From: an uncultured archaeon | GTDB taxonomy: Archaea > Asgardarchaeota > Thorarchaeia > Thorarchaeales > Thorarchaeaceae | Assembly: GCA_964558645.1 (NCBI GenBank) | Contig: CAZLEV010000006.1 | Span: 1 to 64,000 of the forward strand | Length of the DNA: 64,000 nucleotides | Reading direction: 5' to 3' | In this document: positions 1 through 64,000 of the stretch, piece after piece | Position numbering within the stretch: position 1 is the first letter of the stretch | How the letters are laid out: the number at the start of each line of letters is the position of its first letter | The notes under the pieces: model-generated | What the model was told of the DNA's origin: nothing | Database searches by the model: none | What the model saw: the letters and a program-made list of their open reading frames with translations, nothing else | Made by a program: the position numbers and the translations under genes

Positions 1-821
1 TCGTGAGCACAGAGTAGAACTCCAGATCCCCTTCCTCCCGCCAACTCGAGAGATGATAGACGATGCCTTGGGTGAACGGCAGTACAATAGGAGAGCCGGT
101 GCCGACCGAGGCATCCGTGTGCCCATCGTGCTCTCGGTGAGAGATGGACGTGATGGGTACGTTGATGAGCTTATCTCTCTTGAAGGGCTAGTCGAGAAGA
201 GGGACCTTCTCCGACAGCAGACCCGGTATCTCACATCCAGAGTGACCCTGATGCGGAACAACTGGGAGAAGAAGCACGGTGAGGACAATCCGCGACCCGG
301 GCATCTGATGAAGAAGGAGCGTCGTCTTGCCGCCATCTGGCGGAAGATTCGCAGGCTGGACAGGGAGATAGCCCGACAGATTGCCTCACACGTCGTCTGG
401 TTCTGTGAGCGCCACGGGGTCAAGACCCTGTATCTGGAGAACCTGAAGAACTACCAGCCGCCCAGAGGGTATGGCACTCATTCATGGAGATTGTCGAGCA
501 ATCTCTGGTCCAAGGTGCTTGAAACCATTCGGTACATGCGACAGACCCTTGGCCACCGCTACGGTGGGATCTGGACGGTGAGCCCGGCGTGGACCTCCCA
601 GACCTGCCACGTCTGTGGGGGGCGGGGAGTCCGGGTGGAGCATGAGAGTTCCACGAGGGAGAGAAGGGGTGGGGAGTACTTCTACTGTGGGAGGTGTGAT
701 GAGCACTTCCATGCCGATGTGAATGCGGCACGAAACATCATTCACGTGCAAGATCGCCAGTCCAGTGCCGTTGCTGGACGGACATGAGTCTTTCCAACTT
801 TGTCCAACTAACAATCAACGG
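1..821 (+). mobile_element. Right part of an IS200/IS605- or IS607-type element
   Basis: tnpB followed by ~32 nt containing repeated CAAC motifs (795, 805, 816), then GG at 820-821 where an HDAC reading frame resumes mid-domain; visibly GC-richer than flanks. Confidence 0.75.
2..787 (+). CDS. tnpB: TnpB-like RNA-guided endonuclease (RuvC + Zn ribbon), 5' truncated by the window edge
   Basis: RuvC-I GADRG, RuvC-II LENLK, Zn finger CHVC...CGRC, RuvC-III HADVNAARNI; frame stays open upstream of the ATG at 53 back to position 2. Confidence 0.92.
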   Translation, partial: REHRVELQIPFLPPTREMIDDALGERQYNRRAGADRGIRVPIVLSVRDGRDGYVDELISLEGLVEKRDLLRQQTRYLTSRVTLMRNNWEKKHGEDNPRPGHLMKKERRLAAIWRKIRRLDREIARQIASHVVWFCERHGVKTLYLENLKNYQPPRGYGTHSWRLSSNLWSKVLETIRYMRQTLGHRYGGIWTVSPAWTSQTCHVCGGRGVRVEHESSTRERRGGEYFYCGRCDEHFHADVNAARNIIHVQDRQSSAVAGRT

Positions 822-1251
822 CTTCTGTTACTTCTGCAATATGGCAGTGGCTCTCCTGGCTCTGAAGACAGCGGGTATGATAGAGAGGGCCTTTGTCTTG
901 GACTTCGACCTTCATCACGGGGATGGCAATGTTGACATTCTCTCAAGGCACGATGGCTTTGAAATCTACAATCCACGCGGTCGGGGCGACGAGGAGTATT
1001 TGGCCGACGTTGAACGGTTCATGGAGGTTATGCCAGATGTGGACATCATCTCTGCCTCAGCTGGATTCGATCAGTATGAGCACGATTGGGGAGGAAATCT
1101 CTCAACAGAGGCCTTTGGGGAGATCGGGAGAATCATCAAGCGTCATGCATTGGAGAGATGCAACGGAAGACGATTCGCACTGCTGGAGGGCGGCTACAAT
1201 CATGCCGATCTTGGAGTGAATGTCCGAGCATTCTGCGATGGACTTCGCTAG
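820..1251 (+). pseudogene. C-terminal half of a histone deacetylase (HDAC/AcuC) family gene interrupted by the IS
   Basis: GFCYFCNMA, DFDLHHGDG, SAGFD and LEGGY motifs; the catalytic GHH segment that normally precedes GFC is replaced by IS sequence. Confidence 0.85.
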
Positions 1252-1314
1252 ATTGAAGATTCTGATTCATCCGACTTTATTACGTATCCGGAGGGACTCA
1301 TAATAGGTGATCAA

Positions 1315-1566
1315 TTGGTGCTGGTCTTCATACTGAGTCCCCTCTCAGACTTTGCAGCCCTCATAGCGGGCTATCTCAGAGAGATATGGGGATTCCTGAT
1401 CTTCATCGGTACCGCGTCGGCCGTCCTTGTGGTACTTGCCGGTGCGATTCTGTGGTTCACTAATGCCAACATAAAGTGGGGAAGAAGCCTCGTATTCAGC
1501 GGGATAGTCCTCGCCATTGTTGTTGAGTATTTCATTCTCTTTCCGCCCAGCTTCGTCATCACGTAG
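1315..1566 (+). CDS. Small two-TM membrane protein, VirB2/CedA1 pilin-like pattern
   Basis: 83 aa; two hydrophobic helices joined by a KWGRSL loop; AGGTGA RBS upstream. Confidence 0.55.
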   Translation: MVLVFILSPLSDFAALIAGYLREIWGFLIFIGTASAVLVVLAGAILWFTNANIKWGRSLVFSGIVLAIVVEYFILFPPSFVIT

Positions 1567-1670
1567 GTTCAACGATGAAACACGGCTCCTCTACGACAAG
1601 AGTGTCTTTGCCCAGTTCTGTTGTTGTCCCGCGGAAAGCTTTATGACTGCACGCGTTCGACCCAAGAACA

Positions 1671-1779
1671 GGGCCCGTTGCCTAGTCCGGATAGGGCGCT
1701 AGCCTTCTATCGGCCCTGCACTTCGCGGGTCGGTAAAGAGAGTTAGAGGTCGAGAGTTCGAATCTCTCCGGGCCCGCCA
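1671..1779 (+). tRNA. tRNA-Arg(TCT) with a 31-nt intron at 37/38 (1710-1740), CCA encoded
   Basis: GGGCCC/GGGCCC acceptor ends, anticodon stem CTAGC/GTTAG, T arm GAGAG-TTCGAAT-CTCTC; BRE/TATA-like GAAAGCTTTATGA at ~1634. Confidence 0.92.
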
Positions 1780-2524
1780 TCTCTTTACAAGTAGAATGCA
1801 AGAAAGTCATCCCATAGCCCGCTCCGGTCGTGTTACATCAAAACAAGAATCAGACCTAAATCCAAGAAACTAGCTCTGAGTATGTAAACTGTCTGCTCAA
1901 GAATTGGAATTAGGCATGCCATTTCTCTAGGTACTATTAGATACCGTAGGAGTACAGTCAGAGTGTCTGTAGCTGTGACACATGCGAAGACTGCAAATCT
2001 CAACGAGATGATTAGACTCTATCTGACTGCTCCTCTAAATGATGCCGACGGGAGCGATTCTTTCGTGCGTTTCTCCTAGAAATTCCTGGGTTCATATGTA
2101 GTTTCGGTGGGTCACTCTTGGTCATGTCAAAACGACGACTAGTGATTGGTGCGTCCGGAGTAGGGTGAAGTTTACCCTAAAAGCCAATCCGTTCTATCAT
2201 CAAGACAACGAGGCATAGAGTAATTGCTGTACTGATATCTGATGTGTTAGTAGTATCTTTCTGAAGCATTGCCTAGCTGTGAAGACAGCAATACAACTCC
2301 GACATCTGAAGTAGAAAACGGTTACTATTCTAAGATTCCTACCACTCAAGATAAATTGAGGATATAATTCCTCATCCTGTTGCTTTGCCATTCACGTGCC
2401 GATTAGCTAGAAACGAGATTGGTCATACCATATCTTCAATCATCTAATATCCGGACCATAGCTTCCGTTTCTCCGTAACTCGTCTTTGAGCTTAGACTGA
2501 TTCACAGAATCGCATTTCTTTTCA

Positions 2525-3343
2525 TTAGGTTTCGGAGATAGACAGTTCGTTTAGCACCTGATGATAGATATCGTTCCCCAAACGCATAATTTCATTGCTC
2601 TTGTTTGCAAGGGCCTTGTAAGATTCTGCGGGATACTTGACTGAACATCTACCACATGTTTCAAACCGAATTACTGGCTCTAGTGTTTCTAGTCCTCTGT
2701 GTGCAAGTCTGTCATAAGCATTATAGATTGGCTTTGATATAGTTCCGAGCATAGTAGCAATCCATTTTCGAAGAGGCTCCTTGATTCTGTGTCTTAGAGC
2801 AAAGGTCATTACAAAGTAAAAAGTCTTCAGGCAATTAATGGTCAGAGCACTTGCGTATTCAAAATATGCTTTCTTACAAGCAAGCAAGAACACCTCATCA
2901 ATCTCATCAAGCCGTTTCTCAAGTGCCATTCTAAGTAATTCATTCCTAAGGGGGAAGCCATTTCTAATATCGCAGCCCATCAATAGAATTCCTGACGAGA
3001 GTCTTGTCCAAACCGCAAAATGCTGGTCAGAGCGATAAGCATTACTCATCTCTGGCATTGTAAGGCATTTGAGGTCGAAACGGAAATTATGGTTCGGGGG
3101 GCTCGATGCGTGGGTTCTTCGAAGCCACCCCTTCATCATTGCCCGTGTTTCTACTGTGGGCTTGCCATCATCAATCATGGCAAGCAAATCGATATCACTT
3201 GAAGAATCTGCAGTTTTCAGAGCCCATGATCCTGTCAGATAGATAGCTCTGCAATCTCGTGCAAATCCCTCGGATAGGAATGCTCTTATTGGAGTAGTTA
3301 CAAATAATGGAAGATTTAGAGTTGATTCGAGCAAGAATATCAC
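2525..3343 (-). CDS. Pol-beta superfamily nucleotidyltransferase with a helical C-terminal domain
   Basis: hGS-x-SDIDL motif (LTGSWALKTADSSSDIDLL). Confidence 0.75.
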   Translation of the reverse strand: MIFLLESTLNLPLFVTTPIRAFLSEGFARDCRAIYLTGSWALKTADSSSDIDLLAMIDDGKPTVETRAMMKGWLRRTHASSPPNHNFRFDLKCLTMPEMSNAYRSDQHFAVWTRLSSGILLMGCDIRNGFPLRNELLRMALEKRLDEIDEVFLLACKKAYFEYASALTINCLKTFYFVMTFALRHRIKEPLRKWIATMLGTISKPIYNAYDRLAHRGLETLEPVIRFETCGRCSVKYPAESYKALANKSNEIMRLGNDIYHQVLNELSISET

Positions 3344-3426
3344 CTCGTATGTCCAGTTTCTATGTAAAGAACAACTCCCAATGCGATGATGAACCCCCAG
3401 TTGAAACGATGCCTACTATTAACATA

Positions 3427-5235
3427 CTATGAAAGCATGAAAACATGCATTGAGAAATCGTAACTTCCTCCGTGTGTATAGATGCTGCCGTGTGTGACTT
3501 TGATGTAATACCAGTCAATCCCCTCCCAGCAGCAGTATTCTCCGATATTCATTCCACCGAGATTCATGTATATGATTCTAACTCCAGACGAATCATACAC
3601 CTCAATAACAGCATCTAACGATCCATGAAATACCAATGGAGTGACCCAGAGTTCGACATGAGTAGATGGCTCAGTTAGGAGGACTGAATAATAGTCAACA
3701 TCCGTATAGGGATGCCCTGAAATACCCCAAAGGCCTTCCTCCATGTTCAGGAACCACAAGCCATCCAGAGGATTGGGGCCAGGACCAGATCCTAGATAGA
3801 AAGCACTGTCCATTGAATTTCCAGGCAAATCGTCCTTTGGTAGATACAAGCTCGTGTCCCCTCCAATCCGAGCTCTTACTTGAGTGTCCGAGTTGACCTT
3901 ACTGTATGCGTATTGGAAACACGCCTGGAAACTATATCCATTGACTGCACAATCAAAGAAAGAAACCGTGAATATCTGTGCCTGATATCTATCGATAGAT
4001 TTTTTCCAACCAAAGACACATTTTGCTCCATTATCAAGGAACCCCTGGCAGAGGTTCTTCTCGACATCTACATACATATCTCCACCTAACCAATACTGAT
4101 CGGCATAGCTATAACAGCTACAAACATGCGCAAGCCTGATTGTACTTAGGTCCTCAGGTAGATGTCTGGGCAACATCAACCCCGTTGTGGTAGTGATTCC
4201 AGTATACCATTTGTCATTCTCTTTGACGCCATCACCATGGCCAATATAGCTGAATACTTCTTCACATACAAGTGCGTCTGCGATAGACGCAATGGATTGG
4301 TCTTCATAATAATGCGCTGAACCTCCATGTGAGTAGGATAGAGCGGTTTTCATTCTATCATATATCGAATCTGCAGTGGCATAGGATGTTGGGTCGATGG
4401 GATCATAGACAAAGACATCTTTGTTATCAGTAATCTTCAAATCCTCAGACACGTAAATCAATTCGGACGTCGCAGCATCAATCCAATACTCAGATGTATC
4501 AGTAGAAATGTTCCATATAAGATGTTGATTGACTTCATGATTGATTATCCGTAAGTTTGCAGCAGCATTAGTTAAACTGAGTTCTTTACCTGTTATATTC
4601 CTAATAAGGTGAAAGGCGTCCTCCCTCAAGACCGCAGGAGTCCTAGATACTGTGATTTCAGTCCATTGCTTTGAGAAGCAACAGATAAATGTCCCTTCCG
4701 AATCCAGCATGACTCTGCAATAATCATCTACTATTACTATGTCATCAGAAACATGCATCCATTCGACGACCCATCCGAGAGAATCTCTTCGAACATGTTT
4801 CAGTACGGCATCTTCAGGAAATGAAAAATGACCATCATTCTCAAGAGAAGTCAGATACATCTGTACATTGCGCTGTAAGGATTCATTGGATTGTACATTC
4901 TTCCCGACATGAATCATGTTCCACCCTATTGGGAGAACTAGCGAGAAAACCTCCAAGCGGATTGGATCGTACTCGATTTCTATCAAGCTACGGTCAGGTG
5001 TAATCCATCGTTTCAGCCAATGCATGTGGTCCTCGACAGAATTCTTGGATCCCGAATAAGTCACGGTGGCATTAATAGGAGAACCTATCAGACTCTTGAT
5101 TAGTGAATCACCTGCAAGTGAATGTGTATTCTGAATGGGGAATTGACTGGATGCTTCATTAGTTGACGGGACAATTACTATGAAAGAACATACTAGGTAA
5201 ATGCACAATAGCCCAACTACTACTCCCTTACCCAT
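3427..5235 (-). CDS. Secreted multidomain protein: PepSY-like region, clan CD (gingipain/caspase-fold) peptidase-like domain, C-terminal PPC-like domain
   Basis: N-terminal signal peptide; YWIDAAT (PepSY-like); FSYIGHG and HVCSCYS (His/Cys dyad pattern); DVDYYSV...DAVIEVYDSSG (PPC-like). Confidence 0.55.
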   Translation of the reverse strand: MGKGVVVGLLCIYLVCSFIVIVPSTNEASSQFPIQNTHSLAGDSLIKSLIGSPINATVTYSGSKNSVEDHMHWLKRWITPDRSLIEIEYDPIRLEVFSLVLPIGWNMIHVGKNVQSNESLQRNVQMYLTSLENDGHFSFPEDAVLKHVRRDSLGWVVEWMHVSDDIVIVDDYCRVMLDSEGTFICCFSKQWTEITVSRTPAVLREDAFHLIRNITGKELSLTNAAANLRIINHEVNQHLIWNISTDTSEYWIDAATSELIYVSEDLKITDNKDVFVYDPIDPTSYATADSIYDRMKTALSYSHGGSAHYYEDQSIASIADALVCEEVFSYIGHGDGVKENDKWYTGITTTTGLMLPRHLPEDLSTIRLAHVCSCYSYADQYWLGGDMYVDVEKNLCQGFLDNGAKCVFGWKKSIDRYQAQIFTVSFFDCAVNGYSFQACFQYAYSKVNSDTQVRARIGGDTSLYLPKDDLPGNSMDSAFYLGSGPGPNPLDGLWFLNMEEGLWGISGHPYTDVDYYSVLLTEPSTHVELWVTPLVFHGSLDAVIEVYDSSGVRIIYMNLGGMNIGEYCCWEGIDWYYIKVTHGSIYTHGGSYDFSMHVFMLS

Positions 5236-5311
5236 AGCCTCACCATCTTTAGATTATTCAAGAAGTATTTAAATACTTCCATTAGAATATGATTAGCGAG
5301 TAGTCAGGTGG

Positions 5312-7168
5312 ATGGAGAAATCCAGACGAGATATGGGTGGTGTAGTAATGAAAGCCAGCAGGGTCTTCATGATAGTCTTGTTATTCTGCGTATCGTCATG
5401 TCCATATCCATGCATCAATGATATGTCTGTTGAAGGCAATGCAATTCAGGGGCCGTTCATAGATCAAATCGAATCACGCACCTATACGACTCTTTCAGAT
5501 GAGGTCTATGCACTGCTTGATGATGAGATAGACCTTATTGGGGAGTCTCTAGACCCACAGATTCTTGAACAACTTCAGGGTGCCCAGAACATAGGACTTG
5601 CCAACGACTCTGAGAATGGCTACGCTTTCTTCTTGTTCAATTGTGACAAATATCCGTTGAACATGACAGTCTTACGCCGAGCAATAGCTTTCGCCTTTGA
5701 TAAGCAAGAGGTCGTTACGGGGATATGGAAGGAATACGCACAACCGTTGGACGCTCCGGTTCCTCGTATCAACCCTTGTTGTGCTGAAGACAGCCTTCCA
5801 TTCCATTATTACGAAGGGGAGGTCGAGTTGGCTAATGGCATGCTCGACGAAGCAGGTTTCGAGTTCAACAAGAACACCGGTTTCAGAATGGCCCCAAATG
5901 GCGAATCGTTTAGCCTCCTCATTGAAGTGCCGGTTTCATCTGAAACACAACTCCTTGTCGGGGAGTCTATGGAAGAAACAATGCAGTTACTTCATTTGAA
6001 CGTGAGTTGCCAATCCGTGGATCCATATGAATTGAGTTGCGAGTGCGCTTGGAATGACTTTGATATCCGTCTGTTGGAAAATAGATTCGCGAACATGGAT
6101 CTGGATTGGATGGCACATGATCTCTGGCATGATACCATCAGACATCCACGAATAGGGTTTGCAGGTTTCAGCAACGCATCCTATGAATCGCTTGGGACCG
6201 AACTGCTCAATGGACCAAGCTTCGATGATATATGCCAAATAGCTGTGGAAATGCAGAAGATACTGGTTGCCGAATGCCCGATAATAGTAGCTTATGAAAG
6301 AACGTACATCTCGGCATTCAGGACTGACAAGTTCAAGGAGTTTCCATCTTCTATCCACATGGGGACCTCATCATGGTGGACCAGCTATTTGGTGAAACTT
6401 GACGAGTCGATGGGGGGTCCGTTCGGCGGAACGTTGAGAAGAAGCGAGTCGAACAAGATTGATACCTTCAATTTCATGACAACCACGTCGCATCATGCGA
6501 GCAACATTCTCAAATTGTGCTATGACTCTCTTATGCGGCAAGACCGGTACGGCAACGATGTCCCTTGGCTAATTACCGACTACACAGTCATTACACATTT
6601 GGATGACACTTCAATCCCGGAAGGGCACGAACGGTTTGCGTTTGACTTGATTACAAACGCATCTTGGACGGATGGTCAACCTCTCACGGCTGAAGATGTT
6701 GCATTCTCGTTGAAATACTACAGGGACGCTCCCGGTCATCCCTGCGCAAGTAGCTTGGACTGTCTCGTCGATGCATACGCGGAAACTCAGTACACATGCA
6801 TTGCAGAGTTTGATCATGAATCATACTGGAACCTCCACGCAATAGTGTACAAGTCAGTGTTACCACGACATGTGTTCAGCGAGATTGGTGTGGATGGATG
6901 GGCTATGTGGAATCCACAGCCTGCCGTTGAGCCAATAGTGACTTCTGGTCCGTTTACAATCATGGAACACTCTGTTGATGAACTCTGTGAACTTCAGTGG
7001 AACTCGAATTACTTCTTTAGTCCAAATAGAACATCATCAGCTACTCCCCCTACCACAACCGAACTGCCCTCTTACCCAATAGAGATACTCATCATTGCAG
7101 GAGGAGCTGTAGTTGTAATCATAGGAAGCGTCGCTCTCTCAGCAAGAAGACGGAAACCCGATTTGTAG
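5312..7168 (+). CDS. Family 5 ABC substrate-binding protein (peptide/Ni type), C-terminally anchored
   Basis: LRRAIAFAFDK, WTDGQPLTAEDVAFS, TSGPF; Thr/Pro linker, TM helix and basic tail. Confidence 0.88.
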   Translation: MEKSRRDMGGVVMKASRVFMIVLLFCVSSCPYPCINDMSVEGNAIQGPFIDQIESRTYTTLSDEVYALLDDEIDLIGESLDPQILEQLQGAQNIGLANDSENGYAFFLFNCDKYPLNMTVLRRAIAFAFDKQEVVTGIWKEYAQPLDAPVPRINPCCAEDSLPFHYYEGEVELANGMLDEAGFEFNKNTGFRMAPNGESFSLLIEVPVSSETQLLVGESMEETMQLLHLNVSCQSVDPYELSCECAWNDFDIRLLENRFANMDLDWMAHDLWHDTIRHPRIGFAGFSNASYESLGTELLNGPSFDDICQIAVEMQKILVAECPIIVAYERTYISAFRTDKFKEFPSSIHMGTSSWWTSYLVKLDESMGGPFGGTLRRSESNKIDTFNFMTTTSHHASNILKLCYDSLMRQDRYGNDVPWLITDYTVITHLDDTSIPEGHERFAFDLITNASWTDGQPLTAEDVAFSLKYYRDAPGHPCASSLDCLVDAYAETQYTCIAEFDHESYWNLHAIVYKSVLPRHVFSEIGVDGWAMWNPQPAVEPIVTSGPFTIMEHSVDELCELQWNSNYFFSPNRTSSATPPTTTELPSYPIEILIIAGGAVVVIIGSVALSARRRKPDL

Positions 7169-7228
7169 GAGTAAACTACTGTAAAGGACTTTTACAGGAA
7201 GGTCACAAGTAAGGACACTCCAACTCAT

Positions 7229-7513
7229 TTGGGAACACTGTTTCTGACAAACAATGGTCTAATCGGGTCAAAAGTAACGAAGTGTATGCGGGTAGGAATC
7301 CTCAAGAAATTTGGGGACCCTGAGATTGGTTATGCTGTCGCTTGCCATTTCGACTTTTTGAATGCCCAGTACATCAGTAAGAACTTTCGGCTCACTAGGA
7401 CTAAGACTCTTATGGAAGGGAACGAAATGTGTGACTTCTGCTGGCATGATACTGAGATCAGCAAAGAAATGAACCGTCGTCTGAAGGGCTTCTGGAAGAA
7501 ACTAGATGAATAG
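7229..7513 (+). pseudogene. ATC-hydrolase-like family fragment
   Basis: C-terminal motif ACHFD...LTRTKTLMEGNEMCDFCW; N-terminal half absent. Confidence 0.6.
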
Positions 7514-7540
7514 ACAGTGGTGGTCCCTCTCTAAACGCTA

Positions 7541-8320
7541 GTGGATGTCTTGATGAATCTCAGGGGAGTACAACGAACTGAGTTTTTTTCTCATTCTCGC
7601 TGTCCTACGAGAAGGGTACAGCAGGCAATACAGCACGCTCTGGACAATTGGCTGATTGACAAGGTAATCGACTATCCACTGAACAGTGAGGGAAAAGAAG
7701 TCGGGCGGCTGACATGGTTCTTGTGCCCACTCTCAGAGGAAGAGTCTGACTTCTTGAAGAATCTCCCAGATATCGAGAAGACCGTCTTGAAGATTCTCAG
7801 AGAACGAGAAACTGAGTATGGACTTGGGACCATGAGCGAAGAGGATCTCTTGCTACGTCTTGAAGAGCTCGGTTTTGAGGCCGACTATGTTCCCATAATT
7901 GAGGATAGAGTGTCCGATTTCTACGAGCCAGAGAACGATGAACTCATTGCATGGTACTACCTAGTTCCCAGATTTGAACGGACACCTGAATTCAAGAAGA
8001 CAATGAAGGAACTCGACAAGTTATCGTTGCGAAAGGAACTCCGATATGAACGCGAAAGCCGAGCTCGCTGCATGTGTGCGATTTCCCTGTTCCTGCTGCT
8101 AATCGGACGGGGCTTCATGAACGATACAATAGAACTTCGAATCCAGCCGGGCCCGCCATACATTCTAGGTCTCACTACCTTCAAACGTAGAGTCGTACCG
8201 AAGACAGTGAAGGCAGAGGGAGCACTGGCGGACGGAACGCAATGCACCCGCTGCAACACACTGGGGATCTCCGATCTGAGCACAACAGGCATAGACACCG
8301 TGCAGGTTAACGATACTTGA
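7541..8320 (+). CDS. Hypothetical protein; the last ~80 codons probably run through the att-like site
   Basis: Acidic globular-looking core followed by a tail overlapping the tRNA fragment. Confidence 0.45.
   Translation: MDVLMNLRGVQRTEFFSHSRCPTRRVQQAIQHALDNWLIDKVIDYPLNSEGKEVGRLTWFLCPLSEEESDFLKNLPDIEKTVLKILRERETEYGLGTMSEEDLLLRLEELGFEADYVPIIEDRVSDFYEPENDELIAWYYLVPRFERTPEFKKTMKELDKLSLRKELRYERESRARCMCAISLFLLLIGRGFMNDTIELRIQPGPPYILGLTTFKRRVVPKTVKAEGALADGTQCTRCNTLGISDLSTTGIDTVQVNDT
8136..8159 (+). repeat. tRNA 3'-end fragment (attR-like)
   Basis: T-loop, 3' T-stem, acceptor strand and CCA without a 5' tRNA half. Confidence 0.7.
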
Positions 8321-8361
8321 TATTGAAGACTAGCGAAGGAAGTCGTGGAAGGACGGCTAAT

Positions 8362-10941
8362 ATGAAGAACGACGCATTGGAGGAAGAAAGGACGAACGCG
8401 ACACTGACGTCGTGGTGGGCTATGCCGGTAGAGGATGTGCTCGTCAAGTTGGATGTCAACCCCACGACTGGTCTCTCAACTGAGAGAGTTCAGACGCAGC
8501 GAGCAGCCTTCGGTGCGAATCTCATGAGGGGTCTGGAACCAACCAGTCCCTGGACGTTGGTAGAGGAGAGCCTAAAGGAACCAATGATGGTGTTGTTGCT
8601 GTCTATTGCCGCGGTCTCCCTCGTCTTCGGCGAGTTAGTCCAAGCGACGGTGATGGTGTTTGTCGTTGCTGCATATATCGGGGTCGAGTTTCTCAACAAA
8701 TACCGATCCGACCGCACAATGACCCGCCTAAGAGAGCTTACTCAACCAACTACACGAGTCGTCCGCGAGAGAGAGGAACAAGAGATTCCAACGGCGAATG
8801 TCGTCGTTGGCGACATAATAGTCCTGTCGACAGGCGTCCGTGTTGCAGCAGATGCTCGGCTAGTAAGATCGAGCGGCCTCCTAGTCAATGAGGCTCCCCT
8901 GACAGGTGAATCTGAACCCATCAGGAAGCGGGCAAATGCAGAGGTGTCTGAGGAAACTAATCTTGCAGATATTACGAATAGCGTCTTTTCCGGCACGACA
9001 GTCCTCAATGGTGAAGGAAAGGCAGTCGTTCTGGCAGTGGGACGCAATACCGAGTTTGGAAAGATTGCGGAACAGGTCCGCGCAGCAGGGAGAGAGCGAA
9101 CCGCACTACAGCAGGCAATGACTCAACTGTCCAAGACCCTTGCCCTGTTTGCAGTCCTTGTCAGCATTGTCATTCCTGTTGTTGGATTTCTGCGAGGGTT
9201 CGCTCTGGAGCAGATGGTGCTGACATGGCTGGCTCTCACTTTTCTGATGGTCCCGGGCCAACCACCCGTCATCATCACGATGGCACTAGCTCTTGCATCC
9301 TTCGAACTTGCACGGAAGAACGTCGTGGTTAAGCAGCTAAGCGGAGCAGAAACACTCGGCTCAGTGACGTCCATCCTCACGGATAAGACTGGGACAATAA
9401 CAGAGAATCGAATGCAAGTTGAGAAGTTTGTGCTGGCAGACGGAACTGAGAAGGAGCCACAGAGTCTTCCTCAGAGGATCAGGGCAAGGATTTTTCTCGC
9501 ACTTCCAAACCATATCAATGACCCCACCGATGAAGCAGTGCAGAGAGCAATCGACACGGATACAGAACAAGAGAAACCTGTGCCGGCTCTATTTGAGGGG
9601 TTCTCTGATGAGCATCCTTGGCGGAACCTGAACTATCGCATGGGCGAGAAGTATGTCCATGCCATAGCCGGAGAGCCCGAGCTCTTAGTGGACGCCTCCG
9701 GCCTTTCTGAAGAGAGAAGGAGAAGTCTGAAGAAACGAGTGGCGGAAGAGGGAGATGCGGGCAGGCGCGTTGTTGCTTTTGCCTCTGTGGAAACGGACGC
9801 GAAGACCCTCGGCGAGTTGAAGGGGTTGGAGCTCGAGGCGTTGGCAGTTCTGGAGGACCCAGTTCGTCCTGGACTACAGGATGCAGTCGTTGCCCTAAGA
9901 GCTGCAGGCATTGAAACCTTCATAGTGACCGGAGATCATGCTGCAATCACGAAGACCGTCGCCAGTAAGATTGGTGTCGAAAGCAGAATAGTGACCGGTA
10001 ATCAGCTACGGAGTATGAGCGACGCCGAACTGATGGAGAGCCTCCGCTCAGTTCGCATCTTCGCTCGCACAGCTCCATCGCAGAAGCTACGCCTAGTGGA
10101 GGCATTGCAGGAGATGGGACAGCGAGTTGCTGTGATCGGAGATGGTGTGAATGACACTCCTGCTATCAAGGCTGCTGACGTTGGTGTGGCCATGGGCGAG
10201 ATTGGTACTGATCTCGCCAAGGAGACCGCTGATCTCGTATTGACAGATGACAACTATATCCACATTCGTGATGCCGTGGAGATTGGGAGGAGAGCTATCG
10301 ACAATTTCAGAAAGGGTCTGACATACTACTTCTCCGCGAAGGCGATACTCCTCTTCATCTTCATTATTCCCCTAGCTCTTGGAGTTCCCTTCCCTCTCTC
10401 GCCAATCCATATCATCATGATCGAACTTCTGATGGATCTTGCGTCATCGACAATCTTCGTATCGGAGGTTGCAGAGCCTGGTATCTTGAAACGGCCTCCG
10501 CAGAGTATTGGTGAGTATCTGGAGCTGCCAATTATTGTGAGAATCATCAGAAACAGCGCAGCACTCACCGTTGGAATCCTGCTCATGTATCTGTCCCTCT
10601 ACTTGGGGACGGGAGAGGTTGTCCTCTCACGGACAGCCGCTCTTGTGACTTGGCTTCTTGGGCATATTCTACTGGCACTCAATCTGAAGCAGGAAAAGAC
10701 ACCCCTTCTGAAGCAGGGTTTCTTCTCCAATCGCTTCGGTGCATTCTGGTTGCTCAGCATGATTGCACTGGCGGCCCTGATCACGAATGTCCCCTTTGTG
10801 TTCCCGTTTCTAGACACAACCTCGCTCCCTCTGGAGGTATGGTTGCAGGTCTTGATGATCGTCTTGGCTTCGACATTCTGGCTGGAGGCGCTCAAGTGGA
10901 TCCAACTGAAGAGAGATTCCGTCAATCTGAAGGGCACCTGA
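8362..10941 (+). CDS. P2-type cation-transporting P-type ATPase
   Basis: TGES, DKTGT, TGD, GDGVND motifs; multiple TM segments; M4 reads VPGQPP. Confidence 0.95.
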   Translation: MKNDALEEERTNATLTSWWAMPVEDVLVKLDVNPTTGLSTERVQTQRAAFGANLMRGLEPTSPWTLVEESLKEPMMVLLLSIAAVSLVFGELVQATVMVFVVAAYIGVEFLNKYRSDRTMTRLRELTQPTTRVVREREEQEIPTANVVVGDIIVLSTGVRVAADARLVRSSGLLVNEAPLTGESEPIRKRANAEVSEETNLADITNSVFSGTTVLNGEGKAVVLAVGRNTEFGKIAEQVRAAGRERTALQQAMTQLSKTLALFAVLVSIVIPVVGFLRGFALEQMVLTWLALTFLMVPGQPPVIITMALALASFELARKNVVVKQLSGAETLGSVTSILTDKTGTITENRMQVEKFVLADGTEKEPQSLPQRIRARIFLALPNHINDPTDEAVQRAIDTDTEQEKPVPALFEGFSDEHPWRNLNYRMGEKYVHAIAGEPELLVDASGLSEERRRSLKKRVAEEGDAGRRVVAFASVETDAKTLGELKGLELEALAVLEDPVRPGLQDAVVALRAAGIETFIVTGDHAAITKTVASKIGVESRIVTGNQLRSMSDAELMESLRSVRIFARTAPSQKLRLVEALQEMGQRVAVIGDGVNDTPAIKAADVGVAMGEIGTDLAKETADLVLTDDNYIHIRDAVEIGRRAIDNFRKGLTYYFSAKAILLFIFIIPLALGVPFPLSPIHIIMIELLMDLASSTIFVSEVAEPGILKRPPQSIGEYLELPIIVRIIRNSAALTVGILLMYLSLYLGTGEVVLSRTAALVTWLLGHILLALNLKQEKTPLLKQGFFSNRFGAFWLLSMIALAALITNVPFVFPFLDTTSLPLEVWLQVLMIVLASTFWLEALKWIQLKRDSVNLKGT

Positions 10942-11037
10942 GCCATACAGCAATAGGTTCCGCCATGCAACGGAGAATCGTAGGCTGTATCGCAGTGATT
11001 TTTCATAGGTGATGAGGTTCAGATTTCTCCATGACCT

Positions 11038-12783
11038 TTATCCATCTAATCTCTGTCCACCTTCGAACGCGATACTGCCCTGCAGCCACGGCTGAAGCTC
11101 GATATCGAGCTGACTATGAATCTGGGCGATTGACAGCCATGGAGCGCCGAGCTTCAAACGAGCTGCTCGTTTCGAACCTATTCCTGGAATTGCACTGAGC
11201 TGGGACAGGCTGGCAGAATTGATAGGGAAGGGATGGGAGAGCACAGTGACAGATCGCGGGCCGTGATCGATCACAACAACGTCTGTGACCGACGTTGTGG
11301 GGGTCCCAGGCATGTGACAGAGGAGGGGGTACGAAGCCAGCGGTCGGAGCAGGCTGCTCTTCCCTCGTTCTTTCTCGAGAAATGCAGATCGTATGATAGT
11401 CCCTGCAGGGGCCACTCTCTGGAGCATGGGAGTATCAATCTCTCTCCGGATCCGCTCCTTATGCTTCAGAAATGCACTGTGTGAGATGGCAGGAGAGGAC
11501 GACTCCAACAGGGAAGTTCCCGGAAGGCCAACCACCTGCCGGATGTTGATTCTCCGAACAAGGAGGTCGGCATCCCGTAGTCGCTCCAGGAAAGACAGAT
11601 TATGTTCGAGTGTCGCCTCTCTCTCTCCGGGAAGACCGTAGAGAAGATTGATTCCGGGGAGCAGATGCGGGAGTTCTCTTGGAGGGGCTTGGGCACCCAC
11701 TTCATTGAGCGTTGCTACTGCTTTGAAGGCCTCATCAGCAGTCACCTTGAGATTGTTGCGGCGAATCACCTCTGGATCCACCGATTCTATACCGAAGGCC
11801 GCCACATCGCCGACAGTGTGATACTTCATGATGCTCTTAGCGACCTGCCTGCTCTCTTCTGGATAGTGTGCAATGGTGCCAGGATTGACGTTATCGATAT
11901 GAAGAACCTCGACATCTGGAGCCGCTGCTCTGATCTTTGAGAAGAGATCCTGAACCTGGTGCACGGCCGGAGTAGGGAATTCGTGTTCCCCAATCTCCCT
12001 CGAGCCGTATGCGAAGATATCACTCTGACGACCCAGTCGAAATGCTCGGATTCCCTCCCCATATAATGCTTGAATCTCTCTGGCGATGTCCAGAGGCTCT
12101 CGAGTCTGGGGTGGTCCATAGTTGGGCTCAATGCAGAAGGAGCAACCCCCTACAACATATCGAGGACACCCCCGGTAGGTCTCAATCTCACAGATTAGAT
12201 AATTGCGCTTGAAGTTCGGATGTTGCCTCACAATCTGAGCGCCGCGGACCGAAAAGGGTTCGATCTCAGAGGCAGAGGTTCGCGATGTATCGAGAGAGAC
12301 CCGGGAGAAATCGCCTCCCTCCATCAGTGCACTGTAGATGACTAGTTCTGGATCACCCGTCACGATGTGGTCAAAGGGAGGGGATAGTTCATCCGGACTC
12401 AGCGCAAGTCGTCCACCTTCTAAGCCACAACCAAATTGAGCCCAGGGTCCCACAAGCACTTTTTGGATGTCTGCAAGTCTAGGATCAGAAAACAGATGTC
12501 TGGTTTCCCGCACAGAGATAGGGGTGCCACCCAAGTATTTCCCTGGTACAATCATGCCTGCAATGAGGATCAGTAAGTCACTGCGTGCCCAGACCTCTTG
12601 AGCCTTCTCGAAACTGAGCCTGACCTCGTCAATTGTCTGGTAGAGAATCTCAGTCTGAGGGTCGGACGACCATATAGCGCCAGCGATGTATCGAGGATAT
12701 GTACTGACGTAGGGAGGTACCCCAAGACAGGTGGGTTCGTCCACATAACCATCTAGTAGAACTATTCTGACGTGGCATCCCAC
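11038..12783 (-). CDS. Radical SAM protein with C-terminal helix-hairpin-helix (COG1031-like)
   Basis: DGYVDEP.CLGVPPY N-terminus, RGCPRYVVGGCSFC, IPGIGSKRA HhH. Confidence 0.85.
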   Translation of the reverse strand: MGCHVRIVLLDGYVDEPTCLGVPPYVSTYPRYIAGAIWSSDPQTEILYQTIDEVRLSFEKAQEVWARSDLLILIAGMIVPGKYLGGTPISVRETRHLFSDPRLADIQKVLVGPWAQFGCGLEGGRLALSPDELSPPFDHIVTGDPELVIYSALMEGGDFSRVSLDTSRTSASEIEPFSVRGAQIVRQHPNFKRNYLICEIETYRGCPRYVVGGCSFCIEPNYGPPQTREPLDIAREIQALYGEGIRAFRLGRQSDIFAYGSREIGEHEFPTPAVHQVQDLFSKIRAAAPDVEVLHIDNVNPGTIAHYPEESRQVAKSIMKYHTVGDVAAFGIESVDPEVIRRNNLKVTADEAFKAVATLNEVGAQAPPRELPHLLPGINLLYGLPGEREATLEHNLSFLERLRDADLLVRRINIRQVVGLPGTSLLESSSPAISHSAFLKHKERIRREIDTPMLQRVAPAGTIIRSAFLEKERGKSSLLRPLASYPLLCHMPGTPTTSVTDVVVIDHGPRSVTVLSHPFPINSASLSQLSAIPGIGSKRAARLKLGAPWLSIAQIHSQLDIELQPWLQGSIAFEGGQRLDG

Positions 12784-13766
12784 CCTCTAAGACTGTCGTA
12801 TCCGGAATCGGCCACGTGGACTGCCCCTTCACTTGACTCATATACTACACCCTTTCCATCCTTTGCAGAACCAATCTCCCTGAGAGGGACACTCTGTTGC
12901 TCGGCGATGCCTAGAGCAATGTCCCACTTGTCTTGAGGAACAGTGACTACCAGAATGAACTCCTCCCCTCCTCTCATGACCAGTTCTAGCTCATCGAGAT
13001 TGTTCTCTCGGGCAAACTTCCATACCTCAGGGAAGATTGGCAGTCGGTCTATTATGAAAGCCAGCCCACACTGTCGTGCCATTGTATGCAGTGTGATTCC
13101 AAGTCCATCACTGCTGTCCATCGAGGCAGATATTGCCTCATTTTCAGCAAGGACTGCAACAAAATTATGGTGGATATGCGGTTTGTATGCGGCAGCAAGG
13201 GCAGCATACCTGAGGTCGTTCTCCAAATCGCGGCCTCTTATCAGGTGCTCGTAGGCAACTGCTGTGAGGCCAAATGGCCCAGTGGTTGCTACGATATCTC
13301 CCGCTCTCGTGCCACCACGTGGAACAATCCTCCCAGGAGGGGCAGTTCCTATTGCCACGCCCGTCACTACAACATCCTCAGCGCAGCCCAAATCTCCCCC
13401 CATAAATGGAATCCCAATCTTGAGTCCGTACTCTGAATATCCTCGAACTATCTCCCTTGCCTCTTCATGGGAGTACTTCTCAGGGATACAGAGAGAGAGC
13501 ATGAGTGCCATTGGTGCTGCGCCCTTTGCAACAACATCACTCACTGCCATCACTGCAGTCTTGTATCCAACCTGCGCCGCGGTCATGCCAGGAAGCCAAT
13601 CGGTCTTACGGACAAACGTGTCAACATTGATGACTAGGTTGGTTTCCGACCCTAAGGGGATATCTGAGGCGTCATCGTCGAAACCGAGTATTGCCCCTGT
13701 AGGCTTCTTTATCAGATGACGTATACTCCGTAGAAAAGAACGTTCGCTCCCTGTATCTGATTGCAC
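12762..13766 (-). CDS. thiL: Thiamine-monophosphate kinase
   Basis: DDDAS, SDVVAKGA, GGD, MDSSDGL, GGEEF motifs. Confidence 0.9.
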   Translation of the reverse strand: MQSDTGSERSFLRSIRHLIKKPTGAILGFDDDASDIPLGSETNLVINVDTFVRKTDWLPGMTAAQVGYKTAVMAVSDVVAKGAAPMALMLSLCIPEKYSHEEAREIVRGYSEYGLKIGIPFMGGDLGCAEDVVVTGVAIGTAPPGRIVPRGGTRAGDIVATTGPFGLTAVAYEHLIRGRDLENDLRYAALAAAYKPHIHHNFVAVLAENEAISASMDSSDGLGITLHTMARQCGLAFIIDRLPIFPEVWKFARENNLDELELVMRGGEEFILVVTVPQDKWDIALGIAEQQSVPLREIGSAKDGKGVVYESSEGAVHVADSGYDSLRGWDATSE

Positions 13767-13844
13767 CTGCAGACCTCGATATAGATGGCGAGCGTGCCAG
13801 TGATAAAGTTTTATAACTGAAGCAAGAAGACTCGCTCACAGCAA

Positions 13845-13952
13845 GCCTCGGTGGCTAAGCGGTCTACAGCGTCTGCCTCGTAAGCAGAAAAACAGAGGGT
13901 TGATTACCAATCTCTGGTCGACTCGCGGGTTCAAATCCCGCCCGGGGCTCCA
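13845..13952 (+). tRNA. tRNA-Thr(CGT) with a ~31-nt insertion in the variable region
   Basis: GCCTCGG/CCGGGGC acceptor, TCTGC-CTCGTAA-GCAGA anticodon arm, GCGGG-TTCAAAT-CCCGC T arm, CCA; TATA-like TTTTATAA at ~13809. Confidence 0.85.
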
Positions 13953-14048
13953 CTTTTCCCTCTTTGGCGTTGTGGGCATTGTGCAGGTTTCCATAGGATT
14001 AAGAGTGGAGATTCAGCACGTTTACAGTACACTGGAGGTGAAAGGGTA

Positions 14049-14141
14049 ATGAAAAATGACAAAGACAGTGAAGATAAGCGTCGACGAGAACAGCAGAGAC
14101 CTCTGCCGCCGTTCGAGTGGTTCGCGGCAGCAACCAGATAA
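14049..14141 (+). CDS. Putative 30-aa small protein MKNDKDSEDKRRREQQRPLPPFEWFAAATR
   Basis: GGAGGTGA Shine-Dalgarno upstream; below the ORF-track length cutoff. Confidence 0.35.
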   Translation: MKNDKDSEDKRRREQQRPLPPFEWFAAATR

Positions 14142-14251
14142 TGAATACCACTCCCAAGATCTTGCGGAATCCGGTGGCAAGTCATCAGTGCCATCCTGCT
14201 CCGCATGAATCTACTTCTTCTGAATCATCAATTCATGCCCATTCCAGTCTG

Positions 14252-14497
14252 TCAGCAATAGGTGTAGAGTTCGGGTGGCAGGCGAACCTTACATTCATCC
14301 AGTCTTGGGGTGAAACCAGGAAACGGAATCTCATCCCCAAAGTATCGGGATCCCAGACCTTTGCAGGTGCCCGTTTCTTCTTGATAGTATCTGCAGAACT
14401 GGCATTGTAGTGTGTCATCTGGAGGCTCGGCTACAGGAACTTCAACAAATCCTGCACAGCGTCGATCCCAGACTCTGTCAAGTCTGACATATTTCAT
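14252..14497 (-). CDS. Small Cys-rich hypothetical protein
   Basis: CQFC..C..C pattern; TATA-like TATATA upstream. Confidence 0.5.
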   Translation of the reverse strand: MKYVRLDRVWDRRCAGFVEVPVAEPPDDTLQCQFCRYYQEETGTCKGLGSRYFGDEIPFPGFTPRLDECKVRLPPELYTYC

Positions 14498-14620
14498 GAC
14501 CTACCGTTTTGCCTAACAGTATATAGTGACCACGCAACACCGGAAACCTGATGTCAATCCCGAAAGGGTAATAAGCGGAAGGAATCGGACTAGACAGCAC
14601 ACGGCCCTTAGAAGACTTAT

Positions 14621-14738
14621 GCGGAGGTTGCCAAGCCTGGCCAAAGGCGCTAGGTTGAGGGCCTAGATTTCGTGGTCTTCCACCACGGAAAGGCTATCTC
14701 GTAGGGGTTCGCGAGTTCAAATCTCGCCCTCCGCACCA
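14621..14738 (+). tRNA. tRNA-Leu(GAG) with a non-canonical 30-nt intron at 43/44 (14667-14696)
   Basis: GCGGAGG/CCTCCGC acceptor, CTAGG-TTGAGGG-CCTAG arm; bulge-helix-bulge with helix GCCT/AGGC and bulges AG|A and TA|T. Confidence 0.92.
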
Positions 14739-15035
14739 CTTTCTCTTCTCTCAGAACATCTACATTTCTCCATCCCTTCCTTCTCTGATGGCGTTACTCT
14801 GCTGTTGAGAGGAGGAACTGAGAGATTGATACGTCCATTGATTGACAAGGGAGTACCTCTGTAGTGTGTATGTTCTGAGAAGCTGACATCATTCTCAGGT
14901 GAGTGTGCTGAAACATACACGGTACTATTAGTTCTCTCAAGCTGTTTTCTCAGTGATTCCCAAGACTAACGAAGATGCCTGCAGCTCCTTCTGCTGTCTT
15001 TATGTGGAACTGAGTATTCCTCTCTGACTGGACAC

Positions 15036-15497
15036 GTGATGATTGTGACACACATTCGCGTATGCGTTAGGGGACTAGTACGAAACGGTAAGCGAATTCT
15101 AGTCTCCTCTGAAGCATGGCCCACTAAGGGCGATAGATTCTATCTCCTACCAGGGGGCGCAGTCAAGTACGGGGAGTATGCTCGCCACGCAATCGTTCGT
15201 GAGTTCGAAGAGGAGTTGGGTGATTGCGTGGAGAATGTGAGGTATCTGGGAGTGCTGGAGAATATCTTCGAGACTTCTCTGGGCCTCGGCCACGAAATAG
15301 TATTGGTGTATGAGGCCGATCTTGTTGACAAGGCCCTCTATGAAAAGGATAAGATAGTTGGAGTAGAGGACGATATCGATGACCCGGAGCTATATGGTAG
15401 TGATGCACTCTCACTTGAGTTCTATTGGAAGTCAGAAGAAGAGATGAGAAGAGAAGGACGCCCGCTATATCCAGAGGGCGTAGAACGATTCTTCTAA
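15036..15497 (+). CDS. NUDIX hydrolase
   Basis: Nudix box GGAVKYGEYARHAIVREFEEELG. Confidence 0.9.
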   Translation: MMIVTHIRVCVRGLVRNGKRILVSSEAWPTKGDRFYLLPGGAVKYGEYARHAIVREFEEELGDCVENVRYLGVLENIFETSLGLGHEIVLVYEADLVDKALYEKDKIVGVEDDIDDPELYGSDALSLEFYWKSEEEMRREGRPLYPEGVERFF

Positions 15498-16163
15498 AGC
15501 TGCAGGAACCGTTCATTGTAAGCTGTACAATCCTGGATATCAGAGTGTCTTACGTCCATGGAACGGCAAGAGAGCAACTTCGTAGGGTATACTAACAGCT
15601 ACAGCATACTTGGCCAGAGTTGGACAGTTCAGCGCAGGAGTTCATACACTCCAGTCCATGACTGAGAGCTGGTCACTCACACACCATCGCGGATCACGAC
15701 AGAGACCACCCTGTGCGGTTACCGAGGGGACAACGCTCTGGTGTCCAAGTTTGGCCAACATGCAATGAACAGTCATCCCAAGACCTCAAGGAGTTCAACC
15801 CAGAGCCATATCTGGAAGGGCAACACATGGAGCCAGGGAAGAGTTTATCCGTTTTCTAGGACAGTCGTCTAATTACTTCCCAAGACTCTTGCGGGTGTCT
15901 ACAACTCAAAGAGGCTACTAATTCGGAGACCCGCCTCCATGATGAGAGAAATAGCGAGAGGCGGGTCGTTTGAGGGAGGCAAGTGCAACAAGTTCTTGCT
16001 GGTGTGGTTGCGTCAACACAGAGTACGACTCGGCCAATTTAAGGAGCACATGAGTCCGGTCTGCATCTGTACGGAAGACAACGCACATTCTTGGAGAATG
16101 CATGGTGCACTATTGCGATAATCGGCATCAGAATGGGAACGTATAAAGGAGGAGGGGCTTGCG

Positions 16164-17213
16164 ATGAAGACAAGAACCGGTTGGTGCCAAGACTTGACGA
16201 CGCCTCAGATAGGGATTATAGGTACAGGGAATATGGGCAAGATCCATGCCAGAGTGCTGAACAACGCAAGAGCTCTGGCCGGAGTTGCGGATACCGACTT
16301 CGAGAAGGCGAAACAGGTGTCTGAGATCTACCAAGTACCCGCGTTTGGGGATTTTGAAGCAATGCTTCAAGAGGTAGCCTTAGACGGCGTCATCATAGCA
16401 ACACCGACGTTTACTCATGCAATCATCGCTGAAAAGATTGCTGACAAGTATGACTCCGTGAAAGGGATTCTTATCGAGAAACCACTCGCGTCGAACCTAC
16501 AGGATGCTGAGAGGGTTGCGAGCGTTCTCAATCGAAAGAAGATTGGAGCAGTTGTCTCACACTCAGAGATTTACAATCCTGTGGTCGAGAGAGCCTTGAG
16601 TCTTATCATGAGTGGAGATATCGGAAAGCCCCGAACCGTCGTGCATGATAGAAGAGGGTTTGTTCAACCCTCACGGATTCCGTCACTTGGTGATGTCTTT
16701 GAGGATATTGGGGTTCATGACTTCGATATCATGTCGAGAATGAGTAGCGGTCCTGGCCGTCTATTCGCTCAGGGGTGCATTCAAGAAGGGACCTATAACT
16801 CGGGAACTGTTCTCATCAAGTTCGCTAGTGGTACAGAACACGTCTTCCATCTATCCCGTCAGTACGTGGGACGAAAGCGGGTCATGGACGTTTCAGGCAC
16901 AAAGGGGACTCTTGTACTGGATCTGTTTGCCCAGATAATCAGAATACAGGACTTGGACCAAGAGCCATCAGCTGATAGTAGAACAATCAAGTTACCTCAA
17001 AGAGGTGCCACTATCAAGGTCTATGGCGAACCAGTTCAAGAAGTGATCAATGACTTTCTGAAATGCATCGAAACTGGGTCGAGGCCGCGGGTCGGTCTTG
17101 ATGACGGCATTGCGGCTTTGCGTATCGTGGAAGCCGCACGGAAGAGCGCAAATTCTGGAGAGGCTGTGGAAATCAATATTCAGCCGAGAACAGAGACATC
17201 ACCTACCAAGTAG
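16164..17213 (+). CDS. Gfo/Idh/MocA family oxidoreductase
   Basis: GTGNMG, EKP, DIGVHDFD. Confidence 0.9.
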   Translation: MKTRTGWCQDLTTPQIGIIGTGNMGKIHARVLNNARALAGVADTDFEKAKQVSEIYQVPAFGDFEAMLQEVALDGVIIATPTFTHAIIAEKIADKYDSVKGILIEKPLASNLQDAERVASVLNRKKIGAVVSHSEIYNPVVERALSLIMSGDIGKPRTVVHDRRGFVQPSRIPSLGDVFEDIGVHDFDIMSRMSSGPGRLFAQGCIQEGTYNSGTVLIKFASGTEHVFHLSRQYVGRKRVMDVSGTKGTLVLDLFAQIIRIQDLDQEPSADSRTIKLPQRGATIKVYGEPVQEVINDFLKCIETGSRPRVGLDDGIAALRIVEAARKSANSGEAVEINIQPRTETSPTK

Positions 17214-18502
17214 GTCTTCTCAGCGGAGGAAATCTTCACCCCTATGGTTGAGCCCAGTTGCACATCGTCGTCTATGATGACCGGCCTATAGGATGGAGTG
17301 CGAGCCAAGAGACCGCCCTTCGGAGCCACAGAAGTCACAATCACAGGTCCGGTCCACCCAAGCCACGAGTTTGCCTTCTCTAATAGAATAGCGCTCACCA
17401 AACGAGATATTTCCCGGCTCCTGTTCTTCTTCACTGAAGTGTCAACCTTGTCACTGGACTCCGAAGCCGGTGTTCCCGGCCGATCACCATACTTGGATAT
17501 GTTGGTGATCTCCGGCCGCATACTTCTAATCAGATCCATCGTGGCAGCGAAATCGACCTCGGTCTCTCCTGGATGCCCCACGATGATATCCGTGGCGACT
17601 GTAGAACATGGAAATCTCTCACGAATGGCGCGAATAACTGATTCCCACTCGGTAACTGAATACTGTCGATTCATGGCATGAAGGACGTTATCACTGCCTG
17701 ACTGCACAGGCAAATGAAAGAACCTGAAGAAGTGCTGCGACTTCATTACCCTCAGCAATGCACCCAATGAATCGGAGATTAGGTTGCAGTTAAACATCCC
17801 TAGCCTGAAGCGATAATCTCCTGCAATCTCATCAAGCTCCGATAAGAGGTCAACAAGATTCTCACCGGTGTCTGCACCATATGCTGCTGCATCTTGCGCT
17901 GTAAGTCGTATCTCCTTATAACCCGATGTCACTGCTTCGCTTACAACTTCTCTGAGTGAGGAGATAGAGTAACTGCGTATAGATTCTCTTGCGAATCGCA
18001 CTGCGCAATAGCTACAGGCACCCAAGCATCCTTCACAGATGGGAATTGTGCAGATGACACTATGAGGGGGACCTTGGAAGTATCTGAGTTTGGAGCCTGT
18101 ATCTGGTTCTAGGTCAATGATTCCGCGTTCACCCTTGAGAACAGTCTGGAATACAGAACCCAGTTTCTCAATCGATTGAGGGCCCAGTATAGCCGCATGA
18201 TTCGGAGCAGCATCGAGCAGACGTGACAGATTGATCTTGGGAAGACAGCCGGTGATGATGAGAGGAGTACCAGTCTTGTCTAGCTCACCTATGCGATGAA
18301 TAACTCTGTCCTCAGTTGGCTCTTTAACGCCACACGTATTCACAATCAGGACATCGGCAGCATCGAGTTCTTGCACCCTTTCTCCTCCGATGAGAGCGAG
18401 GCGCCCAACAATCAGGTCAGAATCGGCCATGTTCAATGAACAGCCGTAGGTTTCAAGATAATATGCAAGGACCAACAGCCTATCACACTCCACCTTGAAC
18501 AT
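17180..18502 (-). CDS. MiaB-family tRNA methylthiotransferase (archaeal MtaB/CDKAL1 type); true start probably TTG near 18474
   Basis: ETYGCSLN, NTCGVK, TGCL (UPF0004), CLGACSYC radical SAM motif, C-terminal TRAM domain. Confidence 0.9.
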   Translation of the reverse strand: MFKVECDRLLVLAYYLETYGCSLNMADSDLIVGRLALIGGERVQELDAADVLIVNTCGVKEPTEDRVIHRIGELDKTGTPLIITGCLPKINLSRLLDAAPNHAAILGPQSIEKLGSVFQTVLKGERGIIDLEPDTGSKLRYFQGPPHSVICTIPICEGCLGACSYCAVRFARESIRSYSISSLREVVSEAVTSGYKEIRLTAQDAAAYGADTGENLVDLLSELDEIAGDYRFRLGMFNCNLISDSLGALLRVMKSQHFFRFFHLPVQSGSDNVLHAMNRQYSVTEWESVIRAIRERFPCSTVATDIIVGHPGETEVDFAATMDLIRSMRPEITNISKYGDRPGTPASESSDKVDTSVKKNRSREISRLVSAILLEKANSWLGWTGPVIVTSVAPKGGLLARTPSYRPVIIDDDVQLGSTIGVKISSAEKTYLVGDVSVLG

Positions 18503-18770
18503 GGGGCAGAATCGCTATTTCATCGCCCTGTCTGACCGAAGTGTCAAGGCCGTCCAGAAGATCTATGTCATGCCCGTTCAACATGACTATCAGATTGCCG
18601 CTGATAGCACCATTGTTGTTCAATAAGATGTTTTCGAGTTCTAGTCCAAACTTCTTGATTGCCGCTGTGATTATATCATGCACATTAGCAGCGGGCGTAG
18701 CTTCAAGCGAGACTACGGATTGGCCTATGGCTCTCCTGATAGTTCCGAATACCTTCAATCTGATTTTCAA
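18483..18770 (-). CDS. MoaD/ThiS/SAMP ubiquitin-like protein ending in GGV
   Basis: MKIRLKVFG...VMLNG...GDEIAILPHVQGGV. Confidence 0.88.
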   Translation of the reverse strand: MKIRLKVFGTIRRAIGQSVVSLEATPAANVHDIITAAIKKFGLELENILLNNNGAISGNLIVMLNGHDIDLLDGLDTSVRQGDEIAILPHVQGGV

Positions 18771-18787
18771 TTGTTGACCTCTGCGTT

Positions 18788-19225
18788 TCAGGCATTAGTT
18801 TTCATTCTCTTCGAAAGCATCTCACTGACTAGTTCGTCCGCCAATGAGGACACTGTGGCTATATCTTCTGAGGATGCATGTTCTAAGTGGATGCCAAGCA
18901 TCAGTATGACTGTGCATCGCATCTCTCTGCAGATGCGCTCAGCAAGGGGGCTCGAGAGAACATACTCCTTATGACCGGGAACAGAAATTGTGCTCACGCT
19001 CACGGTCGGTACTCTTCGATACTCGCTCTCCGAGATCGTTGCAACAGAGACACCACCAACATGGGCAGTGTCACCCCCATAGACTGTGGTCACTAAGGCC
19101 TCTCCAATCCATCTCGCCTCCAGCGTAATCGTTCGGCTTCGATATTCCCGTTCAAGCTTCACCGCATTAGCCTCACAGCGAACACACGGCAGACACACAA
19201 TGGAGTAATCACTGCCGTCACTCAT
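18788..19225 (-). CDS. LpdD/PAC4-like small protein
   Basis: GG..HVGGV, PGHKE, GIHLEHAS motifs. Confidence 0.6.
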   Translation of the reverse strand: MSDGSDYSIVCLPCVRCEANAVKLEREYRSRTITLEARWIGEALVTTVYGGDTAHVGGVSVATISESEYRRVPTVSVSTISVPGHKEYVLSSPLAERICREMRCTVILMLGIHLEHASSEDIATVSSLADELVSEMLSKRMKTNA

Positions 19226-20778
19226 TCTCTGCTTTGGTCACTTTTCTCTCTATGCATCCTCCATGAGAGGGTAAGCGTCTTGGGGTGCGCAGCCTTGTAC
19301 TCGTCTAGAAGCGAAATAGCGGTCGTATAGGGCGCTTCCTTTATTATGTCTGGTTCTTCATAGGCCTCTCTCGAAATCTCCTTGAGAGCGTGAATGAAGT
19401 GGTCGAGCTCCTCCTTGGTCTCACTCTCCGTTGGCTCAATCATAAGAGCCTCGGGAACTATGAGAGGAAAATACACAGTGGGAGCGTGAACCCCAAAATC
19501 GAGAAGGCGTTTCACAACGTTCATCGCGGTGATACCGGTGTCTTCTTTGAGCTTCTCAGCAGAGATTACACATTCATGCATCCTTGGTGCATCTTGGGAG
19601 TAGGGAAGAGTGAATCCCTTGATTCGGCTCACATGCCTCGCAATGTAGTTCGCGTTGAGGACCGCTGCCTCAGATGATCTTATCAGCCCTTCACCACCAA
19701 GAGCATAGATGTAGGCATATGCTTTCAGGAGGACACCGAAGTTTCCATAGAATCCATGGACCTTACCAATAGACTTGGGATAGTCATAGTCTAGGGCAAA
19801 GACTCCATCCTTGCTCTTGATGACACGAGGAACTGGAAGGAATTCTGCAAGATTGCTTCTTACACCGACCGGACCAGCCCCAGGACCGCCGCCACCATGC
19901 GGTGTCGAGAATGTCTTGTGAAGGTTCATATGAACCACATCGAAGCCCATATCGCCTGGGCGAACTATGCCCAGTATGGCGTTGAGATTTGCACCGTCAT
20001 AGTAGACAAGCCCTCCAGATTCATGAACCAAATCTGTAATCTCCTCTATGTCTTTCTCGAAGACACCGATTGTGTTGGGATTTGTCAGCATCAGTCCTGC
20101 AGTGCTAGAACCTACGGCCTCTTTCAACGCATCTATGTCAACAAGACCCTCATCGCTCGATGGTAGCACTACGACATCATAGCCGGCCATTGCCGCTGAT
20201 GCAGGATTCGTGCCGTGAGCGGAATCAGGAATCAGCATCTCTGTTCGTTGCTCGCACTCGCCGGTTACGCACCGATGATACTCTCGCATGACCATTACGC
20301 CCGTATACTCACCTTGGGCACCAGCTGCTGGCTGAAGCGTCACTGCATCCATACCGCTTATTTCGGCGAGCCAATGTTCGAGCTCCCAGAGCATTTCGAG
20401 AGCACCCTGAGCAGTCGTCGGATCTTGATCTGGATGAAGACCGGCGAATCCATTCAACGATACAGCCTCTTCATTGATGATTGGATTGTACTTCATGGTG
20501 CAGCTTCCCAGAGGATATGTACCAAGATTGATCGCGAAGTTCATCTGTGATAGTCTCGTGAAGTGCCTCACAACTTGCAGTTCAGAGACTTGAGGTAACA
20601 TCGGTCTCTGTTTTCTGATAAGATCCTCGGGCAGAAAGGAGTCGAGACTGCCGACTTGTTCTCTCACTTCTCGTTCCAGTGGGGGAAATATGTGACCGAC
20701 TCTGCCGGTCTTTGTTCGCTGGAATATGAGGGGTTCATTCCATCTGGCCTGTTGATACACTCTTGATGTGTCTTTCAC
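19222..20778 (-). CDS. gcvPB: Glycine dehydrogenase (decarboxylating) subunit 2
   Basis: PLGSCTMKYNP, SAHGTNPASA, NLHKTFSTPHGGGGPG. Confidence 0.96.
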   Translation of the reverse strand: MKDTSRVYQQARWNEPLIFQRTKTGRVGHIFPPLEREVREQVGSLDSFLPEDLIRKQRPMLPQVSELQVVRHFTRLSQMNFAINLGTYPLGSCTMKYNPIINEEAVSLNGFAGLHPDQDPTTAQGALEMLWELEHWLAEISGMDAVTLQPAAGAQGEYTGVMVMREYHRCVTGECEQRTEMLIPDSAHGTNPASAAMAGYDVVVLPSSDEGLVDIDALKEAVGSSTAGLMLTNPNTIGVFEKDIEEITDLVHESGGLVYYDGANLNAILGIVRPGDMGFDVVHMNLHKTFSTPHGGGGPGAGPVGVRSNLAEFLPVPRVIKSKDGVFALDYDYPKSIGKVHGFYGNFGVLLKAYAYIYALGGEGLIRSSEAAVLNANYIARHVSRIKGFTLPYSQDAPRMHECVISAEKLKEDTGITAMNVVKRLLDFGVHAPTVYFPLIVPEALMIEPTESETKEELDHFIHALKEISREAYEEPDIIKEAPYTTAISLLDEYKAAHPKTLTLSWRMHREKSDQSRE

Positions 20779-22178
20779 TACTTGGCACCCCCCTTACCTA
20801 CAGCATCACCAAGAACATCAACAAGCCTGTCGATTGATTCCTTGTTATGCAACTCGGTCATGCAGAGCAGCATAGCTTCTCCGAGCTCAGGGAATGTATC
20901 TGTGAGTATTCGTCCCCCGTGAAGTTCTTCCTCAAGAAGATACTCATGCACATCTGCGGCAGAGGCTTCATCGAATTTCACCACAAACTCTTTCCATATG
21001 TGCGATCCAAGAGCTGGAGCAGTGATTGATTCAATCATCTCCAGTTTTTGCACAGCATACCTTGAATAGTAGGCAATCCTCTCACCAACCTCACGAATGC
21101 CACTCGCACCAAGTGTGGATAGATAGACTGCCGCAGTCACCGCGAGTAGCGCCTGATTAGAGCAGATATTGCTTGTTGCCTTCTCACGCCGAATGTGCTG
21201 CTCACGAGGGCTCAGGGTGAGAACGTAACCACGTTCATGCGGCTCTTTCTCTGTTGTTGTCATTCCCACAAGACGCCCGGGCATCTGATAGAGAAGCCGA
21301 CGGTCCATTCTACAGCCGAATACTCCTAGGAGTGGGCCGCCATAAGACATTGAGGCACCGAGAGATTGACCTTCAGCCACCACTATGTCCGCGCCATAGT
21401 CCCCTGGGGGTCGCAGGATACCAAGCGAAAGGATATCCACTCCTGCAACCAACAGGGCATCGGATGCATGGACCAAGTCATCGATCTCATCCAGGGACCG
21501 TTCGAGGACTCCGAAATAGTTCGGGTTCTGGATGTATACCCCCGCCACACTGTCATCAAGCTTTGACTTCAAATCTGAGAGGTCCAATTGCCCCGTGACC
21601 ATCTCGTAGTCTACTTGGAGGACCTCTATACCTGCGGGTTCAGCATAGGTTTGGATAACTTCCAGATAGCTTGGGTTCATTGCCCTTGGTACCAAAAACT
21701 TGTGACGCCTCTTTCTGACGCGGCTGGTCATCAAGACTGCTTCAGCAAGAGAACTTGCCATGTCATACATACTACTGTTGACGACATCGATTTCAAGAAG
21801 TTCGGCCAACAGACTCTGGTACTCAAACAAGACCTGAAGCATGCCCTGACTGATCTCGGGTTGATAGCTCGTGTAGGAAGTCACAAACTCGGAACGGCCA
21901 GCAAGGGCTTTTACAGCGGCAGGAATGTAATGGGGCTCAACACCGGACCCCAGAAACGCGCGTCCGTCATTCATTGGACGATTTCGTGCCGCCAGCTCTT
22001 GGAGGCGCCTGATAACATCAAGCTCACCATGGGGAACAGGAAGATCAAGTTTTCGTTTGAGCGTGAACTTGGAGGGGATGTCCCTGAAGAGGGCATCGAT
22101 CGAGATCTCACCTATCGAATCAAGCATCTCTTCTTCTGTGTCGTTGGTAAGGGGAATATACGAGTGTTTTAGATCCAT
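20778..22178 (-). CDS. gcvPA: Glycine dehydrogenase (decarboxylating) subunit 1
   Basis: YTSYQPEISQG, REQHIRREKATSNICSNQ. Confidence 0.96.
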   Translation of the reverse strand: MDLKHSYIPLTNDTEEEMLDSIGEISIDALFRDIPSKFTLKRKLDLPVPHGELDVIRRLQELAARNRPMNDGRAFLGSGVEPHYIPAAVKALAGRSEFVTSYTSYQPEISQGMLQVLFEYQSLLAELLEIDVVNSSMYDMASSLAEAVLMTSRVRKRRHKFLVPRAMNPSYLEVIQTYAEPAGIEVLQVDYEMVTGQLDLSDLKSKLDDSVAGVYIQNPNYFGVLERSLDEIDDLVHASDALLVAGVDILSLGILRPPGDYGADIVVAEGQSLGASMSYGGPLLGVFGCRMDRRLLYQMPGRLVGMTTTEKEPHERGYVLTLSPREQHIRREKATSNICSNQALLAVTAAVYLSTLGASGIREVGERIAYYSRYAVQKLEMIESITAPALGSHIWKEFVVKFDEASAADVHEYLLEEELHGGRILTDTFPELGEAMLLCMTELHNKESIDRLVDVLGDAVGKGGAK

Positions 22179-22309
22179 TGTGAGTATCACCAGAGTATCG
22201 TGGTCAGAGCCCATGCAAAAGGGCAAATAGCCTTTCGCCTTAAGGTCGGCCAGAATCATTTTTAAATTGGCACATATCCAAAACAATCAAGACCATAGGA
22301 GGTCTTGGT

Positions 22310-22630
22310 TTGAAACCATGGCTCATGGACATCCTCGCCTGCCCCATTCCCGACTGTAGAAGTGAACTTGAACTTCAGGTATACAGGTCACACATGGTCA
22401 AGGGAGTTGATGAAGAGGTTCAAGAGATTGACGCTGCTCTCATTGTGTGTCCGAGATGTGGTCGCTGGTATCCTGTGATTGAGGGGATACCGTGCATGCT
22501 TCCAGATGACCTTCGGAGTAGCGGGAAACAGAGAATCGAGGAAAGTAGATTCCTAGAAACGTGGAAGGAAAGGATTCCTGATACTATTTTGCAGGAGGGG
22601 AAGCCCTTTGGACTCAGACCCAAAGGCTGA
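22310..22630 (+). CDS. Trm112 family methyltransferase activator
   Basis: MKPWLMDILACP...CPRCGRWYPVIEGIPCML. Confidence 0.85.
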   Translation: MKPWLMDILACPIPDCRSELELQVYRSHMVKGVDEEVQEIDAALIVCPRCGRWYPVIEGIPCMLPDDLRSSGKQRIEESRFLETWKERIPDTILQEGKPFGLRPKG

Positions 22631-22658
22631 TATTCCTAACAAGACTGGGGATTTCCAA

Positions 22659-22734
22659 AGCCCCGTGGTGTAGCGGTCCAGCATGGCGGGTTTTGGCCTC
22701 GCCGACCCAGGTTCAAATCCTGGCGGGGCTACCA
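22659..22734 (+). tRNA. tRNA-Gln(TTG)
   Basis: AGCCCCG/CGGGGCT acceptor with A1-U72, anticodon loop TTTTGGC, CCA. Confidence 0.93.
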
Positions 22735-23633
22735 TTCTGTTTTTCCACTTCCGTGATGCTCAATGCATCACCAGTTTCAGGAGCCTGAGCCTTGAAGAGA
22801 CGCTTCACCTTCGAGAGAACCAATCTATCACCGTTGACAAGTATGACGATAGTCACATGCTCAGCAAGCCCTGAAGTGGACAACTTCTTCTCTAGTACAG
22901 CCTGAACCTGGAACACACCTGCGGGATTATCCATGGCTACGGTGATGCGGAGGGGGGCTTCCGTACCCTTCTCAAGAAGGACGTCCTCGATGGCAAGTGC
23001 ACTCACGGAGTGAATATCGACCTTACCCTTCTGATAGGGGATGACGGTCCGACCCTTGGTCATGTCGCATCCATCCCCAATCTTCGTGACTCCCGCCTCA
23101 AAAGTCAGACATTGGGTATCATCATCGTGGGAGTAGATTCCATGTAAAGTAAAGGACAGAATGTCTGTCGCCTTTGCAGGGTCATCGTATATCTCCTCTA
23201 GTTTTGACTCCAAAACAGGTCGTGCTAGCTGGAGAGTCGCCTGTGCATGTTCGTTGCGGTGTACGACCATCCCTATATCGTGCAGATACGTCGCGGCGAG
23301 TACAATCAGTCTTGCATCATCCATGTCACCTATACCTTCAGCAACAACATTTGGTAGGAAGGTCTGAGTCAGGATATCGAACGCTTTCAGTGCATTCCAC
23401 GTGGCAACTTCGGCATGCGTTCTTCCGTGATCTGTATAGCCTAGCCGAGATACGGCCATTCGGTTAGCAGTTCGGAGATAAGATTGCACTTTCGGCGAAC
23501 TGCTCAGATAGCGATACATATCCAGAGATCTCGTTCCCTGCTCTAGGAGATTCTCAACTTCGATGTCTTCTCTCACAAGACTCCTCGTACTATTCATATC
23601 TAACACCAGAGGGACTGAGAACCTCGCTGTCAC
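22713..23633 (-). CDS. HD-domain phosphohydrolase (COG3294-like)
   Basis: LGYTDHG..H, YLHDIG, DIHSVSA; stop codon lies inside tRNA-Gln on the opposite strand. Confidence 0.88.
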   Translation of the reverse strand: MTARFSVPLVLDMNSTRSLVREDIEVENLLEQGTRSLDMYRYLSSSPKVQSYLRTANRMAVSRLGYTDHGRTHAEVATWNALKAFDILTQTFLPNVVAEGIGDMDDARLIVLAATYLHDIGMVVHRNEHAQATLQLARPVLESKLEEIYDDPAKATDILSFTLHGIYSHDDDTQCLTFEAGVTKIGDGCDMTKGRTVIPYQKGKVDIHSVSALAIEDVLLEKGTEAPLRITVAMDNPAGVFQVQAVLEKKLSTSGLAEHVTIVILVNGDRLVLSKVKRLFKAQAPETGDALSITEVEKQNGSPARI

Positions 23634-23667
23634 TAGAGATAAGCATTCCTGCGTGGCAATAGCGGTC

Positions 23668-26619
23668 CTAGACCTCTCCTGCTTCCTCCTGCAGCGAGAG
23701 AAGAATCCTATCTGTGGTAGATATTGCCTGTTTGATGGTCTTGAGGTAGTCCTGACGAGACCTCTCGAATGCCGCCCGACTTATTTTCTGCTTCTTTTTC
23801 CGGAGAAGAAGCTGCCGAAGACCAGCTTTGGCACCTGCAATTCTTTCCTCTTGGAGCTCCAGCTGTGAAACAATGTCGCGATACTTTGAGCCTTCAGAAA
23901 TCATCTCTTGCTTAAGGTCTGCTAGCTCGTTATCTACCTCGTCCAATTGTGATTTGATGTCACGCTCTCGAATCATGAATTCTTTCTTGGTCACCTTACC
24001 TCGTTTTCTGGCAGACTCAAGTTTCTCAAGGTCAAGACCAAGGGTTGTCTTCCGGGAGTAGCTGGACGCGAAATCACGTAGGAGCTCAGGTGAAGCACCA
24101 ACCTGCCGACTGGGACTTGTCATCTCATCTTCTCCGGCAACAACTTCTCCGACTGTACGGCGTTTCATACCTCTGTAGGCAACATACATCAGTGCAACAA
24201 CGCCAAAGATGAAACCGAATGCAGTTGGTCGGGCTAGAGTACCAGGCGTTGCCACATATGCAAGAGATATCGCAGGAGGGTTGAACCGAGTCGAATTGTA
24301 GACGGTATATCTAAGAGTTGAATGGGAAGCACCATGAAGTAGTCTATAATCACCAGACGCTTCAGTCACTCCAACAGAAAGGGGCAGGACAATGTCAATT
24401 GTGTGTCTCTCGACATTGATCTCGCTAAGTGTGGTCATGGGAAATTCGACCGTATTGCCTGCACTACCGGACTCCTGATAGCTTGGCAGATGGATGGTGT
24501 AGTGAACATTGAATGTGTATTTGTATCCCGGCCAAAACCCTTGTTCTCCGAACCGGTCCCTCTGGAGGTTTACTCTTTGGTCCATTGTGGCATTCCAGTC
24601 CCAAGTTTTGGGCTGCGAAGCTGCGAGGATGCCTACTCTATCAAATATCTCCACATCCGACATATAGGCGGGGAAGTTCATGGTTACACCCAGCTCTCTT
24701 GCAGGCCCGATATTCTCCAGACTGATTGTTTCTTCGTAATGCAACCAGCCCCAGGGATCCAGGGTTATCCGCGTCGTTCGGGTTGCAACAAGATAGGGTG
24801 TGAACGACCTGATGGTTATGGTGAAAGGTTCTACTGTCATAGGGGCGATGTTTTGCGTACTTCCTTCAATATTCTCACTATCGAGAGAATCACCGCTTCT
24901 GAAGCCGAAGGAGAATGAAAGGGACTGAATCACGTAGGGGACCACTGGATACCTCAGATAGGAGATATCAAACAGGTTGTTCTCAAAGCTCTTTTCCACA
25001 TGAAGTGAGTGGAAATAGGTGACCACTGTGAATGTATAACTCTCTCCAAGATCTACAGGCTCAAAGAAATACACACGCCAGTGCATCATTGTGCTGGTAT
25101 CAGCAAGCCGTTTTACTTCCAGTTGGTGGTTTGCATTGTCTTCGGCCTCAATGGAGAGATAGTTCGCTTTGAATCGGAGAGGGATGTAGAGTTCTAGTGC
25201 ACCGATAGGAACGGATCTTGTGTTCTGCACTGTGAACTTATCAGCGGTCTTGTCTGTGTGATACATCATTGTTGTGAACGTACGAGCCACACTCAACCTC
25301 ATGCCGGCCAGCGGGACAACAGGGTTCCCCACGGTGATATTGATCATCGTGATACTTGTCAGGTTTGATGGATCAGTTGCATTGAAATAGATTGTTTTTA
25401 GACCATCGTCGAAATCAGAAATATCTACTTCTGTCGTCCAAAAGCCGGTCTTGAAGCTGTATCTGAGGGATGTCCAGTTTGTGTCTTCGAAACGATATCC
25501 CGCAGTCCGAATAATAGACTTGTCAGTGGCCTTCAGCTGGACGAACAAGGTCCATTCAACAATCGCATCGGCCGTTGGTGATATCACTTCCAGTTGAGGT
25601 GCGTCATTTGGCTCCATTGCTACCATGAAGGGGGCTGACCAGTCAGTATGCTGAACAGGTAACTCGTCGAAATCATCACTGGGGCCAGCCATCAGAACAA
25701 AAGGATAGACAACATCAGTTCCGTTGAGTAGCGCTATGCCCTCAGCATCTGTGCTGTTCATCCGAATGTGATACTCCAGCTGGGTGGTGGATCCATCATC
25801 GGTAGCATTGGCGGAGATGATTCGACTTTGGTTTGCATAAGGTGTATGTCTTAGTGTACTGATTCCATGTCGATAGCTATATGAGATGGCGCTCGACTCA
25901 GCAGGGTTCTTGAAGTTGTCATCAATTCTGGTCAACGTAATCACATACTCCAAGTCCTCGCCGTAGAGAGGATGATCTGGAGATGTGTAGCCCTCCTCAG
26001 CAGGTATGATGAAATGCCTTGTCTCGCCGATTCTCATGCCATATATCTGCTCTTTGTATGCCTCAAGAAGCCCCTCATTCTGAATCTCTGTAACGGAGTC
26101 ATTACCAGGAACATATCCTTCCTGTTCAACAGTTCCGTTTCTGAAAGACAGTACGTAATGGACTGTGACCGAATCGGTCGGCTGGACGCGTTGCACTGGT
26201 TCGTATGCACCGGCTGGTGAGGACCCAATGATGACATCGCTGTTGTTCAGACCATCCAACGTATAGGTTCCATTAACATCTTTCCAGCTTAGACCAATCC
26301 ATCCAGTTGTCTGTGCTTTCAAACCAACGTACATGACAGTGGAGTTATGTTCGAGATAGACGGTGATGCCAGTGGACGGGTCAGTATAGTTGAATGAGTA
26401 TTCATATGGATCAACAATGCCATCTGCAAGCCCATAATGCTTGTCAACGTAGGGAATAGATAGGTTGCATACTGTCTGAGCAATTGAGTTGTCAGATTCA
26501 TACGCGTTCACATCTGTGATCTCCAGACTAATGGAGTCAGATAGGCCCACCAAAGCACTGCTCGCAGCGAAAAGCACCAAGAGGGCGATTGTTGTAATCC
26601 GTCTATTCAGATGTTTCAA
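23668..26619 (-). CDS. Ribophorin I (OST1)-like protein fused to DOMON, FKBP and Ig-like domains
   Basis: Signal peptide; GWIGLSW/DVIIG (DOMON); VTVHY...GMRIGETRHFIIPAEEGY (FKBP); RITLDPWGWLHYEETISLEN (ribophorin I); TM helix; cytoplasmic coiled coil. Confidence 0.72.
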   Translation of the reverse strand: MKHLNRRITTIALLVLFAASSALVGLSDSISLEITDVNAYESDNSIAQTVCNLSIPYVDKHYGLADGIVDPYEYSFNYTDPSTGITVYLEHNSTVMYVGLKAQTTGWIGLSWKDVNGTYTLDGLNNSDVIIGSSPAGAYEPVQRVQPTDSVTVHYVLSFRNGTVEQEGYVPGNDSVTEIQNEGLLEAYKEQIYGMRIGETRHFIIPAEEGYTSPDHPLYGEDLEYVITLTRIDDNFKNPAESSAISYSYRHGISTLRHTPYANQSRIISANATDDGSTTQLEYHIRMNSTDAEGIALLNGTDVVYPFVLMAGPSDDFDELPVQHTDWSAPFMVAMEPNDAPQLEVISPTADAIVEWTLFVQLKATDKSIIRTAGYRFEDTNWTSLRYSFKTGFWTTEVDISDFDDGLKTIYFNATDPSNLTSITMINITVGNPVVPLAGMRLSVARTFTTMMYHTDKTADKFTVQNTRSVPIGALELYIPLRFKANYLSIEAEDNANHQLEVKRLADTSTMMHWRVYFFEPVDLGESYTFTVVTYFHSLHVEKSFENNLFDISYLRYPVVPYVIQSLSFSFGFRSGDSLDSENIEGSTQNIAPMTVEPFTITIRSFTPYLVATRTTRITLDPWGWLHYEETISLENIGPARELGVTMNFPAYMSDVEIFDRVGILAASQPKTWDWNATMDQRVNLQRDRFGEQGFWPGYKYTFNVHYTIHLPSYQESGSAGNTVEFPMTTLSEINVERHTIDIVLPLSVGVTEASGDYRLLHGASHSTLRYTVYNSTRFNPPAISLAYVATPGTLARPTAFGFIFGVVALMYVAYRGMKRRTVGEVVAGEDEMTSPSRQVGASPELLRDFASSYSRKTTLGLDLEKLESARKRGKVTKKEFMIRERDIKSQLDEVDNELADLKQEMISEGSKYRDIVSQLELQEERIAGAKAGLRQLLLRKKKQKISRAAFERSRQDYLKTIKQAISTTDRILLSLQEEAGEV

Positions 26620-26828
26620 ATCATATCACCGCAGACTCGATGTACGCCTAGTCAGTGAACGCAATCTTAACTAGACAGCAATCGATGCGGCTCAGATTCG
26701 GGTCAATTATTATAGGTTTCGGAAAGATAAGACTCGTACGCAGGGTAAAAACAGTGTCAGAGGGGGGGCCGCTCCGAAAGGCGTAAAAACACCCATGGTT
26801 TCGAACCCGCAAGAAAGGTTGATCAGCG

Positions 26829-27857
26829 ATGCTTGGCGTGATTCTATCGATTCTGCTCTCGTTTGTGCTGTCAGTCTCCATTCTGCCTGGCACCATACGC
26901 CTGCTTCAAGAGAGGGGAAAGGTTGGTGTGGATGTCCACAAACATGCCAAACCAGAAATCCCGAAAGGGGCAGGTTTTGTGCTTCTCTTCGCAGTAGTCA
27001 CGACGCTTCTGACCTATGTTGGAGTAACAACGTTCACCTCAGATGAGGTGAATAGGGGCATTCTTGCAGCACTGGTGTCGATACTGATGGCAGGCATGGT
27101 TGGGAAGCTGGATGACGATCTTGACTTCAAGAATCGCACAAAGATCATACTGCCTCTTATAGCTTCCATTCCCATGATTGCTATGCAGATAGGTACCAGT
27201 ACAATGGATATACCCTTCATCGGCACAGTCAACCTTGGTGTATTGTATCCCTTGATAGTAGTACCCCTGATGATGACATTCATTATAGATTCCACAAACA
27301 TGTATGGGGGAATGAATGGTCTAGAAACAGGCCTTGCTAGCATAAACGCATCTGCAGTAGTCATGTTTGTCATGATTTCTTCTCTTGTTTCAGGCCAGGG
27401 AATCCCGGAGAACCTGATGGCCTCAGGGGTGCTTACTGGAGCTCTATTGGGTGCCTCTCTTGCCTTCTTCATTTTCAATAGATATCCAGCAAAGACGATT
27501 CCTGGAGATGTGGGCAGGCTGCCACTGGGAGCCGCCATGGGGGCTGCACTCATACTTGGCCACCTGAATCGCCTAGCAGTATTTTTGTACCTGACATACG
27601 GTGTGAACTTTCTCCTGTATCTCTTCTATCGACTGGATGCACGAAGGGATGGCAAAGAATGCGTGAAGTTTGCAGAACCCACTGAGGATGGGACGCTCGA
27701 GGTTGCTGGGCCGTATACTATGTACTGGTTGTTACCCCACTTCTTTGACGGTATCACAGAGCAGAAGAATGTGCGAATACTCTTGCTAATGCAAGCCATC
27801 ATAGCATATGGGGCAGTTCTATTCCTCCTCTTCGGTCCACCATTGACAATTTGGTGA
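26829..27857 (+). CDS. UDP-GlcNAc:polyprenyl-phosphate GlcNAc-1-P transferase (MraY/Alg7/AglH family)
   Basis: GVDVHK..KPEIP, GKLDD, NMYGGMNGLE, FNRYPAK..PGD. Confidence 0.88.
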   Translation: MLGVILSILLSFVLSVSILPGTIRLLQERGKVGVDVHKHAKPEIPKGAGFVLLFAVVTTLLTYVGVTTFTSDEVNRGILAALVSILMAGMVGKLDDDLDFKNRTKIILPLIASIPMIAMQIGTSTMDIPFIGTVNLGVLYPLIVVPLMMTFIIDSTNMYGGMNGLETGLASINASAVVMFVMISSLVSGQGIPENLMASGVLTGALLGASLAFFIFNRYPAKTIPGDVGRLPLGAAMGAALILGHLNRLAVFLYLTYGVNFLLYLFYRLDARRDGKECVKFAEPTEDGTLEVAGPYTMYWLLPHFFDGITEQKNVRILLLMQAIIAYGAVLFLLFGPPLTIW

Positions 27858-27859
27858 TT

Positions 27860-28927
27860 CTAGCCGAGTTTATCCGGAAGATACTTCTCAACAACATAGT
27901 CCAGACCGTGCCTACTGAAGGCCTGCTGTTCAGCCTTCAGTTTCAATTCCTTGAACCTCCTGATGTGTTTCTGAGAGAGATGGTCGCGGTATCTAACATC
28001 GTTGGAAAGCTCGTCAAGTCTCTTCAAATCGTAGTCATTCATGGCTTCAGTAGGTAGTCCATAGTCTTCAATATCATCAGCAGTAACGCCAATCCACGTA
28101 GCATCAGGTACCGTGAGGTCTGTTATGTGGGCAGAATTTGCACTTCCCGATGTAATGACTTTCGCAATATGCATACCCCAAGGGTCTCCATCAGTGAAGA
28201 TGTAAACTGGAAGACCGAGCCTATCATGTATTCTTCTGATGAGTCGTCGGGTCGAACGTGGAGCTTGACCTCCGAGGTGGACAAGCAGGGCATCGAACCG
28301 CTTCCAAGAACGTGTTTCTACCAATCTTGAGAACATGCCTCCCGATTCTACAGCAAGGATGATCTCTGCTTTGCTCTCAATTGGGTCTGAACTCATCAGA
28401 GCAGGGCCAATGGGAAGTCCATCAGGGCTGATGGTCAGGTCAACTTCTCTCCCCTCATATCCGGGGACATTGTATCGCATAGTGACTTCGCCGTATACCG
28501 ACGAGTTCTCTTCGGGGTAGATTCCCATCTCTTCGCGGGATAGACCAACGAGACACTCCAGGTCGGCAATCAGTCTGTCCGATTCGGCTTGATCACTAAA
28601 CTCAACTCCAAATGCCTCACTGGAATAATACAGGTCGCGCAATGAACTTGTCCTCGAGCTTTCTATGAGGCTTCGAGCATAGGATGCCACCCACATCAGC
28701 TGTGCGAAACTCTTGACATGCCGATAATTGCCTGCTGCACGTTGAACTCGGGATTCTCCGAGGACATACTGATTATTCTCCTCGTCAAAGACAATGTTTC
28801 CCGTTCCTCGGTCGGGAATCTCAACAACAGGAAAAGACCCCTGTCTGAGGTCATTCAGTACAGACTTTCCTAGTTTCTGAAGAAGATGTAGCCGTTTTTC
28901 GCGGTCAATCAAGGGCCATCCCTCCAA
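27860..28927 (-). CDS. top6A: DNA topoisomerase VI subunit A
   Basis: LRDLYY catalytic Tyr, TOPRIM AVESGG, DGDPWG, KAEQQA. Confidence 0.95.
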   Translation of the reverse strand: MEGWPLIDREKRLHLLQKLGKSVLNDLRQGSFPVVEIPDRGTGNIVFDEENNQYVLGESRVQRAAGNYRHVKSFAQLMWVASYARSLIESSRTSSLRDLYYSSEAFGVEFSDQAESDRLIADLECLVGLSREEMGIYPEENSSVYGEVTMRYNVPGYEGREVDLTISPDGLPIGPALMSSDPIESKAEIILAVESGGMFSRLVETRSWKRFDALLVHLGGQAPRSTRRLIRRIHDRLGLPVYIFTDGDPWGMHIAKVITSGSANSAHITDLTVPDATWIGVTADDIEDYGLPTEAMNDYDLKRLDELSNDVRYRDHLSQKHIRRFKELKLKAEQQAFSRHGLDYVVEKYLPDKLG

Positions 28928-30426
28928 AGTACTTCGGTGGCCAACTGCTCTGCATGCTTAGCATCGGCATCTGCAAGGTCGGCACTGAACCGAGCAATCA
29001 ATCTGAGCGAGGCCTCCATCTCACGCATCCGCTTCTCCAATCTCCGTGATTGCTGTCGTTTCTTCGTTATCTTTGATGCCCCCCGGCCCAGTTCTCGGTA
29101 GAGAGCAAGGGCAGCTGATTCAATCTGCACCGAGTTAGATATAGACTGTTTTCCTGCTGCTTGGTATGGTACTCTTGTAGAACAGAAGCTGACAAAGAGA
29201 GCCCATGGTTGACCACCGGGAATCCCATACCGCGACCAAGAAACTCTCTTGAGTGTCTTTGTGAGAACATCATCACTTGCATCATATAGTAGAGGGACGC
29301 GATTGGCAAACCTATACAAGGTGGGTTCATCTCCCTTTGAGAAGGCTTTGCTCGATGCGATTATGCCCTCTATTATGAAGGGATGACCCTCCCATTCCAG
29401 AGGACCTTTTGACGCGTAGAAAGAATTGTCGGTTTCATACAGTCCGGCGATGGCTGACAGAAAGGCTCGTCGGTTGATAGGGCTTAGAGAACTGCTATCA
29501 GGGCGGTTGAAGTGGTCATAGGATTTCATTACTGCAGAGATACGAGATATCTCTTCACGGCTCAGTTCACCAACCTTTCTTCTTGGATCTTGACCAAGAA
29601 AGTCGATGAACTCAGATGCGATTTTTCGGCCAACCTGCTGGAAGGACTCGACCAAGTATTCCTTCAATGAGAGAGCTTCTCTTCCTGCCATGGTCCTCCG
29701 TAGCAGTTCTGTGTCCGCTGCTCGAGGATGAGGTTTTGTCGTCACAGGCCGGGGAGGAAGCGCTTCTACCCAAGGCCCCACATCAAGAATAGGCTCATTG
29801 TCAATTCTCAGGACCAATCGCGCATGAGGTGTTGCTATGGAGCTCAAGCTGAGATACTCCTCGATTCGAGCGGCAGCTCTTGGAAGGTCCCCATCGATTC
29901 TCACGGTGACTGTAGTTCCATTCTCAGACCGCAATCGTTCCCTAGTCAGTTCTACCACTGGATGGTTATTCTCGATGTCTACGTAGAGACTATACTCACG
30001 ACCACGGTTGTTGCTCTGAGTGTGAATGATGACAGGAGAGTCTGTGGTTATCTGCCCGTACAATACCGCCATGGTCACTCCAAGTCCGAAGGTACCGCGT
30101 TCTTGACGTAGCCCATACTTGCTACCATAGAGTACCTGGCCGAATGCACTGGGCACTTCATCGTATGGTAGACCGGATCCGTTGTCCTCCACCGAGATGG
30201 TGACCTGATTGGATGTAGTGGACTCGATGGTCACTGTCACAAGAGGGGGACGACCTGCATTTTCACATGAGTCCAGGCTGTTCTCAACGAGCTCGCGGAC
30301 TGTGGAATAAGTTGCTTGAGCTGGGTTGCCAAATCCTGCCATCTGACGATTTCTATAGAAGAATTCGGATGGGGATATGCTGCTGAATTCTGAATGTCTG
30401 CTCTCCGGTCCACTCATCTGTTTCAT
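28909..30426 (-). CDS. top6B: DNA topoisomerase VI subunit B
   Basis: SPSEFFYRN, ELVENSLD, DNGSG, RFANRVPLLY. Confidence 0.95.
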   Translation of the reverse strand: MKQMSGPESRHSEFSSISPSEFFYRNRQMAGFGNPAQATYSTVRELVENSLDSCENAGRPPLVTVTIESTTSNQVTISVEDNGSGLPYDEVPSAFGQVLYGSKYGLRQERGTFGLGVTMAVLYGQITTDSPVIIHTQSNNRGREYSLYVDIENNHPVVELTRERLRSENGTTVTVRIDGDLPRAAARIEEYLSLSSIATPHARLVLRIDNEPILDVGPWVEALPPRPVTTKPHPRAADTELLRRTMAGREALSLKEYLVESFQQVGRKIASEFIDFLGQDPRRKVGELSREEISRISAVMKSYDHFNRPDSSSLSPINRRAFLSAIAGLYETDNSFYASKGPLEWEGHPFIIEGIIASSKAFSKGDEPTLYRFANRVPLLYDASDDVLTKTLKRVSWSRYGIPGGQPWALFVSFCSTRVPYQAAGKQSISNSVQIESAALALYRELGRGASKITKKRQQSRRLEKRMREMEASLRLIARFSADLADADAKHAEQLATEVLWRDGP

Positions 30427-30503
30427 GGAGTCTTTGCATGATAGATTACATAAGGGAGGGTATTACATGCGACGTCTTGAGCCATTCTAAGCCCTGGTAG
30501 AAA

Positions 30504-31070
30504 CTATTCCCAGAGCTGAGCCCGCATGCGGTTTATTTCTTGCCTCATTTTCTCAAGGTAGCTGTATACTGCCCCGTGAGGAGCTCCATCGATGAGCATA
30601 CTTACAGCTCGTTGCGCATAATCGAGGCCTGGGTCACGGCCAATGATTCCCACAGTACGACCATAGACACAGATCTTCGTTTCGGTTATCTCTTCAATCA
30701 CCTTGCGACTGCGACCATTCTCCCCAATTATCCTTCCAGCAACCCGCTTCAGCTGCGAGGGTGACGAGCCGACGGCTTGTCGTAGCGGGATAATCAGTAA
30801 ACGGGTATAATCATCCAGTAGCTCGAGTGCATTCTGCGGACTGAATCCGCGAGCCATGGCTTTAACAATGTCTCTTGCCTTCCAGGCTAGAACCGGATCA
30901 CTACTATCCTCTCTGCTTGTGATTGTCACATAGCCCTCGGAATTGACATCGAGGGAGGAGTTGGTCAGATGTTCAATCCTCTTCTTTACCCGACCGTTTC
31001 GACCCACAATGACGCCTATTCGTTCGATAGGTACTCGAATCGTTTCATGAAACAACATCTTACTATTCAC
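30504..31070 (-). CDS. KH-domain rRNA processing protein (Dim2/Pno1)
   Basis: RIGVIVG..G, RGFSP, GRIIG..G, GAPHGAVY. Confidence 0.92.
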   Translation of the reverse strand: MNSKMLFHETIRVPIERIGVIVGRNGRVKKRIEHLTNSSLDVNSEGYVTITSREDSSDPVLAWKARDIVKAMARGFSPQNALELLDDYTRLLIIPLRQAVGSSPSQLKRVAGRIIGENGRSRKVIEEITETKICVYGRTVGIIGRDPGLDYAQRAVSMLIDGAPHGAVYSYLEKMRQEINRMRAQLWE

Positions 31071-31881
31071 CCGATGATAGAATGTACGCGGTAATCACTT
31101 CAGGATCTTCTGTTTCAACATCCATTTTGCTAAAGAACCGAGTCATGTTTTGAATGTCACGGAGTAGGTATTTCCCAGCGTAGTCGTGTGCAGTGAGTAC
31201 TGCTTGAGAAACGTCAATGATTATTGGTTTGTCGTGCCAAAGAATGTTGAACTCGCTTAGGTCGGCATGAACAAGACCAGCGTCATTGTAGCCGACAGCA
31301 ATCATGTCGATTATGTCATTGAACACATCAGCAGGATGTTCAAGAATAGCGTCCTTCAGAAGGGGAGCTGGGAGTGCTGACTCCTTGTCCCCAATGAACT
31401 CCATGATTAGCACATTCTTTTCTATATCAATTGGCTCTGGGACCTTCACGCCAGCCTGATGGTATCTTTGAAGATTCTTGTATTCTTTCATGGCCCACAG
31501 GGGGATGAGAGTACGCGCATTGCGCCGTATCCTTTTGAAACGCGGGTCGCCAACAATGTATTCAAGCATATAGTCTGATTCGGCGGTGGTCATTCGGTAA
31601 ATCTTGACTGCGACTGCCATTCCATCCAAATCCTCGCCCCGATAGACATTCGCCTCCTTTCCGGTGCTAATAGCACCATGTACTGCGTTAATCGAACCAC
31701 GACTCAAAAGCTTGTACAGAATTTTCAGGGTGGGGGGGTCTATGACGCCTTCTATGACTTTGAACTCATCAGAATCCTTTCTTCGTGTGGAGCGGTCATC
31801 AATTCTGTCCTCTATGAGCCGTCGTTTCTTCTCAGCATCACGCAAGATATTCACCGACAATGTGCGGTATTCTCTACTCAT
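31063..31881 (-). CDS. rio1: RIO1 atypical protein kinase
   Basis: STGKEANVY, HADLSEFN, IDVSQ. Confidence 0.95.
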   Translation of the reverse strand: MSREYRTLSVNILRDAEKKRRLIEDRIDDRSTRRKDSDEFKVIEGVIDPPTLKILYKLLSRGSINAVHGAISTGKEANVYRGEDLDGMAVAVKIYRMTTAESDYMLEYIVGDPRFKRIRRNARTLIPLWAMKEYKNLQRYHQAGVKVPEPIDIEKNVLIMEFIGDKESALPAPLLKDAILEHPADVFNDIIDMIAVGYNDAGLVHADLSEFNILWHDKPIIIDVSQAVLTAHDYAGKYLLRDIQNMTRFFSKMDVETEDPEVITAYILSSGE

Positions 31882-31921
31882 TCATCTCGCTTAGAACACT
31901 TCTGTGCAGAAAAAGGCTTGG

Positions 31922-32251
31922 CTAGAACATCTTGAGAATGCCCCGTTTCTTCAACCAGTCAATCTCATTACCCCGATAACGCCAGACAACATCACACTTT
32001 TCGTCGGTCTGGAAGGCCCAAGGTACTACCAAGACAGTGTCGCCGATTCTCATCCATATACGTTTCTTCATTCTGCCTGGAATACGGCCGATACGAATCT
32101 CCCCATCCTCACATCGGACCCGGACTCTGTCATGACCAAGCATCTGGATTATGATACCGAACATCTCGCCTTCGTCACGTCTCGGCGTTCTGACTCTGAA
32201 TGTCTCATCGTCTCCTTGGGAATTTCTGTTTCTGCGGGACAAAGTAATCAT
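31922..32251 (-). CDS. eif1a: Translation initiation factor aIF-1A
   Basis: MLG..RVRVRCEDG..RIGRIPGRMKKRIWMRIGD. Confidence 0.96.
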   Translation of the reverse strand: MITLSRRNRNSQGDDETFRVRTPRRDEGEMFGIIIQMLGHDRVRVRCEDGEIRIGRIPGRMKKRIWMRIGDTVLVVPWAFQTDEKCDVVWRYRGNEIDWLKKRGILKMF

Positions 32252-32342
32252 CCGTCTACGAGGCAGACTCTAGGCCCATCTTACCTCGACCGAGCTTGGA
32301 TTCCCACGCCATTTAAGCGTACCGAAATAACAGGGAGCGCCG

Positions 32343-33437
32343 TTATTCTTGGTTGTTTCTTGGAACAACATAGATATGGCCTTCAACGTCAAGCAGATGA
32401 ACCGTATCACCCACTTCAACATCTTCAGCAAACCGGGCACGATCAACCTCTATAGTGCGATAGGATGAAGAATCCATCAGTTGAAATGGTTGGTTGTAGC
32501 CCTCAGCAATTATCTTGTATTCCCTGCGCTCATTCTTAAGTGCAACAAATTCTATGGTCCTCCACTTTGAGCTCTTGGGATTTATCGTAAAGCTTGTCTG
32601 CTCAACTAGATCATAGCACCCGAGTCCACCTCTTCCAATAGAAACAACCTCACATGTATTCCCCAAGACCTTGATGAAATCGCCCTTTCTGAAGCGCGGT
32701 AGCCTGAGAAGGATAGTGATTCTATACTTCTCCCTTCCGTCCTTGTCTTGACCAAAAAGTTTGTAGTTCTCTTTTCGTTCGGCAAGGTAGCTGAATTGGA
32801 TGTGGTCTGCAATCTTCTTAGCCAGATGCTCCGACCCAATCTTGAAATCCAGACCATGGCGATCTCGTGAGATCTCTGTGACATAGGCCTTGACATCTTT
32901 GCCGTATTCGGCCACAGTCATGTCGGTAACGATTCCGGCGATTTCTTCGGCTTCGTTATCTGTAAGGCTTCGCTCGTCCGTACGAATCTGAATGATGGCC
33001 TCGTGGTAGCCCCCGCTCATCATTCCACAAGTATCGCAGGTTCCATGACTGAATCTTATTTCAACAGGAAACTCTTCTTGATGCTCAGGAAGAACTGGAT
33101 GGGATTGCCCACACGCTGTTAGAGTCACATGGAGGACGCGATCCAGGTTCTTGTCTTCGTGTATCTCCAACTGTACATCAGGAACGAGATAGCTGATTTC
33201 CTGTGAGAGCAGAATAGACACCTGAATCCCCCTCAATTCTCCTTCATCTTGATATCGTTCCTCTATGGCCCTCCATCCGCCAGGCACTTTCACAGCACCG
33301 CATCGTTTGCACACTTGTATGGCGAGCGGCGTATCTACTTGAATGAGTGGATGTGATTCGTTGTAGCACTTGATACAGAGTCCTTCCACTTCTGCATCTG
33401 CACCACATACATAACAGGGAGGCTTCATGCTTCTCAT
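32343..33437 (-). CDS. nmd3: NMD3 large-subunit maturation factor
   Basis: Four CxxC pairs, GGYHEAIIQIR, YRITILLRLP. Confidence 0.9.
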   Translation of the reverse strand: MRSMKPPCYVCGADAEVEGLCIKCYNESHPLIQVDTPLAIQVCKRCGAVKVPGGWRAIEERYQDEGELRGIQVSILLSQEISYLVPDVQLEIHEDKNLDRVLHVTLTACGQSHPVLPEHQEEFPVEIRFSHGTCDTCGMMSGGYHEAIIQIRTDERSLTDNEAEEIAGIVTDMTVAEYGKDVKAYVTEISRDRHGLDFKIGSEHLAKKIADHIQFSYLAERKENYKLFGQDKDGREKYRITILLRLPRFRKGDFIKVLGNTCEVVSIGRGGLGCYDLVEQTSFTINPKSSKWRTIEFVALKNERREYKIIAEGYNQPFQLMDSSSYRTIEVDRARFAEDVEVGDTVHLLDVEGHIYVVPRNNQE

Positions 33438-33531
33438 TACTAGAGGCCCAGTTAAGCGCTTAAAGAATGGGGTATGGTCAAGGCTCCGTCCTAGCAGAAG
33501 TCTTTTGTTGCCAACGATTCTTCAGAGTGAT

Positions 33532-33957
33532 ATGCCTCGCAGTAAGCGTTGGAGACGGGTTTCGAGAGAGCCATCTGTTTCCGTCTACAAGCCTGCCGGG
33601 ATTCCGGCAAAGGATTTGGATGAGATTCTCATAACAGTTGATGAGTTTGAGGCGATACGCTTGGCAGACTTTGTTGGGATGACTCAAAGGGAGGCAAGCG
33701 AAGTGATGAACATAAGCCAACCCACCTTCAACCGGACTCTCGCATCTGCAAGGGCAAAGATTGCCCAGGGACTGGTTGAGGGGTGTGTGATCAGGATTGA
33801 GGGAGGTCGTTATGTTCTCGCTGACGGGTCAGGTGCTCTGGAATGTAGAGAGTGCGGCCATGCTATTGAGGGTTCGGCCAGCAACCAGACTACCTGTCCA
33901 AAATGTGGCTCCGCAAGGCTTCGTTGGGTTCGATGGAAGAAAGATGACGGTGATTAG
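33532..33957 (+). CDS. DUF134 (UPF0251) DNA-binding protein with C-terminal Zn ribbon
   Basis: DEFEAIRLAD, MNISQPTF.R.L.SAR.KIA, CREC...CPKC. Confidence 0.9.
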   Translation: MPRSKRWRRVSREPSVSVYKPAGIPAKDLDEILITVDEFEAIRLADFVGMTQREASEVMNISQPTFNRTLASARAKIAQGLVEGCVIRIEGGRYVLADGSGALECRECGHAIEGSASNQTTCPKCGSARLRWVRWKKDDGD

Positions 33958-33960
33958 ACA

Positions 33961-34341
33961 ATGACTACTAGCAGAATAGCGATTCCGATAGATAGCAATC
34001 AGGGACTGGAGAGTGCAGTAAGTGGACACTTCGGACACTGTCCAGCCTTTGCCCTGGTGACACTCGAGAATGGAAAGACAACAGGACTTGACTTGGTTGA
34101 GAATGTTCCTCATTCCAGCTGTGCCGGGCCAGTTAATCTCCTCGCCGAACACGGGGTAGAGGTTCTGCTTGCTTCGGGAATGGGCATGCGCCCCTACGTG
34201 ATTGCAAAACAGCTTGGAATAGCAGTACTGAAATCAGATGGCAAGACTGTTGCTGAGGCCATAGAAGGTTATACTAGAGGAGATGCAAAGGATATAAGAG
34301 ACGGAGGCCTTTGCCAAGGCGGGCGAGGAGCCAATTTCTAG
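33961..34341 (+). CDS. NifB/NifX-family FeMo-cofactor-binding-domain protein
   Basis: RIAIP, HFGHCPAF, GMG.R. Confidence 0.88.
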   Translation: MTTSRIAIPIDSNQGLESAVSGHFGHCPAFALVTLENGKTTGLDLVENVPHSSCAGPVNLLAEHGVEVLLASGMGMRPYVIAKQLGIAVLKSDGKTVAEAIEGYTRGDAKDIRDGGLCQGGRGANF

Positions 34342-34637
34342 AGCTTGACCCATTGGGCATGGGGGTGGCCTTCAATGTACATAACAGCCTTTTCGTGAAC
34401 AAGGCCTGCGCTAATTGCAGCATCAACTGTATCCTGACCCACCATATTGAGAATAGTAGCTTTCTTGATGTGTTCCAGACAGGTTTCCATATCAACAAGG
34501 GTATCGCCATAGAAGGCCTTGCTTACTTTAAACTCAATGTCCCCCTGAGTGAGGGTTCTTCCCAGTAACGTCTCATCACAGATTGCTACAAGATAATGTT
34601 CCAGCGTTTCTCTTACCCGCATGTAGACGGATGACAT
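34338..34637 (-). CDS. DUF424 family protein
   Basis: VAICDE.LLG, FYG, ATILNMVG. Confidence 0.88.
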   Translation of the reverse strand: MSSVYMRVRETLEHYLVAICDETLLGRTLTQGDIEFKVSKAFYGDTLVDMETCLEHIKKATILNMVGQDTVDAAISAGLVHEKAVMYIEGHPHAQWVKL

Positions 34638-34648
34638 TCTGGGACCTC

Positions 34649-35068
34649 CTATACGGGACGAATCGAGGTTCTTGCACCACAAGCAGAACAATGGAGATAG
34701 TAGGCACTCTGTTCCTTTATGATGCTCGTATCTGGCCTTCCGCACACAGGGCAAATAACGTATGAATCGATGTATCTTCGCAGCATCTCTTCTACCATAT
34801 ACTCGGAGAACTTACCGTTGAATATTGCATTGCTACCTTCAATGGTACCTGCTGTTGCAAGCTGCCCTGATACGAACTTTAGTACTTCTTTTCCAGGACG
34901 ATTCAAGACGTTCACTATCTCTTGAAAGTTCTGCCATATGCTTCTGTTACCTTGGACTATCAGCTGTACATCAGGAACTTGAAAGCGCTCACCAGATCTC
35001 TTGAAGGCATCTTCTGGCACTTGTGACCTGGCCCTATCGAGTAGGCTATTGTAATCGTCCATATGCAA
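34649..35068 (-). CDS. eif2b: Translation initiation factor aIF-2 beta
   Basis: ERF.VP, YVICPVCGRPDT, CSACGA. Confidence 0.95.
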   Translation of the reverse strand: MHMDDYNSLLDRARSQVPEDAFKRSGERFQVPDVQLIVQGNRSIWQNFQEIVNVLNRPGKEVLKFVSGQLATAGTIEGSNAIFNGKFSEYMVEEMLRRYIDSYVICPVCGRPDTSIIKEQSAYYLHCSACGARTSIRPV

Positions 35069-35124
35069 GTGTGCTACCTGTCTGCTATTGAAGCTTCTGC
35101 TCTATGACATCTGTGATGGTTGGT

Positions 35125-35862
35125 CTAGCTGCTGGGGTCCAATACCCCAATGTCTTCTGGACGCTCTCGAACGTATCCGTTCTCAAGTAGTTCGACCACT
35201 CTCATGTTTATTTCCATCTTGTCAATTCCTTCACCATGGAAGTGTTCAATCACTTCCTCAATCTTGACACCGTCGGGCCCCCTCTTCTCTTTGATGTAGT
35301 CCAGAATCTGCCGGGAGAGCTTGCCGAGCATGCTGATGGGTGGGGTAGCCAATTCATCAGTGTCCTTCGTGCCTGTTGACGACTCAGAAACATAGTCCTC
35401 GAGACCTACTGTTTCTTCCACATCCACCTCTTCACTCTCGGGAGCAGTAACCCCGCTCAGTGTAAGAAGCCCCCAGAGTCGCTGTAACATGTGTAAGGTC
35501 ATGTAATTTCCATCATCTATTCTTCGGACGATCTCGGAGAGAAGATAGATACGGTCTTCATACTGACGGACTTTCCCGATCACCAAATATAGCTGATCTG
35601 CTTCAACCTGTTCCAGCAATGATGTATCAACGCCGAATGTACGAGCCTGAATTACACCAGATCCATCATCGATAGTAATGCTTGCTAGATTCCGGTCCGC
35701 ATTCACAAATTTCTCAACGATAAACCCCACTATACCGACCCGTCGTAGCTCAACACCATACTTTGAAACAACGCGAGGGCCTCCCGAATCATCAAACTGG
35801 CCCTCAACAATGTCAGCCACGGAGGCTCGAACTGTGGTCATTCTCGGCTGCATCTTATTCAC
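35125..35862 (-). CDS. RPA32-like ssDNA-binding protein (OB fold + acidic linker + winged helix)
   Basis: RVGIVG, ITIDDGSGVI, VIGKVR; C-terminal wH ..LLENGYV. Confidence 0.78.
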   Translation of the reverse strand: MNKMQPRMTTVRASVADIVEGQFDDSGGPRVVSKYGVELRRVGIVGFIVEKFVNADRNLASITIDDGSGVIQARTFGVDTSLLEQVEADQLYLVIGKVRQYEDRIYLLSEIVRRIDDGNYMTLHMLQRLWGLLTLSGVTAPESEEVDVEETVGLEDYVSESSTGTKDTDELATPPISMLGKLSRQILDYIKEKRGPDGVKIEEVIEHFHGEGIDKMEINMRVVELLENGYVRERPEDIGVLDPSS

Positions 35863-35941
35863 ACACCAACATCGACATTCAGGTTTTTCTTACATTGCTA
35901 TATATCGTTCACGGATTCGTACCAAAGGGTATCTTGGACAA

Positions 35942-36976
35942 TCAGAAGAAATCGGTCAGGGTGCTCTGCTGTTGCATATCTCTAATCTCTTCGAGAGCCT
36001 CCTCCAACCTCTTGAGAGAACCTGAGATTCTCCCTTCGCTGAAATCATGCTCTGTACAGAGAATTCTATGGATAAGCTTTGGGTTGGGGTCATTCCACAC
36101 AGGGTCATTGATAGGAACCTCTGGAGGATCCAAGAAGATTTCCCGGATACGTTCATATGGGAAATCAAGTTCAAATCCCTTCTCCTTGCGTGCTTTTTCC
36201 AAGTCACCATATTTCCGGATGATTTTAAGAGCGGTCTTGGGCCCAATGCCCGGGATCTTGTCGTTGTAGTCCGTACCCACCAGAATGGCGATGTCAACAA
36301 GCTGTTTTCTCGATATCTTTAGGAGACGGAGGTTCAAGTCCAAGTCGATAACCTCTGGATTGATGGTCTTGTATCGATTTGACCTAGCAACCCGCCTTCT
36401 TCCGGTTATGGAGAGATTTCTTATCATACGGGGACAGTTGTATAACAACGAATCATTGTCTTGGCTTGCACTTCCCCAGACCTGTTTCTGCCGAGCCATC
36501 TGAGCGGCAAGCGCCTCACCTTCTGATGGTGCTTGATATACCGGAATCCCCAATGCCACAAGCAACTCCTTACTCTCTTGTACCATCGGGTCCGTGAGTC
36601 TGGAACTTGCCTGGGCCGCCTTCCGAGCGTCTTCTATTCGTCCCTCCTCCTTCGCGCGCGTCCATTCGTTTCTTGCACTTTCTCGTATCTCTCTCCTTCT
36701 TTCGATCTCATCCTGTTTCAGGTCAGGAGGCTCACCATCAAACACATAGACAGGTTTTATGCCGTTCATGAGCAAGTTGATATTCCGATAGAAGAGGCCA
36801 CTGAGATGGCTGGTTACTCGTCCTTGTCCATCCATGAGGGGAGTGCCATCAGGCTGCCGGATTATCGAGAGGAATTGATAGAGGGTATTGAATGCGTCAA
36901 CAGCCACCTTCTTCCCGGACAACTCTTCCAGAGTGACGGTCTCAGCCCTCATGATGTCGCCAAGTTTAGTTCCCAT
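35942..36976 (-). CDS. fen: Flap endonuclease 1
   Basis: DAFNTLYQFL, SEGEA, GTDYN, C-terminal PIP box QSTLTDFF. Confidence 0.97.
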   Translation of the reverse strand: MGTKLGDIMRAETVTLEELSGKKVAVDAFNTLYQFLSIIRQPDGTPLMDGQGRVTSHLSGLFYRNINLLMNGIKPVYVFDGEPPDLKQDEIERRREIRESARNEWTRAKEEGRIEDARKAAQASSRLTDPMVQESKELLVALGIPVYQAPSEGEALAAQMARQKQVWGSASQDNDSLLYNCPRMIRNLSITGRRRVARSNRYKTINPEVIDLDLNLRLLKISRKQLVDIAILVGTDYNDKIPGIGPKTALKIIRKYGDLEKARKEKGFELDFPYERIREIFLDPPEVPINDPVWNDPNPKLIHRILCTEHDFSEGRISGSLKRLEEALEEIRDMQQQSTLTDFF

Positions 36977-37147
36977 GGATTTGGTCTCCCAATGGAGTGG
37001 ATACCTATGAACTATCAATTGCGCATATATGACTTGAGATGGACTGACCCAAGCCTTGTCTGCGGATGCTTCGGTAGGTTTATAAAAAACTCATCGCTCG
37101 GCCCCAAGACAGTAGCAAGAACAAGCCCTGGTGATAATTTGTCTTCA

Positions 37148-37315
37148 ATGAAAGCACTAAGATGCACCTCATGTCACGGGTCGATATCTCCCGAAGAAGA
37201 TAGCGTGAGATTCCAGTGTCCATCGTGTGGAGGATTCTTGATTTGGCGCTGTGAAGTATGTAGGAGATTCTCTGTTAGATACACATGCCCCAATTGTGGT
37301 TTTGAAGGGCCTTGA
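37148..37315 (+). CDS. DUF1610 (HVO_2753-like) small zinc-finger protein
   Basis: CTSC, FQCPSCG, RCEVCR, YTCPNCGFEGP; upstream of EF-1beta. Confidence 0.9.
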   Translation: MKALRCTSCHGSISPEEDSVRFQCPSCGGFLIWRCEVCRRFSVRYTCPNCGFEGP

Positions 37316-37333
37316 CAAGGGAGAAGGATCATT

Positions 37334-37600
37334 ATGGCAAGAGTGGTTATTACTCTCAAGATTATGCCGGAAGACACGGATGTGGACTTGGAGGAGCTTC
37401 TAGAGAAGATAAGGGAGAATGTTCCAGAGGGTACTGATGTGAGGGCAAACGAGATAGTACCTATCGCCTTTGGACTCAAAGCAATACGAATGAATGTTGC
37501 ACGTGACGAGTCCTTGGGTGGTACCGATGATATTGAAGAAGCTATTTCAATGCTCGATGGAGTTTCTCAAGTCGAGGTTGAACGAGTTTCAAGGATGTAA
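37334..37600 (+). CDS. ef1b: Elongation factor 1-beta
   Basis: KIMPE, PIAFGLKA. Confidence 0.95.
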   Translation: MARVVITLKIMPEDTDVDLEELLEKIRENVPEGTDVRANEIVPIAFGLKAIRMNVARDESLGGTDDIEEAISMLDGVSQVEVERVSRM

Positions 37601-37743
37601 TCGTATAGATTGATTCGGGAAATGGTTCTTGGATGATTCCGAAGCGTTTGGCGCGCAATTTGATACTAGATTATTAGCTATAGAGATAAACTCATTAGCG
37701 AACTCTCGGCAGGACAAGCTAGGTAGGCCCACAGGCCCGATAA

Positions 37744-39990
<2,247 letters not shown>

Positions 39991-40008
39991 ATACAGGAGA
40001 AAGAGATA

Positions 40009-40269
40009 TTGTCAACATGGAATACGATACCGCTCAGAAGTCTTGTAATGCGCATCTTAAAGAAGAGGCACGGGGTTATCTTGGACGACGAGCTAGGACG
40101 TGCGCTCAAGAAGGAACTCGGACACGAACCAAGTGAGGCTGAACTCAACTCTGCATTGATGCAACTCGAAATCAACGGCTTGGCTCATGTAAGCCAGATT
40201 ACTAAGACGAAACGTCGAATCGAAACAATATCCGAGGATTCAGAGTTCTTGGCAGTTGACGAGGACTGA
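40009..40269 (+). CDS. Small winged-helix-like hypothetical protein
   Basis: ELNSALMQLEINGL followed by a beta hairpin; RBS upstream. Confidence 0.6.
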   Translation: MSTWNTIPLRSLVMRILKKRHGVILDDELGRALKKELGHEPSEAELNSALMQLEINGLAHVSQITKTKRRIETISEDSEFLAVDED

Positions 40270-40301
40270 GTACAGGATAGAGTATCTGAGGGAAAATCAA
40301 A

Positions 40302-40772
40302 ATGCTTGGCAGGAGAGTCCTTGCAGCCGGTAAGTTTGACATTCTCCATCTTGGACATATCGCATATCTCGAACAAGCGAAGGAAATTGCAGGGGCTGAG
40401 GGACATCTTATTGTAGTTGTTGCGCTCGATTCCACCATTAAGCGAGAGAGAGGTGCACAGCCAGTATTTCCTCAGGAACAGAGAAGAAGGATAGTCCAAG
40501 CTCTTTGTGTTGTGGACGAGGCGGTATTAGGATATGATACCGATGACCACACAAGAATCGTTAAGGATTTGAAACCGGATGTACTTGCGCTTGGCTATGA
40601 CCAGCAGACGAACATAGAGGCTCTTGAACAGCTATTCAAGAGAGAAAAGCTGGATATCGAGATTGTCCGACTTGAGAAAAGAGACGCTGATGGACTCTGC
40701 TCATCCACTCAAATCCGAAAGAGAATTCTACAGTATTATAACGAAAATGGCAAAGCAAGACCTGGCTGCTAG
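40302..40772 (+). CDS. ribL: FAD synthase / cytidyltransferase-like protein
   Basis: FDILHLGH, LGYDQ, SST.IR. Confidence 0.82.
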   Translation: MLGRRVLAAGKFDILHLGHIAYLEQAKEIAGAEGHLIVVVALDSTIKRERGAQPVFPQEQRRRIVQALCVVDEAVLGYDTDDHTRIVKDLKPDVLALGYDQQTNIEALEQLFKREKLDIEIVRLEKRDADGLCSSTQIRKRILQYYNENGKARPGC

Positions 40773-42115
40773 ATTATCAGTTCTCCACGCTCCTCAGCCT
40801 CTCTCACCGCTCTTGCCCTCCGTTCCCTTCTTTCAATCTCAAGTCTCCAGATGAAATAAGACATCAATGCCACTGCAATCATGACAATGATTCCAACGAC
40901 TGTATACCATCCTGAAATGAAATGCGAGAGGAAGTCCTTAAGCGGGGCACTTGTGAAATATGGCCAATTGAACGCTAGACCGGAGCTGTAGAGGAAGCCC
41001 ACTATAGTGATTTCCTTGAGATAGCCGATGCTGTACTCATCGCGATCAAAGAAGAATATCATTATCCCCATCCAGAACAAGTACCAAGGCATTACCCACC
41101 TGTAAAGAAACAAGATTGCTGGGAGCATATAGACATACAGAGGAACAAGACTGTTAATCCGCTTCCTCCAGCTCTGTGCCTTGAAATCGGAGAGTGCGGG
41201 CAAGTAGAGTGGGAGGGTATAGAAGAGAAAAGCGACGTAGAGAACCAAGGGAATCAATGCAGGAGGCCACAGGTAATACGTAATGGGATCACGAGTTAAA
41301 TCAGGTGTTGCAAAAGTTAGCCCCGGGTACATTGGATTCACGACATGTGCACTGTAAGAGGATAAGTTCAGGAAGTGCATGATAAGCGACTCGAATCCCA
41401 CTCCCGCAAAAGCAAAGGGTATAACCGTCAGCAACGCAGATACGAAGAACCACACGGATGCCAAGGGGGCGTCAAGGAAGAAAAGAGGGAATGCAACACC
41501 CGGGTATATCTTCGTCTGGACTGCTAGCCCAAGTGTGAACATGGCCTTCCCCATTTGTTTCTCTTGCCTTAATACAAGAGCCATAAGAAGAAGGCAGTCT
41601 ACTATGGGCTCCAGTTTTCCTCCTCCCGCTGACATTATCAACCCATAGACAAAATAACCACCGAAGAACAACCGGGCCCAACGCTCGTGGTAGATCTTGT
41701 CTTTCAAGAGGATGGCAATCAGTACCAGATTAAGATTGAACACAAGTACGAGCAAGAAGTTCAGCCAAAGTGGCTGTAGTTCATTGACACCTGGAAACAG
41801 AGCTGTTGCTATCGAGAAAAATATGAGACCGAACACAGGATACTCATAGGTGATGTTACCTAGGTAATCGGGTAAGACGTGGTTGCCATCATTGAAATCC
41901 CACTCCTCTGGTAAAGCCTCAGCGAGCTCCTGATCAGTCATGTTGTACACAGCAAACCCATAAATCCAGAAAGCCTCACCATACATTTCGTTTCTATTTC
42001 GATCTCTTTGGATAACAAAGGAATTCGCAATGGGTATGGCTACCATGGAGATAACAAGGCTCAGTACAAGATATCTTCGCATCTCGTAAATCTTGAAGGA
42101 GATTGCGCTGAGCAT
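40769..42115 (-). CDS. Polytopic GT-C (GT87/PIG-M-like) membrane glycosyltransferase
   Basis: YEYPVF after the first TM, LAVQTKIYP, PWY..W; many TM segments. Confidence 0.6.
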   Translation of the reverse strand: MLSAISFKIYEMRRYLVLSLVISMVAIPIANSFVIQRDRNRNEMYGEAFWIYGFAVYNMTDQELAEALPEEWDFNDGNHVLPDYLGNITYEYPVFGLIFFSIATALFPGVNELQPLWLNFLLVLVFNLNLVLIAILLKDKIYHERWARLFFGGYFVYGLIMSAGGGKLEPIVDCLLLMALVLRQEKQMGKAMFTLGLAVQTKIYPGVAFPLFFLDAPLASVWFFVSALLTVIPFAFAGVGFESLIMHFLNLSSYSAHVVNPMYPGLTFATPDLTRDPITYYLWPPALIPLVLYVAFLFYTLPLYLPALSDFKAQSWRKRINSLVPLYVYMLPAILFLYRWVMPWYLFWMGIMIFFFDRDEYSIGYLKEITIVGFLYSSGLAFNWPYFTSAPLKDFLSHFISGWYTVVGIIVMIAVALMSYFIWRLEIERRERRARAVREAEERGELII

Positions 42116-42228
42116 TTACTATCGACCTGCCATGTCTGGTTCAACTGAGGAGTTCTTGAACGAGCTCCGAGGGGTGGACAAGTAATTAACCTTTTGTCGG
42201 AAAGCACTAGTATCCAAGGCTCTGCGAC

Positions 42229-44172
42229 CTATGCGAGATAGGTGGGGCAAGGCCAGTTGTCGCACTCTAGGCAATGAGAACACTTCTCGTTATTGATAGT
42301 CACTTTTCCGTCCACAAGATGAAGGGCATTGTGCTCACATTGGGAGATACAAGAACCGCACCCCTGACAGAGAATAGCGCGTTTCACTGCACGTTCAACC
42401 TGTCTACCTAGCAAAGTAATCTCTTCCTCGTTTCTTCCTCGAATGATTAAGGAGCCAGAGCTAAACAGGTTGATGCTATTCTCCCCACGCTTAATCCTGA
42501 GCGCACCAATTTCGTCCCAGTAGACAGTCTTGCCAAATATAGATAACACCTCAGAAAGACGGTTCAGATCTAGTCCAGACGAGAACTGTCCTTCAATCGA
42601 ATAACCGGCTGACACACATGGCGATACCCCCTTCACAATACTCAAGGAGAGGGAGTCACTTGGGGAAGGTCTGTTCTCAGATATCGGGAGGTCAAGTTTC
42701 TCAATTAGACTCATCTGTCCTGATGGCAGTTTTTTCCATCTCCAGAAGCCCATCTCAGCCCATTCCTTTGGAAAGCCATATTCCTCAGCCCAACGCATTA
42801 AGGCATTCATCCAGCGTTCATACAGCACGGGATGACTATGCTCGAGCTGTTGGATTTCGGCGAGAGGAGAAGAAGGACAGAGGTAGCAGCCCATTCTCTG
42901 ATAACCTTCATTATACAGAGGATTGAACTCTGCTTTCTCCCGAAATATGTAGAGCCATACTTCTAGAGCATTCCAGTCTTGGATTGGGTTTGCAGATATC
43001 TGTCCAGGTACCCAGGGATTGGATGAGACTCTGGGTTCTATTGAGCGGTTGAAGGACTCCAGCTTGCGTTGTCCCATGAAGGCCAGTGTATCGCTACCGA
43101 GCTTCTCTGCTATCGCAGTTGCTGCAGGACCTAACTTTAGCACTTTACAGCACCAACGGAAGTCTCGTGCCGGAGGACCGAATATTTCAAGGGAGTCCCA
43201 GAATCGATCAGCTGCATCCGAACTTATCAGGTCTGCGTCCCTTCCAGCTGCAAATCGTTCAATGTAGTCCACAGTTTCAGGTAACTCTAGCCCCGTATTC
43301 AGAAAGAAGATAGGGGGTGACCTCCCGAGAGCCTTCTCTACCAAGAGGTACGTGACCAGTGAGTCCTTGCCACCACTAAAGCCCACTGATATTGGAAGAT
43401 TCTTCTCTTCAGAAACATGACGTATGAACGAAATGGATTCGTTTTCAATCCGCTCAAGATTTCCACTATTGGACTTGATTGCTTCGTCCCACGAAGACGC
43501 CTTGGTGTTGACCTTGGGAGGTGTGGGTTCGGAGAACTCACGTATCTTGATTGCATAGCCCTTTTCCTCTTTCCCCATGGCCTCACCATTCATACGGGCA
43601 ATGCCCACCCCAATGACCAGACCATCATAGTCAATAAGCCACACTTCGGCTCCCTCTTCGATTTCAGCATCGCACCCAGCAATTCCGGGCAACATAAGAT
43701 TGGCACCTTTTCGAAGAAAGGGTATCGCATCTTGATGTACTGATATCCAATTCTTCTTGCTGTGTTGACTTACTCTGCGGCCGCCCTCGGGCGTGAGTAG
43801 AAATGTGTAACCCATCGTCGCGATATCGAATCTGAGTCGTCCAATTATGTAACCGTCCACGATAATCTCGTACATAGCATCGAGAGCACCGACTTTGTTT
43901 ATCACAACCGTTTTATTGCTCGGGACAGTCTTCTCCCCAACCCCCTCTCCGTATTGCTTATCGAGAGTGGCTCTTATCGATTGGATGTGCCCTTCCATGG
44001 CAGGATAGGGATCACCTGGTGGAGTTATCTGGACTTTCTTTGGGCTCTCTCCACAGACCGAACAAGGGTTGGCTTCAACTAGTGGAACATTGCATGTGTC
44101 ACACCAGAATAGCCGTATGCGCGTTAGGTACGGTGCATGCCCTCTACGAAACCTTCTGCTTCTCTTAGCCAG
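42229..44172 (-). CDS. PAPS-reductase-family protein with PUA and 4Fe-4S domains; probable CTG start
   Basis: SGGKDS, RWCC, RMGCYLCP, C-terminal ferredoxin; conserved WCDxCNVPL..CxxCG..PPGD lies upstream of the first ATG (43998). Confidence 0.85.
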   Translation of the reverse strand: MAKRSRRFRRGHAPYLTRIRLFWCDTCNVPLVEANPCSVCGESPKKVQITPPGDPYPAMEGHIQSIRATLDKQYGEGVGEKTVPSNKTVVINKVGALDAMYEIIVDGYIIGRLRFDIATMGYTFLLTPEGGRRVSQHSKKNWISVHQDAIPFLRKGANLMLPGIAGCDAEIEEGAEVWLIDYDGLVIGVGIARMNGEAMGKEEKGYAIKIREFSEPTPPKVNTKASSWDEAIKSNSGNLERIENESISFIRHVSEEKNLPISVGFSGGKDSLVTYLLVEKALGRSPPIFFLNTGLELPETVDYIERFAAGRDADLISSDAADRFWDSLEIFGPPARDFRWCCKVLKLGPAATAIAEKLGSDTLAFMGQRKLESFNRSIEPRVSSNPWVPGQISANPIQDWNALEVWLYIFREKAEFNPLYNEGYQRMGCYLCPSSPLAEIQQLEHSHPVLYERWMNALMRWAEEYGFPKEWAEMGFWRWKKLPSGQMSLIEKLDLPISENRPSPSDSLSLSIVKGVSPCVSAGYSIEGQFSSGLDLNRLSEVLSIFGKTVYWDEIGALRIKRGENSINLFSSGSLIIRGRNEEEITLLGRQVERAVKRAILCQGCGSCISQCEHNALHLVDGKVTINNEKCSHCLECDNWPCPTYLA

Positions 44173-44203
44173 TCAGAAACACATCTCCTCGTGTACCGTG
44201 AAC

Positions 44204-44866
44204 TCAGTCGAATCCTTCGAGAATCGTCTTTCCACGACTTGCCCCGATTCGGGTGGCTCCCGCCTCAATCATCGACTTTGCATCCTCAAAGCTGCCGATA
44301 CCTCCAGCGGCTTTGATTCCCAGACGACCTCCAACAACCTCATGCATGATTTGGATGTCAACCACTGAGGCACCTCTTGGGCCGAATCCAGTGGATGTCT
44401 TAACAAAACGAGCCCCTGCCTTCTCCGCCAGATTGCAGGCCATCCGAATCTCATTTTCGGACAGATAGCCTGTTTCAAGAATCACTTTCACAGGGTTTGC
44501 TTTTGCGGCCTCTACAACTGCTTGGATATCCTCAATCACATATCCAGTCTTTCCGGATTTGAAAGCGCCTATGTTCATTACCATGTCGATTTCGGTTGCG
44601 CCACTTCGTATTGCCACGGCGGCTTCAAACGCCTTGGCTTCCGTGGTCATTGCACCCAAGGGGAACCCAACAACACTGCAAATCTCAATGTCGCTCCCTT
44701 TCAGGGACTCAGCTGCAGTACTGACATTGCAGCTATTCACACAGATTGCTCCAAAGCCATAATCGAGAGCCTCCTTACAGATCTCGCGAATCCTCTGTTC
44801 GGTTGCATCGGGTTTGAGTTCTGTATGATCAATCATCTGAGCCAGTTTCTCTCGGGTAAGAGTCAC
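44204..44866 (-). CDS. deoC: Deoxyribose-phosphate aldolase
   Basis: IDHT.LK, GFPLG, EIDMV, FVKTSTGF, KAAGGI. Confidence 0.97.
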   Translation of the reverse strand: MTLTREKLAQMIDHTELKPDATEQRIREICKEALDYGFGAICVNSCNVSTAAESLKGSDIEICSVVGFPLGAMTTEAKAFEAAVAIRSGATEIDMVMNIGAFKSGKTGYVIEDIQAVVEAAKANPVKVILETGYLSENEIRMACNLAEKAGARFVKTSTGFGPRGASVVDIQIMHEVVGGRLGIKAAGGIGSFEDAKSMIEAGATRIGASRGKTILEGFD

Positions 44867-44944
44867 GCTATCAACTCCAGAGAGAAGGGCCGACTGCTAT
44901 ATTATTAACCCCTTCGAATGGTGAGTTTTCCCAAAGGAATAGAA

Positions 44945-45280
44945 TCAGGGTCCACCAAGATAGCTCCGAATATCATCAAGGACTTCCTTTTGAAGCCGGA
45001 TTACGTCATGAACTTCAATCTCTTCGGCATCCTTCACGACAGAACTCAGTTGCACAACAGTACCGACAGCTTCTACCTTAGCGAAATCGACTGGAAACTC
45101 AACTTCTGCGCCTTTGACAATGAGCTCAGATCGTGTAGGATGAAGCCCGATACGGATACTTCGTACGATTCCTATTCGACGAGCTCGGCTGTCCAGTACC
45201 TCTTTTCCCAGTAGCCGTCCAGGCATGCTGAGTTCGTACAACTCGGCCTCGATGTTCGGCATTGCCTCCTTCGTAGTCAT
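44945..45280 (-). CDS. PRC-barrel domain protein
   Basis: LLGKEVLDS.ARRIGIV, VEAVGTVV. Confidence 0.75.
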   Translation of the reverse strand: MTTKEAMPNIEAELYELSMPGRLLGKEVLDSRARRIGIVRSIRIGLHPTRSELIVKGAEVEFPVDFAKVEAVGTVVQLSSVVKDAEEIEVHDVIRLQKEVLDDIRSYLGGP

Positions 45281-45475
45281 TCCAGATGGGCTCCTATGTT
45301 TCTAAGCCTGACTCGCAAAGCAGGCTTTAAACAGTGAGTATTATCATGTCTTCGTGGATGTGCTGTGCCACTACAAGAATCAAACGAACTGAAACGTTAT
45401 CCAGTAGGAGGCTTTAAACAGACAGGCTAACTCGTTGATAGTGTACACCCATTTCCTAATCCAGAGGCTGGTCGA

Positions 45476-47791
45476 TTGAGCGGAACTGAGTCCTTCGTCA
45501 GGACTGAACTAATCAGGGAGGGCAGCATAGAATATCGTACATACCAAATGAGCCTAGCTGACATAGCTTCCAAGAAGAGTTCGCTCATAGTCTTAAGCAC
45601 CGGTCTCGGAAAGACCATCATTGCAGCGCTTGTTGCTGCCAAGAGGCTCTCGGAACACGAAGGCTCGAAAGTGGTCTTTCTGGCCCCCTCCAGACCGCTG
45701 GTGGACCAACAGACAAGATTTCTGAGACGAGTAATTGATATTGACTCTGCCAGTATTGTATGCCTAACAGGTCAAGATTCCCCCGATGAGAGAGCCGCCA
45801 CATGGAGAGACGCACAGATCATTGCTATGACACCGCAAGCCCTCCAGAATGACTTGATACAGAGAAGCTACAATCTTGAAGATGTGTCGCTGATAGTATA
45901 CGACGAGGCTCATAGGGGAGTCGGAAACTATGCGTACACCTTCGTTGCAGAGCTTTACGAGATGCAGGGGAAGAACAGACTCTCTCTGGGGTTGACAGCC
46001 TCACCAGGTCACAGGACAGAAGACATCCGGACCGTATGCGAGAACCTACGACTGGATCACGTAGAGGTAAGAAGTGAAACAAGTCCTGATGTGAAGCAGT
46101 ATATTGTGTCGATAGACAGAGACATTCGCTATCTCCATCTTCCATCCGAAGTAGAGGTATTGCGAGATATCCTGTATGAGCTACTAGAAGAATACGCACG
46201 TCCTGTGCGAAACTATGGGTTTTCACTGCCCGATAGTAGACGTATGAGTCGAAGAGACATTCTAAAGACACAGGGCCAAGTGAGAAGAGAGATTGGCTCA
46301 TATACGAAACCGCCCAGTCATCTCTTTCTCCTTATCAGAAATCTCACTGCAGCCATTCGGATTGTGTATCTTCTGGAGTTCATAGGAACTCAAGGTCTTG
46401 CACCAACACACAGATACATTCAAGGTATGTACGAGGAGGTTAGGAATAAGAAGAGCTCTAAAGGGGTCAAGGACCTCATGTCTCGCAGCGAGTTCAAGCA
46501 GTTTGAGAACCTTCTACAAGCACTGATTGAAAAAGGATACAGACATCCAAAGGCAGATGCCATACTTGAGATTGTAAGCGAACAGCTTTCATTCGACAAG
46601 GACTCTAGAATTCTTATATTCACGAGATTCAGGGACACAGCGGCAGAAGTGGTTGAAGTCCTTGAACAGCTTGATGATGTTCGTGTTAGCAGATTTGTGG
46701 GGCAGAGCTCGAGAGGCTTAGACAAAGGATTCACTCAGAAGAAACAAGTTGAGATTCTAGACGGCTTTCGAAACAACGAGTTCAATGTACTGGTCGCGAC
46801 ACAAGTAGGAGAGGAGGGACTTGACATTCCTGAGTGTAACCTTGTAGTTTTTTATGACTGCGTTCCGTCCATAGTGCCCTATATTCAACGCAGAGGAAGG
46901 ACCGGAAGAAGAGTTCCAGGACGCGTAGTGATATTTGTGGCAAAGGGAACCCATGATGAATACTATCACTGGAGTGTGGTGAGCAAGCTGAAGAAGATGC
47001 CAGAGGCGCTCAAGGAAACGGAGGACGGCGGAGAGAGCTTACAGACCAATCTCGAAGAGTATGTCTTGAAGGAAACAGGCGAAGACCCGCCAGAGATCAG
47101 GATACCAAAGGTGCACACGAAGGATGAACGAGTCCGTTTGATCGTAGATTCGCGGGAGCTTCCTACTGCAGTCCCCCGAGAGTTGACACGACTAGGTGTC
47201 GAGATATCAGGAGAATCACTGCAGATTGGCGACTACATAGCGTCCGAAGAAGTTGGAATCGAGAGAAAAGAGAGTGGAGATTTCCTTCAGTCTCTTATCG
47301 ATGGTAGACTGTTCTCGCAACTGAACTCGCTTCGTTCCGCCTATAGAAGAGCTGTTTTGATTATAGAAGGAGAACAACTAACGGGTCAGAGAGCAATAAA
47401 TCCTGCATCTATATACGGTGCTCTTGCATCAATTGCCATTCGAATTCAAGTACCCATCATCTGGACGAAAGACGCGGAGCAAACTGCCCAGGTATTATAC
47501 AGGATTGCCAGAATGGAACAGATTGACGAGAATAGGTCATTGCGTACACGCACAGGTGACGCCAAGAGCTCGGATGCAGAAACACTCGAGTACATTCTCT
47601 CAGGGTTCCCTTTTGTTGATACTGTCACGTCACGGGCCATCTTCGAGAGATTTGGCACGCTTGAACGCATATTCAGTGCCTCAGAGAAAGAGCTCAAGAT
47701 AGTGAAGGGTGTTGGACCTAAGATTGCTGGAAGAATGAAGCGACTGTTGGGTACGATTCATCCCATGTACAAGAAATCGGAAGAAGACTAG
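45476..47791 (+). CDS. hef: Hef (FANCM/XPF) helicase-nuclease
   Basis: TGLGKT, DEAH, QRRGRTGR, ERCC4 GDY..ERK, HhH. Confidence 0.94.
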   Translation: MSGTESFVRTELIREGSIEYRTYQMSLADIASKKSSLIVLSTGLGKTIIAALVAAKRLSEHEGSKVVFLAPSRPLVDQQTRFLRRVIDIDSASIVCLTGQDSPDERAATWRDAQIIAMTPQALQNDLIQRSYNLEDVSLIVYDEAHRGVGNYAYTFVAELYEMQGKNRLSLGLTASPGHRTEDIRTVCENLRLDHVEVRSETSPDVKQYIVSIDRDIRYLHLPSEVEVLRDILYELLEEYARPVRNYGFSLPDSRRMSRRDILKTQGQVRREIGSYTKPPSHLFLLIRNLTAAIRIVYLLEFIGTQGLAPTHRYIQGMYEEVRNKKSSKGVKDLMSRSEFKQFENLLQALIEKGYRHPKADAILEIVSEQLSFDKDSRILIFTRFRDTAAEVVEVLEQLDDVRVSRFVGQSSRGLDKGFTQKKQVEILDGFRNNEFNVLVATQVGEEGLDIPECNLVVFYDCVPSIVPYIQRRGRTGRRVPGRVVIFVAKGTHDEYYHWSVVSKLKKMPEALKETEDGGESLQTNLEEYVLKETGEDPPEIRIPKVHTKDERVRLIVDSRELPTAVPRELTRLGVEISGESLQIGDYIASEEVGIERKESGDFLQSLIDGRLFSQLNSLRSAYRRAVLIIEGEQLTGQRAINPASIYGALASIAIRIQVPIIWTKDAEQTAQVLYRIARMEQIDENRSLRTRTGDAKSSDAETLEYILSGFPFVDTVTSRAIFERFGTLERIFSASEKELKIVKGVGPKIAGRMKRLLGTIHPMYKKSEED

Positions 47792-48543
47792 TACACCTTG
47801 GGGTTTCGTCCTTTGCCCTCTCGAAAGGCCTTTCTGAAGAAGTCAGTGACTTGGCGACTTACCGTCCAATATCGTTCGTAGTCGGGATCATCGAGGTAAA
47901 GAATGCTCAGAATTCTTCTTAGAGCGATATATACCTCTGGATCGATTGCCGATACTTGTTCTAGTGTTTCCTCTGCGCTCTTACGGCCCTTCCTCCAGAG
48001 AGAATCCCATTCAATGAACTGATCTACTATCCTCCTGAGAGTCTCCTCATCTGGAATGGCAAAGCCAAGAGTCCTCATGACCTCAATGATGTCTAGTGAG
48101 GTACTGATATCCGCTGTAGGACGTTCAGGCAATGCTGCCAAGTTTCCAGTGGCAAGGAATATGTTCTCTGCCGTTGCGCGCCAAAGCTTCTTGAGAATGT
48201 GAGTGTCCCCATTTCCTGCAGGTTCGTATCCATCCTGTTTGACAAGCCCACTCCGCTCCAGCTCCTTCAGGTGATAGCGCACTGTCTGGGGCTTAATGGT
48301 ATTGTCTGGATCCTTCTTGGCAAGGAAATCTACTAGTTCGGATGTTGACATACGTCTTGCCTTGAGTGCGTACAGTATACGACGGCGACTCTCATCATTC
48401 AATGCATGGACTGCTGCAACGGCCTCTTCACCGGTGAGTATCTTCAGGGTGTCCATGTTCTTGTCTCCGAGGTCTTGAGTCAGGGCTCGTGACAGTGCTG
48501 CCAGCCCTGATGTCTCTTCGTCAGTATCTAACCCTACCCCCAA
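47788..48543 (-). CDS. ArsR-like winged-helix transcriptional regulator (start possibly 48456)
   Basis: AL.DESRRRIL..L, TVRYHLKELERSGLV. Confidence 0.82.
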   Translation of the reverse strand: MGVGLDTDEETSGLAALSRALTQDLGDKNMDTLKILTGEEAVAAVHALNDESRRRILYALKARRMSTSELVDFLAKKDPDNTIKPQTVRYHLKELERSGLVKQDGYEPAGNGDTHILKKLWRATAENIFLATGNLAALPERPTADISTSLDIIEVMRTLGFAIPDEETLRRIVDQFIEWDSLWRKGRKSAEETLEQVSAIDPEVYIALRRILSILYLDDPDYERYWTVSRQVTDFFRKAFREGKGRNPKVY

Positions 48544-48593
48544 CAGAATCGCGCCCTATTAGAGTGTCATGATTCGTGAACATAGACATAGGT

Positions 48594-48839
48594 CTATGCC
48601 GGAACGTAAATCCACTGGCGCATATCTTGTAGGCAGGGTACTCTCTTGATTAGTCTCTTCTTCAACAGTTTCCGAAGAGCGTATCTGACAGTTCGTGGTG
48701 CAAAAGAAACCTTATCCAATAGCTGCTTTGGAGTGACTCCATCTTTGCCGCTGCTTCTAAGGATGTCGAGCACTATCATCTGACTCTTTGTAAGCTTGAT
48801 ATCTTTCAGTTCTTCTTGAAGTTCTTTATCGGTCATCAT
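48594..48839 (-). CDS. Small winged-helix (MarR-like) DNA-binding protein
   Basis: LTKSQ..VL, APRTVRYALRKL, DMRQWIY. Confidence 0.82.
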   Translation of the reverse strand: MMTDKELQEELKDIKLTKSQMIVLDILRSSGKDGVTPKQLLDKVSFAPRTVRYALRKLLKKRLIKRVPCLQDMRQWIYVPA

Positions 48840-48880
48840 TTTTCGTTTCGTTCTCCTATTGTAACTTGATCCCGATAGCC

Positions 48881-48992
48881 TGACGCGGGATGCCTGTTTC
48901 AGCATCGCGTCACACCATATATCATTAACATCACATTTATGTTTATTAAGTTATCGCAGCTCAGAGTAACTTAACGCGGTGTTAGACCGCGT
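48881..48992. promoter_or_regulatory. Cluster of inverted repeats in the divergent wHTH/glmU intergenic region
   Basis: TGACGCG..GATGC/GCATCGCGTCA (48881-48912); TTAAGTTA-N13-TAACTTAA (48946-48974); ACGCGGT-N5-ACCGCGT (48974-48992). Confidence 0.5.
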
Positions 48993-49107
48993 ATTTCAAC
49001 GTTTGTTTAAATAAAACTTAGTCCAAGTATTCTGATGGTTACGACCTGTAACTAGCAAGGCGCCAAATGCTTTAATCACACCATGATACATCACCAGATG
49101 ACTCACG

Positions 49108-50382
49108 ATGAAAGCAGCCGTACTAGCCGCTGGCGATTCTACACGGATGAAACCCTTGTCGGCATATAGACCAAAGCACCTGCTCCCCATTGCCGGAAAG
49201 CCCCTCATACACCACACTCTGCACTCATTGGCACAAGCAGGCATACAAGAAACTCTGATCATATATGGTTACAGGGGGATGGAGCTAAAACAGAATATTG
49301 ACTCACATGACTGGGGAGAAATGAGTATCTCGTATGTGGAGCAAGAAGAGAGGAAAGGCACGGCACATGCGGCGTCCTATGCGCGAGACTTTGCAGGTGA
49401 CGACAACGTATTACTCATGAACGGAGATGTTCTTGTTGGCTCTGGGTCGTTTCGAACGCTAATAGAGCATCATGACAAGACTGATGCAGAAGTGACTCTG
49501 TCTGTTGCATCGATGGAAGACCCCACACCATATGGAATTGTGGTAGAGGAAGATGGACACGCTCTTGATATTATTGAGAAACCATCTAGAGATCAACTGG
49601 TGAGTAATCTAGTCAATGTGGGAATCTACGTTGCTGGGCCAGCGCTATGGGATGCAATTGAGAAGACTGGCCTCTCCAGCCGGGGCGAATACGAAATCAC
49701 CGATTCTATCAGGACCTTAATTGAAGCAGGAGGCGTTACTGTATGCAAGCTGTCAACTTGGTGGAAAGACATCGGTAAGCCTTGGGACTTGCTGACGGCA
49801 AACGAGCTCGTTCTGAAAGAGGTCGCGGGAAGAACAGACGGAGATATCGAGAAAGGAGCAGTTGTTCGTGGTGAGGTAGTCATTGAGGAGGGAGCAATAG
49901 TTAGAGCAGGGGCATATATCACGGGGCCCTCGTATATTTCGAGCGGGTGTGTAGTGGGCCCTAACTGCTACATTCGTCCTCATACTTACTTGGGCCACAG
50001 AGTGAAAGTTGGCAACGCCGTAGAGGTCAAGAATTCGGTCATAATGGAGAACTCGAGTATAGGACACTTGTCATATGTTGGCGACTCAGTAATAGGTAGA
50101 AATGTAAACTTTGGAGCCGGAACTATCACCGCCAATCTCAGGCATGATGACCAGTCTGTCTGGGTAACTGTAAAGGAGAAGCGCACTGACTCTGGACGGC
50201 GGAAGCTTGGGGCCATTATTGGTGACAACGTCAAGACCGGAATAGGGACGTTGTTGTCCCCCGGAGTTGTCTTGAACGAGGACTCGCAAACAGGCATGGG
50301 TGTTATCGTGAATCAGGATGTTGGTGCCGGAGAGTTGTTGATTGTCGAACAGCCCAGACGTAGGTTGAAGAGAGAACAGTGA
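49108..50382 (+). CDS. glmU: Bifunctional sugar-1-phosphate nucleotidyltransferase/acetyltransferase (archaeal GlmU)
   Basis: LAAG..TRM.P, PK.L, hexapeptide repeats, HLSYVGDS, ANLRHD. Confidence 0.9.
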   Translation: MKAAVLAAGDSTRMKPLSAYRPKHLLPIAGKPLIHHTLHSLAQAGIQETLIIYGYRGMELKQNIDSHDWGEMSISYVEQEERKGTAHAASYARDFAGDDNVLLMNGDVLVGSGSFRTLIEHHDKTDAEVTLSVASMEDPTPYGIVVEEDGHALDIIEKPSRDQLVSNLVNVGIYVAGPALWDAIEKTGLSSRGEYEITDSIRTLIEAGGVTVCKLSTWWKDIGKPWDLLTANELVLKEVAGRTDGDIEKGAVVRGEVVIEEGAIVRAGAYITGPSYISSGCVVGPNCYIRPHTYLGHRVKVGNAVEVKNSVIMENSSIGHLSYVGDSVIGRNVNFGAGTITANLRHDDQSVWVTVKEKRTDSGRRKLGAIIGDNVKTGIGTLLSPGVVLNEDSQTGMGVIVNQDVGAGELLIVEQPRRRLKREQ

Positions 50383-51920
50383 CCGGAGTCAATCGCGCCA
50401 TGGAGAAGTTACAGGAATACAATGTGTACCAAAAAGACATGAGAAACGTTTCGGTGCTCTTTGGATTCTGTTATCCTTCAACCTATCGGGCGGGAATGAC
50501 AGGCCTTGCAACTCACCTCTTCTATTCGCTCCTCAATCTGAGAGAGGATACCTCCTGTGAGAGATACTTCAGATTCGATACAGAAAGTCCAGCGCAATCA
50601 GTGGAATCGGCCCGCCCTCTCCGGGACAACCATCTGGTTGGATTCTCGCTGACCTACGAAGAGGACATCTTGAATCTGGTGCAGATGCTGAGAGTCGGCG
50701 GAATTCCAGAGAGACGAGACGATCGTCGGCCTGAGGATCCAATCGTACTCCTTGGAGGACCTGTTGTCAGTGCAAATCCTGTTCCATACTCCATCATTGG
50801 CGATGCCCTGATGATCGGAGAGGGAGACATGGCTATTCATGACATCGTGAATTCGGTTCGAGACTCCAACAGTAGGAGCGACGCACTCGCTGCAATGACA
50901 TCAATAGGGGGGCTCTATCTGCCAGATATTGGGCCTCTTCTTGTTCAGAGAAGAATTCATTCAGACATAGACAACCTATTCTATCCCACAGCACAAGTGG
51001 TGCCGATGGTTGATTCGGAGTCGCAATATGAGCCGGTCTTCGGCCCATCTCTGTTGACAGAAGTGACCAGAGGGTGCGGGCATACCTGCAAGTTCTGCCT
51101 GATAGGCCATATCTGTAGACCGCGTCGTTCACGTTCTCTAAAGAGGCTTAAGGAGATTGTAGAAGCAGGCCTCGACCAGACCCCTGTTTCCAAAATTGCG
51201 CTAATCGGTTCCTCACTGGGGGATATGGCTCGACTTGAGGAATTCACAACATGGATTGTCGATAAAGGACTCGACTTGTCGGCCCCCTCACTCCGGGCAG
51301 ACTCGGTATCCGAGATTCTCTTGGATAATATGGTAAAGGGGGGGCAACGTACGCTCACTATCGCACCAGAGACTGGTTCGGAGCAGCTGCGGAACATGAT
51401 AGGCAAGGACATTACAGATGAAGATATCATGGATGCTGCAAGGCTTGCAGAGAGTGCCGGAGTCAGATTTCTCAAGCTGTATTTCATCATAGGATTGCCG
51501 GGTGAGAGTGACAAAGACGTCGCTGCCATAGCCAATTTGGTCCAAAGAATCACAAGTACAACAAGTGTGATTGTGACAGTAAGTGTGAATCCTTTTGTTC
51601 CAAAAGCAAACACTGCGTTCCAGAGGTCGCCACAGCCAGCGCTAGATGAAATACGTAGAAGATTGAAGATTGTGGATTCTGAACTAAGGAGGATACCGCG
51701 AGTGAATCTTGAAACACTCGACCCTAGGTCCGCTCGCATTCAAGCGGCTCTATCCTTGGGTGATGAATCGACAGGTGAAGTTGCCATTGCTGCATCCAAA
51801 TATGGAGGGTATTCGGGATGGCGAAGGGCGGAGAAGGAAACGGGGATCCGTTTCTTCTCCTTGGCGAGTGATGGGGATCGTCTGGAGGGTAGTCTCCCCT
51901 GGTCATTCATCCGAACCTAG
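50379..51920 (+). CDS. Radical SAM protein (COG1032/B12-binding-like)
   Basis: YPSTY..GM, RGCGHTCKFC, TIAPETG, KLYFIIGLPGE. Confidence 0.85.
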   Translation: MTGVNRAMEKLQEYNVYQKDMRNVSVLFGFCYPSTYRAGMTGLATHLFYSLLNLREDTSCERYFRFDTESPAQSVESARPLRDNHLVGFSLTYEEDILNLVQMLRVGGIPERRDDRRPEDPIVLLGGPVVSANPVPYSIIGDALMIGEGDMAIHDIVNSVRDSNSRSDALAAMTSIGGLYLPDIGPLLVQRRIHSDIDNLFYPTAQVVPMVDSESQYEPVFGPSLLTEVTRGCGHTCKFCLIGHICRPRRSRSLKRLKEIVEAGLDQTPVSKIALIGSSLGDMARLEEFTTWIVDKGLDLSAPSLRADSVSEILLDNMVKGGQRTLTIAPETGSEQLRNMIGKDITDEDIMDAARLAESAGVRFLKLYFIIGLPGESDKDVAAIANLVQRITSTTSVIVTVSVNPFVPKANTAFQRSPQPALDEIRRRLKIVDSELRRIPRVNLETLDPRSARIQAALSLGDESTGEVAIAASKYGGYSGWRRAEKETGIRFFSLASDGDRLEGSLPWSFIRT

Positions 51921-51986
51921 CGCCGGATTACCATCGGGATAGCTGTTATAAGCATCTGGGGGGAGTGTCCTTGTGAAAACGGACAT

Positions 51987-52358
51987 TTGAACCCAATTCA
52001 AGAACTGGTGTATTGGATGCCTATGAACAAAGACTTCGAAGATACATTCCCCGCATTGAGCAAGGAACTCCAGAACGGAGAAACTCAAAAGAAGAGGATA
52101 GATGGAGTGCGTCATAGTATGAAGGAAGAGGCGGATACGGATGGTGAAAAGACCTTCCTACCGGATGCCGTGGACTACATACGAAGATGTGATACCGCAT
52201 CTCAAGCTCGAGAGATCATAGACTACTTAGTCGAGCAGGGAGAGCTGTCCAGCTCTGATGCTCGAGAGATGAAGATGCAACTTAAGAGTGAGGGGCTTCG
52301 AAGTTTCGGCAGTAAGAAGGAGAAGGGACACTATCTCCGGTTCGGATTGGAAGAATAA
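51987..52358 (+). CDS. DUF2095 family protein
   Basis: FPAL.KEL, PDAVDYIRRCDT, GLRSFG.KKE.G.Y. Confidence 0.82.
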   Translation: MNPIQELVYWMPMNKDFEDTFPALSKELQNGETQKKRIDGVRHSMKEEADTDGEKTFLPDAVDYIRRCDTASQAREIIDYLVEQGELSSSDAREMKMQLKSEGLRSFGSKKEKGHYLRFGLEE

Positions 52359-52602
52359 AGCGGCCCTTAGACAGATTAGTCTTAGCAGGATATGTATTTT
52401 GAGAAGGGTAAGATTCCGATTCGGTACAACGCCGATAAGTTCCGCAACATAGAACTCCCAGTGGTGGCCATGCTGTCCTATAGATGTGCGACACTCTGAC
52501 ATCCAGGAGGGGCCATCCCATATCTAACCATAGTCACAACATATCTCCTAGAATCGGTGATTGTTCTCATCCCTTCAAACAGCAGGCATGAGAAGAAACA
52601 AG

Positions 52603-53124
52603 CTAGAGCCAGTGGGATATTTGAAAGAAGACAATGACCGGTGCGAGCAGCAGCGCTCTCACCATCAGTGACTGTCCTCTGTTCTTCAGCTCTCTGGAGG
52701 AGGGCGTAAAATAAAGAATAGCGCCCCCCAGTATTGCCACGGCAACCATGATTTGTGCCAGAAACAGTAGCAGGGCCACCAGATCTGTATCACTCATGCC
52801 GAGTAGTGATAACCACGCCTGGGTAGCTGTTTCCAGCGTGATACCGCTGATACCAGCAATTCCGGCAAATAGGGTAACAAGATAGGGGCCAATGAAGTAG
52901 AGGGCAACTCCGACTACAATCAATATCTTTGCCAGTGAATCACTCAGGGAGGAAACGAACACTATGAGCCCTGCAAGAATCAGAATGAAATACCCTCTGA
53001 TGGATAGTGCGTAAAGAACGTTGAATGCAAAAGCAACGATATCAAGCCAAGACTGGAGCTGTTCATCTGGAAACGGCATCTGCATCAGCGATGCCCAGAG
53101 TAAGACATCGTCCATTACATCCAC
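52603..53124 (-). CDS. Four-TM membrane protein resembling a tandem pilin-like duplication
   Basis: Two helix-loop-helix units; the second (GAILYFTP..ELKNRGQSLM) resembles ORF 1315-1566. Confidence 0.55.
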   Translation of the reverse strand: MDVMDDVLLWASLMQMPFPDEQLQSWLDIVAFAFNVLYALSIRGYFILILAGLIVFVSSLSDSLAKILIVVGVALYFIGPYLVTLFAGIAGISGITLETATQAWLSLLGMSDTDLVALLLFLAQIMVAVAILGGAILYFTPSSRELKNRGQSLMVRALLLAPVIVFFQISHWL

Positions 53125-53158
53125 GAAATTAAGTGACTATAGAGGAATATAACCACCG

Positions 53159-53710
53159 CTACTCAAGTTCCTCCATTAGAAGCTGAAAGTCCTTCTCAAT
53201 CTGTGACCTTATCTTCGGAAATCTGAGAGCTGCTGCAGGATGATATGTTATGAAGTAGGTATAACCATCTGCCTCATAGAAGCTACCGTGAGCATCAGAG
53301 ATCTTCCAAGGCCCTATCAGAGACGAGGTTGCTACACCTCCAAGTAATACAATGATATCAGGTTGAATTATCTCGATCTGTCTATCAAGGTACGGAATAC
53401 ATGCCTCGATTTCGTCCTTCCGGGGCGTTCTGTTCTTTGGAGGTCTAGACTTTAGAATAGATGTGATAAACACCTTCTCCCGAGGAAGTCCAATCTTGTT
53501 CAGTAAATCAGTGAGCAACTTACCAGAAGAACCGACGAAGGGACGGCCAGTCTCGTCCTCTCTCTTCCCTGGTGCCTCCCCCACAAGCATGACTTGAGCG
53601 TCTATAGGACCCTCTCCCGGGACTGCGTTATTTCGTGTCTTATGTAAGTCACACTTTGTGCAGTTCCTGATCTCTCTGTGTAGAATTTCAAGTGACTCCA
53701 GCCTGCTCAT
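53159..53710 (-). CDS. udg: Family 4 uracil-DNA glycosylase
   Basis: CTKC, GEAPG..ED.TG.PFVG, YHPAA.LR. Confidence 0.93.
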   Translation of the reverse strand: MSRLESLEILHREIRNCTKCDLHKTRNNAVPGEGPIDAQVMLVGEAPGKREDETGRPFVGSSGKLLTDLLNKIGLPREKVFITSILKSRPPKNRTPRKDEIEACIPYLDRQIEIIQPDIIVLLGGVATSSLIGPWKISDAHGSFYEADGYTYFITYHPAAALRFPKIRSQIEKDFQLLMEELE

Positions 53711-53828
53711 TATAGACCACATTGAGATAGGCTTTACGATTAAAAAGGACAACCAAACCGATACCAGCACGATTAGAGCTGAAGGGCCTGCTTACACTTG
53801 TACGAAATAGACCTTAAAAGCAGAATCA

Positions 53829-55508
53829 ATGAGTTCTCAGGTAGTAGTTCTAGGAGTTGCAGAAGACATGCGTATGCTACGAACCACTTCGGAAACCTTT
53901 CCGGCCGAGAAAGAAATGATGAGTGATATCCCATATGTACTTCGAGTGGAGTTTGGGGCCCTTGAAGAAGAGGCAGAGAGAATCATCGGCAGGCCGATAG
54001 TGTGTTACAAGTGTGGTGGTTTTCTCCTCAGTGTGGATCAGATAATTGAGGAGGACAAGGTCGGCAGGCATTTCATCTGTTCCTTTTGTGGAACACTAAA
54101 TGTTATTGAGGGGAAGATAATCACTGCAGGGGATAATACCGACTTCGTTGTCGAGCCCCCTCGTGAGGTCGCAGAATCTCAGAAAGAACCAGTAAAGCAA
54201 TTTGGAGGGAGCTTTCTCGCACTCATAGACGTTTCAGGTTCTATGGCAGGCGCCAACCTCGCTGCTGTCAAGAGGAGTCTCAGGACATCAGTTGAGAGCC
54301 TAGCTAAAAACGCGCCAAACACCATGTTCGGCCTGATTGAATTCGAGAGTGGAGTCTTATTCAGAGACCTCCATTCGGGTGGAAAAATAGCCCTCCCGCG
54401 TAACTCCTATGCCAGTTTTCACGAGATACAGAAAGAAACCAAGAAGCTGATGGACCAGATTAGATTTCTGAGTGTTGGCGAGAATTCAGACAAGATCAAG
54501 AAGCATCTCAATGCATTGCGTGATCAAGGAGGAACGGCTCTCGGCCCCGCTGTTGCCATGGGATATACTATTGCAAAACACCGAGATGTGGGTCGTGTTG
54601 TGCTGTTAACCGATGGGCTAGCCAATGAGGGCATAGGGGCGCTGGAAGGCTACCAAGTCACTCCCGCAGCCAACTTCTACGAAGAAGTAGGGCTTCAGTT
54701 CATGGAAAACGGTACTGCAGTCGATGTTGTAGGCATTGCGTCGGGCGCCGGGATGGAGCTCAAGACATTGGGCCTTCTTGCAGAGGCTACAGGCGGGCAG
54801 ATGTACTATGTTACACCTAACGAGCTTGACCAGAGTATAGCGGAGTTGGCAGGCAGTTCTCTCCTTGGTCGGGATGTGGAAGTGCGACTGATTACACCCA
54901 CCGGTGTCAAAGTGAAAGATGCATCAGGGGTTTCGCGCGCGATTATTGAAGAACTGAGAACCAAAGGCGAGAGCAAAATCGGAGCAGTTGGGGAGAATCA
55001 CGAACTCTATTTCGAGATTGAACCCGAAAGTAGAATTGAGGCGGAAGATGTGCCCATTCAGGTTCAGGTGACCTATACCGATGCAGAGGGGGCCCGAAGA
55101 GTTCGGGCAGTGACAACCATACTTAAGGTTGCAAGGGATAACAAGGAATTGCTGGAAACCCTTGACCCCACCATAGGTGCAACGTTTGTGACTCAAAAAG
55201 CAGGAGAAGAGTCTTTCAGAGGGAATCGAGAGGGGGGGAAGAAACGTATTGCGTCTTTCAGAGCAGCAATGAATAAACAGGCCAAGTCAGCGCCAGGGCC
55301 AATTCAGAATCGGATGAATGAGATAGACAATGTCTTGGCTGAGGAAGAGGGTGAAATGGAGCGTTTGGATGATATGATGAAAGCTGCACCCGCTTCGGCG
55401 CCATCTACAGCAGCCGATCAGGCATACACCTCAGGACTTCAGCAGATGCGTCGTAGTTCGAAGCAGATGTTCGGCAAGAATAAGGCCGACGAAGAGGAAG
55501 AGGAGTAG
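53829..55508 (+). CDS. Sec23/Sec24-like protein (Zn finger, vWA trunk, beta-sandwich, helical region)
   Basis: CYKC..FICSFCGTLN; DVSGSM, GTALGPA, TDGLAN, LAEATGG; IQVQVTYTD.EG.RRVRAVT. Confidence 0.82.
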   Translation: MSSQVVVLGVAEDMRMLRTTSETFPAEKEMMSDIPYVLRVEFGALEEEAERIIGRPIVCYKCGGFLLSVDQIIEEDKVGRHFICSFCGTLNVIEGKIITAGDNTDFVVEPPREVAESQKEPVKQFGGSFLALIDVSGSMAGANLAAVKRSLRTSVESLAKNAPNTMFGLIEFESGVLFRDLHSGGKIALPRNSYASFHEIQKETKKLMDQIRFLSVGENSDKIKKHLNALRDQGGTALGPAVAMGYTIAKHRDVGRVVLLTDGLANEGIGALEGYQVTPAANFYEEVGLQFMENGTAVDVVGIASGAGMELKTLGLLAEATGGQMYYVTPNELDQSIAELAGSSLLGRDVEVRLITPTGVKVKDASGVSRAIIEELRTKGESKIGAVGENHELYFEIEPESRIEAEDVPIQVQVTYTDAEGARRVRAVTTILKVARDNKELLETLDPTIGATFVTQKAGEESFRGNREGGKKRIASFRAAMNKQAKSAPGPIQNRMNEIDNVLAEEEGEMERLDDMMKAAPASAPSTAADQAYTSGLQQMRRSSKQMFGKNKADEEEEE

Positions 55509-55677
55509 CACTAAACAGACGGCCGTTTGTTCATCTTTCGCCTGTCTGTGGGAGAAACATGATTCCCACAGAATGCGCAAAAGAGATATGCATGAGGGGA
55601 CACACTGCCACAACTCTCAAATACCCAAGAGCGACCTAGAAACTGCTGACGCACTATCTAACAGTGGGGATTCACGG

Positions 55678-55968
55678 TTGATTAGCCAAGAGCGACTTGA
55701 TGCAATTCTAGCAGATCTTACAGCCCAGGAGGGCGTTAGAGGAGTCGTAGTCACAACCATGGAAGGTCTACCATTGAGCAGTGATCTTCCACCTGAAACC
55801 ACTGAAGCCGTCGCTGCAATACTGACCTCTCTGGTAGGTAAGGCACTTGATGCAGTTCGAGAGCTTAAGGAGGGGTCTTTGTCGTTCCTGACCCTCGATA
55901 CAACCGAGGGACAGATAAACATCGCACCGGATGTTAAGGAGGGCCTCATATTAGTAGTCCTCAAATAG
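55678..55968 (+). CDS. Roadblock/LC7 domain protein
   Basis: GVRGVVVTTMEGLPLSS..AVAA. Confidence 0.9.
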   Translation: MISQERLDAILADLTAQEGVRGVVVTTMEGLPLSSDLPPETTEAVAAILTSLVGKALDAVRELKEGSLSFLTLDTTEGQINIAPDVKEGLILVVLK

Positions 55969-55993
55969 GAAGGTATCCAAGAGGTACACCATC

Positions 55994-56461
55994 ATGAGCG
56001 ATCCGAAAGCCTTTGACAAGATACTCACGGAGATTATTCGGCAAGATAAGGGAATCAAGAAAGTGATTCTTGTCGATAAGACTGGGCTGACAATAGCCAA
56101 TGTGAGCAAGTTGAGTTACTACCCTGTGGATGTGGACAGTATCGGTGCAATTGCGAGTGCCGTGTTTTGTGCTAGTGAAGAACAGGGTAAGAACCTGCAA
56201 ATAGGAGAGCTTGAGATTGTGACATCCGAGTTCTCGGAGGGGAAGATTTTCGCCTCGGCCTGTGGTAAGGGAGTTCTCTGTGTGGTATCAGAGGCAGAGG
56301 TCAATATCGGCCTCATTCGTCTGGTAATGAAGAAACAGGGTAAGCAACTGGCAGACGAACTGGACAAGTTCCTCGCAGTGGAACCAATGGCACCCAGCAA
56401 GGATCGCGAGCTTGACGAGGAAGACCTCAAGTCCGCCTTGGCCGAACTCGAGAGAGTTTAG
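55994..56461 (+). CDS. Roadblock/LC7 (MglB-like) protein with acidic C-terminal helix
   Basis: VILVDKTGLTIA, IGAIAS, NIGLIRL. Confidence 0.9.
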   Translation: MSDPKAFDKILTEIIRQDKGIKKVILVDKTGLTIANVSKLSYYPVDVDSIGAIASAVFCASEEQGKNLQIGELEIVTSEFSEGKIFASACGKGVLCVVSEAEVNIGLIRLVMKKQGKQLADELDKFLAVEPMAPSKDRELDEEDLKSALAELERV

Positions 56462-56730
56462 GTTCACATGTTCATGTCCGTGATCACTGGTACTCCCTTG
56501 ATATGTGGACCCCCAGTTCCAAAACCGGGAAAGGTCTTCCAAGCAGGGGTTGATTTCTTGGCGGGCCACACGACGGACAAAGGCTTTTATGAGACTAAAC
56601 TTCTATCACCTTCAACCTCCCGAGGCTAGGCCCGAAACTCGTGAGGATACTCTGACCTTTGTGGGTCGCCCCTGATGCAATTGCATCCGGCAAGTTGGAT
56701 CCTCTGGGTCTCATCGAACACGGGTAAGCA

Positions 56731-57315
56731 GTGAATCTACGAGGTGTTCCAGTGAGAAAGGACGACAAAGGGCGAATACATCTGAAGCTGGTATTCTATG
56801 GTCCAAGCTTAGGTGGAAAGACGACCGCTCTTCGCTGGCTTTATGGAAAAGTGGAAGGTTTACAGAAAGGAGAGTTCACTGCGATCGAGGATGAAACAAA
56901 CCGAACTCTGTTCTTCGACTATGTGCCAATGAGTGCAGGAGGGCGGGTCTTATTCGACGTTTTCACTGTTGCTGGTCAGAAACGGCACAGGCATCAACGA
57001 AAGGTGGTTTTACAGGGTACCGACGGAATTCTGTTTGTTGCAGACTCTTCACCCGATCAACGTGATGAGAATACGGAGAGTTTCGAAGAACTCAAGCTCT
57101 TTCTAGGGGATGCCTTGGGCCGGGAGATTCCCATTGTTGTGATGTTGAACAAACGAGACCTTCCCAACCGCATGTCGCGTGATGAGATGCTCGATCTACT
57201 GGGTCTGGGAGGCAATGTGCCCATTTATGAAACGATTGCTATCCAAGGCGTAGGAGTTAAGAGAGCATTTCAGGCTATAGCACGAGAAGTAATCCTCAAA
57301 AGGATGTACAAGTAG
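56731..57315 (+). CDS. MglA-type small GTPase
   Basis: G1 GPSLGGKTT, RTLFFD, G3 TVAGQ, G4 NKRD. Confidence 0.92.
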   Translation: MNLRGVPVRKDDKGRIHLKLVFYGPSLGGKTTALRWLYGKVEGLQKGEFTAIEDETNRTLFFDYVPMSAGGRVLFDVFTVAGQKRHRHQRKVVLQGTDGILFVADSSPDQRDENTESFEELKLFLGDALGREIPIVVMLNKRDLPNRMSRDEMLDLLGLGGNVPIYETIAIQGVGVKRAFQAIAREVILKRMYK

Positions 57316-57331
57316 AGCCAGGTGAACTGAT

Positions 57332-57703
57332 ATGAGTGAATCCCGTGGAGAAACCCTCGAAGGTGTTCTAAATGAGCTACAGGGTAGTATCCCTGAGATT
57401 GAGGCCTGTGCCATTGTTAGTGTAGAGGGGTTGCCAATCGTGTCAGCCCTGCCCGCAGATGTTGATGAGGCAAAATTAGCTGCGATAACGGCTGCGATGC
57501 TAACTCTTGGTGAGAAGGCTGCAGTTGAACTAGGAAAGGGTGAGCTCGAACAGGTCAATGTAAAGGGCAGGGAAGGGTGGGTTCTTGTCATTCAGGCGGG
57601 TATGAACGCCTGTCTTACAGTTTCAACAACAGGCACCGCCAAACTTGGTCTTGTATTTCTTGATATGAAACGAGCAGCAGAGAAAGTCGCGATGATGATA
57701 TAG
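57332..57703 (+). CDS. Roadblock/LC7 domain protein
   Basis: AIVSVEGLPIVSAL, LAAITAAML.LGE, AKLGLVFLDM. Confidence 0.92.
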   Translation: MSESRGETLEGVLNELQGSIPEIEACAIVSVEGLPIVSALPADVDEAKLAAITAAMLTLGEKAAVELGKGELEQVNVKGREGWVLVIQAGMNACLTVSTTGTAKLGLVFLDMKRAAEKVAMMI

Positions 57704-57767
57704 GACCGGATTTCTTCTATCACCAACTCTTTTAGGGTACCAGGGATTTTCTTGTGTACACGAGAGA

Positions 57768-58547
57768 GTGTGTTGCTCAGTGAATATCACAGGCCCCATG
57801 TACCGACTCTATGAGTATGTACTGAACAGACAGCTCAGTCGAGATAGAGCTCCAAAACATGTAGGAATAATACTGGATGGAAACAGACGATATGCTCGAG
57901 AACATGGCCATGATGTCCCATGGTTTGGACACCGCAAGGGTGCTCAAAAAGTCATGGACGTTCTCCGAATCTTGTGGGAAGCGGGCGTTAAAATCTGCAC
58001 ACTCTATGCCTTCTCTGTTGAGAACTTCCAGAGAAACAAACATGAGGTTTCTGAAATAATGGAGATTGCCAAGGAGAAATTTGCAGAGGTTGTAGATAAT
58101 CCAGACATTCACCGCCACAGAGTACAGATAAGGGCCATTGGCCGTGTGGATCTCCTACCAGCTGACGTGCAGCGGGCAATAGCTGCTGCCGAAGGAGAAA
58201 CCGCGGACTATGAGGAACATATTCTGAACGTTGCGATAGGCTATTCGGGTAGGGCTGAAGTAGTCGATGCAGTTCAAGCAATTGGAGCGAAGATTCAAGA
58301 TGGAGATCTTGCGCCATCAGAAGTGAACGAACATATTATCGAACAGCACCTCTACACATATGGCGTCCCAGACCCTGATTTGATAATCCGGACTTCAGGC
58401 GAAGAACGTCTCTCAGGGTTTCTACTCTGGCAGTCCGCCTATTCCGAGCTGTACTTTGCTCAAGTCTATTGGCCGGCGGTTCGAAGGATTGACATCTGGC
58501 GAGCTCTACGATCATATGAGCGAAGATCGAGAAGGTACGGAAAATAG
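57768..58547 (+). CDS. uppS: cis-prenyltransferase (polyprenyl diphosphate synthase)
   Basis: ILDGNRR, FSVENFQR, IRTSGEERLSGFLLWQ. Confidence 0.96.
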   Translation: MCCSVNITGPMYRLYEYVLNRQLSRDRAPKHVGIILDGNRRYAREHGHDVPWFGHRKGAQKVMDVLRILWEAGVKICTLYAFSVENFQRNKHEVSEIMEIAKEKFAEVVDNPDIHRHRVQIRAIGRVDLLPADVQRAIAAAEGETADYEEHILNVAIGYSGRAEVVDAVQAIGAKIQDGDLAPSEVNEHIIEQHLYTYGVPDPDLIIRTSGEERLSGFLLWQSAYSELYFAQVYWPAVRRIDIWRALRSYERRSRRYGK

Positions 58548-58632
58548 GGAGTTGCATTGTCTTTCCGTTCTGGTTACACAGCGGTTTATATGTCCCATCT
58601 AATGAGGTTCTACCAGTCAGTCACTATGCGGC

Positions 58633-59868
58633 ATGATGCTTCCCGCACTTCAAGGAGAAGAAGTGGAATTGACACGAAACCCACTTGAAACATATCAAGG
58701 ACTTATCACGAGTACTCTGACCGACGAGATCCAATCATATATCTTAAAGGTCGTTGAGAGATATTCGGATGCCACCTTTGCTGATGAGAAGTTCTCCGTT
58801 CACTTGGGGCGTTTCGTGGAGCTTGTCTGTCGACTTATTTCGAACCTGAACAACCGGAAGGAGGCGACTCTGACTGATCTTATGCAAGCTGTTGACATTC
58901 TAGATTATTTTGCATCCACAACTCGATGGTGGAATATGACACGTTCATCGCCCGGGATAATTCTCCGGCCTGCAACACGAGAGCCACGTGAATTCATAAA
59001 GTCGGTTCCATCGGTGCGGCTAGGTAGTGAAACCATCAGCAGGATACAAGGTGCGTCAGACCGTCTTTCGTCATTTCTGAATGAGCACGAGATTGCCGGT
59101 TCGGATACCAGAGATCATCTACAACGTTCTATGGTGTCAGCATGGACCATCCTCAGTGCATTCTGCTGCAAGAGTCAAGGGCGCAATGTGTCTTCCGAAG
59201 TAGATTTCGAAACCGCATACGACATCCTCAGGATACTCCTCTTCCACACACCCCGCGTTGATTTTGTTGCACTAAGCGCGATTAGGAATATCGCCACCAG
59301 TTCTCGACTTCCGAAGATTGCTGACGTTGCCTTTTCACCCGGCTTTGAGAAGAAACTCGATTCATCGATAGCTGCGAAGCTGGAGGCAGCCCATGGTGAA
59401 TACCTCGGGGATGCAGGCGATACAGTCCCCAGAGTATCTCGTGCCATCTTGACAAACTCAATCAGATTGCTTGCACAGATTGAGAGTGTGAATATAGGTA
59501 TCAATAGAATAGAAGAGGACGACTATGATAGAGTGACCATGGGGGCCCTCAGCCTACTGGAGAAGGTCCGCATTGACCCGGAGATATTTCACGATGAAAA
59601 CGTTGTGGTTGGACTTTTCAAGAGGCTTACACCTGCAGAAGAGGACATTGGCGAGGGGCTGGCACTACTCACACGAAAACTGGAGAGTCTGATTGTTGAC
59701 TCCACAGGCAATCGCAATTTCCTGCTCCAACACGCAAGAGTGGTACCTCGACTAATTGCTTTGCTTCTTTTGATCTCGAGCGGCACCAAGTCACCCGAGG
59801 ATGATGGACTAAGAGATATCGATTTGAAGAGAGGTTTGATTCTGTTAGAGAACCTGATCAGTGATTAG
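58633..59868 (+). CDS. Hypothetical protein with four AAA-lid-like repeats
   Basis: Recurrent helix-loop-D-helix units; no Walker motifs. Confidence 0.55.
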   Translation: MMLPALQGEEVELTRNPLETYQGLITSTLTDEIQSYILKVVERYSDATFADEKFSVHLGRFVELVCRLISNLNNRKEATLTDLMQAVDILDYFASTTRWWNMTRSSPGIILRPATREPREFIKSVPSVRLGSETISRIQGASDRLSSFLNEHEIAGSDTRDHLQRSMVSAWTILSAFCCKSQGRNVSSEVDFETAYDILRILLFHTPRVDFVALSAIRNIATSSRLPKIADVAFSPGFEKKLDSSIAAKLEAAHGEYLGDAGDTVPRVSRAILTNSIRLLAQIESVNIGINRIEEDDYDRVTMGALSLLEKVRIDPEIFHDENVVVGLFKRLTPAEEDIGEGLALLTRKLESLIVDSTGNRNFLLQHARVVPRLIALLLLISSGTKSPEDDGLRDIDLKRGLILLENLISD

Positions 59869-60589
59869 CATGATCATCAATGAGAATCCTTGCATCAATG
59901 ACGAGAGCACCTTCACCTTCTTCATAGACAAATGTGGGATTACAGTCGAGTTCCGTAATCTCAGGATTCTCATCCACCATTTTAGAAACTGATAAGATGA
60001 CATCAATGAGCGCATCTATATCTCTGGGTTTCTGCCCTCTCACACCTTCGAGAATCTTCGACGCTTTGATCTCCTGCACCATCTCCCTTGCATCTGTTTC
60101 GCTAAGCGGGATAAGTCGAAAAGTCACATCCTTTAGGACTTCCACAAAAATGCCGCCGAGGCCGAACATAAGGGCGTGTCCAAACTGCGGATCTTCCGTG
60201 ACACCTACGATCACCTCAGTTCCCATATCTGCAAATTGTGAGATGAAAACACCACGACTGAGATCAACAGTCAGATTGTTTCTCCGACCGTACTCCCTTG
60301 CGTTTTTCATTATTTCATCGAATGCTTCGGTGACTTCTTCATCGCTTTTCAGGTTGGTTTTCACCCCGCCGGCATCAGACTTGTGAAGAATGTCCTTGGA
60401 GAGAATCTTCAGCACAACTGGATATCCGATCTTATTCGCTTTTTCCACTGCCTCATCAGCAGTAGCCGCAGTATCGTATTCTGGAATCGGAATTCCATAG
60501 GTACTCATGATATCCTTTGCCTCGTGCTCAAGGACGAAAGACCGTCCTTCCTTCCTTGCCTCTTCGAATATTCTCTTTGCAACTTTCAT
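59858..60589 (-). CDS. acdB: ADP-forming acyl-CoA synthetase beta subunit (ATP-grasp)
   Basis: GYPVVLKI.S.DILHKSD.GGV, DPQFG, ELDCNP. Confidence 0.92.
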   Translation of the reverse strand: MKVAKRIFEEARKEGRSFVLEHEAKDIMSTYGIPIPEYDTAATADEAVEKANKIGYPVVLKILSKDILHKSDAGGVKTNLKSDEEVTEAFDEIMKNAREYGRRNNLTVDLSRGVFISQFADMGTEVIVGVTEDPQFGHALMFGLGGIFVEVLKDVTFRLIPLSETDAREMVQEIKASKILEGVRGQKPRDIDALIDVILSVSKMVDENPEITELDCNPTFVYEEGEGALVIDARILIDDHANH

Positions 60590-60634
60590 GACAATTCCAG
60601 ACCTCTCTCTGTCGTTCTCAAGAGCCTCTGCTAT

Positions 60635-62056
60635 TTATGAATTGTTCACCGTCTTCTTGAAGGCCTCACCATACTTCACTTCCCCATATTTGGCCAGGGC
60701 TTTGGCTGCCAATGCTGCTCTCTCGCCTGTATCATATGTTGGAACCCCCATCAGCTCCATTATCTCTCCAGCTTTGATTGTGAATCCTCCGCCCATAGAA
60801 ACGACCACAAATGGAACACCAGATGCTCTCTGATGATTAGCAATTACATTTGTGATGTCCATCCCTAGGCTTGGCGTCTGCATCAGCATTCCCACGAGAA
60901 CGATGTCATATTCTCCGGTCTTCAGTGTCTCTTCGAACACGGCATCATAACGTGATGAATCGCTGTCGCCCACAACATCCACAGGATTACCTATGGCGCA
61001 GTATCCGGGCAACCTCTCACGCATTCGCTCTCTCAGTTGTGCAGAGGGATGAGGTATACTCAGCTCAAGCGCCTCAAGAGCGTCTGTCGTCATCACTCCC
61101 AGCCCTCCTCCATTTGTTATCATAAGTACCCTGTCACCTCTGGCAGGAGGTTGCATTGACAGCGCCTTTGCCATGTCAAACATCTGTTCGAAGTTATCTG
61201 CTCTGATGATACCAGCCTGTCTGTATGCCGCGTCGGCTATGTTGTCAGATCCAGCCAGTGAGCCAGTGTGCGAGCTTGCTGCCACCTTTGCACGTTCCCC
61301 CCTTCCTGATTTGACTACCAGCACCGGCTTCTCAGAGGTAACGGTCTTCGCATGCTCAAAGAAGGACCGTCCCTTTCCTGGGTCATATCCCTCAGTGTAG
61401 AAACAGATGACTTGGGTAGTGGAGTCCGCTGCGAGATAGCGGAGCAAATCATCATCATCCACATCACATTTGTTGCCCAGACTGATGATTTTGCTGATTC
61501 CTAGACCAAGTTCGGCAGTCCAGTCAGAGATGGCCGCCGCAAATGCACCCGATTGGGACACAAGAGAGATGTTCGCCACGTTGCTGGCCTTCGGGCGAGC
61601 ACATCGAAACTCGGGAAGAAAGAATGTGTCAATCTGCGTGGTTGTATCTATGACACCAACACAATTGGGTCCAATAATCTTGATGCCATTCTCTCTCCCG
61701 ATTCGTACAATCTCATCCTCAAGCTCTGCGCCCTTTGGCCCGGTTTCTGAGAATCCCCCTGAGATGACAATTGCAGCTTTTGTGCCCTTCTTGGCTATGT
61801 CTTCGAACACCATTGGTGCGATTCGGGCAGGAACTGCAACAACGACCATGTCTACGGGGCCGGGTATCTCCTGAAGTGATGGGTAACAGGGTACCCCAAG
61901 AACTTGGTCGTATTTCGGATTCACCGCGTAGACTCTACCAGTGTACTGCGGTTTAATGAAGTTCTGGAGGATGGCCTGACCAACGCTATTAGGGGTGGCC
62001 GAAGCACCATAGATGGCTACATTTCTTGCATTGAAGAAAACATCAATCTCTGTCAT
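60635..62056 (-). CDS. acdA: ADP-forming acyl-CoA synthetase alpha subunit
   Basis: GPNCVG, SQSGA, SHTGSLAG, NPVDV.GD. Confidence 0.93.
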   Translation of the reverse strand: MTEIDVFFNARNVAIYGASATPNSVGQAILQNFIKPQYTGRVYAVNPKYDQVLGVPCYPSLQEIPGPVDMVVVAVPARIAPMVFEDIAKKGTKAAIVISGGFSETGPKGAELEDEIVRIGRENGIKIIGPNCVGVIDTTTQIDTFFLPEFRCARPKASNVANISLVSQSGAFAAAISDWTAELGLGISKIISLGNKCDVDDDDLLRYLAADSTTQVICFYTEGYDPGKGRSFFEHAKTVTSEKPVLVVKSGRGERAKVAASSHTGSLAGSDNIADAAYRQAGIIRADNFEQMFDMAKALSMQPPARGDRVLMITNGGGLGVMTTDALEALELSIPHPSAQLRERMRERLPGYCAIGNPVDVVGDSDSSRYDAVFEETLKTGEYDIVLVGMLMQTPSLGMDITNVIANHQRASGVPFVVVSMGGGFTIKAGEIMELMGVPTYDTGERAALAAKALAKYGEVKYGEAFKKTVNNS

Positions 62057-62197
62057 TGAATCATCTGACAACGATATCACCCTGAGCCCACTGCTGAGCA
62101 ACGACCATGTTTCGATACAAGTAGTACTTGTAATTTCTCATGTGGTAGTCATCATAACTCTAATAGCGTCAGCAACTCCAGTTGAACAAGGTTCATC

Positions 62198-63202
62198 TTG
62201 CCATTTGATATCATAAGAGAAGGAGAAGAGATTCTAGAGCTGAAGGAAGATCAGCTGGAATCGACAATGCATTCTGCATTCCAAATGAGAAGAGAGAGGT
62301 TTGGTTCAACTCTCTATTGTTATGGTCCAACAAGCTACCCTTATAGTATCAACGAACACATACAGGCGAACAAACACAATTTTCCTTCGTTAAGCGTGAC
62401 CGGCACAAGCTGTGCACTAAGGTGCGAGCATTGTGATGGGCGATTATTGAAAGGGATGAATGCAGCGTTATCTCCCGAGGAAATGCTGGTTCGATTCTCA
62501 GAGATAGTTGAAAGTGGTGGCAGAGGTGCTCTTGTCAGTGGTGGCTCCGATATGCGGGGAAGAGTGCCTCTTGGGCGGTTTAGAGATGCTATTGCTCGGG
62601 GCAAAGAGATGGGACTGGAAATCGTGGTTCACACTGGAATAGTTGATGAGCCCACAGCTGAGATGCTTTCGGCTGCATCAGTAGACGCAGTGATGCTCGA
62701 CATCATTGGTGATTCCAAAGTCATGGCAAAGGTGTATCACTTGAGGGACGGAAGGGAGGCCATGAATAGAAGTCTTGAGATCCTCCAAGCCCATGGTCTT
62801 CCTACAGTGCCACACATACTGGTAGGCTTAGACTATGGTGAACTGAGTGGTGAACTTATCGCCATTGACATGGTGTCTAGATACGATGTTGCGGGTCTTG
62901 TCATCATCGCTCTCAGTCCTCTTCGTGGCACCTCCATGGAGGGGGTGACCCCTCCCACTCCTAAAACAATCGGGCGTATATTGACCATTGCACGCTTTGG
63001 ACTACCTGAAACACCCATTTTACTTGGTTGTGCACGTCCAATCGGCCAACACAAGATCCTCACCGACAAATATGCTATTGATTCGGGAGTGAATGGAATC
63101 GCCTATATTAGTCAGGAAGGAGTCGACTATGCCAAGGAGCAATCACTGGAACCGGTCTTTCAGGATATATGTTGTAGTCTTGCATTTCAGAATTACGAGT
63201 AG
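62198..63202 (+). CDS. Radical SAM protein, LipS1-like (COG1856)
   Basis: SVTG..CALRCEHC, LGCARP, C-terminal CC. Confidence 0.75.
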   Translation: MPFDIIREGEEILELKEDQLESTMHSAFQMRRERFGSTLYCYGPTSYPYSINEHIQANKHNFPSLSVTGTSCALRCEHCDGRLLKGMNAALSPEEMLVRFSEIVESGGRGALVSGGSDMRGRVPLGRFRDAIARGKEMGLEIVVHTGIVDEPTAEMLSAASVDAVMLDIIGDSKVMAKVYHLRDGREAMNRSLEILQAHGLPTVPHILVGLDYGELSGELIAIDMVSRYDVAGLVIIALSPLRGTSMEGVTPPTPKTIGRILTIARFGLPETPILLGCARPIGQHKILTDKYAIDSGVNGIAYISQEGVDYAKEQSLEPVFQDICCSLAFQNYE

Positions 63203-63741
63203 AAGTGTTTCATCGATCGCCCTGCGAGCTCATAACCCAAATCAAAGGCCCATAGCCCGACCGCTGAGAGCAGAAAGTCAGGCCAGACAAGAGGTAGGAG
63301 TATAGCGGAAACCTTCAATGTGAACCTGTACTCAAAGAACAGTGATAAGACTGACTGATTGCGTCCATTTGCCCAGTTGTTTCCCAGTTCATCCAATACC
63401 GAAGCCAAGAAGAGTATGACAAGTGATGTCAACCATTGGCAAGACTCGGTGACAGGAGGAACGCCAAGCAGCACTAACGTGAGAAACATCACAACGAAGC
63501 CTATTCCAAACTGGGGGCGATTGACTTTTCCAGAGGCAAGAACTCCAAGGATGATTGAAACCATCAAGACCATGTCCCACTCAGATGTGCTCATTAAGAA
63601 GCCAAAGAGGAATCCGGAGATTCCAAGTGGAAACCACGCAAAATCAGATCTGTTAGCCTCATCCAGGAAATCATCCCCTATCTTGAGAGTGAGTCCTGCA
63701 AGACAGTATGCCAAGAGCACGAACAATACTTCTAACATCAA
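63193..63741 (-). CDS. Hypothetical integral membrane protein
   Basis: Several TM helices; K..DD and LDE motifs. Confidence 0.7.
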   Translation of the reverse strand: MMLEVLFVLLAYCLAGLTLKIGDDFLDEANRSDFAWFPLGISGFLFGFLMSTSEWDMVLMVSIILGVLASGKVNRPQFGIGFVVMFLTLVLLGVPPVTESCQWLTSLVILFLASVLDELGNNWANGRNQSVLSLFFEYRFTLKVSAILLPLVWPDFLLSAVGLWAFDLGYELAGRSMKHFYS

Positions 63742-63768
63742 AATCAGGCTTCTTCCTTGATTGATTGG

Positions 63769-63839
63769 TGGCTCCTCGGCTTAACTATGATTCGTCCTTG
63801 GGATAAACCCTCAGATAGCCAACATCGTCATCGGAGCCA
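63769..63839 (-). ncRNA. Box C/D 2'-O-methylation guide sRNA
   Basis: Minus strand: TGGCTCC-G-ATGACGA(C)-TGTTGGCTAT-CTGA(D')-GGGTTTATCCCA-AGGACGA(C')-ATCATAGTTAAG-CCGA(D)-GGAGCCA; 7-bp terminal stem. Confidence 0.78.
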
Positions 63840-63882
63840 ACACTAGGTAATGATAGCATTCTGATAAAACTTGACACACGTA

Positions 63883-63999
63883 CTATTGGAGTGTGACCGC
63901 AGTCCCTATTGCTTGCCCTGGGAGGTTCGTCCTGAATTTGGCTCTTACTGCACCACTGTTACCGTGGGGTCCCAAGATCTTGCCCAAGAATTCACGGCC
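63883..63999 (-). CDS. rpl35ae: 50S ribosomal protein L35Ae (eL33), 5' part outside the window
   Basis: [27 protein letters not shown]. Confidence 0.93.
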
Positions 64000-64000
64000 G

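Follow-up and report, generated by a model that had tools for sequence, protein, structure and literature searches.

Does the gene at positions 23668–26619 of the window (the whole 64,000-nucleotide stretch that was analyzed) tie a folding catalyst to the oligosaccharyltransferase (OST) of a Thorarchaeote, and what would such a fusion do? The initial annotation described it as a ribophorin I homologue fused to a DOMON domain interrupted by an FKBP prolyl isomerase, and proposed that proline isomerization was thereby coupled to N-glycosylation.

Domain architecture

A frame scan of 23668–26619 revealed no internal stop codons, and the GC content of the frame was ordinary. Full-length orthologues, with an N-terminus of the same type as the 983-aa query, shared 33–93% identity with it across 25 related genomes. 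The gene was organized as follows.

23668..26619, minus strand: whole gene, DOMON::FKBP-Ig-ribophorin I (OST1); one frame, TTG start, 983 aa, with full-length orthologues
26524..26619, minus strand: putative signal peptide or N-terminal hydrophobic segment, aa 1–32; hydropathy at aa 6–32, model helix 2–26
26212..26466, minus strand: DOMON N-half, aa 52–136; D66, D70, E73 and D80 invariant, Leu124 at the heme-Met position
25918..26193, minus strand: inserted FKBP, SlyD-type with no IF (insert-in-flap) domain, aa 143–234; PF00254, Z 12.6 to 3cgm, pocket counts (below)
25606..25908, minus strand: DOMON C-half, aa 238–338; H258, E282 and H324
25324..25605, minus strand: Ig-like spacer (Big_7-like), aa 339–432; PF17957 in 32/50 orthologues, all-beta in the model
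24247..25308, minus strand: a pair of luminal beta-sandwich domains of ribophorin I, aa 438–791; Foldseek matches to OST chains, PF04597 in relatives
24154..24246, minus strand: single transmembrane (TM) helix, aa 792–822; model, hydropathy at aa 795–813
23677..24096, minus strand: cytosolic four-helix bundle, aa 842–981; 8WHN at E 1e-6, four model helices, conservation 0.82

This order of signal-type segment, split DOMON, FKBP, Ig, ribophorin I and TM helix was the one first proposed, and it was borne out by Pfam, profiles and models. Two details had to be corrected. The luminal region was ribophorin I-like as described, but comprised two beta domains instead of one; the supposed cytoplasmic coiled coil was instead the four-helix bundle of OST1, with four model helices at 844–980, 30 Lys/Arg in 142 aa, and a match of aa 846–976 to the cytosolic domain of MK-D1 OST1 (8WHN, E 1e-6). 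The bundle was the most conserved part of the protein, and conservation was higher in the FKBP (0.68) than in the Ig and ribophorin luminal domains (0.56–0.59). Among 50 orthologues, Pfam recognized FKBP_C in 47, Big_7 in 32, Ribophorin_I in 10 and DOMON in 6.

Only two hydrophobic segments were present (aa 6–32 and 795–813), and all 17 N-x-S/T sequons lay between the N-terminal segment and the TM helix, which places the N-terminal 790 residues outward. The predicted signal, luminal domains and one TM helix are those of a type I membrane topology. The full-length AlphaFold2 model reached a pLDDT of 82 with a pTM of 0.45, at which the modeled domain orientations are not fixed. The model of aa 50–340, comprising DOMON and FKBP, was of higher confidence (pLDDT 94.6, pTM 0.89; 95 for aa 143–234).

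Both DOMON flanks of this model matched the gamma subunit of ethylbenzene dehydrogenase (2IVF_C; Z 15.9, rmsd 2.7, 166 aligned), followed by the DBH DOMON (4ZEL, Z 13.5), the CDH cytochrome (1D7C, 12.8) and CBM9-2 (1I82, 12.5). In the Atlas, the module had a TM of 0.53 to a PF03351 cluster. Profile comparison with uninterrupted DOMONs gave 99.8% with one gap of ~110 residues at the FKBP, and the HHalign match rose to 99.95% once the FKBP was cut out. The single gap and the structural matches across both flanks indicated that the interruption of the DOMON, as originally noticed, is a genuine insertion.

Identity of the ribophorin I part

The fusion is the OST1/ribophorin I orthologue of this Thorarchaeote. 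In a Foldseek search with the full-length model, the top eight matches were human and yeast OST chains of RPN1/Ost1 size, with E values from 2.8e-27 to 4.4e-18, and the next match after them followed at 3.6e-12. These matches upheld the assignment of aa ~440–820 to ribophorin I. The family was less visible to Pfam: PF04597 did not match the 983-aa query alone, it was found in 10/50 orthologues (best E 6.5e-8, some above the cut-off), and family searches with PF04597 and PF03351 missed the fusion gene. A profile built from 52 aligned relatives, of which 32 carried PF04597, matched the query at E 8e-154, with the query itself included in that profile.

A ribophorin search of this genome returned the fusion as its sole ribophorin; a second, unfused copy was looked for and none was found. 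The genome also encoded one intact STT3 and an OST3/6 consisting of TM helices only, with no thioredoxin domain. By analogy with the eukaryotic OST, the fusion would be a subunit of a complex with STT3/AglB. A complex prediction between the luminal part of STT3 (aa 520–921) and the DOMON::FKBP module scored 0.00, a result that carries no weight on either side of the question of binding. In pull-down experiments, ribosomes were bound by MK-D1 OST1 through its cytosolic domain (PMC11417166), and the orthologous bundle of the fusion may do the same.

Distribution and origin of the fusion

The survey covered 400 Asgard genomes: this one, 86 others of its order and 313 others. The full-length fusion was present in all 24 sampled genomes of the family and in the single genome of the sister family. 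The DOMON::FKBP module, fragments on short contigs counted along with whole copies, was found in 82/86 other genomes of the order (81/85 in the family and 1/1 in the sister family). Among the matches listed, none of the 313 genomes outside the order had the module; what matched there was either an FKBP by itself or one half of a DOMON, at E values no better than 1e-18. The look at other Asgard genomes recommended at the outset thus revealed an order-wide fusion, and the possibility of an assembly chimera was ruled out by full-length orthologues in 25/25 sampled genomes and by orthologues in >120 database clusters.

Ribophorin I was detected in 375/400 Asgard genomes, and almost all genomes of the order had a single match. 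Outside the order, OST1 frames among the matches listed were about 565–710 aa long. No unfused ribophorin was found among the genomes of the order. Natural fission was considered for split-looking cases, of which those checked (G338 and G340) proved to be contig ends, and a second ribophorin match in genome G025 was weak and partial (E 1.5e-12).

Other Asgard groups possessed free signal-FKBP-TM and signal-DOMON-TM proteins, which were likely the stock of parts for the fusion. The fusion DOMON was closest in sequence to prokaryotic free signal-DOMON-TM proteins, including those of other Asgard groups. In the FKBP tree (96 columns), 20 Thorarchaeota domains grouped together (99/98) among membrane-anchored Asgard FKBPs; the sister-family member stood apart on a long branch, so no donor was identified. 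A few genomes contained, as an extra copy, a DOMON::FKBP-Ig-Ig-TM paralogue with a plain membrane anchor, which indicated that the module does not need OST. These paralogues nested inside the FKBP clade of the fusion.

Gene neighborhood

The fusion was flanked by the following genes.

26829..27857, plus strand: glycosyltransferase family 4 gene (DPAGT1/Alg7/AglH-like); PF00953, E 5.5e-25
22713..23633, minus strand: HD-domain gene, downstream and co-oriented; PF01966, E 0.0016

The glycosyltransferase scored far below the MraY cut-offs and would carry out the initial step in assembling lipid-linked glycans (DPAGT1/AglH). It stood head-to-head with the fusion in 25/25 loci showing that flank. 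The HD gene was present in 25/25 loci extending that far, and the HD, Trm112 and topoisomerase VI neighbors were conserved as well as the glycosyltransferase, so that gene order by itself argues only weakly for a functional link. A sigma-70 scan, inapplicable to archaea, returned no sigma-70 promoters in the 209-bp divergent gap.

The FKBP domain

A complete FKBP had been predicted at about aa 143–233, and one was found at aa 143–234. PF00254 matched aa 144–228 over positions 4–92 of 94 (E 1.3e-9; 38.7 bits against a cut-off of 21.1), and the structure matched SlyD (3CGM; Z 12.6, rmsd 1.9, 84 aligned); together they covered the complete fold. The insert-in-flap chaperone domain was absent and the flap was a short loop (aa 211–219); matches to SlpA and MtFKBP fell into two segments flanking the IF domain of these proteins.

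The hydrophobic pocket was compared with that of FKBP12 (Y26, I56, W59, Y82 and F99) and TtSlyD (Y13, L15, I37, L40, Y63, L126 and F128). Residues Y155/L157/L185/Y188 correspond to Y13/L15/I37/L40 of TtSlyD, and Y211/H216/L223/Y225 to Y63/H119/L126/F128; the C-terminal register was taken from the ungapped 3CGM match and the N-terminal one from the FKBP2 alignment and spacing. In 125 orthologues, Y155 was kept in 125, L157 in 121, L185 in 122, Y188 in 123, Y211 in 123 (Phe in the other 2), L223 in 125, Tyr or Phe at 225 in 125, and H216 in 94. Each of Y155, L157, L185, Y188, Y211, L223 and Y225 was 94–100% conserved. The pocket is therefore read, from its residues, as SlyD-type and largely intact.

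Two positions counted against a folding catalyst. The FKBP2 alignment put Q166 at the D37 position and E165 at the F36 position. The D37-equivalent (TtSlyD D23) was Gln in 91, Glu in 29, Asp in 4 and Ala in 1 of the 125 orthologues, that is, Gln or Glu in 120. The F36-equivalent was hydrophobic in 117 and Glu in 2, including this protein, whose Glu165 makes it one of the odder members of its family. The single sister-family member keeps the canonical FDTS motif, from which it follows that the main family changed it.

A degenerate FKBP was considered on account of these changes, and this candidate was weakened by the TtSlyD mutants and the conserved L157. In TtSlyD, Y63A and F128A were among the most damaging changes, with 21% and 35% remaining activity, while D23A retained 78% and the enzyme without its IF domain 58% (PMC5034536). 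Judged from D23A, the Asp37-equivalent is not essential in TtSlyD, and the residues that weigh most in TtSlyD are kept in the fusion. E. coli SlpA, which was called catalytically active (PMC5034536), aligns with Glu near the D37-equivalent position. Because the SlyD-like pocket is kept and the mutant data are of this kind, isomerase activity seems on balance probable. The other PPIases of the genome (a long FKBP, a parvulin and a cyclophilin) had no hydrophobic segment, which leaves the fusion FKBP as its only exported PPIase fold.

The DOMON domain and the tail of STT3

Heme-binding DOMONs are defined by axial Met and His ligands (PMC10691727). The initial annotation stated that the Met was replaced by Leu while the His remained. 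The first part was confirmed: position 124 was Leu in 111, Ile in 12, Val in 1, Phe in 1 and Met in none of the 125 orthologues. The second stood only in part, with H324 kept in 102 and replaced by Arg in 18; H258 and H324 occurred together in 94. Met/His heme binding is thus unlikely from these residues. Free DOMONs kept the heme Met in 8/9.

It had also been suggested that the loss of Met might point to sugar binding. This does not follow, because the DBH DOMON, which is without heme ligands, binds no sugar and no heme (PMC4846438, PMC10691727). W107, W112 and W327 were conserved in the fusion DOMON, and where CBM9 has its pair of Trp, the two ligand-side positions were occupied by Leu and by His/Arg. 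The invariant acids D66, D70, E73, D80 and E282 suggest a structural metal site. The DOMON::FKBP module contained no Cys.

The single STT3/AglB of the genome (G000:C6:141563-144325, 921 aa) carried the WWDYG and DEGKWPWM motifs, which are known from Loki- and Thorarchaeia, and a C-terminal tail of 170 aa. The profile of this tail matched free DOMONs at 96.8% (E 2.9e-10; ≤4.3% in 20 column shuffles) and the OST1 DOMON at 92%. The likeness was detected only by profile-profile comparison; a narrow OST1-DOMON HMM missed the tail and Pfam returned nothing significant. Neither the heme Met nor the His ligand was present in it. Pfam gave no lectin family match for the OST1 DOMON or the STT3 tail. By its Atlas features, the tail fell with EB_dh and CBM9 clusters (0.87–0.88), which is a lead only. 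The tail was found in 81/86 genomes of the order (80/85 and 1/1), and elsewhere there were weak matches in separate proteins. Heme-less DOMON-like domains were thus added to both OST subunits within one lineage, which counts as one event and not as independent cases.

Proposed function and alternative explanations

We lean modestly toward the explanation that the fusion is a foldase arm at the translocon exit, hard-wired to OST and working during translocation. The cytosolic bundle would dock on the ribosome, as shown for the MK-D1 orthologue, and the TM helix and luminal domains would hold OST1 to STT3/AglB as in the eukaryotic OST. The Ig spacer would carry the heme-less, putatively metal-stabilized DOMON sandwich that presents the FKBP, whose pocket could bind Xaa-Pro and hydrophobic stretches of chains leaving the channel and probably catalyzes their cis-trans isomerization. 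The tethered folding catalyst first proposed is partly supported by the OST1 orthology, the order-wide fusion, the outward FKBP and the retention of most pocket residues. The proposed coupling has to be narrowed, since tethering gives proximity only: folding help and N-glycosylation would meet at one site, coupled in space and time with no shared reaction. In an extended version, to which we assign a low probability, the OST1 isomerase and the two DOMONs would form a co-translocational station, with the DOMONs as glycan or substrate sensors; two polypeptides would then perform, by independent invention, a task for which the animal ER recruits FKBP11 and malectin.

The main rival is that the FKBP is a non-catalytic adaptor or holdase, which grips a fixed partner (an OST/TRAP subunit, the STT3 tail or a special client) and regulates access to STT3. 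The replacement of Asp in 121/125 orthologues fits this explanation, as do the FDTS motif of the sister family, from which the main family departed, the precedent of FKBP11 gripping CCDC134 (PMC12804085), and the DOMON-like tail gained by STT3 of the same order. However, the substitutions observed are tolerated in SlyD-type enzymes, SlpA with its nearby Glu being one called active, and the near-invariant hydrophobic pocket fits either reading. We consider the adaptor rather unlikely, and the lectin and heme roles are less supported still.

Glycan-sensing quality control would require the OST1 and STT3 DOMONs to act as CBM9-like lectins that keep freshly glycosylated chains beside the FKBP. The fold is common to CBM9, the heme Met is lost in both OST-linked DOMONs while most free ones keep it, and such a domain occurs on both subunits of one machine in one order. 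There is also a precedent in malectin, which is reported to hold glycosylated chains on animal ribophorin I. Against this, the ligand positions are non-aromatic, the DBH DOMON outscores CBM9 (Z 13.5 against 12.5), no lectin family matched, and the co-distribution within one clade represents one event instead of many. We regard this role as improbable.

A passenger fusion, in which a general surface foldase acts on mature surface proteins, with no dependence on translocation or glycosylation, and ribophorin I serves only as a membrane anchor and co-expression unit, would account for the stand-alone DOMON::FKBP-Ig-Ig-TM paralogues, the free anchored FKBPs of other Asgard groups and the apparently flexible Ig linkage of the model. 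But no genome with an unfused ribophorin was found, the apparent splits that were checked being contig ends, and the paralogues are rare, extra and nested inside the FKBP clade of the fusion, which leaves this explanation a small chance. Least of all do we expect a redox module with heme bound by H258 and H324 that feeds oxidative folding at the translocon: the best structural matches are heme-binding DOMONs, both His occur in 94/125 and the OST3/6 of the genome lacks a thioredoxin domain, but Met is absent in 125/125, one His is missing from a quarter, H258 persists in free Met-bearing DOMONs as well and hence is not a new ligand, and the module is devoid of Cys.

Comparison with known systems

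Asgard OST1 was already known, and a foldase fused to it is new as far as the searched literature goes: no published description of the fusion was found in that literature, which covered a minority of the subscription journals. OST1 of MK-D1 ('Ca. Prometheoarchaeum syntrophicum', WP_147663064.1) is alike in having a signal peptide, beta domains on the luminal side, a single TM helix and the cytosolic four-helix bundle. However, it has 607 aa and no N-terminal arm, whereas the Thorarchaeota protein adds ~385 aa (DOMON::FKBP and Ig). Human RPN1 and yeast Ost1 (8B6L_O, 6S7O_E, 6EZN_A and 7OCI_A) share the luminal, TM and cytosolic fold at 13–15% identity. They carry no fused foldase or DOMON; FKBP11, CCDC134 and malectin are separate recruited proteins.

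SlyD, SlpA and archaeal short FKBPs (3CGM, 4DT4 and 1IX5) share the FKBP fold and the Y-x-L, GY, H-x-L and L-x-F/Y pocket. In contrast to them, the fusion FKBP has no insert-in-flap domain, has Gln/Glu in place of Asp, is exported and is itself the insert. The DOMON-like superfamily (2IVF_C, 4ZEL, 1D7C and 1I82) has the same beta-sandwich (Z 12.5–15.9), but the fusion DOMON is interrupted by an FKBP, lacks the heme Met and has no Trp at the ligand positions. Free signal-DOMON-TM proteins, unlike the fusion, mostly keep both Met and His.

A parallel in placement is human FKBP11, which sits at the OST-A secretory translocon beside STT3 and the ribosome (PMC12804085; 9N9J/9YGY) and comes into play while long translocated segments are being made (PMC12804085). 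Its catalytic site is buried by CCDC134, and the argument was made that it does not work as an isomerase at that place (PMC12804085). The archaeal fusion would likewise hold a luminal FKBP beside STT3 and the ribosome. FKBP11 is a separate, dynamically recruited protein of the FKBP12 type, whereas the FKBP of the archaeal fusion is of the SlyD type and attached through a covalent link. The likeness is best read as a convergent analogy, and the confinement of the fusion to one order makes it a parallel to the eukaryotic ER and not its ancestor. Using exported modules (FKBP, DOMON and Ig), Asgard lineages elaborated OST independently. The retention of the fusion throughout an order offers evidence from nature for a proline-binding foldase having its place where chains leave a glycosylating translocon, a role that was argued for human FKBP11 and left open by the buried site in the sole available structure. 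The soluble module of 290 aa, confidently folded in the model, makes this question testable in a minimal form.

Oligosaccharyltransferase subunits

The only STT3/AglB copy of the genome was located outside the window, and an OST3/OST6 homologue was found ~4 kb from it:

G000:C6:141563-144325 (L036:67-2832), minus strand, STT3/AglB
G000:C6:148143-148559, minus strand, OST3/OST6 homologue

The STT3/AglB had a C-terminal DOMON-like domain without the Met/His ligands, and this tail was kept in 81 of the 86 genomes across the order. The OST3/OST6 homologue comprised TM helices only, and the thioredoxin domain was absent. Genome G341, a single-contig assembly of 86% completeness, lacked a match to OST1, and its STT3 tail sat in a short frame; this may reflect a frameshift-rich assembly or genuine loss.

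Asgard ribophorins are easily overlooked by standard searches, since Ost1 was stated to be absent from MK-D1 (PMC11284389), whereas the cytosolic domain of MK-D1 Ost1 was solved (PMC11417166). For example, a Pfam search with the query fusion alone missed the ribophorin I family.

A gene elsewhere in the window belonged to a run that also included a MiaB-like methylthiotransferase, a PAC-like gene and the P genes of glycine cleavage:

18483-18770, minus strand, SAMP/ubiquitin-like protein (C-terminus GG-V)

FKBP insert and its relatives

The sister-family fusion (P0126 / L026) retained the canonical FDTS motif and displayed an extra loop resembling that of cytosolic archaeal FKBPs. Thus, the inserted FKBP may have been canonical originally, or it may have been replaced.

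A few Thorarchaeota held unfused signal-DOMON::FKBP-Ig-Ig-TM paralogues (P0127, P0132):

L031:4130-5890, plus strand, stand-alone paralogue, preceded by phytoene-desaturase-like and prenyltransferase-like genes
L032:4534-6321, plus strand, stand-alone paralogue

Their FKBP and DOMON ligand positions had drifted further. Other Asgard families contained free signal-FKBP-TM proteins (L035:3498-4136, L099, L100, L111, and L113), several of which ended in a cytosolic Cys-rich (zinc-finger-like) tail; these free proteins had the same topology as human FKBP11.

Follow-up and report, generated by a model that had tools for sequence, protein, structure and literature searches.

We asked whether a Sec23/24-like protein encoded next to an MglA-type small GTPase and three roadblock proteins in a Thorarchaeote belongs to the same GTPase switch or is simply its neighbour. 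Descent of the COPII inner coat from Asgard Sec23-like proteins is under discussion (PMC11914678), and the first-pass annotation of the window (the whole stretch of 64,000 nucleotides analyzed) had combined the five genes into one module, with the Sec23/24-like (below, Sec-like) protein as an effector or scaffold of MglA. All five plus-strand ORFs were confirmed as real, co-oriented genes with the domains ascribed to them; an Rfam scan of positions 53000-60000 retrieved no matches. The locus is probably best described as two neighbours, an ancient Asgard-wide MglA-roadblock switch and a Sec23/24-like adaptor that is most likely not obligate to it.

The GTPase gene (56731-57315, plus strand) most likely starts at GTG 56752, with GAGGTG just upstream, and encodes 187 amino acids. 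Its product aligns over nearly its whole length with solved MglA structures (E 5e-38), and the MglA signatures that had been noted are all present: GPSLGGKTT (P-loop), NRTLFFD and TVAGQ (G3, with Thr for Asp), together with NKRD (NKxD). Across 19 Asgard MglA orthologues, R58-T59, T79, G82, Q83 and NKxD do not vary, and R58-T59, the intrinsic Arg by the G2 Thr, aligns with the RT of M. xanthus MglA. Judged by its sequence, the GTPase is a clear MglA, with all tested hallmarks of Group 1 as defined in PMC4316618. Since that work assigned Group 1 MglA, which bears the Arg, exclusively to bacteria, the Asgard protein can be called “bacterial-like”, as was likewise noted for MglA of MK-D1 (PMC10933270).

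The three roadblock proteins each score above the Pfam Robl_LC7 cut-off (55, 37.8 and 60.7 bits for Rbl1, Rbl2 and Rbl3, respectively) and are of three different types. Rbl1 (55678-55968, plus strand; 96 amino acids), whose TTG start at 55678 is kept across genera, is dynein-LC7-like: its best PDB match is the Robl_LC7 domain protein 7f8f (E 3e-23), followed by dynein DYNLRB (1e-10). Rbl2 (55994-56461, plus strand) has its best PDB matches in MglB (6izw/6h5b, about E 4e-5), which align with residues 13-149 and thus include the acidic C-terminal helix that had been pointed out for this protein; LAMTOR2 comes next, and the Pfam cut-off for MAPKK1_Int (LAMTOR3) is also exceeded (32 bits). With a score of 22 against a cut-off of 200 for the NCBIfam MglB model, Rbl2 is a distant relative of MglB rather than its equivalog. 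Rbl3 (57332-57703, plus strand) has the full length of a roadblock protein and belongs to the Asgard RB type, with 7f8m as its best PDB match (E 1e-22). A fourth, divergent roadblock, Rbl4, is encoded 16 kb away in this genome.

Bacterial MglB acts as a GAP by positioning MglA's own residues. In the switch that we propose, MglA would alternate between GTP and GDP forms, and a roadblock dimer containing the MglB-like Rbl2 would most likely be its GAP, positioning Arg58 and Gln83, while the acidic helix of Rbl2 might modulate the exchange of nucleotides. The LC7-type Rbl1, the RB-type Rbl3 and Rbl4 most likely build further dimers, which would serve as a platform or as co-regulators, as do MglC in Myxococcus and the LAMTOR pairs in Ragulator. 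The intrinsic Arg and TVxGQ of the GTPase and the MglB-type helix of the neighbouring Rbl2 recall the MglA-MglB(-MglC) systems of Myxococcus xanthus and Thermus thermophilus, and the extra roadblock paralogues recall Myxococcus MglC. Unlike these systems, the Thor locus belongs to an archaeal host with no RomR/RomX and contains three roadblock genes (four ancestrally) of three types, including a dynein-LC7-like one. The presence of several different roadblocks by one small GTPase, together with the LAMTOR3-model match and the weak LAMTOR2 match of Rbl2, also resembles Ragulator-Rag; however, the GTPase is of the MglA type and not a Rag with a roadblock domain of its own, and the locus contains no LAMTOR1-like anchor.

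This part of the proposed module proved to be real and conserved. Of 400 Asgard genomes, 371 encode MglA, and Rbl1-Rbl2-MglA-Rbl3 clusters that do not include a Sec-like gene occur in at least eight Asgard families (among them f2, f4, f7, f12, f13, f15 and f21, with partial clusters in f17 and f18). Rbl3 follows MglA in most of the families sampled, and the cluster is often accompanied by Rbl4 and by a cis-prenyltransferase gene, which adjoins Rbl3 in families f1, f2, f4, f12, f13 and f15 and lies ca. 2 kb away in f21. At the locus studied here, the cis-prenyltransferase (57768-58547, plus strand; PF01255, 254.7 bits) is of the UPP/dehydrodolichyl-PP synthase type. It is followed by orf411 (58633-59868, plus strand), a conserved protein with no Pfam match that is 40-85% identical among Thor loci and closes the block syntenic in the Thor family. 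Across Thor genera, identity reaches 90-99% for MglA, 86-99% for Rbl2 and 45-80% for the Sec-like protein, and conservation well above chance indicates that the genes of the locus are strongly selected.

The Sec-like gene (53829-55508, plus strand) most likely starts at ATG 53868, since its homologues begin there and an AGGAG Shine-Dalgarno-like box is found at 53852-53856. The Sec23/24 architecture attributed to its product was borne out: the Pfam Sec23_trunk match (45.6 bits) exceeds the cut-off of 27, although the Sec23_BS match (32.2 bits) falls slightly below 33.5 and the match to the Sec23/24 zinc finger is weak (Pfam, E 0.04). An AF2 model (pLDDT 83.7, pTM 0.86) was used for a fold search of the PDB, in which each of the best 46 matches was a Sec23 or a Sec24 (E 1e-29 to 1e-20, TM 0.62-0.70). 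The domains are ordered as a 4-Cys zinc finger, a vWA trunk, a beta-sandwich and a helical C-terminal region. The zinc-finger residues C59/C62/C84/C87 are invariant in the alignment, and the residues D134/S136/S138/T236/D262 of the metal-binding MIDAS site are intact and invariant in 29 homologues. As had been suspected, the gelsolin-like domain is missing (there is no Pfam match and the model ends in helices 438-558), so the protein lacks the GAP arginine that this domain carries in Sec23; this absence had been published before (PMC11914678). Thus, the fold, the domain order and a beta-sandwich QxQ..Y.D..G..R.R motif are common to the Sec-like protein and COPII Sec23/Sec24. In contrast to COPII, the Sec-like protein of this Thorarchaeote has an intact, invariant MIDAS, is present as a single copy (one match in the window's genome, with no Sec23/Sec24-type paralogous pair) and neighbours an MglA rather than a Sar1/Arf GTPase.

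Sequence similarity of the Sec-like protein to Sec24 is marginal (E 1e-4), and P0126-P0128 are matched far better (E 1e-27 to 1e-16). The motifs IDxSGSM, TALGPA, TDGLANxGxG and QVQxxYT are common to the Asgard protein, rotifer proteins and P0128. The eukaryotic cpRAS-VWA proteins and their stand-alone VWA relatives, described by Elias and Novotny in 2008 (PMC2430557), share with the Asgard protein the module of a 4-Cys zinc finger and a vWA or “Sec23 trunk” domain, but are ca. 1000 amino acids long. At the level of sequence, cpRAS/VWA-type proteins, and not Sec23/24, appear to be its nearest eukaryotic relatives. In some of them, the polypeptide also includes a Ras-type GTPase domain, which is circularly permuted in cpRAS, while P0128 has a canonical one. 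The Sec-like chain contains no GTPase domain in Pfam searches, the GTPase being a separate gene of another family 1.2 kb downstream.

These relatives raise the possibility that the Sec-like protein works with a Ras/Rab-type GTPase encoded elsewhere, and that the MglA neighbourhood in Thor genomes is incidental. In P0128, a single ORF, this module of zinc finger, MIDAS vWA and beta-sandwich is fused with a Ras/Rab-like domain of canonical type, and the cpRAS-VWA proteins provide a published precedent (PMC2430557). In Loki-type loci, moreover, the Sec-like gene is preceded at 0.8-1.3 kb by a Rab-like gene of equal orientation, and in Heimdall-type loci one is found at a distance of 4 kb. Such fusions and flanking genes make some GTPase partnership plausible. 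However, a Rab-like neighbour was seen in only two non-Thor families; with tens of small GTPases per Asgard genome, chance proximity of one is not rare, and by a rough estimate about one family would be expected by chance against three seen. In yeast, binding of three Sec23-like proteins to an Asgard Arf-like GTPase was only weak and did not depend on the nucleotide (PMC11914678). We consider such a Ras/Rab-type partner encoded elsewhere rather unlikely.

Another view dispenses with the GTPase and takes the Sec-like protein for a regulatory adaptor similar to ArnB, which would bind partners through its MIDAS and would perhaps be controlled by phosphorylation. In the fold search, Sec23/24 are followed by a vWA protein from bacteria and by ArnA/ArnB of Sulfolobus (E 1e-15). 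ArnA-ArnB (PDB 8s05), like the Asgard protein, combines a vWA domain, a beta-sandwich and a helical core with a zinc finger, and its description presents it as the counterpart of the Sec23/24 core in archaea (PMC12852372). Invariance of the MIDAS agrees with such a role, as does the fact that S136, S138 and T236, the three MIDAS positions covered by the single residue-level alignment with a Sec24, align to other residues there. Yet the TM score is 0.46 to ArnB against 0.70 to Sec23/24, and while the zinc finger of ArnA-ArnB resides on a separate FHA protein and the system is regulated by kinases, neither an FHA protein nor a kinase is found at the Thor locus or among conserved neighbours of the Sec-like gene. 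An ArnB-like function thus appears quite improbable.

The gene order across Asgard genomes bears directly on the role assigned to the Sec-like protein by the first-pass annotation, and it upholds the linkage with MglA in the Thor family only. Sec-like genes were found in 150 of 400 genomes (11 families). In the Thor family, ca. 60 of the 77 genomes that have a Sec-like gene carry MglA on that contig as well, 1.1-4.9 kb further downstream, and the order SMC, divergent Rbl4, Sec-like, Rbl1, Rbl2, MglA, Rbl3 is observed in all 16 other Thor loci compared. Outside this family, none of 20 loci from nine families with both genes has the Sec-like gene beside MglA or Rbl genes, and no conserved neighbour of the Sec-like gene recurs in more than two families. 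One f24 genome has a roadblock ORF upstream of its Sec-like gene (L042), and in f26 a roadblock-like region occurs within a 500-amino-acid protein (L052); both are taken as likely coincidences, since Asgard genomes carry many roadblock genes. Only the Thor family thus has the Sec-like adaptor gene placed between Rbl4 and Rbl1, a position that it would have acquired there.

Could the Thor Sec-like protein nevertheless be recruited by MglA-GTP and switched off by roadblock dimers, in a coat-like pairing distinct from Sar1-COPII? Its gene has a roadblock gene on either side, fusions with Ras-like GTPases occur among its eukaryotic relatives (PMC2430557), and adjacency to MglA was kept over 16 Thor genera and through an 18 kb inversion in this genome, the breakpoint of which lies directly upstream of the Sec-like gene, so the linkage may be under selection. 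On the other hand, the fused eukaryotic GTPases are Ras/Rab-like and not MglA, and an intact switch also occurs in Thor genomes that have no adjacent Sec-like gene: none was found in G005 and G013, and in G006 it is located on a different contig. Retention of the position does not require selection either, because the whole block from SMC to orf411 is syntenic in the Thor family. Prediction of a complex of Sec-like residues 14-550 with MglA residues 8-194 (both as alignments), GTP and Mg gave a score of 0.00, which is uninformative either way. The lack of linkage in nine families, the separate upstream elements described below, the switches without an adjacent Sec-like gene, the Ras/Rab nature of the fused GTPases and the synteny of the whole block make an effector role for the Sec-like protein doubtful.

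The noncoding regions point to separate expression of the two neighbours. The Sec-like gene, Rbl1 and MglA each have a conserved promoter-like box of their own in front of them. The putative promoter region of Rbl1 (55572-55625, plus strand), conserved across Thor genera, consists of a AATGCGCAAA element at 55572-55581 and a BRE/TATA-like CCACAACTCTCAAATACC box at 55608-55625, and the same boxes are found at the same distance in Thor genomes in which no Sec-like gene is adjacent. A promoter-like box GACAAAGGCTTTTATGAGACT (56577-56597, plus strand) upstream of MglA is common to ca. 10 Thor loci and stays by MglA despite insertion of foreign genes upstream; in some Thor genomes, unrelated genes, one of them on the opposite strand, separate Rbl2 and MglA. 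The restricted linkage and these signs of independent transcription speak largely against the module as first proposed; the Sec-like gene appears to have a promoter of its own and is lost or relocated in some Thor genomes. An operator shared by the Sec-like gene, Rbl1 and MglA was considered and rejected: the operator-like TGCGCA element of the Rbl1 upstream region is absent in front of the Sec-like gene and MglA in 17 loci, and since it is confined to Rbl1 among the regions compared, no common regulon is demonstrated. No clear terminator follows the Sec-like gene within the window, so read-through into Rbl1 is possible. A scan for bacterial-type promoters and terminators, a model that does not cover archaeal promoters, gave counts at chance level.

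Thus, of the module originally proposed, the MglA-roadblock switch and the absence of a gelsolin domain hold, and the effector role of the Sec-like protein does not gain support. Since the linkage is limited to one archaeal family and the Sec-like gene has an apparent promoter of its own, its position is no evidence for a primitive vesicle coat. In the literature searched, we found no published description of the MglA-roadblock/Sec-like neighbourhood or of the switch locus as such a module. The locus provides candidate GTPase partners for Asgard Sec23-like proteins, namely the adjacent MglA with its roadblocks in Thor genomes and, in Loki- and Heimdall-type loci, the Rab-like genes nearby. If the Thor Sec-like protein were an effector or scaffold of the MglA switch, a coat-like protein and a small GTPase would be naturally paired, echoing the Ras fusions of its eukaryotic relatives. 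The apparently closer sequence relationship of the Asgard proteins to the little-studied cpRAS/VWA family calls for caution in discussing the origin of COPII. The MglA-roadblock switch, in which three or four different roadblocks join a bacterial-type MglA, often accompanied by a cis-prenyltransferase gene, is a highly conserved and well-defined regulatory module that is nearly universal among Asgard archaea.

The window belongs to a Thorarchaeota genome. The five co-oriented plus-strand ORFs described at 53829-57703 in the first-pass annotation were recovered, and Pfam assigns to them a Sec23/24 trunk/vWA protein (Sec-like, 53829-55508), three Roadblock/LC7 proteins (Rbl1, 55678-55968; Rbl2, 55994-56461; Rbl3, 57332-57703) and a small GTPase (MglA, 56731-57315). 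The MglA signatures noted earlier in the GTPase are borne out by its matches to solved MglA structures (E 5e-38, nearly the whole length covered) and by the switch I Arg-Thr pair, the TVAGQ motif and NKxD, which are invariant across 19 Asgard orthologues. These features are marks of Group 1 MglA, a group that was until then bacterial (PMC4316618); a "bacterial-like" MglA has been noted in an Asgard genome (PMC10933270). As judged by the nearest solved structures, the three roadblocks are of three different kinds. Rbl1 (96 aa) is closest to the Robl_LC7 domain protein 7f8f (E 3e-23), and then to the dynein light chain DYNLRB; for Rbl2 the best match is MglB, whose C-terminal helix it shares, ahead of LAMTOR2; Rbl3 is closest to 7f8m, also a Robl_LC7 domain protein. 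Elsewhere in the window's own genome there are more MglA-like paralogues (52% and 36% identity), one of them with an Rbl3-like roadblock gene 7 kb away; the regions concerned are C19:789-1340, C19:8777-9118 and C16:31661-32161.

We surveyed 400 genomes of the phylum for the linkage of these genes. An MglA orthologue is present in 371 of them, and the Sec-like gene in 150, from 11 families. At nearly all Thor family loci examined, the order is Sec-like, Rbl1, Rbl2, MglA, Rbl3, cis-prenyltransferase (PF01255; 57768-58547 in the window, directly 3′ of the cluster) and orf411 (58633-59868), the latter being 40-85% identical, matching no Pfam family and ending the syntenic block. Sec-like and MglA matches lie 1.1-4.9 kb apart on one contig in about 60 of 77 Thor genomes that carry the Sec-like gene. 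Adjacency of the two genes thus holds inside the Thor family but not at 20 Sec-like-bearing loci from nine other families, where no MglA or roadblock cluster was found alongside; on a complete Freyarchaeia chromosome, 860 kb separate the Sec-like gene from MglA. The converse, Rbl1-Rbl2-MglA-Rbl3 unaccompanied by the Sec-like gene, is seen in families f2, f4, f7, f12 (Hermod), f13, f15 and f21 (Frey/Jord), usually with a fourth roadblock gene, Rbl4, divergent from Rbl1 and often with the prenyltransferase 3′ of Rbl3, and partial clusters without it are found in f17 and f18. Even within the Thor family, two genomes that lack the Sec-like gene (G005 and G013) retain the cluster, with MglA 92-96% identical, and a third (G006) retains it with the Sec-like gene on another contig. 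At two loci of the Heimdall-type family f20 (L063 and L069), the MglA orthologue is solitary, unlike in most other Asgard families, and no roadblock gene was found within 6 kb of it.

At all 16 other Thor loci, including that of the sister species, the gene immediately 5′ of the Sec-like gene is Rbl4, in divergent orientation, and an SMC gene comes next. This places the Sec-like gene inside the old locus, with Rbl4 on one side and Rbl1 on the other. The genome of the window differs: compared with locus L031, its Rbl4 and SMC genes are on the plus strand 16 kb downstream, outside the window (C6:71656-72021 and 72219-73466). Their displacement fits an inversion of ~18 kb that had one of its breakpoints shortly before 53829, on the 5′ side of the Sec-like gene.

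The spacer between the Sec-like gene and Rbl1 contains two elements conserved across Thor genera, AATGCGCAAA and a BRE/TATA-like box, CCACAA(C/G)TCT(C/A)AAATAC (55608-55625), followed by a Shine-Dalgarno-like GGGGAT and a conserved TTG start of Rbl1. These elements keep an unchanged distance to Rbl1 in three Thor genomes that have no adjacent Sec-like gene. The AATGCGCAAA element (55572-55581, ~105 nt upstream of Rbl1), with its palindromic TGCGCA core, is found at no other place in the 64 kb window, is absent from the Sec-like and MglA upstream spacers, and may be a regulator binding site. The Sec-like gene, whose start is most likely ATG 53868, 13 codons inside the ORF, has a TATA-like box and AGGAG of its own and so appears to have its own promoter. 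MglA is preceded by a conserved GACAAAGGCTTTTATGAGACT box (56577-56597) and GAGGTG, with a likely start at 56752. In some Thor genomes the Rbl2-MglA spacer holds an opposite-strand TetR gene and a 321-aa ORF, or a gene for a 529-aa protein; a zinc-ribbon gene is found between MglA and Rbl3, and a transposase-like gene after MglA (L013:1703-4023, L018:2995-4018, L030:4610-6929, L030:7501-8290, L016:5483-6280 and L029:2063-3094). Both spacers are insertion spots that also hold broken pieces of Rab-like GTPase genes, and several Thor assemblies break there. Together, the separate predicted boxes and the inserted genes point to three transcription units, headed by the Sec-like gene, Rbl1 and MglA. 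The window shows no clear terminator 3′ of the Sec-like gene, so that read-through past it is conceivable.

The Sec-like protein itself was modelled with AF2 (pLDDT 83.7, pTM 0.86). In a PDB fold search with this model, the first 46 matches were all Sec23/Sec24 chains; a vWA protein of bacterial origin and the Sulfolobus ArnA/ArnB complex ranked next. Close homologues named Candidatus Thorarchaeota include a Thor SMTZ1-45 protein annotated as "SEC24 family transport protein". Four cysteines and the MIDAS residues D134, S136, S138, T236 and D262 are invariant in an alignment of 29 Asgard homologues. The gelsolin domain, which the first-pass annotation had noted as not apparent, is indeed missing; its absence from every Asgard Sec23-like protein had been published before (PMC11914678).

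Much stronger than the Sec24 match (E 1e-4) are those to longer relatives, namely rotifer proteins of ~1030 aa (E 1e-27 and 1e-20) and protein P0128 (1021 aa, a single ORF on a 3144-nt contig), which share the motifs IDxSGSM, TALGPA and TDGLANxGxG with the Sec-like protein. In P0128, a canonical Ras/Rab-like domain is joined to a zinc finger, a MIDAS vWA and a beta-sandwich module like that of the Sec-like protein. This eukaryotic family has been described as the cpRAS-VWA proteins plus stand-alone relatives (PMC2430557). In a further protein, P0129 (1200 aa, NCBI, 23 kb contig), a Sec23_trunk/vWA region is combined with a full actin domain (484 bits); this could be a genuine fusion or an artefact of the gene model. 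At seven Loki-type loci, a Rab-like gene precedes the Sec-like gene by 0.8-1.3 kb on the same strand; at five Heimdall-type loci, one is encoded 4 kb from it on the opposite strand. With small GTPase genes numbering in the tens per Asgard genome, roughly one family with such proximity would be expected by chance against the three seen; the excess is suggestive, not significant. The longer eukaryotic relatives and the Rab-like neighbours are a hint of some GTPase partner for the Sec-like protein; we consider it unlikely, all the same, that this protein acts as an effector of the adjacent MglA.

The proposal that MglA and its roadblock regulators cycle a Sec-like effector or scaffold stands in part. 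The MglA-roadblock switch is a well-supported unit; the Sec-like gene is a family-specific, dispensable neighbour and most likely no obligate part of it. The switch would most likely work like bacterial MglA-MglB, with the extra roadblock dimers serving as a platform or as co-regulators. The cis-prenyltransferase gene is directly 3′ of the cluster in six Asgard families and ~2 kb off in a seventh (the window; L053, L059, L060, L062, L067 and L070), a recurrent adjacency that would link the switch to the synthesis of polyprenyl (dolichol-type) lipid carriers.

Follow-up and report, generated by a model that had tools for sequence, protein, structure and literature searches.

Described relatives of the Asgard Sec23/24-like proteins

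Asgard 'Sec23/24 homologues' are often cited as evidence for a forerunner of the COPII coat in the archaeal ancestor of eukaryotes. In Sec23, the gelsolin-like domain carries the catalytic arginine finger. The Asgard Sec23/24-like proteins published so far have no gelsolin domain and match Sec23 in Foldseek searches (PMC11914678); the text describing them contains neither 'MIDAS' nor 'cpRAS' nor the string 'neighbo-', and 'roadblock' occurs only in a cited title. The eukaryotic protein CPRas1 has a domain architecture that offers little hint of function (Elias & Novotny 2008, PMC2430557), and CPRas has been suggested to date back to LECA (PMC13393502); no paper naming both cpRAS and Asgard was found in the literature searched. 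In the archaeon Sulfolobus acidocaldarius, ArnB (PDB 8s05) combines a vWA domain with a cation-binding MIDAS (D46 and S50 are metal ligands), a beta-sandwich and a C-terminal helical domain, and the zinc finger docked on it comes in trans from a separate FHA protein, ArnA (PMC12852372).

Here we characterize a Sec23/24-like protein (P0001) encoded in a 64,000-nucleotide stretch of DNA (the window) from an uncultured Thorarchaeaceae archaeon. It agrees with the published Asgard proteins in lacking a gelsolin domain and in its structural matches, and is a member of their family, with 68% identity to P0026; one homologue carries the annotation 'SEC24 family transport protein, Thorarchaeota SMTZ1-45'.

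Domain architecture and predicted fold

The gene is a 559-aa ORF at positions 53829–55508 of the forward strand, on which all features given below also lie, and is present as a single copy in this genome. The true start is perhaps M14 or M16, since homologue alignments begin at about residue 13 and residues 1–13 have pLDDT values below 50 in the AF2 model. The protein comprises a four-Cys zinc finger (C59, C62, C84 and C87, followed by an invariant N91; 54003–54089) that aligns with the zinc finger of yeast Sec24, a vWA/Sec23 trunk with an alpha/beta pattern in the model (approximately residues 127–343; 54207–54857), a beta-sandwich (approximately residues 345–435, 54861–55133, plus N-terminal strands at residues 17–53) recognizable in the model strands and the Sec23/24 alignment, and a helical C-terminal domain with an acidic tail at its end (residues 438–558; 55140–55502). 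Pfam matched Sec23_trunk (8.5e-12; 45.6 bits against a cut-off of 27), VWA and VWA_2, and Sec23_BS at 32.2 bits, slightly below its cut-off of 33.5. There was no Pfam match to zf-Sec23_Sec24 at E 0.01 or to gelsolin, the protein stopping at residue 559, and none to a GTPase domain, for which just 48 residues precede the zinc-finger region.

The vWA domain carries a complete MIDAS: D134-V-S136-G-S138 (54228–54242), which by motif order corresponds to the ArnB ligands D46 and S50, T236 in GTALGPA (54534–54536) and T261-D262 (54609–54614), which open an invariant TDGxANxGxG loop. An earlier note, made from the DNA sequence alone, had proposed a Sec23/24-like protein with an intact MIDAS on the basis of a run of motifs, all of which we located: CYKCGG...CSFCGTLN, DVSGSM (D134–M139), GGTALGPA, LLTDGLANEGIG (containing T261 and D262), FYEEVG and LGLLAEATGG. 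Among 18 Asgard homologues there is no variation in the four Cys, in D-x-S-G-S-M, T-x-L-G and T-D-G-x-A-N-x-G-x-G, or in Q411/Q413, and the same positions are likewise invariant in a set of 32 sequences that includes two of eukaryote type. Because the Asgard homologues share only 24–54% identity, this invariance argues that the motifs are not the product of chance.

The predicted fold is that of the Sec23/24 core and bears out this part of the note. With the AF2 model (pLDDT 84.9, pTM 0.85) as the query, the top Foldseek matches were all Sec24 or Sec23 (E ~1e-29, TMq 0.65–0.71). VIA-align gave Z 28.7 against Sec23/24, with ~500 residues aligned at an rmsd of 4.4 Å, and paired model residues 7–559 with residues 362–949 of Sec24A and 5–641 of Sec23A, ranges that end short of the gelsolin region in both Sec23A (765 aa) and Sec24A. 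The zinc finger, trunk, beta-barrel and helical domains thus have the same spatial layout as in Sec24 and Sec23 (PDB 1m2v, 1pcx, 5vng), and each is matched in the model, the zinc finger also in type; the C-terminal gelsolin-like domain of the COPII proteins is missing.

Sequence relationships and distribution

Ranked by profile bit scores, which do not give branching order, the closest relatives of the Asgard family anywhere are eukaryotic zinc-finger/vWA proteins that include the C-terminal half of CPRas1, not Sec23 or Sec24. A profile built from Asgard sequences only (A1) scored ~207 bits (E ~1e-56) against proteins named 'circularly permutated Ras protein 1-like' from Acanthaster, Tubulanus, Ostrea and Lineus, and 223.7 bits (E 3.4e-61) against an Entamoeba vWA protein (P0172), a paralogue without cpRAS. 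Against the PDB set, the same profile reached 69.6 bits for Sec24 (the best Sec24 match, from yeast), 43.9 for ArnB and 32.9 for Sec23. Aligned with hhalign to an alignment of eukaryote-type sequences (A3), it matched across 384 columns (probability 100, E 1.1e-69); the distance to Sec24 is the same for A3 (70.4 bits) as for A1. BLASTP matched P0001 to the Acanthaster protein (5e-34, residues 37–487) and, collinearly from end to end, to the Entamoeba protein (2e-44). One of the nearest clusters in the ESM Atlas is named 'circularly permutated Ras protein 1' (0.96), and a search limited to longer homologues returned 10 matches, 3 of them relevant. The likeness to the non-Ras part of CPRas1 proposed in the earlier note therefore holds: a protein already known as 'Sec23/24-like' is by these scores far nearer to this eukaryotic zinc-finger/vWA family than to the COPII coat proteins. 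The greater similarity could stem from slow evolution of the CPRas1-type proteins combined with fast evolution of Sec23/24, rather than from branching order.

P0001 and the CPRas1-type proteins (Acanthaster XP_022105296.1, Entamoeba invadens EIN_474480) have the same order of parts, from zinc finger through vWA and beta-sandwich to helical tail, with four conserved Cys upstream of the vWA/Sec23 trunk, as in the published description of CPRas1 (PMC2430557), and with intact DxSGSM, TALGP and TDGxANxGxG motifs. The four Cys, the MIDAS and the TDGxANxGxG loop show no variation in either the Asgard or the eukaryote-type alignment, and the Entamoeba protein is also of practically the same length (547 versus 559 aa). 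All three motifs occur in most of 112 eukaryote-type representatives scanned, a set in which many members come from metagenome or transcriptome records and are of putative eukaryotic origin. On the other hand, identity to P0001 is only 23–25%, eukaryotic members often have an insert between zinc finger and vWA, and P0001 has no N-terminal circularly permuted Ras domain, a domain that defines CPRas proper but not its Ras-less paralogues. In the Ras-bearing matches the permutation is directly visible, GTPase model positions 59–178 preceding positions 14–60.

Homologues were present in 152 of 400 Asgard genomes, and among 185,579 species genomes full-length prokaryotic relatives were found in Asgard archaea only, the bacterial matches ranking below them (from E 1e-11) and covering residues 84–294, that is, the vWA domain alone. 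Metagenome scans with P0275 and P0219 as queries returned nothing, or only contigs of 2.5–2.8 kb without context. In a tree of Asgard, eukaryote-type and bacterial vWA sequences, the cpRAS-bearing proteins form a subclade nested within the eukaryotic clade, and the cpRAS fusion therefore looks derived and late. The bacterial vWA outgroup sits on a very long separate branch, so that the tree is in effect unrooted as to whether the eukaryotic proteins are sister to, or nested in, those of Asgard archaea.

Genomic neighbourhood

The Sec23-like gene is followed after 65 nt by a Roadblock/LC7 gene (RoblA; 55573–55968; Robl_LC7 6.5e-15) that is conserved in most Thorarchaeota loci, and then by a second roadblock gene (RoblB; 55994–56461), whose product also matches MAPKK1_Int (LAMTOR3-like) and ends in an acidic C-terminal helix. 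Beyond a gap of ~270 nt lie a small GTPase gene (56731–57315) and, 17 nt past it, a third, MglB-like roadblock gene (RoblC; 57332–57703; Robl_LC7 1.1e-16). By sequence score, the GTPase is an MglA orthologue and not a Ras protein (133.8 bits to the MglA structures from Myxococcus and Thermus versus 48.2 for Arf4 and 35 for Rab7). An MglA-type GTPase directly trailed by a roadblock gene recalls the MglA–MglB switch of Myxococcus and Thermus; the Thorarchaeota locus differs from it in its Sec23-like gene and in having three paralogous roadblock genes. The whole genome contains only 12 roadblock genes and 3 MglA-like genes.

This adjacency of Sec23-like, roadblock and MglA genes was found in 14 of 15 Thorarchaeota-family genomes sampled beyond the window, and the Sec23-like gene, RoblA and RoblB occur together at every sampled locus of this family but one. 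One Thorarchaeota genome has an insertion and another lacks MglA–RoblC beside the Sec23-like locus, which, together with the ~270-nt gap, suggests that MglA–RoblC is a separate transcription unit. The conserved order does not by itself prove a functional link, because the synteny block also retains the unrelated genes UppS and h411.

Outside Thorarchaeota, none of about 20 other Asgard genera sampled had the adjacency in that form, and no conserved neighbourhood was found; neighbours there include beta-lactamase-family, MFS, homoserine dehydrogenase, methyltransferase and ABC-2 proteins. A Ras-family GTPase gene lies ~780 bp upstream of the homologue in three genomes of one such genus, a small GTPase gene lies 126 bp upstream in another, and a third has a roadblock gene on the upstream side. 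By rough estimate, finding such neighbours in 3 of about two dozen genera is close to the chance expectation, Asgard genomes being rich in GTPases.

The earlier note suggested that fusion to a GTPase in eukaryotes and adjacency to one here would be Rosetta-stone support for an ancestral partnership. The argument is weak and was not supported, because the neighbour is MglA rather than Ras, the adjacency is restricted to Thorarchaeota and is part of a wider syntenic block, and the fusion is nested among eukaryotic proteins.

Possible function and origin

With moderate confidence, we infer that P0001, a member of an Asgard-wide family nearest to the CPRas1-type proteins, is a cytosolic, metal-dependent protein–protein adaptor built on a Sec23/24 core and probably coupled to small-GTPase/roadblock modules. 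By analogy with vWA proteins such as ArnB, the MIDAS would hold a cation and bind partner proteins at an acidic or phosphorylated residue. In Thorarchaeota, the protein may work with RoblA and RoblB, the products of the two genes immediately downstream, and they may tie it to the MglA GTPase switch, for which it would serve as a platform or effector. Activity as a GAP of the Sec23 type is excluded, because the gelsolin domain with its catalytic arginine is absent.

It is unlikely that P0001 is instead a proto-COPII inner-coat subunit, that is, a direct ancestor of Sec23/24 that would attach to membranes and to an Arf/Sar-like GTPase in order to bud vesicles. Asgard Sec23-like proteins are treated in the literature as precursors of Sec23 (PMC11914678), Sec24 and Sec23 give the best structural matches, with four of their five domains covered, and the Sec23_trunk score exceeds its cut-off; but bit scores for the CPRas1-type proteins are about three times as high, and the neighbouring GTPase is MglA rather than an Arf/Sar protein. 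The metal site also differs. The proposal that it is degenerate in canonical Sec23/24 was borne out in part, for Sec24, the protein compared. In the profile alignment, D-V-S-Q-S and the Thr are still present in yeast Sec24, but the MIDAS Asp is missing and S-G-T stands where P0001 has T-D-G; in Toxoplasma Sec24, VSGSM is replaced by VESAC. In P0001, D134-x-S136-x-S138, T236 and D262 are all present. Furthermore, P0001 has no gelsolin domain. The published Asgard Sec23-like proteins likewise lack this domain as well as the Sar1-contact residues, and their co-precipitation with an Asgard Arf was reported to be only weak and nucleotide-independent (PMC11914678).

A regulator of the ArnA/ArnB kind, in which a fused zinc finger and vWA domain would govern, depending on phosphorylation, the expression or assembly of surface or motility structures, is more doubtful still. 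MglA/MglB modules set motility polarity in bacteria, which would suit such a role, and ArnB (8s05_A) aligns to the model with Z 25.5 over 363 residues. ArnB also has the cation-binding MIDAS, and the zinc finger that it receives in trans is fused in P0001. However, the sequence similarity is weak (43.9 bits), and the neighbours examined include no FHA protein, kinase or phosphatase. Finally, the view that P0001 is simply a YfbK-like vWA protein of general prokaryotic type, without any particular tie to eukaryotes, is very improbable and was rejected on scores and coverage: such vWA plus beta-sandwich arrangements are widespread in prokaryotes (PMC12852372) and the Catenulispora vWA structure 4fx5 has a similar fold (Z 21.7), but bacterial vWA proteins reach only 34–50 bits and only over the vWA domain, a zinc finger is fused in P0001, full-length relatives are confined to Asgard archaea, and the bacterial sequences branch far apart in the tree, so that the grouping with YfbK-like proteins that the earlier note had set against its own proposal was not seen.

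An adaptor role for P0001 can be extended, tentatively, to the origin of the fold. The Asgard and CPRas1-type proteins might together preserve the COPII inner-coat fold in an ancestral, MIDAS-competent state that served as a general small-GTPase adaptor, with Sec23/24 a derived offshoot that gained the gelsolin domain and lost the metal site. The link to a GTPase would then take three forms: a shared operon with MglA/roadblock in Thorarchaeota, fusion in cis with cpRAS in eukaryotes, and an interaction in trans with Sar1 in the case of Sec23. If so, the widely cited 'archaeal Sec23/24' would be a poor guide to a proto-COPII coat and would point instead to a GTPase–adaptor system inherited by eukaryotes.

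By bit score, the Asgard family is about three times closer to a patchily distributed eukaryotic family, which retains the site for metal binding and in some members carries a fused, permuted Ras, than to the COPII proteins. Should this hold in a joint phylogeny, the proper eukaryotic counterpart of the Asgard Sec23/24-like proteins would be the CPRas1-type module, inferences of proto-COPII function would need tempering, and the non-Ras half of CPRas1 would gain an archaeal pedigree, which fits the suggested presence of CPRas in LECA (PMC13393502). RoblA/RoblB and MglA offer testable partners for the putative adaptor in Thorarchaeota, and the MIDAS provides a mutational handle.

Domain architecture, predicted fold and conserved motifs

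In this stretch of a Thorarchaeia (Asgard) genome, the open reading frame at 53829–55508 (+) encodes P0001, a 559-aa protein whose closest homologues are all Thorarchaeota proteins (one named 'SEC24 family transport protein') and whose family is already known in the literature under the label Asgard 'Sec23/24-like' (PMC11914678 and others). Pfam searches matched Sec23_trunk over the cut-off (8.5e-12) as well as VWA_2 and VWA, placed Sec23_BS just under it (32.2 bits versus 33.5), and returned no match to the gelsolin domain. Every motif quoted in the earlier note was found in P0001. Four zinc-finger cysteines, D-x-S-G-S-M, T-x-L-G, T-D-G-x-A-N-x-G-x-G and two beta-sandwich glutamines are invariant across 18 Asgard homologues that share merely 24–54% identity; given this presence and invariance, the motif set is evidently real and under selection. 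The annotated ATG start is probably about 13–15 codons too far 5′ (segment 53829–53870); homologues align from approximately residue 13, and alternative starts exist at M14 and M16.

An AlphaFold2 model of P0001 based on a 32-sequence alignment (pLDDT 84.9, pTM 0.85) comprises N-terminal strands, the zinc-finger region, a vWA domain of alpha/beta type, a beta-sandwich and, at the C-terminus, a helical domain (residues 438–558). Its best PDB matches were exclusively Sec24 or Sec23 chains (Foldseek; E about 1e-29, TMq 0.65–0.71), and VIA-align superposed about 500 residues on Sec23/24 (Z 28.7, 4.4 Å). Model residues 7–559 correspond to Sec24A 362–949 and Sec23A 5–641; the predicted structure therefore comprises four of the five Sec23/24 domains and lacks the gelsolin domain, which is likewise missing in Asgard Sec23-like proteins (PMC11914678). 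The next structural match, with 363 residues aligned at Z 25.5, was Sulfolobus ArnB (8s05, an entry whose title reads 'archaeal ortholog of the Sec23/24 core motif'), in which the metal-binding motif (MIDAS) of the vWA domain holds a cation through D46, S50, T110, T135 and D136 (PMC12852372). The view that the MIDAS is degenerate in Sec23/24 held for Sec24, the protein whose sites were compared: in a profile alignment, yeast Sec24 retains D-V-S-Q-S and the threonine and has S-G-T in place of the T-D-G of the P0001 family, and Toxoplasma Sec24 has VESAC at the place of VSGSM. 'Degenerate' is a fair description of Sec24.

Kinship with CPRas1-type proteins

Eukaryotic CPRas1 consists of an N-terminal circularly permuted Ras (cpRAS), a linker, a putative four-cysteine zinc finger and a vWA/Sec23-trunk region, and Ras-less paralogues occur in Dictyostelium, Entamoeba, ciliates and some animals (Elias and Novotny, PMC2430557). 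We searched 1.84 billion representatives with an Asgard-only profile (P0001 residues 49–445 and 17 other sequences). About 40 Asgard-type clusters headed the results and eukaryote-type proteins came next, including a full-length match to a 547-aa Entamoeba invadens vWA protein (223.7 bits, E 3.4e-61) and 'Circularly permutated Ras protein 1-like' entries of Acanthaster, Tubulanus, Ostrea and Lineus (about 207 bits, E about 1e-56). Against PDB sequences, the same profile gave 69.6 bits to yeast Sec24, 63.8 to human Sec24A, 43.9 to ArnB and 32.9 to yeast Sec23. A profile–profile comparison with 16 eukaryote-type Ras-less proteins gave a probability of 100 (E 1.1e-69, 384 columns), and those proteins are as remote from Sec23/24 as the Asgard profile is, scoring 70.4 bits for Sec24 and at most 28 bits for Sec23. 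By BLASTP, P0001 is collinear end to end with the Entamoeba protein (2e-44), and its residues 37–487 align with 303–785 of the Acanthaster protein (5e-34), bearing out the proposed resemblance to the non-Ras part of CPRas1. DxSGS, TALG and TDG are kept in most eukaryote-type representatives and are invariant in the Ras-less alignment; the nearest named ESM Atlas clusters agree as a lead only. On these scores relative to those for Sec23/24, the Asgard and CPRas1-type families appear to be mutual closest relatives, with Sec23/24 about equally far from both.

Further Ras-bearing members were found in Willaertia, Ancoracysta, Arcella, Rhizamoeba and Pyxidicula. Pfam resolves the Ras-bearing proteins into Ras as two stretches, zf-Sec23_Sec24, Sec23_trunk and Sec23_BS, with small-GTPase model positions 59–178 preceding 14–60, that is, a circular permutation. 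In a 1,089-aa JGI metagenome protein (P0123), Kelch and ankyrin repeats are joined to the zinc-finger/vWA/beta-sandwich module, which matches the Asgard profile at E 3.9e-48; this is one more domain combination within the eukaryote-type family.

Grouping with bacterial YfbK-like vWA proteins, which the earlier note had named as speaking against its reading, does not occur: these score 34–50 bits over the vWA domain only. Across 185,579 prokaryotic species genomes, full-length relatives were confined to Asgard records (Thor, Freya, Jord, Hermod, Heimdall, Odin and 'Promethearchaeota') save one, below which the scan falls to bacterial vWA-only matches (E 1e-11 or weaker). The exception, titled 'Candidatus Undinarchaeota archaeon' (CAZFHY010000012.1; 33% identity, E 2e-58), may be an Asgard contig with a wrong bin or label; a transfer is the other possibility.

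Origin of the Ras fusion

In a quick IQ-TREE analysis (LG+C20, 90 rows, 404 columns, Sec23/24 not among the rows), with long-branched outgroup rows and an unsure root, a single branch (SH-aLRT 93) set the 36 Asgard rows apart. The 50 eukaryote-type rows, many of them metagenome or transcriptome proteins without an organism name (15/15 eukaryotic where named), formed a clade (support 98). Nested among them was a subclade (support 85) of 16 Ras-bearing rows with one Ras-less row inside, and Ras-less proteins (for example, of Entamoeba and Soliformovum), with N-termini too short for a Ras domain, were basal. This nesting fits a Ras fusion that arose inside eukaryotes. CPRas is now counted by the Elias group as potentially in LECA (PMC13393502), with which vertical descent of the zinc-finger/vWA module from an Asgard-like ancestor would fit. 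In the openly readable main texts searched, no single paper was found to combine cpRAS with Asgard, or Sec24 with Asgard and vWA/MIDAS. Seeing P0001 as an archaeal relative of the CPRas1-type proteins is a re-reading of a much-cited eukaryotic signature protein.

Genomic context

The P0001 gene is followed on the same strand by the roadblock genes RoblA (55573–55968) and RoblB (55994–56461); some 270 nt further on come the gene of a small GTPase (56731–57315) and a third roadblock gene, RoblC (57332–57703). The GTPase (133.8 bits to MglA structures versus 48 to Arf) is, judged by sequence, an MglA orthologue. Among 15 further Thorarchaeota-family genomes with wide flanks, RoblA–RoblB directly follow the Sec23-like gene in 14 and MglA–RoblC are also present in 13; one has neither roadblocks nor MglA. 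All but one of the short-flank loci (L002–L029) have downstream roadblock genes, and a divergent one upstream is likewise present in most Thorarchaeota loci. Because the window's genome contains only 3 MglA-like genes and 12 matches to roadblock proteins, pure chance is an unlikely explanation of the Thorarchaeota adjacency, but the adjacency is a single evolutionary event. The gene order is partly general synteny, because the conserved block runs on into UppS and two more unrelated genes. One genome has the Sec23-like gene, RoblA and RoblB without MglA–RoblC, and another an insertion within the RoblB–MglA gap, which suggests two units. RoblB matched both Robl_LC7 and MAPKK1_Int (LAMTOR3/MP1-like), and has a proline-rich linker followed by an acidic terminal helix.

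The Sec23-like/roadblock/MglA cluster was not found outside Thorarchaeota in the sampled Asgard loci, and about 20 non-Thorarchaeota genera had no GTPase or roadblock neighbour within 5–7 kb. Three genomes of one genus carry a Ras-family GTPase approximately 780 bp upstream on the same strand (L038:5669–6190, L039:5688–6212, L048:5661–6185; Pfam Ras 3.4e-45), with an AhpC-like fragment in between; in another genus a different small GTPase (L054:4150–4818) is encoded 126 bp upstream, and one further genus has an upstream roadblock gene. Overall, the Rosetta-stone argument for an ancestral GTPase partnership is weak: the GTPase families differ, only one lineage has the adjacency, and the fusion is a derived state. 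A looser reading may hold, in which this fold occurs paired with small GTPases in three settings: with Sar1 in trans, with cpRAS in cis and with MglA/roadblock in an operon.

Beyond the established architecture, invariant MIDAS and zinc finger, missing gelsolin domain and homology ranking, vWA biology and ArnB suggest that the P0001 MIDAS would bind a cation, its coordination completed by a partner's side chain, either acidic or phosphorylated. Partners may, from the Thorarchaeota context, include the RoblA/RoblB pair and, via both, the MglA switch; speculatively, the MIDAS ligand could come from RoblB, through its acidic C-terminal helix, or from P0001's own acidic tail. A Sec23-type GAP role is unlikely because the gelsolin domain is missing. 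In MglA systems, the GAP is the roadblock protein MglB.

The RoblB–MglA gap (56462–56730) contains no convincing open reading frame, is similar in size in other Thorarchaeota loci and could hold a promoter or small RNA. The two other MglA-like genes of this genome (C19:789–1340 and C16:31649–32164) share 52% and 36% identity with the window's MglA, and a roadblock match lies approximately 1.7 kb from the latter. Upstream of the P0001 gene, a 173-aa reading frame (52603–53124 (−)) had no Pfam match at E 0.01; downstream lies a 411-aa one (58633–59868 (+)) that keeps its syntenic place after UppS across Thorarchaeota.

Follow-up and report, generated by a model that had tools for sequence, protein, structure and literature searches.

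On the minus strand of the 64,000-nt stretch of Thorarchaeia DNA analyzed here (the window), a 71-nt box C/D sRNA gene was found running from position 63839 to 63769, where a previous sequence-only reading had placed one. Sequence comparisons indicate that the element is real and probably functional as a box C/D guide RNA with a lineage-specific second guide. It is highly probable that its D guide directs methylation of the E. coli A1913 equivalent in the large subunit (LSU) rRNA, with the D' guide acting as a tethered anchor and C1934 methylation being possible. The features are as follows:

63769..63839, minus strand: box C/D sRNA gene, 71 nt (layout, conservation, stem covariation)
63833..63839, minus strand: terminal stem (7 bp), 5' arm TGGCTCC (compensatory changes among relatives)
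63825..63831, minus strand: box C, ATGACGA (ATGATGA or GTGATGA in many relatives; sequence and relatives)
63815..63824, minus strand: D' guide TGTTGGCTAT, 10 nt (7 Watson-Crick bp to LSU 1931-1937)
63811..63814, minus strand: box D', CTGA (sequence and relatives)
63800..63810, minus strand: internal hairpin GGG-TTTAT-CCC (two-sided changes in 2/4 pairs)
63792..63798, minus strand: box C', AGGACGA (sequence and relatives)
63780..63791, minus strand: D guide ATCATAGTTAAG, 12 nt (9 bp to the helix 69 loop)
63776..63779, minus strand: box D, CCGA (most relatives have CTGA; covariation with box C position 5)
63769..63775, minus strand: terminal stem, 3' arm GGAGCCA (two-sided changes among relatives)
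63862..63874, minus strand: candidate archaeal promoter, TCAAG then TTTTATCA (about 30 nt 5' of the stem; putative function)
63883..64000, minus strand: 3' end of rpl35ae (eL33), which extends past the window (L35Ae PF01247, E 1.7e-22)

Boxes C, D', C' and D occur in this order with guides of 10-12 nt, as expected of an archaeal box C/D guide sRNA, and kink-turn geometry (stem, 3-nt bulge, tandem GA/AG) could be read from the letters at both motifs. Judged by sequence and covariation, the GGG-TTTAT-CCC hairpin is the canonical stem of the internal kink-turn. All parts of the design described previously, i.e., the C/D layout, the 10- and 12-nt guides, the hairpin and the 7-bp stem, were recovered. 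Three of the boxes are non-consensus, deviating by 1-2 nt. The element had no Rfam family match at the cut-off or by E-value, and no splice-site (BHB) frame was evident by eye at the sRNA.

The proposed location downstream of rpl35ae was also borne out, with the identity of that gene resting on its PF01247 match and its stop codon lying 43 nt ahead of the sRNA stem. In a congener and further members of the family, the L35Ae protein bears the name Candidatus Thorarchaeota, which places the host among the Thorarchaeia. The presence of a TATA-like TTTAT[CG] motif at -28 to -30 in 15/20 family genomes suggests that the sRNA has a promoter of its own; the promoter scan used was of the sigma-70 type and is uninformative for archaea. 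A hydrophobic 182-aa ORF (window 63193-63741, minus strand), which lacks a Pfam match, begins 27 nt past the sRNA and is also found 3' of it in many Thorarchaeia, and the two may be co-transcribed. Elsewhere in the window, two tRNA genes (1671-1776 and 13845-13949) carry insertions of approximately 33 nt that are likely introns, and a cluster of roadblock-like ORFs with a small GTPase, named by eye, lies at 55573-57703. Such clusters are typical of Asgard genomes.

Twenty family genomes retain the sRNA behind rpl35ae, in flanking sequence that diverges. In these, the D guide core TCATAGTTA was invariant (20/20), 94.9% of the stem cells were paired as compared with 30-52% in slid controls, and two-sided changes were seen in 5/10 stem pairs, the genomes being kin and not independent. 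The terminal pair formed by box C position 5 and box D position 2 was U.U in 14/20 and C.C in 4/20. The comparison of related genomes suggested earlier as a check therefore found conserved boxes and covarying stems. In one genome (G008) the sRNA is gone from behind rpl35ae and is present, boxes intact, at C120:7334-7392 (locus L015), which is a case of sRNA gene mobility inside the Thorarchaeia family. This copy has the guide TCATGG and a near-full D' match. Apart from the window element, no C/D architecture in the host genome matched helices 69-71 over 9 bp, and three shuffled genomes gave none at all. That the element is a chance match, or a leader or terminator structure of the adjoining genes, is a reading that would fit the lack of an Rfam match at cut-off, but it is effectively refuted by the conservation and covariation, by the movement of the intact boxes to other gene contexts in G008 and other families, and by a design near-identical to that of an expressed Ignicoccus sRNA. 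Separately, a second likely host box C/D sRNA with consensus C and D boxes and a 6-bp stem was noted on the minus strand of G000:C12 near 21369; its 9-bp match lies at LSU nt 2689, which by offset is close to the A-loop.

The host 23S gene lies on contig C15, where helix 69 reads GGGAC-UAACUAUGA-GUCUC. The D guide forms nine contiguous Watson-Crick pairs with its loop (guide positions +3 to +11, LSU 2046-2054), and this loop was the best site for the guide in the host 16S and 23S. Within UAAC, the second A (host LSU nt 2048) is Watson-Crick paired with position +5 of the guide; it is the equivalent of E. coli A1913, a nucleotide located at intersubunit bridge B2a. The host's own 23S thereby upholds the A1913 equivalent as the D target, and the helix 69 complementarity on which that earlier proposal hinged is present over 9 bp. 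The 12-nt complementarity claimed at the same time did not survive, as the 12-nt complement was the guide's own reverse complement. The host duplex is AU-rich and starts at +3 rather than +2; in relatives it spans 9-11 bp, and a G1910C change in Thorarchaeia rRNA is matched by a C-to-G change at guide position +2 in most genomes. Duplexes of 9-10 bp were methylated in vitro, while one of 8 bp was not (PMC7229835). The earlier statement that the A1913 equivalent is 2'-O-methylated in yeast agrees with the literature, in which Am2256, guided by snR63, is confirmed (PMC5699541). Our literature searches returned no report on archaea that mentions "Am1913" and none on Asgard rRNA modification. As a side observation on the host rRNA genes, the 16S gene (L002:1501-3778; G000:C10:124412-126689) measures 2278 bp against a 1478-position model, implying an insertion of approximately 800 nt, probably one or more introns.

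The distribution of the RNA across Asgard archaea was surveyed by pattern and model searches in which the D guide was counted inside complete C/D RNAs. It was found in most of the Asgard families searched, including the Hodarchaeales-type family f22 (21/21), Heimdallarchaeaceae f5 (27/28), Jord/Freyarchaeia f19 (6/6), Sif/Borrarchaeum f16 (5/5), and the families f17 (5/5) and f7 (4/5), as well as in Atabeyarchaeia, Baldrarchaeia, many Lokiarchaeia and others. Weak model matches in f3, f12, f14 and f26 were left out, so that for these families the RNA was not found in the genomes searched, which does not mean that it is absent. Guide and target change together: a UAUAA loop is accompanied by the guide TTATAG (Loki f9, Sif/Borr f16, Atabey f13) and a UGUGA loop by TCACAG (f4, f20), the exceptions being f7, which keeps one mismatch, and f19, which has a G.U pair. 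The sRNA lies just 3' of rpl35ae in Thorarchaeia, f2, Sif/Borr, Atabey, f4, f10 and f18, and elsewhere in other families; this common position supports orthology of the copies. AMMECR1-like, ThiI-like and DNA ligase genes, named by eye, also recur near the sRNA at Asgard and crenarchaeal loci (L099, L140, L153-L157, L160, L162), hinting at an old gene neighborhood.

The D' guide is more variable. In most Asgard copies it is aimed at G1945 (yeast Gm2288), with Loki D' guides following a downstream G-to-U change in the rRNA, whereas in Heimdallarchaeaceae it is aimed at G1940 and in the Thorarchaeia order, including the sister family f2, at C1934. All of these variants place one GGC core on neighboring GCC triplets. 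A Heimdallarchaeota-labeled family, f27 (L175-L177, L182, L184, L068), keeps the G1945 D' guide and carries TGCTTGGCTAG in an enlarged D'-C' loop; the loop stretch TTGGCTA is the complement of LSU 1931-1937, to which the Thorarchaeia D' guide binds, and eukaryotic snoRNAs have extra base-pairing elements of a similar kind.

Counterparts exist outside the Asgard archaea. Ignicoccus hospitalis sR91, detected by RNA-seq, is listed with A2179 and G2211 as predicted targets (PMC4644070), and in the alignment of that study A2178 corresponds to E. coli A1912, so that A2179 is A1913. It shares with the window element a D guide for A1913 that is likewise separated from box D by two bases, an internal hairpin and a D' guide aimed just downstream, and its design is near-identical to that of most Asgard copies. 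The predicted D' target of sR91 is G1945, unlike the Thorarchaeia RNA, which is directed to C1934 through a shorter duplex, has C.C-type boxes and has only the GGC core in common with the sR91-type D' guide. The window element nevertheless shares the two other marks of a TACK-Asgard sR91-type family, namely an A1913 guide at box D and a position beside rpl35ae, a gene that the Ignisphaera aggregans copy adjoins tail to tail. Sulfolobus acidocaldarius sR113 has the same D guide and box D (TCAGAGTTACT CTGA; PMC4644070 supplement) but is shorter, with a k-loop type interior, and inspection by eye showed no evident match of its D' spacer to helices 70-71. The dual A1913 and G1945 pattern was found in 10/301 genomes of a second phylum, presumably Thermoproteota, sR91 and the Ignisphaera copy being among the hits. 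This is an undercount given that a G1945 guide was required and sR113 would be missed; earlier patterns left out the crenarchaeal guide form TCAGAG and are uninformative on most TACK genomes. With this D guide present in sR91 and sR113 (PMC4644070), the predicted modification extends beyond Asgard archaea and eukaryotes, contrary to what had been implied.

Box D spacing and the Watson-Crick pair at +5 are invariant in the Asgard and crenarchaeal copies, a sign that the methylation register of the RNA is under selection. The same invariance counts against an RNA that in the Thorarchaeia host is mainly a non-methylating folding chaperone for helices 69-71, a role which the non-consensus boxes (G at position L3 of C', C.C in the terminal motif) and the short, AU-rich duplexes would suit but which we consider improbable.

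For the D' guide, the target of which had previously been left open, pairing with the host 23S led us to assign the C1934 region. The guide forms seven Watson-Crick pairs with UAGCCAA (LSU 1931-1937), 21 nt downstream of the D site, and its position +5 is Watson-Crick paired with host LSU nt 2069, the C1934 equivalent. The guide matches LSU 969 and positions 7-14 of tRNA-Ser/Leu equally well, over 7 bp. A guide acting on C11 of these tRNAs (AUAGCCAAG, positions 7-15) instead of on rRNA would have 7 bp plus a Watson-Crick pair at +1 in tRNA-Ser(GGA) and tRNA-Leu(CAA), to which three relatives add a pair at +9. We regard this as unlikely: position +1 has no part in binding (PMC7229835), a 5-7 bp duplex makes most sense if the D guide tethers D', the guides of G015 and of the g12 genomes fit the rRNA better, and the orthologues aim at helices 70-71. 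The rRNA site is preferred because the match to 1931-1940 is complete (10 bp) in the relative G015, because three g12 genomes pair an A1937U change in the rRNA with an A at guide position +8, because of the aim of the orthologues, and because dual targets close together (within 100 nt) are common in archaea (PMC4644070, PMC6009581).

Whether D' also methylates this site is a further question. An RNA making both Am1913 and Cm1934 in this organism is possible, if doubtful. Such a dual role would accord with the +5 pair, the consensus D' box, the 10-bp duplex of G015 and Methanopyrus kandleri sR43, the D' guide of which is predicted for alignment C2200, equal to C1934; however, the D guide of sR43 is directed to G2173 (G1907) and not to A1913, and its D' aim probably arose independently of the Thorarchaeia copy. 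Against it, the D' duplex is 7 bp in the host (5-10 bp among relatives), several relatives combine 5-6 bp with degenerate D' boxes, and even 8 bp was inactive in vitro (PMC7229835). In yeast, m5C2278 (1935) is listed and 2277 (C1934) is without ribose methylation (PMC5699541). Only GGCTA is well conserved in the D' guide among relatives, and compensation at +8 is inconsistent, the A being found too in genomes without A1937U and the A1937U change of g9 being uncompensated; for these reasons anchoring is likelier than dependable methylation, and the D' guide is probably more an anchor than a methylation guide. In yeast, extra pairing near a target increases methylation (PMC3116282). Neither a separate G1945 guide nor one for G1940 was recovered by a strict scan of the host. 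Contig C27 shares a 15-mer that lacks boxes and was rejected as a chance match.

Under this anchored-guide model, transcription from the sRNA's own promoter would yield a box C/D sRNA of approximately 71 nt, on which L7Ae would bind both kink-turns (C/D and C'/D') and recruit Nop5 and fibrillarin. The host genome encodes fibrillarin, Nop5 and two L7Ae-family matches, among which L7Ae and L30e were not told apart. With the D guide paired to the helix 69 loop of pre-23S rRNA, fibrillarin would 2'-O-methylate the A1913 equivalent. Pairing 21 nt downstream, in the helix 70 region (1931-1937/40), the short D' guide would serve as a tethered second anchor that aids guide loading and local folding, and it may also methylate C1934 if the duplex is as long as 9-10 bp.

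In eukaryotes, A1913 is likewise the target of snR63/SNORD46 (U46; yeast Am2256, human A3739), Giardia GlsR7, plant snoR442 and nucleomorph GtNM-R8, and SNORD46, GlsR7, snoR442 and GtNM-R8 also share the box D geometry UCAUAGUUA-NN-CUGA. The window element thus addresses, through box D, the same nucleotide as the SNORD46/snR63 family, although it had no Rfam match to RF00218 and its kin, the gathering threshold not being reached; other Asgard copies scored 12-15 bits against a cut-off of 40, a score driven by the guide. SNORD46 differs in being longer (104 model positions), and yeast, unlike the archaeal dual guide, has a separate RNA, snR75, for G1945 (Gm2288). The 5' spacer of the Rfam SNORD46 consensus contains CCUUAGG, a potential pairing partner of the CUUAAGG immediately 3' of helix 69, at a position analogous to that of the archaeal D' guide. 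Because the guide occurs in most of the Asgard families searched, including Hodarchaeales, its continuity between Asgard archaea and eukaryotes is parsimonious. The letters common to the Asgard and eukaryotic guides are those forced by target and box, and homology and convergence have been found not to be separable in such cases (PMC3511168). Tentatively, and somewhat short of probable, one guide may have been inherited vertically from a TACK-Asgard ancestor and kept in Hodarchaeales, with snR63/SNORD46 descending from it and the G1945 task passing to snR75. The ancestral guide would then, with the same reserve, have addressed A1913 at D and G1945 at D' from beside rpl35ae, the Thorarchaeia RNA being a variant. 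If true, an individual snoRNA family could be followed from archaea into eukaryotes; for no family did Hoeppner and Poole (2012) manage to establish this (PMC3511168).

This class of sRNA is well known, and as a single gene the element is ordinary. Archaeal C/D guides are reported to turn over fast, however, with a target rarely kept beyond genus or order (PMC6009581), and a guide present in most Asgard families and some crenarchaea, with a common gene position, is an exception. The reuse of a single GGC core on three neighboring GCC triplets offers a simple route of guide drift. Taken together, the retention of the guide suggests that the predicted Am1913 is an old modification under selection that the archaeal relatives of eukaryotes already had; for cultured Asgard archaea and for Sulfolobales this makes a concrete prediction.
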